Assembly (NCBI GenBank): GCA_048881705.1
Contig: JBHLSH010000050.1
Span: 4,915-28,914 of the forward strand
DNA from: Candidatus Heimdallarchaeota archaeon
GTDB lineage: Archaea > Asgardarchaeota > Heimdallarchaeia > Hodarchaeales > Hodarchaeaceae
Reading direction: 5' to 3'
DNA: 24,000 nucleotides
Position 1 is the first letter of the stretch. Every line of letters begins with the position of its first letter. A model generated the notes under the pieces. The model was given only the letters and a program-made list of their open reading frames with translations. It did no database searches and had not been told where the DNA came from. Both the position numbers and the translations under genes were made by a program. Shown here piece by piece: positions 1 through 24,000 of the stretch.

Positions 1-132
1 GACGATTAATGAGATCTATAGCTATTTTATCAGGGCAGAGAAAGAAGCCGCGAAATTGCAATAGCGCTTTTTATTTGATTTCAGCACACGGGCCAAGTCC
101 AACCTTTAATTATAGGCGGATGTGAATAATAG

Positions 133-942
133 GTGAAAGTAAAAGATGATCAGTTTCTATCAGTGGCCATTGCAGCTGCAAAGTCAGGAGGAGAAACACT
201 CCTGGATATGTACGGAAAGGTAGAAATAACCTATAAATCGGATAAAAGTATCGTTACTCAAGCTGATCTTCAAGCTGACAATAGAATTCGAGAAATATTG
301 ACAGAAGAGTTTCCAAAGCATTCAATTTTGAGTGAGGAGTCCGATGAAAGCTTTGAAATCGAAAAAGGGGGGTCCTCAAGCAAGTATCTATGGGCAATTG
401 ACCCGTTAGATGGAACAACAAATTATGCCTGCCAGAATCCGTTCTTCTGTGTCTCAATCGGCCTACTGGTTGATCAACAACCTTTTCTTGGCGCGATATA
501 TTTTCCTATACAGGATGAACTCTTCTATGCTAAGGTAGGAGAAGGAGCGTTTCTGAATGACAGAAAAATCCACGTAGGATTAGGAGTATCCCTTGAGAAT
601 GCTTTTTTATCCTATGGTAATGCAAGAGATCTGAAGAATCGGCAGACCATTGCCCGAATCTTTCCTAAACTTAAAATCAAAAGTAACAAGCTAAGGCAGG
701 TTGGTTCGCCAGCCTTGGCGTTATGCTTTGTCGCATCAGGACGTTTTAGTGCATTCTTTATGCCTGGTGTAAACCTATGGGATGTTGCAGCTGGGATCCT
801 AATTACAAAAGAGGCGAATGGTACCGTCACAGATTTTCATAACAAGCCATTTTCATTGCATTCTACGAGTATTGTTGCAGCTAGTCCAACGGTTCATTCG
901 GAAATACTGCCTTTTCTGACAAACACAAACCAAGATTTTTAA
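133..942 (+). CDS. suhB: inositol monophosphatase family protein (IMPase/FBPase type, SuhB-like)
   Basis: 269-aa ORF with a GTG start. IMPase signatures WAIDPLDGTTNY and WDVAAG, plus the acidic metal-binding stretch LSEESDE. TATA-like tttaattata lies about 24 nt upstream. Confidence 0.85.
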   Translation: MKVKDDQFLSVAIAAAKSGGETLLDMYGKVEITYKSDKSIVTQADLQADNRIREILTEEFPKHSILSEESDESFEIEKGGSSSKYLWAIDPLDGTTNYACQNPFFCVSIGLLVDQQPFLGAIYFPIQDELFYAKVGEGAFLNDRKIHVGLGVSLENAFLSYGNARDLKNRQTIARIFPKLKIKSNKLRQVGSPALALCFVASGRFSAFFMPGVNLWDVAAGILITKEANGTVTDFHNKPFSLHSTSIVAASPTVHSEILPFLTNTNQDF

Positions 943-964
943 TGTAAAAAGTGATTTTCCACTT

Positions 965-1618
965 ATGAGAACTTTAATTGTCACTGCTTCGTCGAAGAGT
1001 AAAAGAAACGAAAACCAGGTTTTCAAAAAACCTCGTAAAACATTTTCCGACTCGATAAGTGAGAAGAATCGGGAAGAACTTCTAGGGGCGCGAAGCAGTC
1101 TTCTAAAAGAGTTCGGTCTCTCTGAGGGGCCTGACACCCACTTGAATCTTAAACCAACTGACGAAAAAGAATTTCTTCCAGCATATTCCAGATATAAGGG
1201 AAGAACATTTTCAAAAGTAACAGAGGAAGCGTGGACCGAACTAAGACAGAATGACGATTTAGATTGTGTCATTCTCTCCGCCTATTACGGTTTAATACGC
1301 TTTAATGAGCCCATCCGAAATTATGAGATAAAACAAGTAACGAAATTGCCATCTGGATCGACCATTGGCAGATTCTGGAAAAATTCAGGAGCAGGACGCT
1401 GGCTTTTTGATTACATAGAAAATAATGAGATTGATGATGTTAAATTTGTGCTATCTACCTCGTACTCAGATATAATTCAAAAAGAAACACTCATGAATCG
1501 TCTTAAAGACGAGTTAAATGTTCCAAGTGAAGACCAGCAGTTCAAACACGGCGGCGGAATGAAATCTATGACCTTAAGAGGTCAATACATTAACGATTTG
1601 TTACTAAATAAGCTGTGA
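965..1618 (+). CDS. YaaA/DUF328-like protein (peroxide-stress protein family), tentative
   Basis: 217-aa ORF, ATG start 22 nt after the IMPase stop. Segments AYSRYKGRTF, ILSAYYGLIRFNEPIRNYEIK, GRFWKN and VKFVLSTSY align by eye with E. coli YaaA blocks ([45 protein letters not shown]). Confidence 0.5.
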   Translation: MRTLIVTASSKSKRNENQVFKKPRKTFSDSISEKNREELLGARSSLLKEFGLSEGPDTHLNLKPTDEKEFLPAYSRYKGRTFSKVTEEAWTELRQNDDLDCVILSAYYGLIRFNEPIRNYEIKQVTKLPSGSTIGRFWKNSGAGRWLFDYIENNEIDDVKFVLSTSYSDIIQKETLMNRLKDELNVPSEDQQFKHGGGMKSMTLRGQYINDLLLNKL

Positions 1619-1672
1619 AGTGTCGCTAAAACCTTCTAAATACGAATATTGGAATTACCACTTCCATAAAGG

Positions 1673-1680
1673 TTTAAGTA
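1673..1680 (+). promoter_or_regulatory. TATA-box-like element (tttaagta) centred about 27 nt upstream of the ATG at 1703; leaderless-type archaeal promoter candidate
   Basis: AT-rich octamer at the canonical archaeal TATA distance. No SD between it and the ATG. Confidence 0.35.
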
Positions 1681-1702
1681 TCATAACCTCTGTTTTTCTC
1701 TT

Positions 1703-2635
1703 ATGAAAATTGGTTTACAAATTCCAAACCTAACATTTCCAAAAGGAAGAGATTCCTTTTCTGAAGATTTCCGAAAGATTGTTCAAACTGCGGATGAATC
1801 AGGTTTTTCTAGCCTGTGGGTGATGGACCATTTCTTTCAAATCGGTGGCCCTGAAAGCCATCTTTTGGGACCAGCCGAGGATGATATGTATGAAAGCTAT
1901 TCATTGCTCAACTATGCGGCGGCACTGACTAGCAATGTAAAATTAGGCACCATGGTAACAGGAAACAATTATCGCCATCCAGGGATGTTGGTAAAAGCAG
2001 TAACGACGCTGGACATATTATCTAAGGGCCGAGCTTACTTTGGAATTGGTGCAGGATGGTTTGAACGAGAATCAATAGGATTGGGCATTCCTTTTTTCAA
2101 TTGGAAGATTAGATTCGAAATGCTTGAGGAATCACTGCAAATAATAAAACAAATGTGGTCGGATAATGATGGTGAATATAAGGGGAAACACTATCAATTA
2201 AAGGAAACACTATGTAGTCCACCTCCTATTCAACAATTTCCACCCATTTTAATCGGTGGAATGGGGCCAAACAAAACCCTCAGATTCGTTGCCAAATATG
2301 CTGATGCCTGTAACCTCTTTTTAGGAGGTGGAATTGAGAAGGTTGAAGAAGCATTGGAGACTCTTAAACGGCATTGTCGGACTGAAGGCCGAAACTATGA
2401 TGAAATAGAGAAAACTACTTTAGGATCAGTCTTCCTAGATCAACCAAATGTTCCAGAGAAATCAGCACGAGGAAGTAAAAACCTGAAAAGCGTTGAGGAC
2501 ATTCTGTCAATGCTAAAGACTCTAGCTGACATGGGAATAGACCATGCGATCTTTAATATGAGAAATCCGTTATCTGACCAAGAACCCCTTTCGATATTTC
2601 AGGATGAAATTATTCCCTTCGCTCGTGCTTTCTAA
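1703..2635 (+). CDS. LLM-class (luciferase-like) flavin/F420-dependent oxidoreductase
   Basis: 310-aa ORF. The N-terminus MKIGLQIP...GFSSLWVMDHF and the GIGAGW / ILIGGMGP blocks are typical of the luciferase-like monooxygenase superfamily, Rv1855c-like F420 subgroup. Confidence 0.8.
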   Translation: MKIGLQIPNLTFPKGRDSFSEDFRKIVQTADESGFSSLWVMDHFFQIGGPESHLLGPAEDDMYESYSLLNYAAALTSNVKLGTMVTGNNYRHPGMLVKAVTTLDILSKGRAYFGIGAGWFERESIGLGIPFFNWKIRFEMLEESLQIIKQMWSDNDGEYKGKHYQLKETLCSPPPIQQFPPILIGGMGPNKTLRFVAKYADACNLFLGGGIEKVEEALETLKRHCRTEGRNYDEIEKTTLGSVFLDQPNVPEKSARGSKNLKSVEDILSMLKTLADMGIDHAIFNMRNPLSDQEPLSIFQDEIIPFARAF

Positions 2636-2781
2636 TCCTTCAAACCGTTTCGACATATCTTTGATCTTGAATAATAAGGAATCTTATAACGGGATGAATT
2701 TTTCGCTACCAACTTTTCATGAGTTAAACGTTGGTTTGCACATCTGCTATATATCCTTATTAATGTGTTACACCAAACAAG

Positions 2782-3534
2782 CTATTCTTCTTCCAGAATT
2801 TTCTTGCTCGAATTTAAGTGGTGTCTTATTGTCGCCTCATCATATGCTGGGGCTTTTGATGTTAATATCTGCATAAATCCAGAGATTAAAAAATCAGTAT
2901 CAAGCAAAACTTCAATTATTTCTCTGTCCATCGATGGACATATAATAGTGTAGTGAACCACTTCATTAAAGGAAAGAACATATAGTTTCCGCCTCAAACT
3001 TCCCTTTTTCAATCGATCTATCACACTATTTCGAATTTTTTTCCAAGTTTGGTTTATTTCGGCCTTCATTTTCTGGATTAATATGCGTAGATTTTGCTCC
3101 TCTATCAAAATAGTTCTCATTGAGGATATGATCGCCCATGGATAGCTAGGGCCCAATTCAGAGTCAGGATATTCCCATTCGATACGTAAACTGCTATCAA
3201 GAAGAGAAGAATAATCAAACCAGCCAAGTTGAAAAAAACCTCTTACGATACAAAGAATTTCACGTGTATCTATATTTTCAGCCCATAAAGTGAAAATACG
3301 AACACTTTCCTCATTTATATCCGATAATCCTTCATCTTTTTTTTCAGCGTGAATATTTGTATAATCCATCATCCAGTCCCCGAAACGATCAAAAAGATCT
3401 GTGGCTTCAATTTGCCTATTTGGGAAAAATTTCCTTATAATTCTTCTATCAAATTCCTGTCTTCTCTTAGTGTCAATCGCTTCTTCTCTACCATTATGAA
3501 ATTGAATTTGAGCTGTTTTTAAAACTTTATTCAT
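2782..3534 (-). CDS. hypothetical protein (no family recognised)
   Basis: 250-aa ORF with an ATG start, convergent with the LLM gene. No recognisable motif. Predicted soluble and mixed alpha/beta by eye. Confidence 0.5.
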   Translation of the reverse strand: MNKVLKTAQIQFHNGREEAIDTKRRQEFDRRIIRKFFPNRQIEATDLFDRFGDWMMDYTNIHAEKKDEGLSDINEESVRIFTLWAENIDTREILCIVRGFFQLGWFDYSSLLDSSLRIEWEYPDSELGPSYPWAIISSMRTILIEEQNLRILIQKMKAEINQTWKKIRNSVIDRLKKGSLRRKLYVLSFNEVVHYTIICPSMDREIIEVLLDTDFLISGFMQILTSKAPAYDEATIRHHLNSSKKILEEE

Positions 3535-4376
3535 GGAATATCACAAGATCAAGCTGTTTAAGATTAAAACGCCTATTCTCTACTTTTTTCGACCTTTAAA
3601 TATTTTCTGTTCTGTTTTGATCGATGGTTATCCGACATGTCAAAAGCCATGAAAAATCCTAGGAAAAAATATCCACAGATATTTCCTTTATGGAGTCTAT
3701 GTTACAAACGTTATTGATTTATTAGAAAATTTTTCGCAAATCAATTTTACGTGAACATCAGGGATGGATTGCTTCATTTCTACGAATTTGATGATCCTAG
3801 TATGAAGGAAAGTACGAAAGCTACCTACACATACCTGATATCAGAGATGTGATACTTGTTAACCCTAAGAATCATCGATGTACTCGATATAGCCATGTCA
3901 CTATAGAAAAGAGGTTTAGTTCTTACACTTTGGCATTTTGTATAGACTGGACCTTGTATATCCGATTTCTGAAGGATCTCTACAGAAGTCTCCCACCCCT
4001 ATGATCTAGATATCTATTGAGGTTATGTAAACTCAAGGGGGAAGGTGATTAGAAAGCAAGATTTTAATTCTCAAGATAATGGAGAGTCCATCACATGCAC
4101 GTACAACTTCAAACTAGTAATTCTAATGTGGATTCAGAGGGTAGCTCCAAAGAAACAGAGAAATCAGATGTTCAACTATTTCAAGTTCAAACCGATCCTC
4201 ATGATCTAATCCAATGCTCAGTATTTGTGAAGAAATCCTTCACTTCGCTCGAGATTTGTTATTATTACGATTTTAAAGGTAAAACCTTTCCGATTTTTTC
4301 CCTCCTATAAACAGGGTTTGATATTAATATACAATAGAATCCTTAACCAATTTCCTCTGGAGAATTTTAAATCCTC

Positions 4377-5117
4377 ATGAGAAAGCATAACCTACAAACA
4401 CATTCAACACTTTCAGACGGCAGCCTTGAGCCGAGAAGATTAGTGCAGCTCGCACAACAAAAAAATCTAGAGATTCTAGGGATAACGGATCACGCTTTTA
4501 CGGATAAGTTGCCGCCAACCCACCAGATTACATCTTCATTAATACAATATCTCGAGGATCTAAGGGAGGTACAGGAATCATTAAGCGAAACGTCAAGTTT
4601 CCAATTGAAAATCGGGATAGAAATTGACGTATCGAAACATTACGGTATAAATCCCATGGAATTACCTTTTTCTGTCTTAAATGGCTTTGATTATATCCTG
4701 TTCGAATATGTGAACACAGAAACTGAATATTGGGGAACAATCGGGAAGCGTGATATACAAGATCTGTTAGATATTAGGACAAAACTAAAGGTTCCTATTG
4801 GACTAGCTCATAATGATCTCCAAAACAATTTTCAGGGTGAAGAAACCAGAATCGCAAAGATTTTATCTAATTACGACATTTTTTTAGAGTTGAATCAATC
4901 GGAATGGCATCCACGAAGAGGAGCAGGTCGAAATACAAGAGACGGACAAGACTATTACCTACATTTCTCACAAGAACTGATACAGGAGCTACTTACTCAT
5001 AGGGTGAAAGTTGTAATTGGAACAGATTCTCATACTGGCGAAAGTATCGGGGAAATTAATCAAGTAACCCAATTTATTGAAGAATACAAGTTTCAACTTC
5101 ATGAGATGGTGTTGTAG
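4377..5117 (+). CDS. PHP-domain metal-dependent phosphoesterase (histidinol-phosphatase-like)
   Basis: 246-aa ORF. N-terminal HSTLSDGS...LGITDH motif, internal AHND, and C-terminal GTDSH histidine/aspartate cluster typical of PHP domains. Confidence 0.75.
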   Translation: MRKHNLQTHSTLSDGSLEPRRLVQLAQQKNLEILGITDHAFTDKLPPTHQITSSLIQYLEDLREVQESLSETSSFQLKIGIEIDVSKHYGINPMELPFSVLNGFDYILFEYVNTETEYWGTIGKRDIQDLLDIRTKLKVPIGLAHNDLQNNFQGEETRIAKILSNYDIFLELNQSEWHPRRGAGRNTRDGQDYYLHFSQELIQELLTHRVKVVIGTDSHTGESIGEINQVTQFIEEYKFQLHEMVL

Positions 5118-5184
5118 CGAACTAGACGTTCATTAGGCAGTTGGATTGGTTCGAAATCCTGACAATTGCTCTCGTAATTCCCGC

Positions 5185-5931
5185 CTACCCTTCTTCGGTT
5201 ATCGGCCTAAGGGCGAATTTCGCCAACTCTACTGCTGCTAAAGTCGAATTAGAGTTTAGTATTAGCTCGCCCAATATTTTAACAGCTTCTTGATTCTTAT
5301 TTTCCATATTCAAAATAAGAGCTTTGTTAATTAAAAGAATACCTTTTGTTTCAGGATCTGGATTATTATTTAAGCCATTTTCTATTGCTTTTTTCCGTTC
5401 CGACACATCTTTAAGCATAGATGATAATTCTTTCCAAGCTGGTGGATAATCTGGCAAATATTTTAATAAGGAGATAACTTTTTCCTTTTTCTGTTCTGGA
5501 TCGTGTATCCATTCGAGTTGTAAATAAGCTAGGTATGTGCCTTGGGGTAATTCTCCCTTTTTTTCCTTTTTCAGAGTAAATAAAGCAACCTTGGAAGTAA
5601 AGAAACCTTTTGGAGCTAGATCGTCAACCTTTTCATAGGTCAATTATGCCTGGTTAAAGTCTTCATATAACAGGTAGGTAAACGCTAGGTCATATAATGG
5701 ATATGGCCATTTGGGAGCCTCACGATGTGCTTCTTCCAGTAATTCTATTGCTTTACTATAGTTTCCGGATTGTCCATACACCCTAGCCTGTTGGTGTAAC
5801 CCTTTTGCTCTTTGAGAAACGTTTTCTATTCCAATAATTTCATAATCTACTCTTCCTGTGATATTCCGCAAATCTTCTCTCTTTATTGTATTCCCTTGAT
5901 CATCTTTGAATATTATTTTAGTATTTTTCAT
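5185..5931 (-). pseudogene. TPR-repeat protein in one continuous frame, interrupted by a single in-frame TAA at 5644-5646 (pseudogene, readthrough or sequencing error)
   Basis: The ORFs 5644-5931 and 5185-5643 share one frame and are separated only by the TAA. A 34-residue TPR motif (A8, Y11, A20, stop at position 21, Y24, V27, P32) spans the stop. A strong SD (GAGGTGA) precedes the ATG at 5931, and none precedes the downstream TTG. Confidence 0.55.
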
Positions 5932-6207
5932 TCCTTCACCTCTAGATCCATAAGATAAATGCTAGAAAAACTATATTTCAGGATTATCTTTCCAAATACC
6001 AACAAATTTCATTATCAGTTAGAATAGCCATTTGTAATTTTTTCGTAATATGACGTCAAAGATAGGTTTGGCGACATCCCCGTAAATCAAAGATGTGTGT
6101 TCAACAAATCAACCAAATTTCTAAATGCTCTTTTCAATTGTATAATGGTTTTTTAATTCGTTAGATGTTGGTTAAGAATACAAAGTATTTACCAAAGTTC
6201 AACCACC

Positions 6208-7200
6208 TTAATAATATATTAATACTGATGATTTACTCTCTAGTTCCAAAAGTGTTTCCATATCAATTGGATTCCATCGTAGGTCGAGCTTTTTAAGACT
6301 ATTAGTATCTTGTAATGCTTTTGGTACAGACCTTAGTCTATTTGCACGAAGATCCAATACCTGCAGAGATAACATTGATCTCATAGGAAATTCCAAGTTC
6401 TCCAATCTATTATTTCTAAAACTACATTCTACTAGATTAGTTAGATCGCCAAATCTAGCAGGAACTGCCATTATTAGGTTATTTTTGAAATCTGCTTTAA
6501 CTAAGGATTTTAAATCTCCAAATGTCTCTGGTAGGGAGCTTAGATTGTTGCTCATAACGTATATCTCTTGAAGGTTCTCAAGTTCTCCGATGTTATCTTG
6601 TAGTTTGACGAGTTTATTATCATGTAATCTGAATTCTATTAAGTTTTGGAGTTTACTAAAGTATTCTGGTAGCTCTTCAAATTGATTTTCACTAATATTC
6701 AAGTAGATAAGATTATGTAAACCCTTTATTGATTCGTGTAAGTGTTTTAACTTATTATTATGTAAATATAAGAACTTTAGCGATTTTAATTGTCCTATAG
6801 AGTTTGGTATGTTCTCAAGTTGATTATTGGCAGCGTCTAGTACTTCCAGATTTTGTAAGCTTCCTATTGAAATTGGTAAAGTTATCAACTTGTTATCGTG
6901 AATAAAGAGTTGTTTAAGATTTCCTAAAGACCCTATACTTTCAGGAAGGGATCTTAAACCGCAAAATCTAAGTGAGAGCCCCACTACTGTTCCATTAACA
7001 ATTTTCACACATACTTTTGCATCATAGATGTGTTGGTTGTGCTCTAATGTCTTGATATTTTCTCCTTCATTTAACTTCCCAGTCTCATACAACAACCTGG
7101 TGATTTCACTTAAAGCGTGCTCTTCATTCTGCGAGATCATAATGATCAATCCATCTGTTTTTCGTGAAATCTTATCTAAGTTAATTACATTTTTAGTCAT
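6208..7200 (-). CDS. leucine-rich repeat (LRR) protein, 11 x 23-residue repeats
   Basis: 330-aa ORF. Eleven consecutive 23-aa units fit LxxLxLxxNxLxxLPxxIGxLxx. About 70 aa at the N-terminus are non-repeat. No obvious signal peptide or TM segment. Confidence 0.9.
   Translation of the reverse strand: MTKNVINLDKISRKTDGLIIMISQNEEHALSEITRLLYETGKLNEGENIKTLEHNQHIYDAKVCVKIVNGTVVGLSLRFCGLRSLPESIGSLGNLKQLFIHDNKLITLPISIGSLQNLEVLDAANNQLENIPNSIGQLKSLKFLYLHNNKLKHLHESIKGLHNLIYLNISENQFEELPEYFSKLQNLIEFRLHDNKLVKLQDNIGELENLQEIYVMSNNLSSLPETFGDLKSLVKADFKNNLIMAVPARFGDLTNLVECSFRNNRLENLEFPMRSMLSLQVLDLRANRLRSVPKALQDTNSLKKLDLRWNPIDMETLLELESKSSVLIYY
6229..6987 (-). repeat. 69-bp periodic coding repeat array (11 LRR units) inside the LRR gene
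   Basis: The protein repeats are exactly 23 aa long, giving a 69-nt DNA period. The units have diverged at nucleotide level. Confidence 0.6.
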
Positions 7201-7413
7201 TAATAAGCGATCATAGAAGGGAAATATCGGTAATATTCATGGCTTATAGCAATATTCTACGCAAGATGGTTTGATGATGAATAGACATGATAGTAATTCG
7301 TCTCGAAACCTAAAATAAGCAGCAGAATCAAGTGTAAAGAAACGTATTGATCTAGTTTGTATTCGTGTAACTGGAATATGAGTTGGACAATCTATCAAAT
7401 ACTTGAAGGAATC

Positions 7414-7833
7414 TTAATAACTCCATAATCGTCGCCACATTACTCCATCGGTAAGTAGTAGCAGAATCAAGATAAGAATGGCAATGGCTGCATCAACTAT
7501 TCCCATCAGAAGGTACAAATTATCAAGATTCTGAACTGCCAAAGTAACAAGAACAATGACCAGGTAAGCTAAACGCGTTGTCACTGATCCAATTCCGATT
7601 ATCATCAATTCCCGCGGATCTTGAGCTGCATAAATCAGGAAATATCCCACGACAATTAGAAATAAGCCCGTTATCTGTACGAATATGGGTTCAGGTTTAT
7701 TCACACTAAAAAAGGAAAATAATGCATCCCAGAACAATAATAGTATAATCCCAGATAGGAGGTTATAGCTACCACCTAAAAGAAAAGACACTCTCAAATA
7801 CCAGTCATTTTTGATTTTTCTCAAAACAATCAC
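7414..7833 (-). CDS. small integral membrane protein (about 4 TM), unknown function
   Basis: 139-aa ORF with a GTG start. Four long hydrophobic segments. Confidence 0.55.
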   Translation of the reverse strand: MIVLRKIKNDWYLRVSFLLGGSYNLLSGIILLLFWDALFSFFSVNKPEPIFVQITGLFLIVVGYFLIYAAQDPRELMIIGIGSVTTRLAYLVIVLVTLAVQNLDNLYLLMGIVDAAIAILILILLLLTDGVMWRRLWSY

Positions 7834-8021
7834 AGTTCTAGATTGTTTTTTGAATAAATTAATTTTTTAGCGTATAATACATTGCAAATACAATATTAAA
7901 TTCCTTTTGCTCTCCTGTTCTTATGTCAACTCGAATTAAACTGACTGTCATTTTTGGGAATATAGATAGGAGGACATTATTAGCTCTTTTGGGAGGATAT
8001 CAGAGACGTTGAGTACATAAA

Positions 8022-8030
8022 TTTTTAAAT
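8022..8030 (+). promoter_or_regulatory. TATA-box-like element (tttttaaat) centred 27 nt upstream of the ATG at 8053; leaderless-type promoter candidate
   Basis: Canonical archaeal TATA spacing. No SD before the ATG. Confidence 0.35.
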
Positions 8031-8052
8031 GAATTAACTACCTAGATAATTT

Positions 8053-9042
8053 ATGAAAATTCTTCTAACAGGAGCTTTTGGGAACTTAGGCACTTCCTGC
8101 ATCAAGGAACTTGCCAAACAGGGACATGAAATACGTTGTTTTGATATTAAGTCAAAAATGACGGAAATAAGATTTGAAAAATATAGGAACACTCCAAAAA
8201 TGGAAGTGGTTTGGGGGGATATTCTTGATAAAAATTCTATAAGAAATGCACTTGAAGGGATAGAAGGGATAATTCATACTGCCGCAATTATACCACCTCC
8301 ATCGGAACAGAATCCTGAATTAGCGAAAAAAGTAAATGTAACGGGGACTAAAAATCTCATTGAAGAAGCAGAAGCATTTTCAGATATAAATCATTTTGTT
8401 TTTGCTAGTTCGGTTTCGGTTCACGGTCCTCAAAAACCGAGTAATCCTCTATTAAAGGTCACTGATCCCCTAAAACCAACCGATAATTACACTCACCATA
8501 AAGTCGAGTGTGAAGAATACATCTATAACTGTAAATTGAATTGGACCATCATCCGATTTGGAGCAATCCTTGCAGTCGAGACTGCAGGTCAACCAAGAGG
8601 GGGTTTGGATGATGTTGCACTAGAATTTCTTTTTGGAATACCGTTAGAACAAAAAGTTGAGGCTATCCATTCATATGATGCGGCACGTGCAATGGTTAAT
8701 GCACTAGGCAACGATCGTGCGGTGAAAAGTATATTTTTTGGAGGTGGAGGAAAAGAATGTCAGTTATATCAAAAAGAGTTTATTTTTCCATTTTTAGAAG
8801 ACATGGGTATAGGAGGAATGCCAGATGATGTGTTCAAACAAGCACAGTCGGATTCTGATTGGTATTATACTCACTGGATGGATACAACAGAATCACAAGA
8901 GGTTTTGCAATATCAAAATATTACTTACGATCAATATCTAAGAGATAAAAAGAAACCCAATATATTAAATCGATTTTTAATGTTCTTTATTGGTCCTTTC
9001 ATAAAAAGGAGCTTAATAAAGAAATCACCCTACAAAAGATAA
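8053..9042 (+). CDS. NAD(P)-dependent epimerase/dehydratase family (extended SDR) protein
   Basis: 329-aa ORF. N-terminal Rossmann motif MKILLTGAFGNLG. A YxxxK-like catalytic region (YTHHK). Basic, hydrophobic C-terminal tail. Confidence 0.8.
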   Translation: MKILLTGAFGNLGTSCIKELAKQGHEIRCFDIKSKMTEIRFEKYRNTPKMEVVWGDILDKNSIRNALEGIEGIIHTAAIIPPPSEQNPELAKKVNVTGTKNLIEEAEAFSDINHFVFASSVSVHGPQKPSNPLLKVTDPLKPTDNYTHHKVECEEYIYNCKLNWTIIRFGAILAVETAGQPRGGLDDVALEFLFGIPLEQKVEAIHSYDAARAMVNALGNDRAVKSIFFGGGGKECQLYQKEFIFPFLEDMGIGGMPDDVFKQAQSDSDWYYTHWMDTTESQEVLQYQNITYDQYLRDKKKPNILNRFLMFFIGPFIKRSLIKKSPYKR

Positions 9043-9211
9043 AAAAAATTCTAGAGCTATCTCTCCTATTTCGTTAAAGGTTGCTTAATGTTGAGTATAC
9101 AGGTATTGAATTCGATTTTATTCAAAATACGCTAAACAGACCTTTGACAACACAGATATGCCCGAAATGGTATCCTTGGGCTGGTTTGATAACATTTGAC
9201 TTCCTAGTCCC

Positions 9212-9219
9212 ATATATAA
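9212..9219 (+). promoter_or_regulatory. TATA-box-like element (atatataa) centred about 30 nt upstream of the ATG at 9245
   Basis: AT-rich box at archaeal promoter distance. No clear SD. Confidence 0.3.
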
Positions 9220-9244
9220 TACTGCACTTAAAGGCTCAAAGTAG

Positions 9245-9886
9245 ATGAAATCAAGTTCATTCCTACTTTCCGGAACATTAGCTGGAACAATCACCTCAGT
9301 TATCTTTATATTGTTACATTTTCTGTTTATCGCGGATATCTTCTTTATTTTGCCGGTTGCGATAATTTTGGGTGCCTTAACGGGTGGTTGTTTAGCCTGG
9401 GCATACTTAAGGATATTTAACAGTTTTGATCTGCAAAATTTAACGAAATTTTTGGCCCTCTTTTCAATTCCAATGATTCTAGTGGATTTAGTAACCCTTT
9501 TTTCTGAAAAAACCTATTCATTTGAGGAATTGGTTGAATCGCAAACTCTTCCCCCCGATTTTCTTGCTCGAGTTATATTCCCCATCATTCCAATCGTGTT
9601 ATTGTCAGGAATTGCCATAGGTTGGTACTTCGGGAAAGATCGGAAGGCTGTCATTCCAGCAATTTCCGCCAATGTGATGGTATTAATAGGGATTGGGCAT
9701 AACGTTCCCTTTATTAATATGGTTTCAGTAGATAATCTTGTTCTCTTCCTTGAAATTAAGCTGTTCTTTTACTTAATCCTCATAATAATGGTTATTGTCT
9801 ACGGAATTACCCTGGTTATCCTTGAAAGAAGTTCTTTATCGTATAAATTTACCCTCTATTTCAAGAGTCAAGATTCTGAAAACTGA
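9245..9886 (+). CDS. integral membrane protein (about 6 TM), unknown function
   Basis: 213-aa ORF that is strongly hydrophobic throughout. Confidence 0.6.
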   Translation: MKSSSFLLSGTLAGTITSVIFILLHFLFIADIFFILPVAIILGALTGGCLAWAYLRIFNSFDLQNLTKFLALFSIPMILVDLVTLFSEKTYSFEELVESQTLPPDFLARVIFPIIPIVLLSGIAIGWYFGKDRKAVIPAISANVMVLIGIGHNVPFINMVSVDNLVLFLEIKLFFYLILIIMVIVYGITLVILERSSLSYKFTLYFKSQDSEN

Positions 9887-9951
9887 CTGAAATTGGGATA
9901 CCAGAGATTTTGGGTTATAGGAGGAATCTACATAAGTTCGGTTTACTTTAA

Positions 9952-10761
9952 ATGAACATGTTAGGATGGCCTATTATGAAATTTAAATTTGATCAAGATA
10001 TTTACGTGGAAATTACTGGAGAAAATCGATTTGAAACGGAAATCTCCAGTGACTGGAACATCGCCGCTCCGAATGGGGGTTATTTGATGGCGATAGCCGG
10101 AAAAGCTATTTCAGCCGTCTCTGATTACAAGATCCCTCTCTCAATAACGGCGTATTTCCATAAACCAACATCGCCAGGTCATGCTGATTTGATCATTGAT
10201 CGTATCATACGAAGCAAAAGGACTATTACCATGAATATTTCGCTAATTCAGAAGCAGGCGGTAGTTATTTCTTATACAGGAATGTTCGCTCAGAAAGATT
10301 CGTTTAGCGGGCTAACTCTGATCCAAGGACGGCCGATGTTACCTGATCCATCGGTTTGTGTAGAGATGTCCAACGTTCCGCTCCCGTTCTTCAAACAGGT
10401 TAAACTTTTAGTTCCTAGCGAACAATTAGACTGGTTAAGGGGAGAAGAAGGCAAAGAACTGGGTTTTTCGGGCTACTTCAGTTTTCAGGATAATCGTCCA
10501 CTGGATGCTCTGGCAGTGCTGTTGTTCGTGGATGCAACCCCTCCGCCCATCCTACGAAAAACTGGACCTTTAGCATGGGTCCCCACACTTGAGTTAACAG
10601 TTCAGATAAGAGACATACCCAAGGGTAAAACCCTGGGCTTTATCTCGAAATCTCGCTTCATAACGAACGGTCTCGCGGAAACAGACATCCAACTTTGGAG
10701 TGAGGAAGAAAAGATTATTGCTCTTGGACGCCAGCTTGCCTTTATAAAAGAAAGCGTTTAA
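9952..10761 (+). CDS. acyl-CoA thioesterase, double hot-dog (TesB-like / 4HBT_3) family
   Basis: 269-aa ORF. The N-terminal pattern F.TEISSDWNIAAPNGGYLMAIAGKA is typical of thioesterase-II-like proteins. The true start may be the ATG at 9976 (MKFKF). Confidence 0.7.
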   Translation: MNMLGWPIMKFKFDQDIYVEITGENRFETEISSDWNIAAPNGGYLMAIAGKAISAVSDYKIPLSITAYFHKPTSPGHADLIIDRIIRSKRTITMNISLIQKQAVVISYTGMFAQKDSFSGLTLIQGRPMLPDPSVCVEMSNVPLPFFKQVKLLVPSEQLDWLRGEEGKELGFSGYFSFQDNRPLDALAVLLFVDATPPPILRKTGPLAWVPTLELTVQIRDIPKGKTLGFISKSRFITNGLAETDIQLWSEEEKIIALGRQLAFIKESV

Positions 10762-10905
10762 TCACATCATCCGTTCTATGTTTAATCCTTTAGAGAGGAT
10801 TAAAAAGCTCCTGAACGTCCTTTTTCAAATTTGCTAAGACTTCACAAAAGATTATGATCCCCAATGCGTCTCTATATTTATTTGATTTTGGAATATTTAC
10901 CAGTT

Positions 10906-11598
10906 CTAATAAATTTTCGGAATGAGGCGGTATTTAACCTGTTCCATATATTCCTTGTATCCTGCCAAGTGATTCATCAGCATATCTTCCTCAATTCGTA
11001 TCCTGAAAAGTAATAAGATTGGAAATAACAAAGAAACCAGGAAAGCGATAAGCGATCCTAAAGCTAAAGGTATACAAACTATCATAACTGCGGCAACCGC
11101 ATACATCGGATGTCTAACATATTGATATGGGCCAGAAGTGATCAGTTCATGGTCCTTATGAATAACTAGACCTTTTGAGGCGTACCTGTTAACTTTGTTA
11201 ACATAGGTGATTCCAATGAACCCCGTAATAAATCCGATAAATCCAAGAAGCTCGAGATACCATGGGAGAGGAGAGATCTTGGATGCATGATCAATTCCAG
11301 GAAAAATTACAATAAAACCAAATACGACCAAACCAAGGATCATGAAGGTTCTATCAGGGAAAGAGTGAGTTTCTGGGTTATCTGTAAAATATTTTCCTCT
11401 TTTAAATAATATGTCTGGATCCTTAATTAAAGAATAGAGAAAATACAGGAATGCATAACCTAAAAAGACAAAGATAAATAACCAACCTTCTAACCAAGCA
11501 AAATCATTGGCTGGAATGAGAACAAGCGCACTAAAAACCACAGAAACGATTGGAAGGTAAAAGATCATTAGGAGTAATATCTTAACGCGATCGTCCAT
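10906..11598 (-). CDS. isoprenylcysteine carboxyl methyltransferase (ICMT) / phospholipid methyltransferase family membrane protein
   Basis: 230-aa polytopic ORF. The C-terminal SAM-binding signature LITSGPYQYVRHPMY is followed by a TM segment. An SD (AGGTG) lies 6 nt upstream of the ATG. Confidence 0.8.
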   Translation of the reverse strand: MDDRVKILLLMIFYLPIVSVVFSALVLIPANDFAWLEGWLFIFVFLGYAFLYFLYSLIKDPDILFKRGKYFTDNPETHSFPDRTFMILGLVVFGFIVIFPGIDHASKISPLPWYLELLGFIGFITGFIGITYVNKVNRYASKGLVIHKDHELITSGPYQYVRHPMYAVAAVMIVCIPLALGSLIAFLVSLLFPILLLFRIRIEEDMLMNHLAGYKEYMEQVKYRLIPKIY

Positions 11599-12052
11599 GT
11601 AAACACCTGGAAGTGCATTTTATTAATGGTTTCGTCCCAAAAATATGCATCCCGTTATTTATACATTTCTCGTACGAAGTTCCGCGTGGTTAGTCGATCA
11701 AATTTTGTTTTCGATGGATTGATCGGACTTTGGACCGATTAGTTATACTACTAATCTACAGAATGAGAATAGTTCCTGCAAAAAACCCCATGTCTTTACT
11801 GCAGACACTCAAAGACGGAGTTACTCCCAGGAAATATTCGGAAAAACTTGATTTCATTCTCAAAATGAGATGTTTCGGGTAATAAAGAGTAGATGTTGCT
11901 TTCCTCAAATTATAGCTCCGCTATATCCCTGCAGAAACCCGAAGAAAAAATGGAAGAATGCATCGATTCCCTAGCGTAATGGCCCCTTTCTTTCGAGAAT
12001 CGCACGAAAATCAAGAACTAGTTAACTATTGTTTTCCGAAAAAACGATTAAA

Positions 12053-13483
12053 ATGTCGAAAATAAAGAGTATGACATTCACACAGAAAGAGATCTTCCTC
12101 GCTGAAGATGCGATTGAGAAATTGCGAGGATTGATCCAAGGGGACGTACTTCTACCTTCCCACGAAGATTATGATGAAGTACGTAAGATCTGGAATGCTA
12201 TGATTGACAAGCGTCCTGCCATCATCGTCCGATGTACTAATCCAGGAGATGTAATTGACGCGGTAAAGTTTGCGCGTGAACATGATCTCTTAGTGTCCGT
12301 TCGAGGCGGCGGACACAATGTAGCTGGAACTTCTTTATGTAATGATGGGATGCTGATAGATCTCTCGCTCATGAAAGGAGTTCGTGTTGATCCTAAAGCC
12401 AAAACGGTACGTGCTCAAGCTGGTGCCACTCTAGGAGACCTTGATCGCGAAACCCAGGTATTCGGTCTTGTGGTTCCAGCTGGCATCGTGACAACAACTG
12501 GCATTGCTGGCCTAACCCTTGGTGGAGGCTTTGGCTGGCTTTCACGCAAATATAAACTTACCTGTGACAACCTTATATCCGTTGATATGGTTACAGCTGA
12601 TGGCGAATTCCTCACAGCAAGTGAAACTGAACACGAAGATCTTTTCTGGGGGATTCGTGGTGGTGGTGGTAACTTCGGTATTGTCACTCAATTCGAATAC
12701 AAGCTCGTACCAGTGGGCCCAATAGTTCTTGGCGGAATGCTGCTTCACCCTATGTCTGAAGCAAAGGAATTTCTAAGCTTCTATCGTGATTTCATTGCTG
12801 ATGCACCCGACGAACTTACTGTTGCACCATTACTTCGGATAGCCCCTCCTGCACCCTTTTTGCCTAAGGAGGTTCATGGCAAACCAGTAGTAGGTATTAT
12901 CGCTCTATTTTCAGGTTCAGTTGAAGAGGGTGAAAAACTCCTTGCGCCTTTAAGAAAATGGGGAAAACCCCTGGTTGATGCAATTAGCCCAAAACCTTTC
13001 AGAACCCTTCAATCTTTACTGGATGTTTCAGCTCCAAAAGGATGGTATTACTACATCAAATCGGAATTCCTACCTCCATTAAGCGATGAAATGATTGACA
13101 CATTGATAACTCATGCATCGAAAATCTCGTCGGGCAAAACAACTGTTTTAGGATTTCATCTTGGTGGCGCAGTAAGTCGCATTGATGAAGATGCAACAGC
13201 ATATAGTCACCGTAATGCCGCTTATTCGCTTATCATCAACTGTGCGTGGACAGATCCATCTGAATCGGAAAAGCATATTAAATGGACACGTGGACTCTGG
13301 GAAGATCTCCAACAATTCTCCGTTGGTGGTGCCTATATCAACTTTCAAAGTAATGACGAAGGTGACGACAGGGTCCAAACCACATATGGTTCAACGAAAC
13401 TAGATCGTCTCTCCGCATTGAAGAAAAAGTATGATCCCTCGAACTTCTTCCGTTTGAACCGGAATATTAAACCAACATCTTAA
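12053..13483 (+). CDS. FAD-binding oxidoreductase, FAD_binding_4 / berberine-bridge-enzyme-like family
   Basis: The ORF opens at a TTG at 12029. The first ATG is at 12053. Motifs: VSVRGGGHN, GGGFGWLSRKYG-like, FWGIRGGGGNFGIV, and the BBE-type C-terminus YINF...YDPSNFFRLNRNIKP. Confidence 0.85.
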   Translation: MSKIKSMTFTQKEIFLAEDAIEKLRGLIQGDVLLPSHEDYDEVRKIWNAMIDKRPAIIVRCTNPGDVIDAVKFAREHDLLVSVRGGGHNVAGTSLCNDGMLIDLSLMKGVRVDPKAKTVRAQAGATLGDLDRETQVFGLVVPAGIVTTTGIAGLTLGGGFGWLSRKYKLTCDNLISVDMVTADGEFLTASETEHEDLFWGIRGGGGNFGIVTQFEYKLVPVGPIVLGGMLLHPMSEAKEFLSFYRDFIADAPDELTVAPLLRIAPPAPFLPKEVHGKPVVGIIALFSGSVEEGEKLLAPLRKWGKPLVDAISPKPFRTLQSLLDVSAPKGWYYYIKSEFLPPLSDEMIDTLITHASKISSGKTTVLGFHLGGAVSRIDEDATAYSHRNAAYSLIINCAWTDPSESEKHIKWTRGLWEDLQQFSVGGAYINFQSNDEGDDRVQTTYGSTKLDRLSALKKKYDPSNFFRLNRNIKPTS

Positions 13484-13547
13484 GACGTGAAAGGCGACTA
13501 AAAATAGTAGTGAATTAATTGAAAAAAAGAGGAATAGTGAACACTAG

Positions 13548-14360
13548 ATGAAAAGCGGAAAGATTGAAACAAATGGTCAAAGTTTGTACTACGAAGTTCA
13601 TGGTGAGGGATCCCCTCTGATCTTGATTATGGGTATCGGATACGACGCAACCTTGTGGGGTCTACACCAGATCCCGGTATTTTCAAAAAACTATCAAGTT
13701 ATCGTTTTTGACAACCGGGATGTAGGTCGCAGTTCCCAAGCTAATGGCTCGTACACCATCGCAGATATGGCCGATGACGTAGTTGCATTACTCAACGGTC
13801 TGAAGATCGATCGTGCTAGCGTTTTGGGCATATCGATGGGTGGAATGATCGCGCAGGAGTTTGCATTGAGACATCCTGACCGACTTGACAAGCTTATAGT
13901 AACTGGTACGAGCGCAGATACTAGTCACTCGAAGTTCGATCCAATTTCGGTGTGGAATTTCGTGAAGTCACACGATAAAAACGGACTTACATTCGCAGCC
14001 CAACAGTTTTTGTGGCTGTTCTCAGATACGTTCTTGCGTAACCCCGGAGCTGTCGATCAAACTCTTCAAATGCTTGCCTCCAACCCGAATCCTCAGAGTC
14101 CGGAAGCTTACGAAAGACAGGCGGACGCTTACGTTAAGCATGATACATTAAGTCGCTTGGGTGATGTCAAGGCGCCTACATTAGTTATATGTGGTGAACG
14201 TGACCGATTGACGCCGCCTTGGGTGTGTCGTCGTGTTGCTGATGCCATTCCTGGGGCACGTTATCACCAGATAGACGGACCGGGTACATCCCACGTTTTA
14301 CCGTTAGAAAAACCCGACGATTTTAATGCTATCGTGATGTCGTTCCTCGACAATAACTAG
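13548..14360 (+). CDS. alpha/beta-fold hydrolase
   Basis: 270-aa ORF. Oxyanion region LILIMGIG, nucleophile elbow GISMGG, and a C-terminal D/H region (GERD...SH). Confidence 0.85.
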   Translation: MKSGKIETNGQSLYYEVHGEGSPLILIMGIGYDATLWGLHQIPVFSKNYQVIVFDNRDVGRSSQANGSYTIADMADDVVALLNGLKIDRASVLGISMGGMIAQEFALRHPDRLDKLIVTGTSADTSHSKFDPISVWNFVKSHDKNGLTFAAQQFLWLFSDTFLRNPGAVDQTLQMLASNPNPQSPEAYERQADAYVKHDTLSRLGDVKAPTLVICGERDRLTPPWVCRRVADAIPGARYHQIDGPGTSHVLPLEKPDDFNAIVMSFLDNN

Positions 14361-14583
14361 TACGATGGTACCCCGTTTTATCGTGGTAACAATCTCCTAT
14401 CAAGGCTGATTTGTTAAAACGACTAGTTGACAAATAGTTCTTGATTCCCTTTCAAGAATTCCTCCTTTCTTTCCATTTTTCCTTTCTTTTCCAATTTAGA
14501 TAGGAATCTCTAAATCATATTAAGTGGATGGAAGCCTCTTCCCCTGCTGCTGAACTCTTTTTTAACACCTCAAGGTTATGAAA

Positions 14584-14640
14584 GCCCAGTAGCCCAGGGT
14601 ACTAAATATTCGTGACAACTTTCTCTACTGGGCGAATTTT
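14584..14640. terminator. intergenic hairpin (9-bp stem gcccagtag/ctactgggc, 32-nt loop) followed by TTTT, lying between convergent genes
   Basis: Perfect inverted repeat 14584-14592 / 14625-14633. A T4 run at 14637-14640. A pyrimidine tract at 14459-14492 lies upstream. Confidence 0.25.
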
Positions 14641-14713
14641 GGCATCAAGAGAGAAAACAATTCCCTCCACGTGAGAAGATGGTTGTCGTATAAAGGATAA
14701 TCTATTCAATTAA

Positions 14714-15241
14714 TCATCTAAAGGATATCCATTTGTGACGGCCCTTTTTGGGTCGATCTTCAAAATCCTCATTGTCATGACGGTTAGAAGATCGGCTATT
14801 TCGAGAACCACGTTGCGGGGATCTACCTCTCCCTCGATTTCTATTCATATCTCTTCGGGTGTCGGCTGTATGTTCGGAGGAACGATTGTTTTCTTCATTA
14901 ATTGTTTCAAAAATTGTCTCATCCTCAGTTATGATTCCATCCTTGCCTTTTGATAGTTGAAGGGAGTTTCTGAAGACATTCGCATAACCATTAGACAGTT
15001 TGTAGACAGAATCCTGTTTCACCGCATCTATGTCTTCATTCCAAAGAGTAAGGGTAATACTGCCTGTCGGATCAGAAATAGTGAAATCACAGACTCGTTG
15101 AGTTTGTCCAGAGCGATTAGTGACCTTGCGTTCATTATTCCTTTTGGTAACCTTGAAAACGACATTTAGATTTTTTTCAAGAGGTTTCAATGCACTGATT
15201 TTGACATCGTGCGTTTCTTTTAGATTTGTGTTAAAGCTCAT
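14714..15241 (-). CDS. ssb: single-stranded DNA-binding protein, single OB fold (Sulfolobus SSB / human hSSB1-NABP type) with an RG-rich basic tail
   Basis: 175-aa ORF. LKPLEKNLNVVFKV, DPTGSITLTLWNED and GYANVFRNSLQLSKGKDG align by eye with hSSB1 (IKPGLKNLNLIFIV, DKTGSINISVWDD, GYASVFKGCLTLYTGRGG). The tail is NRNRGRGRSPQRGSRNSRSS followed by an acidic patch. Confidence 0.8.
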   Translation of the reverse strand: MSFNTNLKETHDVKISALKPLEKNLNVVFKVTKRNNERKVTNRSGQTQRVCDFTISDPTGSITLTLWNEDIDAVKQDSVYKLSNGYANVFRNSLQLSKGKDGIITEDETIFETINEENNRSSEHTADTRRDMNRNRGRGRSPQRGSRNSRSSNRHDNEDFEDRPKKGRHKWISFR

Positions 15242-15533
15242 TTTTCCACATCGAATTTAAAATATTTAGCCCTTAAATGCTATAAAAAAGTAAAATTAGC
15301 TAATGATCAGATATTTGAAGGCTTTCCTGCTTAGAGAGAAATTCAACTATCCCAATGGTCTTTTTTACTTCCTAAAACAAGATTGAGGCTCATTAGAAGC
15401 CTTTTATTGACATTATATAAGTATATTCTACGACTTTGGGAAGGTCTTTTCTCAAAATTCCCTCCTCTACCCACCGAATTGTTCACTGATTCAGGCTACT
15501 CCTTGACCTAGCACTATTCGACCTTTTGAGTTA

Positions 15534-16238
15534 CTAACCTGCATGTGTTTGTAGCAATTTGTGATTTCCCGTAATTTCATATGCAATTGCCGAAGGGATG
15601 GAAATCAACATCAATACAAGGGCGAGGATACCAAAAAACCATTGAAAACCATATGTAAGTTCTGCGTTGATGATCCAAAGTAGGGGATACCCGAAAATTG
15701 CGATTTCCACTCCAATCCAAAAAGTTAATACAAGTGCGGGGACAATCCATGGCCACAACTTGATAAGGAACCTGTTAACTCGTCCAGTAAGATGTGTGTC
15801 CCACCACCTCAGTGGTTTGTTAATCCTAGTCGCGGCAATTGTGGCCAATATGGTAAAGAAGATCGGTCCATAGCCGCCTCCCACTAACCAGAGAACTAGT
15901 GAAAGTAAAAACAGAACCCGAGCACCATATTTCCGATCGATGAACCAAGCCGCCCATATGGTTACTAATATACCAAACGCTATCGCAAGGAGACCAGTCC
16001 AGAAATAGTTCGGAATGACAGTGATTGCTGTTTCCGTAGCATACTCCCAAAACCTTTGTCCTGGACCAATAGCGTCTATCCAAACGTCATCTGGTGTCAC
16101 GTTCCCTTGAAATGCTTCCAGGATCCCATGTTCTATGCCAGCCACTCCCACAAGAACGCCCAAAGTTGAAGCGATGAGCCTTATTGGACTGACATTTTGC
16201 CAAAATCGTTTCCTATCTTGTAAGTTCATTTGTGTCAT
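15534..16238 (-). CDS. integral membrane protein (about 6 TM), unknown function
   Basis: 234-aa hydrophobic, Trp-rich ORF. It lies 23 nt downstream of the YdjM-like gene, so co-transcription is likely. Confidence 0.6.
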   Translation of the reverse strand: MTQMNLQDRKRFWQNVSPIRLIASTLGVLVGVAGIEHGILEAFQGNVTPDDVWIDAIGPGQRFWEYATETAITVIPNYFWTGLLAIAFGILVTIWAAWFIDRKYGARVLFLLSLVLWLVGGGYGPIFFTILATIAATRINKPLRWWDTHLTGRVNRFLIKLWPWIVPALVLTFWIGVEIAIFGYPLLWIINAELTYGFQWFFGILALVLMLISIPSAIAYEITGNHKLLQTHAG

Positions 16239-16261
16239 CTATCCTTTTTGTTATGCGATCT

Positions 16262-16822
16262 TTATTGAAAAGATAGTACAGTTTTAATTTCAATTTCTTG
16301 TCCATTCCGGAGTTGCCTCCAAACTATCAGATATATTGTTAGACCTATAATTAGCATTCCAAATTCACCTAATAACACTCCCATCTCCGTACTCCATATT
16401 CCAAGTCCGAACGAAGGTGCTCCGCCGAATGGGTGAAGCAAAGGCATCGAACCGTCTGAAAAAATGTAAGTCATTGGTTGAGAAATAAAATCTATAATCC
16501 AGTGGCTGAAAACTAAGAGGCCAAGAGAAAGGCTTATTCGTTGTTCATGCCATACTCCATAACTGATCAATGCTGTAAGTAGGGACCAAATGATCGCCAT
16601 AAACAGACTATGTGACCAAGGCGCAGATCCGGTCTGACCATTCACTGGGGGGGATTCAATCCCAACAACCATGAATCCCAAGAACAGAACGTCAATGAGG
16701 TATGCACCGACGATTAATATCCAGACTGAAATCCTGGGGACAAGTTTCTTGTAAGCAATCCCAACAGCTAGATGAGTCAATCCTGCCATATTTATTTCAT
16801 CCCTTGTTTCATTTTTTATCAC
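16262..16822 (-). CDS. membrane-bound metal-dependent hydrolase, YdjM/DUF457-like
   Basis: The ORF opens at a GTG at 16822. An alternative ATG at 16789 gives MAGLTHLAVG. The N-terminal H, the internal HS, and the SHWIIDFIS histidine/aspartate pattern within TM helices are typical of the family. Confidence 0.6.
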   Translation of the reverse strand: MIKNETRDEINMAGLTHLAVGIAYKKLVPRISVWILIVGAYLIDVLFLGFMVVGIESPPVNGQTGSAPWSHSLFMAIIWSLLTALISYGVWHEQRISLSLGLLVFSHWIIDFISQPMTYIFSDGSMPLLHPFGGAPSFGLGIWSTEMGVLLGEFGMLIIGLTIYLIVWRQLRNGQEIEIKTVLSFQ

Positions 16823-16850
16823 GTATTTGTCCTTTTGTCCTAAATGATCG

Positions 16851-16867
16851 GAAAGTTTAAAACTTTC
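16851..16867. promoter_or_regulatory. perfect 17-nt palindrome GAAAGTTT-A-AAACTTTC in the divergent TrmB / YdjM-like promoter region; candidate operator overlapping a TTTAAAA TATA-like core
   Basis: 8+1+8 perfect dyad read directly from the sequence. A related half-site, caaagttt, occurs at 16876-16883. Confidence 0.3.
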
Positions 16868-16943
16868 AACTGGTTCAAAGTTTATTAGATTAATATGGAT
16901 TTGGATAGCGAAAAAACTCTCGACAGTTTATTTGGTGGACGAA

Positions 16944-17768
16944 ATGTCATCGGCTCAAAATGAGAATATATTGGAGCGGTATGGGCTTACAAATTACGAA
17001 TTCGCAGTTTTTTCGACATTACTTAGACGAGGTGCCTGTGATGCGAAGAATCTGTCAGAACGTTCCAAGGTACCCACGGGACGGATTTATGACGTCACAG
17101 CTTCTTTAGAAAGTAAGGGATTGATTGATATTCAGAAATATTCCAGACCAAAGCTCTATTCTCCGGTGGGTCCAAGCAAAGCAATACGAAATCTGCTGGA
17201 ACGGAAAAAACTGGAGCTGGAGGCGCTAACAGAACAGGCATTACTTGTGGAAGAGGAATTGAAGAAACAGCACAGAATGACTCCCCATGAAAGCCTTTTT
17301 TGGAAGATTGGCATTGGTCACGAGACTATCGGAAAATTCAATGATCGGTTGCTGGAAACCCAAAATTCATTCCTTTTTTATAGTGAATTTTTTGAAACCA
17401 AGCCCCATATGCATACCCAGGAGATCCTAGAAGAAGCAGAAGTTTTTATTGAATTACAAAAAAGGGGGGTTCCTCTAAAACTCCTCATAGGAACTAAAGA
17501 TAAAGCAGAAACCATGCAAGAAATGCTAGAACTTCTCTCTCCTCTCCTACACAGGCTCGATTTTGACAAAATGGAGGTTAAATTTACTGAAACTATTACC
17601 GTTCCATTTGTGGTCATAGACGACGAAAAAGTGGTCTTAAAGATAAAAAATCCTGCAAATCTCAAAGAATTTTTTGCCTCAATCTATATTTGGCAACGGA
17701 AATTTGCAATAGAGCTTGCAGTAAAATTCGAGGAGATGTGGAATCATGCTAGCGAATTTTCATTTTAA
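16944..17768 (+). CDS. TrmB-family transcriptional regulator (winged HTH plus C-terminal effector-like domain)
   Basis: The ORF opens at a TTG at 16932. The first ATG is at 16944. The N-terminal pattern YGLTNYEFAVFSTLLRRG...AKNLSERSKVPTGRIYDVTASLESKGLI is a typical TrmB wHTH. Confidence 0.8.
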   Translation: MSSAQNENILERYGLTNYEFAVFSTLLRRGACDAKNLSERSKVPTGRIYDVTASLESKGLIDIQKYSRPKLYSPVGPSKAIRNLLERKKLELEALTEQALLVEEELKKQHRMTPHESLFWKIGIGHETIGKFNDRLLETQNSFLFYSEFFETKPHMHTQEILEEAEVFIELQKRGVPLKLLIGTKDKAETMQEMLELLSPLLHRLDFDKMEVKFTETITVPFVVIDDEKVVLKIKNPANLKEFFASIYIWQRKFAIELAVKFEEMWNHASEFSF

Positions 17769-17892
17769 TATTGAGTATCCCGTGGAATTCGTTTGGAAGT
17801 TCTTGTTTCAATTCAAGTGTAAGTTATATGCATGGAAACTAGGTTATTTACCTTGTGGGAGGTTTTCTAAAAAATAATACTCTCTCCTTGGC

Positions 17893-18687
17893 TTATTCAG
17901 CAAACGAACTTTCGTATATCCATTCCGCAACAGGTGAATATCTATGTATAGGTGGATAATTGTCAGCGAAAAGCCATTTCAGGGGATAAGCAATATGATC
18001 GCATGGGAACTCTCGTTGTTCGATCTCCACATCAATCATATCTTCCTCCGCAAATCTCATGCTTTCTGGTTCAATTAGATTGTCAAATGTACTGATAGCG
18101 TTTTGCCATTTGATTTTTGGATTCAAGCACGGCTTATGGCGGTTTAATGAGCTAATAAGTTTACTTGATCTAAGTACCTGAACGAATAATCGATTAAAGC
18201 TAATGTAGTTCGTAATAAGACTCATCATGTTCCAAATTCTATCGCTCTTGAACTTGTTCGTTCCATGATTTGGCACCGAGAGAAGAGACACCCCCCTAAC
18301 TAGGTCTTCAGCGTTGAACGAAAAATGATCAAAATGGGGGCATAGCAGATACCGCACGATTATTCCCCCTATACTATGAGCTATTATGTGAATTCGTTTT
18401 TTATCCCTTTTATATATAAACTCCAATGAGGCATAGAGATCTTCCTGTGCAAGGATTTTAATGTCACCACTAATGGCATTTGATAATCCCAGACTCCAAA
18501 CTCCTAATTCCTCTTTCTTCAGGAAATATTTTCCAAGACTATCCGGGTACTTAAACCAAATCCTTGGCGAACTACCAAATCCGTGCACAAAAAGAACAGG
18601 ATAGCCCTGCCGATCGACAGTTTCGTTTATCAAACGGGCTGTGCCGTGTTTGGTCTTTATTTCATAGATTGCGCGCTCTATGCTCAT
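17893..18687 (-). CDS. alpha/beta hydrolase, lipase/esterase-like
   Basis: 264-aa ORF. PVLFVHGFGSS oxyanion region and nucleophile elbow AHSIGG. It has its own TATA-like box upstream. Confidence 0.75.
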   Translation of the reverse strand: MSIERAIYEIKTKHGTARLINETVDRQGYPVLFVHGFGSSPRIWFKYPDSLGKYFLKKEELGVWSLGLSNAISGDIKILAQEDLYASLEFIYKRDKKRIHIIAHSIGGIIVRYLLCPHFDHFSFNAEDLVRGVSLLSVPNHGTNKFKSDRIWNMMSLITNYISFNRLFVQVLRSSKLISSLNRHKPCLNPKIKWQNAISTFDNLIEPESMRFAEEDMIDVEIEQREFPCDHIAYPLKWLFADNYPPIHRYSPVAEWIYESSFAE

Positions 18688-18710
18688 AGATATGTAGTAG
18701 GGCTTTTTGG

Positions 18711-18719
18711 TTTAAAAAA
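18711..18719 (-). promoter_or_regulatory. TATA-box-like element (minus strand ttttttaaa, preceded by purine-rich aaaga) centred 28 nt upstream of the ATG at 18687
   Basis: Lies in the 62-nt gap after the plsY stop. The spacing fits a leaderless archaeal promoter for the hydrolase gene. Confidence 0.35.
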
Positions 18720-18749
18720 TCTTTAGATAATTCACCTATCTGATTTTGA

Positions 18750-19412
18750 CTATTGATCCCATACTTCTTTTGGTTCCTTAGGTACAATATTCCAGAGAAT
18801 ACTAGAGATTTTTTCCCTTTCAAAGAAAAGAATTGTACCGATAACTAAAAGCACCAAAACGAAATAAGTAATGTTCCCCGTAAACCAAAGAATGACAAAC
18901 GGAGAAAATAAAGCTACAATCGCATTTGTCGAAAAATTTTCGTACCAGTTTCCGTTTAATAAGTACCTTTTCAGTATTTTCAGCGTGAGCATTAGAACAA
19001 TAAACAAGATTACAAAGCTCTCCAGCGACAGGAACAAAAGAATTCCCCCGAGCGAGGAGCCTCCCTTTCCACCATGCCAATCGTGCTTTTCTAACCAGAT
19101 CCAAAAGGAGTTGACGTGACCGAAAACAATTCCTAAACTGCCAACAATAAGGATTCCATCATAAAATGGGGACCCGAAAAGATCGTGAAATGCAAAACTT
19201 AGGATTGCTAGAGCAATTGTGGCTTTTAATATATCAGACATTCCAACGATTACCATTGCAGGCCACCCAAAAGTCCGGCCCGCATTTGATGCACCTAATT
19301 GCCCTGTGCCCTCTTGTGTCAGATCAATTCCATTCAGTCTTCCCCAATAATATGATATGAATATCGACCCTGTTAAGTAGCCGAAAGTCCCAGCGATTAA
19401 GATTTCAAACAT
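18750..19412 (-). CDS. plsY: PlsY-family acyl-phosphate:glycerol-3-phosphate acyltransferase (divergent)
   Basis: Three PlsY motifs are recognisable: GSIFISYYWGRLNGIDLTQEGTGQLGASNAGRTFG, DILKATIA and GHVNSF...HGGKGGSSLGG. The preferred start is the ATG at 19412 (MFEILIAG), which overlaps the degV stop by 8 nt (ATGTTTGA). The ORF track extends to 19463. Confidence 0.75.
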   Translation of the reverse strand: MFEILIAGTFGYLTGSIFISYYWGRLNGIDLTQEGTGQLGASNAGRTFGWPAMVIVGMSDILKATIALAILSFAFHDLFGSPFYDGILIVGSLGIVFGHVNSFWIWLEKHDWHGGKGGSSLGGILLFLSLESFVILFIVLMLTLKILKRYLLNGNWYENFSTNAIVALFSPFVILWFTGNITYFVLVLLVIGTILFFEREKISSILWNIVPKEPKEVWDQ

Positions 19413-20304
19413 TAACCTTAATTCCTTTTCTGGGTTTGATTCCCGTTTCAGCGAAATAGGCAACCAATATTAAACCAGGTCCAGTATTGGCCGCCACTGT
19501 TGGATCTGCGTAACCTCTAATAATCGTATAATCTGGCAATTTCTCCATAAGTTTCTCTTCAACTTCAATCAATTCCTTCTCACATCTGAAATGACTAATT
19601 CCCACAATTCGTGGAATCATTTCTCTATCCATATTTTCCGATAGGGAATTAATTACAAGATCCAATGCCGTTTTTCTGTTTCGAGGTCTCTCCACCAGAA
19701 ATACGTCCGAATCTCGCATTAAAAGAACAGGCTTAACTGATAGAGTACTTGCTATCCAACCTGCGACTCTCAGTTTCAATCTGCCACTTCTTTGAAGATA
19801 TTTAAAAGATTCAAGGGTTCCAACTATCTGAATCTTCTTACAGTACTCCCGAACCTGACGAATGATCTCCTGTCTGTCCTCAATTTGACGTGTCTCGATA
19901 GCAGCTGCCGCTATTGCCGTAATACCCAGACCAATTGTTGCAACTCCGCATTCGAAGTGTACAATCCTGGAAGAGTCATCCAAACGCCTGGCAGCCGCTT
20001 TAGCAGCGTTTAACATCCCGGAATGTTTTGTAGGGCAGTGCAAACTTAAAATCATGTCGACATTGTCATATAGGCGTTCGTAAGCCCTATAATAAGCGGC
20101 GGGAGGGGGCGCTCCAGTACGGATGTTTTTCCTTTCATCTTCTAGAAGTTTTTGAAGATCCTCAGCTTGAATATCCACGCCGCTTTGGTACGGAGTTCCA
20201 TCAATGTATACGATGCCTGGTACAAGCACTATTCCATGCTTTTCGGAGACTTTAGGAGGCAAATCAGACATACTATCGCATACAACGCCAATCTTCGTAC
20301 TCAA
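19405..20304 (-). CDS. DegV-family fatty-acid-binding protein (FakB-like)
   Basis: 299-aa ORF. The N-terminus KIGVVCDSMSDLP, the central SGM...AAKAAA, the LESFKYLQRSGRL block and the C-terminal NTGPGLILVAYF all fit the DegV pattern. The TTG start overlaps the upstream stop (TTGA). Confidence 0.85.
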   Translation of the reverse strand: MSTKIGVVCDSMSDLPPKVSEKHGIVLVPGIVYIDGTPYQSGVDIQAEDLQKLLEDERKNIRTGAPPPAAYYRAYERLYDNVDMILSLHCPTKHSGMLNAAKAAARRLDDSSRIVHFECGVATIGLGITAIAAAAIETRQIEDRQEIIRQVREYCKKIQIVGTLESFKYLQRSGRLKLRVAGWIASTLSVKPVLLMRDSDVFLVERPRNRKTALDLVINSLSENMDREMIPRIVGISHFRCEKELIEVEEKLMEKLPDYTIIRGYADPTVAANTGPGLILVAYFAETGIKPRKGIKVNV

Positions 20305-21326
20305 TCCCCCGTTTCTTTGGATCTGATGCGCTTTGATAGCAGGTAATTCTGTTCATTTAGGGATTTAATGGAATCGACTTCAACTTGGCTCACATAGTCT
20401 CTCACATTGGAAATGACGAGATCGGGATCTTTACAATGGATATGTACTTTGATCTTGGAGATCGATTCTTTAGTCAAGACCAGAACACATGTACATTCCT
20501 TTTTCAGTTTGGCTTTTAGGAATTCTATGGATTTCTTTAAACCAGAGATTCTAAAGATTACTTCGAATTCTTCTTCGGTCATTGAGAAATCAATTCTTGG
20601 TTTTAAAAAGGGAGCAAGATCGTCGTCGATTACATGTAATGGCAGAACGTCCGATGGAAATCTATCCACCATTCCCTCAATGAATCCCTCAAAAATTATC
20701 ATTAAGCCCATAGCTCCCGCATCTATGACTCCTGCAAGATTTGCCTGGGGCAAGATTCTGTGAGTGTCCAATAAAGCTGCTTTGGCCTCCTCGAGTGCAA
20801 TATACAGTAATTCAAAAGGCGATTTGACCTTATGTTGCCATTCTTTTGCGGTTTCCGCTATTATTCTGGCTATAGTCAGAATAGTTCCTTCCCTGGGATT
20901 TTCAACTGCTTGGTAGGCACATTTTGCCCCTGAAAATAATCCGCTAGAAAGTACCTCTCTACCAATACTGTCGAATTCATTCCATTCTTGTTCCAAACCC
21001 CGGAAATATTCCGCTAAAATTATACCAGAGTTTCCTATGCTTCCGAAAAATGCTCCTTTTGATGCTGCGCTGATGACCTTGCCAAAATTATTGTGAATCT
21101 CTAAATTATTCAGTTCCTTGATAATAGATTTAAAAGTTTGATGCATATTAAATCCTGTATCCCCATCAGGTACAGGAAACACGTTAACATCATTAAGGAT
21201 ATCAATAAATTTCTCTAGCTTTTGTGATGCCAATTTCAACATGCAATACAAATCTTCGCCAGAGATTACGTCTGGTAATAGGTTTTGAGCGAATTCTTGA
21301 AGAACCATCTCAAGAACCGACTCCAA
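20301..21326 (-). CDS. DAK2-domain protein, FakA-like fatty-acid kinase ATP-binding subunit lacking the usual C-terminal domain
   Basis: 341-aa ORF with a TTG at 21326 and an ATG alternative at 21308. Dak2 motifs: NVFPVPDGDTGFNM, GNSGIILAEYF, EGTILT and VIDAGAMGL. It is followed by a YloV/FakA middle-domain-like KVHIHCKDPDLV...SLNEQ. Confidence 0.8.
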   Translation of the reverse strand: MESVLEMVLQEFAQNLLPDVISGEDLYCMLKLASQKLEKFIDILNDVNVFPVPDGDTGFNMHQTFKSIIKELNNLEIHNNFGKVISAASKGAFFGSIGNSGIILAEYFRGLEQEWNEFDSIGREVLSSGLFSGAKCAYQAVENPREGTILTIARIIAETAKEWQHKVKSPFELLYIALEEAKAALLDTHRILPQANLAGVIDAGAMGLMIIFEGFIEGMVDRFPSDVLPLHVIDDDLAPFLKPRIDFSMTEEEFEVIFRISGLKKSIEFLKAKLKKECTCVLVLTKESISKIKVHIHCKDPDLVISNVRDYVSQVEVDSIKSLNEQNYLLSKRIRSKETGD

Positions 21327-21743
21327 AATTAAGTTCAGTTTCTTGTCTTATTTGCGTAAATTTTGCAATTTTCTCCTTATAAACTTTCCTACCTATCTCC
21401 AAAGGATTAGATAGACGAGTTTAATAATGCTTCAATTCATAATAGAAGACATGTGTTTTTTTCGGAACTGATTCTGCAATAATTATTTCTATACTGAAAA
21501 GGATTTCAGATTCGTCCTGGCTCAACGATATCCCATCAAAGGTTGAAATCCGCGATACTGGTCATTCTCTATATAATTATTTTATCCAGGTCTACGCTAT
21601 GGTAAAAAAGTCCAGAAAATGCATTTGGTGAAGAATATGTCGATTTTGTATTGAAAGAGGTACCGAGCATCAAAGCTTGTTTTTTCGAATTTCTTAGAAT
21701 TCGACTGATAAGCCAGTGGTAAAACGAAAATTGAATTATGTAA

Positions 21744-21762
21744 CGGTTATTCAGAATAACCG
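21744..21762. promoter_or_regulatory. 19-nt palindrome CGGTTATT-CAG-AATAACCG, 28 nt upstream of the ATG at 21790, flanked by direct repeats AAAACGAAA (21721-21729 and 21764-21772)
   Basis: Perfect 8-bp arms with a 3-nt spacer, read directly from the sequence. It could be an operator or a 5-prime leader hairpin. Confidence 0.25.
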
Positions 21763-21789
21763 AAAAACGAAAGAGAACGTGTTTACTCT

Positions 21790-22170
21790 ATGGAAAACCT
21801 AAAAGAATATTTTCAAATGTTAGCAAACCTATCGCAAGATGAAGCTAAGTCTCAAATTGCTGAAACCGTCAGTAGTATGGGTACAATGTCAGAGAATGAA
21901 CGAATGGCCCAGACGAAGGGATTAATAAAAACGCTCTCCGAAATGCCGGAAGAGGTGCACACCAAAATACTTAAGGCGCGGTTAGAGGCCTTCGCGGACC
22001 TATCTGAAGATATCTTGTCACAGATGCTCGAGGATGGAGCCAAAGCTTTTACTGAACTTCCCAATGCAGTCCTAGAGCGGGAGAAACGTTTAATGAATAA
22101 AGTTCTCCCGGATCTTTCAGATGCCGCGAAACAGCTTGTTCAGAAATCGTTAGAAATGATGGGAGATTAA
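21790..22170 (+). CDS. hypothetical small all-helical acidic protein
   Basis: 126-aa ORF with an ATG start. Rich in E, K, L and A with heptad-like spacing. No family recognised. Confidence 0.5.
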   Translation: MENLKEYFQMLANLSQDEAKSQIAETVSSMGTMSENERMAQTKGLIKTLSEMPEEVHTKILKARLEAFADLSEDILSQMLEDGAKAFTELPNAVLEREKRLMNKVLPDLSDAAKQLVQKSLEMMGD

Positions 22171-22244
22171 CACACTAGAGACTCCTAGATCCGTCCTAGT
22201 GTTATTAATGGAAAAAATAACTCCCCCTCCTCATTACCTTTTAA

Positions 22245-22541
22245 TTATGCTCGAAGGATTCCGATTCCAAACAGTATAACTGCAAGAAGCTGGAGTCCCT
22301 CGTAAATCTCTTTTATCTTTTCGTAAGCCAAGGCAGTTCCTTCAACAAAATAATCAAGCCCTCCGTAAAGACCTGATAGTGCCAGCGCAAAAAACGCCAT
22401 TGCAAAAAAGAGGGGTAGATTCTTCCGATTTTTCAGGTAGGAACGAGTCGAAATTAAACCTAGAATTAGATAAACGAAGAAATACCCTAGTTCGACACTG
22501 TTTTCCAGCAGTTCCCAAATTACAAGTTCGGCCATGATCAT
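22245..22541 (-). CDS. small membrane protein (3 TM), paralog of the upstream gene
   Basis: The preferred start is the ATG at 22541 (MIMAELV). It overlaps the upstream stop as ATGA and is preceded by the SD GGAGGT. It shares the pattern TM-YxKN-TM-loop-E.YE..Q.LA..F..G with the neighbouring gene. Confidence 0.55.
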   Translation of the reverse strand: MIMAELVIWELLENSVELGYFFVYLILGLISTRSYLKNRKNLPLFFAMAFFALALSGLYGGLDYFVEGTALAYEKIKEIYEGLQLLAVILFGIGILRA

Positions 22542-22855
22542 ACCTCCTGAGGTGCTTTCTTCGATTGACCGTAAATTTCTCGATATCCCCATGCAAAGAA
22601 AACCGCAGCTAGGAACTGAAAGCTCTCAATGATAGTTTCATACATTTCGTGCGCTGGGGGAAGAAACGTCTCGAGCGTCGGTAGCATCGTTCTTACAATC
22701 AAGATGACTGCAATTATTATGAAAGAGATAATAAATCTCTTCAATGGCTGGTAATGTGTCTTGTTGTAGATATTCCAAGTCAATAAAACCAGGCCAATAC
22801 ATCCTACACTAGTTATTATTTGAATAATTGGATGAAAACCCCATGATACTGACAT
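22538..22855 (-). CDS. small membrane protein (3 TM), paralog of the downstream gene
   Basis: The preferred start is the ATG at 22855 (MSVSWGF), with the SD AGGTG 7 nt upstream. The ORF track opens at a GTG at 22864. It lies 50 nt downstream of the 364-aa gene. Confidence 0.55.
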   Translation of the reverse strand: MSVSWGFHPIIQIITSVGCIGLVLLTWNIYNKTHYQPLKRFIISFIIIAVILIVRTMLPTLETFLPPAHEMYETIIESFQFLAAVFFAWGYREIYGQSKKAPQEV

Positions 22856-22905
22856 TATTAGCACCTGTCTATATTCGTTTGTTGAACATTAGTTAGTTTA
22901 GTTGA

Positions 22906-24000
22906 TTAGGCAAAAAGATCTCCAAAATCTGGAGCCTGCAATTTTTCAATTTGTGGAATAAATTTTGGCAGATATCGCTTGCTCAGCTCCAAGATCAAAT
23001 GTGTTTCAGTGTCAGAATACTGGTGAAGGTATTCCTTAACCTTACTCTCATCATTTAGGCTGAATATACTGGACAAACTGTTTACTGCCTCTCTAATTTT
23101 ATCCACGATTAGCTCGATGTTATCAAGCATTTGGGTCTCGCTCTTGGATTTTCTAAGCGTCTTTAGCAAAGATTTGAGGAATTTATCCTTGTTTTCACGA
23201 CTAATCGTTCGTTTATCGATATCTATAACAAGGACTCTATTTTCATCATAAAGATGGACTAGCTCTCTCGATATTCCAATAATCCTGGCGTTTTTTGGAT
23301 CCACATATGTCGTACTATATTCGATGTGATTTTTGGGGGGAAACAGAGTGAAAAGTCTTAATCCACGTACGACGTGGGATACGAGCAGTTCCTGTCCCAT
23401 GACAATGATAGTATCATCAGCAAGCGCTGAAAAAATGGCAGCCTCCAAATTCTTACTAAATGATCCGATAAGAAAGTTGATTGAACCATCCTTAAGGTAA
23501 GGATCCCCCTTCGTACCCCTCGAGATATCATACTCGGGTAAACTGGAATATGATGAGCTAATTGATCCGAAACTGGCAATCTCGGATTCTAAATCCTTTG
23601 TAAAAACTATATCATTGGTTGAAGATTTAAACAGCTGTTTAATAATCTCACGGGAAAGCTCCTCAGCCTGCATTTTCAATAAATTTATTTTTCCGTACAA
23701 TTGTTCTTCTTCTGAACTCTCAACCACATAGTTTAACGAAGCTATTCTTCTCTTGCCCGTGATTTCAGGATTTGTTCCTTCAATGGAAAAAATATATACA
23801 TAAGCAATTTTATCTGTTTCTGGAAGAGGAAGGACCGCATCGAGAGCTGAAAATACTTCCCCACCACTTACATCCAGAGTTATACGACTTTTTAACGCAA
23901 TTTTATTGGCCAAGCTATCATTTGCCTTATTAGTCGAAAAGATTGGCATTGGCCCTTGCTGGATATCAAAAACTGAAAGGAAAACCTCTGGGGATGACAT
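22906..24000 (-). CDS. hypothetical protein; candidate longin(uDENN)-like plus core-DENN-like two-domain protein
   Basis: 364-aa ORF whose ATG lies exactly at the window edge, so the true start could be further upstream. The N-terminal 125 aa show a beta-beta-alpha-beta-beta-beta-alpha pattern (VFLSVFDIQQGPMPIF...). Residues about 175-285 resemble the DENND1B core by eye: AIFSALADDTIIVMGQ, LFTLFPP, ARIIGISRELV, VLVIDIDKRTI. Confidence 0.6.
   Translation of the reverse strand: MSSPEVFLSVFDIQQGPMPIFSTNKANDSLANKIALKSRITLDVSGGEVFSALDAVLPLPETDKIAYVYIFSIEGTNPEITGKRRIASLNYVVESSEEEQLYGKINLLKMQAEELSREIIKQLFKSSTNDIVFTKDLESEIASFGSISSSYSSLPEYDISRGTKGDPYLKDGSINFLIGSFSKNLEAAIFSALADDTIIVMGQELLVSHVVRGLRLFTLFPPKNHIEYSTTYVDPKNARIIGISRELVHLYDENRVLVIDIDKRTISRENKDKFLKSLLKTLRKSKSETQMLDNIELIVDKIREAVNSLSSIFSLNDESKVKEYLHQYSDTETHLILELSKRYLPKFIPQIEKLQAPDFGDLFA

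Follow-up and report, generated by a model that had tools for sequence, protein, structure and literature searches.

A longin-DENN protein of the FLCN/SMCR8/C9orf72 branch encoded beside two small membrane proteins in an Asgard archaeon

Three same-strand genes and their signals

The window, that is, the whole 24-kb stretch of DNA analysed here, comes from a Heimdall/Hodarchaeales-type Asgard MAG according to its NCBI identity, in line with a preliminary description made from the sequence alone, which had called the genome archaeal-looking. Positions 22245-24000 carry, on the minus strand, three genes in the order 364-aa protein, 105-aa protein (gene A) and 96-aa protein (gene B), the latter two encoding what are taken to be three-helix membrane proteins. 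ORF calls agreed with the minus-strand ORF of 364 aa and the two small downstream membrane-protein ORFs of the preliminary description. Scans of the window for tRNAs and Rfam families were empty. The genes and the sequence signals around them are as follows.

22906..24000, minus strand: longin-DENN gene, 364 aa (ORF, AlphaFold2, Foldseek, precomputed PF27109 SMCR8_C match)
22862..22866, minus strand: Shine-Dalgarno (SD)-like AGGTG, preceding the gene A ATG by 6 nt (sequence; also present in contig L003)
22538..22855, minus strand: gene A, 105 aa, small membrane protein MFW9779541.1 (ORF, AlphaFold2)
22542..22547, minus strand: GGAGGT SD-like element within the 3' end of gene A, preceding the gene B ATG (22535) by 6 nt (sequence)
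22245..22535, minus strand: gene B, 96 aa, small membrane protein MFW9779540.1, DUF5985-like (near-cutoff Pfam match)
22212..22220, minus strand: T-rich tract TTATTTTTT, located ∼25 nt past the gene B stop (sequence)

The 364-aa protein corresponds to NCBI MFW9779542.1, annotated as 'hypothetical protein', and begins with MSSPEVFLSVFDIQQGPMPIFS. Its N-terminus is complete, as judged from the start position shared by its homologues. Syntenic contigs carry two additional in-frame codons (MEM...) ahead of this start and no more, and gene callers choose the same ATG in them. Taking ATG 22855 as the start of gene A, the spacer between the first two genes measures 50 nt (22856-22905), as the preliminary description had it. 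This spacer contains no T-run. It includes a possible AT-rich promoter-like stretch (AATATAG). The preliminary description had also proposed that genes A and B are coupled by an ATGA overlap preceded by a GGAGGT SD; the GGAGGT element is present, but the overlapping ATG (22541) abuts it, and the likely start of gene B is ATG 22535 (MAELV..., 96 aa), which lies 2 nt past the gene A TGA and is conserved in contigs L003 and L011. T-runs follow gene B in both of these contigs as well, and the T-rich tract downstream of gene B is likely, judging from its sequence, an archaeal transcription terminator at the end of the three genes.

Protein B matched Pfam DUF5985 just under the cutoff (E 7.7e-6, 26.6 bits against 27.3), and a 97% identical orthologue bears the NCBI name 'DUF5985 family protein'; protein A, which contains the conserved stretch LPPAHEMYETxIExFQFLAA, gave no Pfam match to DUF5985. 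That each protein has three transmembrane segments, as proposed earlier, is plausible: AlphaFold2 modelled protein A as three helices, although with low confidence (pLDDT 62.7), while Kyte-Doolittle analysis found only two strongly hydrophobic segments in each of A and B. That the two are distant paralogues is plausible but weakly supported by sequence comparison. BLASTP did not match one to the other (E 24), whereas profile-profile alignment with hhalign did (E 1.1e-4, probability 56%, 66 columns). The motif E.YE..Q.LA..F..G that the preliminary description had quoted as shared does not hold in that form, since A and B need a 4-residue shift to bring it together. A SemiSWEET/PQ-loop identity for A and B was set aside as unsupported, with no Pfam match and no such entry in the Foldseek search of the A model; that search returned nothing below E 0.5, which is a weak negative given the low confidence of the model.

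Fold and family of the 364-aa protein

In the AlphaFold2 model of the 364-aa protein (pLDDT 84.7), a disordered linker joins a longin domain to an alpha/beta core, which is followed by a helical tail. The features that we placed on this model and on its alignments are the following.

23626..24000, minus strand: longin domain, residues 1-125, beta-beta-alpha-beta-beta-beta-alpha (DSSP of the model, Foldseek, profile)
23944..23970, minus strand: GP motif F11-D12-x3-G16-P17-x-P19 in the beta1-beta2 loop (family conservation, hhalign)
23746..23781, minus strand: beta4-beta5 loop, residues 74-85 (EGTNPEITGKRR), the arginine-finger site in FLCN, SMCR8 and NPRL2
23494..23556, minus strand: predicted disordered inter-domain linker, residues 149-169 (pLDDT <50)
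23215..23481, minus strand: alpha/beta DENN core, residues 174-262 (AlphaFold2 strands, hhalign, Foldseek)
22909..23184, minus strand: all-helical C-terminal tail, dDENN-like, residues 273-364 (AlphaFold2, hhalign)

The order of elements assigned by DSSP in the first domain (strands 5-12 and 16-22, helix 25-44, strands 52-59, 64-73 and 85-94, helix 95-125) reproduces the longin order that the preliminary description had proposed. The linker holds the sole T/A difference from contig L001. Strands of the DENN core were modelled at residues 198-201, 225-229, 240-243 and 257-260, and the tail helices (273-363) had pLDDT values >90; hhalign aligned this tail weakly to C9orf72 397-464 (E 0.074).

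When the model was compared with the PDB using Foldseek, the best 24 matches were all longin or DENN proteins, namely C9orf72, FLCN, DENND1B, FNIP2, DENND10, SMCR8, an Asgard longin and Lst4. C9orf72 (7mge_C) gave E 2e-9, FLCN 2e-8 and DENND1B 4e-8. The FLCN/SMCR8 entries were 6nzd_H, 8dhb_J, 3v42 and 6lt0_B and the DENND1A/B entries 3tw8_C and 6ekk, so that both structures that the preliminary description had singled out for comparison (3TW8 and 3V42) were among the matches. Domain by domain, the longin domain matched the Lokiarchaeal longin 8yqg (TMt 0.67) and the Lst4 longin 4zy8 (TMt 0.65), and the DENN core matched the C-terminal DENN domain of FLCN (3v42, TMt 0.63). Full-length TM-scores were only 0.3-0.4, a low value that we attribute to the disordered linker between the two domains. 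As far as the predicted structure tells, the 364-aa protein is a longin domain followed by a DENN core and a helical tail, in an FLCN/SMCR8/C9orf72-like arrangement.

Sequence searches with the single protein gave little. Local Pfam and NCBIfam scans produced no significant match, the Pfam models uDENN, DENN and dDENN did not match at E up to 10, phmmer against the PDB returned no matches, and a word-indexed single-sequence search returned the 364-aa protein alone. An exhaustive HMMER search recovered a family of ∼60 clusters at 50% identity. A precomputed Pfam match to SMCR8_C (PF27109) exists for the 364-aa protein and for relatives, family members match the C9orf72-like, Folliculin and Folliculin_C models, and one of them (P0040) scores above the Pfam Folliculin cutoff (33.6 against 23.3 bits). 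The family profile also matched the Asgard longin 8yqg (E 4.9e-4) and the SMCR8 DENN core when compared with the PDB. Using hhalign, it aligned to the SMCR8 DENN region (E 5.5e-5), the SMCR8 longin domain (E 2.5e-3) and the DENN residues 364-443 of FLCN (E 7.6e-3); with the C9orf72 longin domain it gave no alignment at the sequence level. The human C9orf72, FLCN, SMCR8 and DENND1B sequences in the local alignments were entered by hand. Numbering of the first three was matched to the published residues W33/D34/G38/P39 (C9orf72), R164 (FLCN) and G68/P69/R147 (SMCR8), and the SMCR8 sequence was additionally matched to the profile alignment against the PDB.

The preliminary description had lined up by eye four blocks of the protein with human DENND1B. 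Blocks 1, 3 and 4 fell in the proposed register and block 2 did so partly, in an alignment of the family profile to a hand-entered DENND1B fragment, made in part after the text of that description, which scored 22.0 (E 0.006) against 15.3 for the best of 30 shuffles. The description had expected hits to uDENN, DENN or dDENN, folliculin, SMCR8/C9orf72 or Avl9; the similarity appeared in SMCR8_C (precomputed) and in the FLCN and SMCR8 profile matches. From these results we conclude that the 364-aa protein sits in the divergent FLCN/SMCR8/C9orf72 branch and not in the classical DENND branch.

The resemblance might alternatively reflect convergence or an artefact of structure prediction, the protein belonging to an unrelated prokaryotic family. 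The empty local Pfam/NCBIfam scans and the low full-length TM-scores agree with this explanation, but low full-length scores are expected with a disordered linker, and each domain taken separately reaches TM 0.63-0.67 against isolated FLCN DENN and longin structures. Moreover, SMCR8_C, the SMCR8 DENN-core match and the Folliculin score of P0040 are sequence evidence independent of the model, and a competing family emerged in none of the searches. We consider this alternative highly improbable.

The GP motif, the arginine-finger site and the GTPase context

The beta1-beta2 loop of the longin domain carries a GP motif that is well kept among 65 family members (F 82%, D 88%, G 88%); the equivalent of P17 is present in 29 of the 36 members of the subgroup that includes the 364-aa protein. 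G16-P17 aligned with G68-P69 of SMCR8 in hhalign, and C9orf72 shows the same spacing (W33-D34...G38-P39 against F11-D12...G16-P17), with Trp in place of Phe. This motif has been described as restricted to the longins of GAP complexes (FLCN, NPRL2, SMCR8 and C9orf72) and absent in other longins (PMC12290439).

The arginine-finger site presents a different picture. Catalytic GAP subunits carry this residue (FLCN R164, SMCR8 R147, NPRL2 R78), whereas the subfamily of the 364-aa protein has no conserved counterpart: among the 36 members that are not P0052-like, no Arg is conserved in the beta4-beta5 loop, whose length and sequence vary. In the alignment, SMCR8 R147 falls opposite T81, with K83, R84 and R85 close by; R84 and R85, at a distance of three to four residues from the R147 position, might act as stand-ins. 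In the P0052-like subfamily, an Arg is invariant at the arginine-finger position. Within the family, one type has the GP motif and lacks a conserved Arg and the other bears the Arg, a division that recalls pairs of a non-catalytic and a catalytic partner. Because the site is not conserved in its subfamily, the 364-aa protein would more likely be a non-catalytic C9orf72/FNIP-like partner, a GEF or a scaffold than an arginine-donating GAP subunit.

We found no GTPase domain in the window ORFs of at least 90 aa, in agreement with the preliminary description, which had noted no small GTPase gene in the window. Neither a GTPase gene nor a roadblock or second longin gene was present in the 24-kb window, and none adjoined the five other family members examined. 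The preliminary description had pointed to the DNA beyond 24000 as a place for such genes; the 9.4 kb upstream, available from the syntenic contig L009, held none. The longer family members were also searched for domain fusions that would name a client GTPase, and none was found.

These observations bear on whether the protein regulates a GTPase at all, as it could instead serve as an adaptor or chaperone for A/B or for other cargo. SNAREs and adaptor complexes use longin domains independently of GTPases, and Commander contains DENND10 as a structural subunit. That a GTPase gene lies near none of the family members examined, that the arginine finger is not conserved and that the top Foldseek matches include DENND10 in Commander would all suit an adaptor, as does the judgement that two Asgard C9orf72-SMCR8-like candidates are without Arf-interacting regions (PMC11914678). 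However, the GP motif together with a conserved Asp placed four residues before it has been described as specific to the pocket that faces the GTPase in GAP-complex longins (PMC12290439), and the closest structural relatives, DENND10 excepted, all act on GTPases. An adaptor function seems to us improbable.

Gene order, proposed role and known systems

Contigs L003/L004 keep the order DENN-A-B, with a DENN-like protein of only 37% identity and other flanking genes. The three-gene array is probably present in L011 too, a truncated contig in which A-B are preceded by a C-terminal fragment that resembles the tail of the DENN-like protein. A and B were absent around the five other family members examined, among them the closest homologue (P0002, 46% identity), for which the 416 bp available downstream were covered. 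Hence, conservation of the three-gene neighbourhood, which the preliminary description had raised as a check, holds in one diverged relative and probably in L011 but not in the five other family members. Scans of metagenome contigs for A and B gave no matches, and scans of genome contigs found them in the sister MAG GCA_048882505.1 only. Proteins A and B of L003 are 68% and 73% identical to those of the window, compared with 37% for the DENN-like protein; with such unequal values, the three do not resemble tightly co-evolving partners.

We favour the reading that the 364-aa protein is an Asgard dimeric platform of the FLCN/SMCR8/C9orf72 branch for GTPase control, co-transcribed with A and B, which would give it membrane docking or a signal; we put its probability at about one half. 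By analogy with characterised relatives, we infer that the protein would dimerise, either with itself or with a paralogue encoded elsewhere. A small GTPase of the Arf, Rag or Rab type would bind to this dimeric platform, which would regulate whether it carries GTP or GDP. A and B, probably co-transcribed with the 364-aa gene and possibly distant paralogues forming a heterodimer, would most likely offer the protein a place to dock at the membrane or a signal carried by the membrane.

Alternatively, the adjacency may be mere local gene order, with a cytoplasmic longin-DENN protein, its GTPase elsewhere and A/B an unrelated DUF5985-type pair. The array occurs in a very narrow clade and is missing around the five other family members, the A family comprises just three clusters among 5.8 billion sequences, a relative of B was found in one of 185,579 species genomes with the patterns used, and to these are added the unequal conservation and the possible promoter-like AATATAG in the spacer. 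Set against this, the three genes share a strand, short spacers and SD-like sites with no T-run ahead of A, and their order persists in L003 despite different flanks and probably in L011. We regard chance adjacency as somewhat unlikely, and keep to the reading of a co-transcribed GTPase-control platform. A bolder version of the latter, in which A and B form a heterodimeric six-helix unit, perhaps with sensor or small-transporter function, and directly dock the longin-DENN protein to give a self-contained membrane-tethered module, is clearly more speculative and, to us, doubtful. If true, it would represent a prokaryotic counterpart of the lysosomal membrane proteins that recruit C9orf72-SMCR8 or FLCN-FNIP, and the first Asgard GTPase-regulator homologue whose membrane receptor is readable from its operon.

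FLCN-FNIP and C9orf72-SMCR8 are central switches of lysosomal and nutrient signalling in eukaryotes, and Asgard longin-DENN homologues bear on the pre-eukaryotic origin of membrane-trafficking regulation. As such homologues have already been published, the locus leaves the overall picture unchanged; the only element that appears to be undescribed is the small operon shared with A and B. The linkage to A and B in one narrow Hodarchaeales-like lineage offers a testable idea for how an Asgard longin-DENN protein could be placed at a membrane. In eukaryotes, PQLC2-WDR41 recruits C9orf72-SMCR8 to lysosomes and Ragulator/SLC38A9 recruits FLCN-FNIP. With these systems the locus would share only the concept of an integral membrane protein that brings a longin-DENN regulator to a membrane, and A and B have no sequence or structural similarity to PQ-loop/SemiSWEET proteins, the structural comparison being with the low-confidence A model.

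Among the characterised proteins, DENND1A/B have the order longin/uDENN, DENN core and helical dDENN, which the 364-aa protein matches with its longin domain, its DENN core and a putative dDENN lobe, but DENND proteins are without the GP motif (PMC12290439) that the 364-aa protein has. FLCN and SMCR8 share with it a GP-motif longin and a DENN core whose similarity is detectable by sequence, while the 364-aa protein is much shorter and lacks the N-terminal Cys-rich insert of FLCN and the long insertions of SMCR8. Human C9orf72, which pairs with SMCR8 in the CSW Arf/Rab GAP complex, is the top structural match, and it likewise joins longin and DENN in a single chain of similar size; identity is ∼14%, and neither protein has an arginine finger of its own.

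The Asgard work of Liu et al. was reportedly published in Nature in 2021. In its preprint form, it described Asgard DENN and FLCN-like longin+DENN proteins with paralogues expanded in Heimdall lineages (bioRxiv 10.1101/2020.10.19.343400), which makes outdated the view of the preliminary description that DENN modules are eukaryotic. FLCN/SMCR8-type Asgard longins with a GP motif have also been discussed, with an arginine finger in 15 Asgard longins (PMC12290439), a residue that is not conserved in the subfamily of the 364-aa protein. The protein resembles the published Asgard FLCN-like proteins in its Heimdall group, the two-domain layout of FLCN, the GP motif and its expanded paralogous family. 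Where the Asgard operon described by Liu et al. combines a LAMTOR1-like roadblock protein, a Rab-like GTPase and a DENN protein, the 364-aa gene stands instead beside the membrane-protein genes A and B.

The three-gene array and its start sites

The three minus-strand ORFs reported in the preliminary description were all recovered from the window:

22906-24000 (-), longin-DENN gene, 364 aa, N-terminus MSSPEVFLSVFDIQQGPMPIFS (MFW9779542.1)
start at ATG 22855 (alternative GTG 22864) (-), gene A, 105 aa, after a 50-nt spacer (MFW9779541.1)
likely start at ATG 22535 (-), gene B, 96 aa (MFW9779540.1)

Exact-sequence matching traced the three proteins to a 29.5-kb contig of a MAG deposited as 'Candidatus Heimdallarchaeota archaeon'. 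The window ends exactly at the first ATG of the longin-DENN gene, but the protein is complete at its N-terminus and not truncated: homologues begin at the same position, near-identical contigs add just two more in-frame codons (MEM...) ahead of this ATG, and it is also the start picked in gene calling. Near-identical sequences bear the conflicting labels Candidatus Heimdallarchaeota, Candidatus Thorarchaeota (isolate TM1M.79, GCA_048882505.1) and Candidatus Hodarchaeales; relatives are labelled Hodarchaeales, and the Thorarchaeota label looks doubtful.

Genes A and B had been described as coupled by an ATGA overlap with a GGAGGT Shine-Dalgarno (SD) sequence. The GGAGGT is present, but the overlapping ATG is the less likely start because the SD abuts it directly. 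The likelier ATG 22535 lies 2 nt past the TGA of gene A, with GGAGGT 6 nt upstream, and gives M[AT]ELV..., the start kept in relatives. An SD-like AGGTG precedes gene A both in the window and in L003, a contig carrying a diverged relative; no T-run separates the longin-DENN gene from gene A, and T-runs follow gene B at three loci. Together with the GGAGGT of gene B, this pattern is consistent with a single transcript.

Both small proteins are hydrophobic, with three helices each predicted or plausible. The family of A comprises three clusters in 5.8 billion sequences. B falls at the border of Pfam DUF5985 (26.6 vs 27.3 bits) and its 97%-identical orthologue is named DUF5985 family protein at NCBI; no mention of DUF5985 was found in the literature searched. 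The proposed paralogy of A and B is weakly supported: BLASTP gave no significant similarity (E 24); hhalign aligned them (E 1.1e-4, probability 56%) through a gapless AxExxxxIxExxQxLAxxxFxxG that lies ahead of and within the last helix.

Evidence for the longin-DENN fold

Searched alone and locally, the window protein found no match in Pfam, in NCBIfam or among PDB sequences; a precomputed match in the protein collection assigned it to PF27109 SMCR8_C. Exhaustive HMMER searching brought together 60 cluster representatives of its family, most of them ~365 aa long. Those with names are without exception hypothetical proteins, assigned to Candidatus Heimdallarchaeaceae/Heimdallarchaeota apart from one with a Thorarchaeota label. 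A 25-sequence profile of this family matched 8yqg, a Lokiarchaeal longin domain of solved structure (E 4.9e-4), as well as the SMCR8 DENN core (E 0.013). Single members matched C9orf72-like (6.8e-5), Folliculin (1.3e-4) and Folliculin_C (1.8e-3) in Pfam, and one, P0040, scored 33.6 bits, above the curated Folliculin cutoff of 23.3. When a 65-sequence profile was aligned by local hhalign with human SMCR8 and FLCN sequences, whose numbering agreed with published motif positions, E-values were 5.5e-5 for the SMCR8 DENN core, 2.5e-3 for the SMCR8 longin and 7.6e-3 for the FLCN DENN core. The DENND1B stretch that had been aligned by eye, its sequence taken in part from the preliminary description, scored 22, whereas none of 30 shuffles exceeded 15.3, and the register was essentially that of the by-eye alignment.

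An AlphaFold2 model built from the family alignment was confident (pLDDT 84.7) and showed the following regions:

residues 5-125, longin topology
residues 149-169, disordered linker
residues 174-260, alpha/beta domain
residues 273-363, helical tail

The best 24 Foldseek matches in the PDB were longin or DENN proteins, among them C9orf72 (E 2e-9), FLCN (2e-8), DENND1B (4e-8), FNIP2, DENND10, SMCR8, an Asgard longin and Lst4. TMt against the FLCN DENN crystal structure reached 0.63; full-length TM-scores were low (0.3-0.4), as a flexible linker between the two domains would predict. Profiles, model and structural search thus bear out the longin/DENN fold proposed earlier, with SMCR8/FLCN/C9orf72-type matches. 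The sole amino-acid difference from the copy in the near-identical Logan contig L001 is Thr vs Ala at residue 164 (23509-23511), within the predicted disordered linker.

Conservation of the array and its surroundings

The DENN-A-B order recurs, among different flanking genes, in the diverged relative L003/L004 (Hodarchaeales). Within this putative operon the rate asymmetry is striking, since identity to the window is only 37% for longin-DENN and 68% and 73% for A and B (window 22245-22855 vs L003 3636-4253). The 917-bp contig L011 carries A-B with a 4-nt overlap and, just upstream, a C-terminal piece (...SPQIQELI*) similar to the tail of the DENN-like protein. The three-gene neighbourhood is not kept throughout the family, A-B being absent beside a P0052-like member (L008) and beside five others:

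Family members lacking adjacent A-B (identity to the window protein; contig)
P0002: 46%; L002 (only 416 bp downstream covered)
P0004: 32%; L005
P0005: 31%; L012
P0006: 31%; L006/L007
P0008: 30%; L013/L014

Adjacency of the three genes without function remains a strong rival explanation, favoured by this narrow distribution and by the very unequal evolutionary rates of longin-DENN, A and B. Unrelated membrane proteins also neighbour two family members on the same strand and could be there by chance, without being remarkable: one has a 104-aa 3-TM protein 20 bp upstream (L005 5667-5981, +), and the other is followed after 208 bp by a 291-aa multi-TM protein (L006 7315-8190, +).

As previously described, the window holds no small GTPase gene: neither a GTPase nor a roadblock domain was found in ORFs of at least 90 aa. 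The proposed inspection beyond position 24000 for a Ras-superfamily GTPase found none in 9.4 kb of the syntenic sister contig L009, where this stretch contains a 748-bp intergenic region, two ~891-aa proteins, a 192-aa unknown protein and MerB. Nor does any GTPase neighbour P0002, P0004, P0005, P0006, P0008 or the P0052-like member. The ~891-aa proteins, upstream of the longin-DENN gene and divergently oriented, are paralogues with a TPR_MalT region and a C-terminal CN_hydrolase domain (L009 2077-4755 and 5987-8662; truncated copy L001 3-1220; all -).

At 38.7% GC, the window otherwise carries genes for a TrmB regulator, for an archaeal OB protein of the Ssb-like type and for ordinary proteins of metabolism and membranes, together with these features:

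5185-7200 (-), 330-aa protein of eukaryote-like LRR_8 repeats beside small TPR/helical-repeat proteins, with no attached Roc/GTPase domain
10906-11598 (-), ICMT/PEMT-family membrane methyltransferase
18750-21326 (-), FakA-like (Dak2), DegV and PlsY (glycerol-3-phosphate acyltransferase) genes in a row, in the same order in L009 (12105-14663)
21790-22170 (+), 126-aa acidic, apparently all-helical, family-less protein convergent to the operon, kept in position in L009, L010 and partially L001, not in L003

Eukaryotic ICMT acts on small GTPases, whose prenylated CAAX cysteines it methylates; since the family is common among prokaryotes, the gene may mean nothing. FakA, DegV and PlsY make up the bacterial-type pathway that converts fatty acid via acyl-phosphate into acyl-G3P, and its presence in the MAG of an Asgard archaeon may be relevant to the lipid divide between archaea and bacteria.

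Motifs, possible mechanism and known systems

The GP motif of the beta1-beta2 loop is present in FLCN, NPRL2, SMCR8 and C9orf72, with W33-D34 ahead of it in C9orf72; FNIP2, NPRL3, DENND proteins and other longins lack it (PMC12290439). In the window protein's family F11 (82%), D12 (88%) and G16 (88%) are conserved, P17 is kept in 29/36 of the window's subgroup, and the Asp-x3-Gly-Pro spacing is identical to that of C9orf72. FLCN, SMCR8 and NPRL2 carry a catalytic arginine finger in the beta4-beta5 loop. There, hhalign placed SMCR8 R147 at T81 of the window protein, near K83, R84 and R85; the loop varies in length and sequence among its closest relatives. The ~365-aa family comprises two types: the window type, with FDxxxGP and a variable beta4-beta5 loop (residues 16-17 and 81), and the P0052-like subfamily (29 sequences, Heimdallarchaeaceae), whose motif reads FDxxxG[T/V/S] and whose R147-aligned column holds an invariant Arg. 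This split is reminiscent of non-catalytic/catalytic paralogue pairs such as FNIP/FLCN, and the GP motif, with no conserved Arg in the aligned loop, suggests that the window protein resembles the C9orf72-like, non-arginine partner type more than a catalytic subunit.

The analyses show the fold, motifs and gene order of the locus. By analogy with every characterised relative (FLCN-FNIP, C9orf72-SMCR8, DENND1), the window protein would form a dimeric longin-DENN platform binding a small GTPase encoded elsewhere and setting its nucleotide state, A and B plausibly acting as its putative membrane docking site. Because the arginine is not conserved, a non-catalytic partner, GEF or scaffold is the more likely role.

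The earlier premise that DENN modules are confined to eukaryotes is outdated, since Asgard DENN-domain proteins, with expanded paralogue families and, in Heimdall lineages, FLCN-like longin+DENN architectures, have been reported (Liu et al., bioRxiv 10.1101/2020.10.19.343400), as have Asgard FLCN/SMCR8-type longins with the GP motif (PMC12290439) and C9orf72-SMCR8-like candidates found via Foldseek (PMC11914678). The longin-DENN protein is of this known kind, so far unannotated. The locus is no part of the published roadblock-GTPase-DENN operon (Liu et al.); the putative link between its longin-DENN gene and the two small membrane-protein genes seems not to have been described before and is confined to a narrow lineage.
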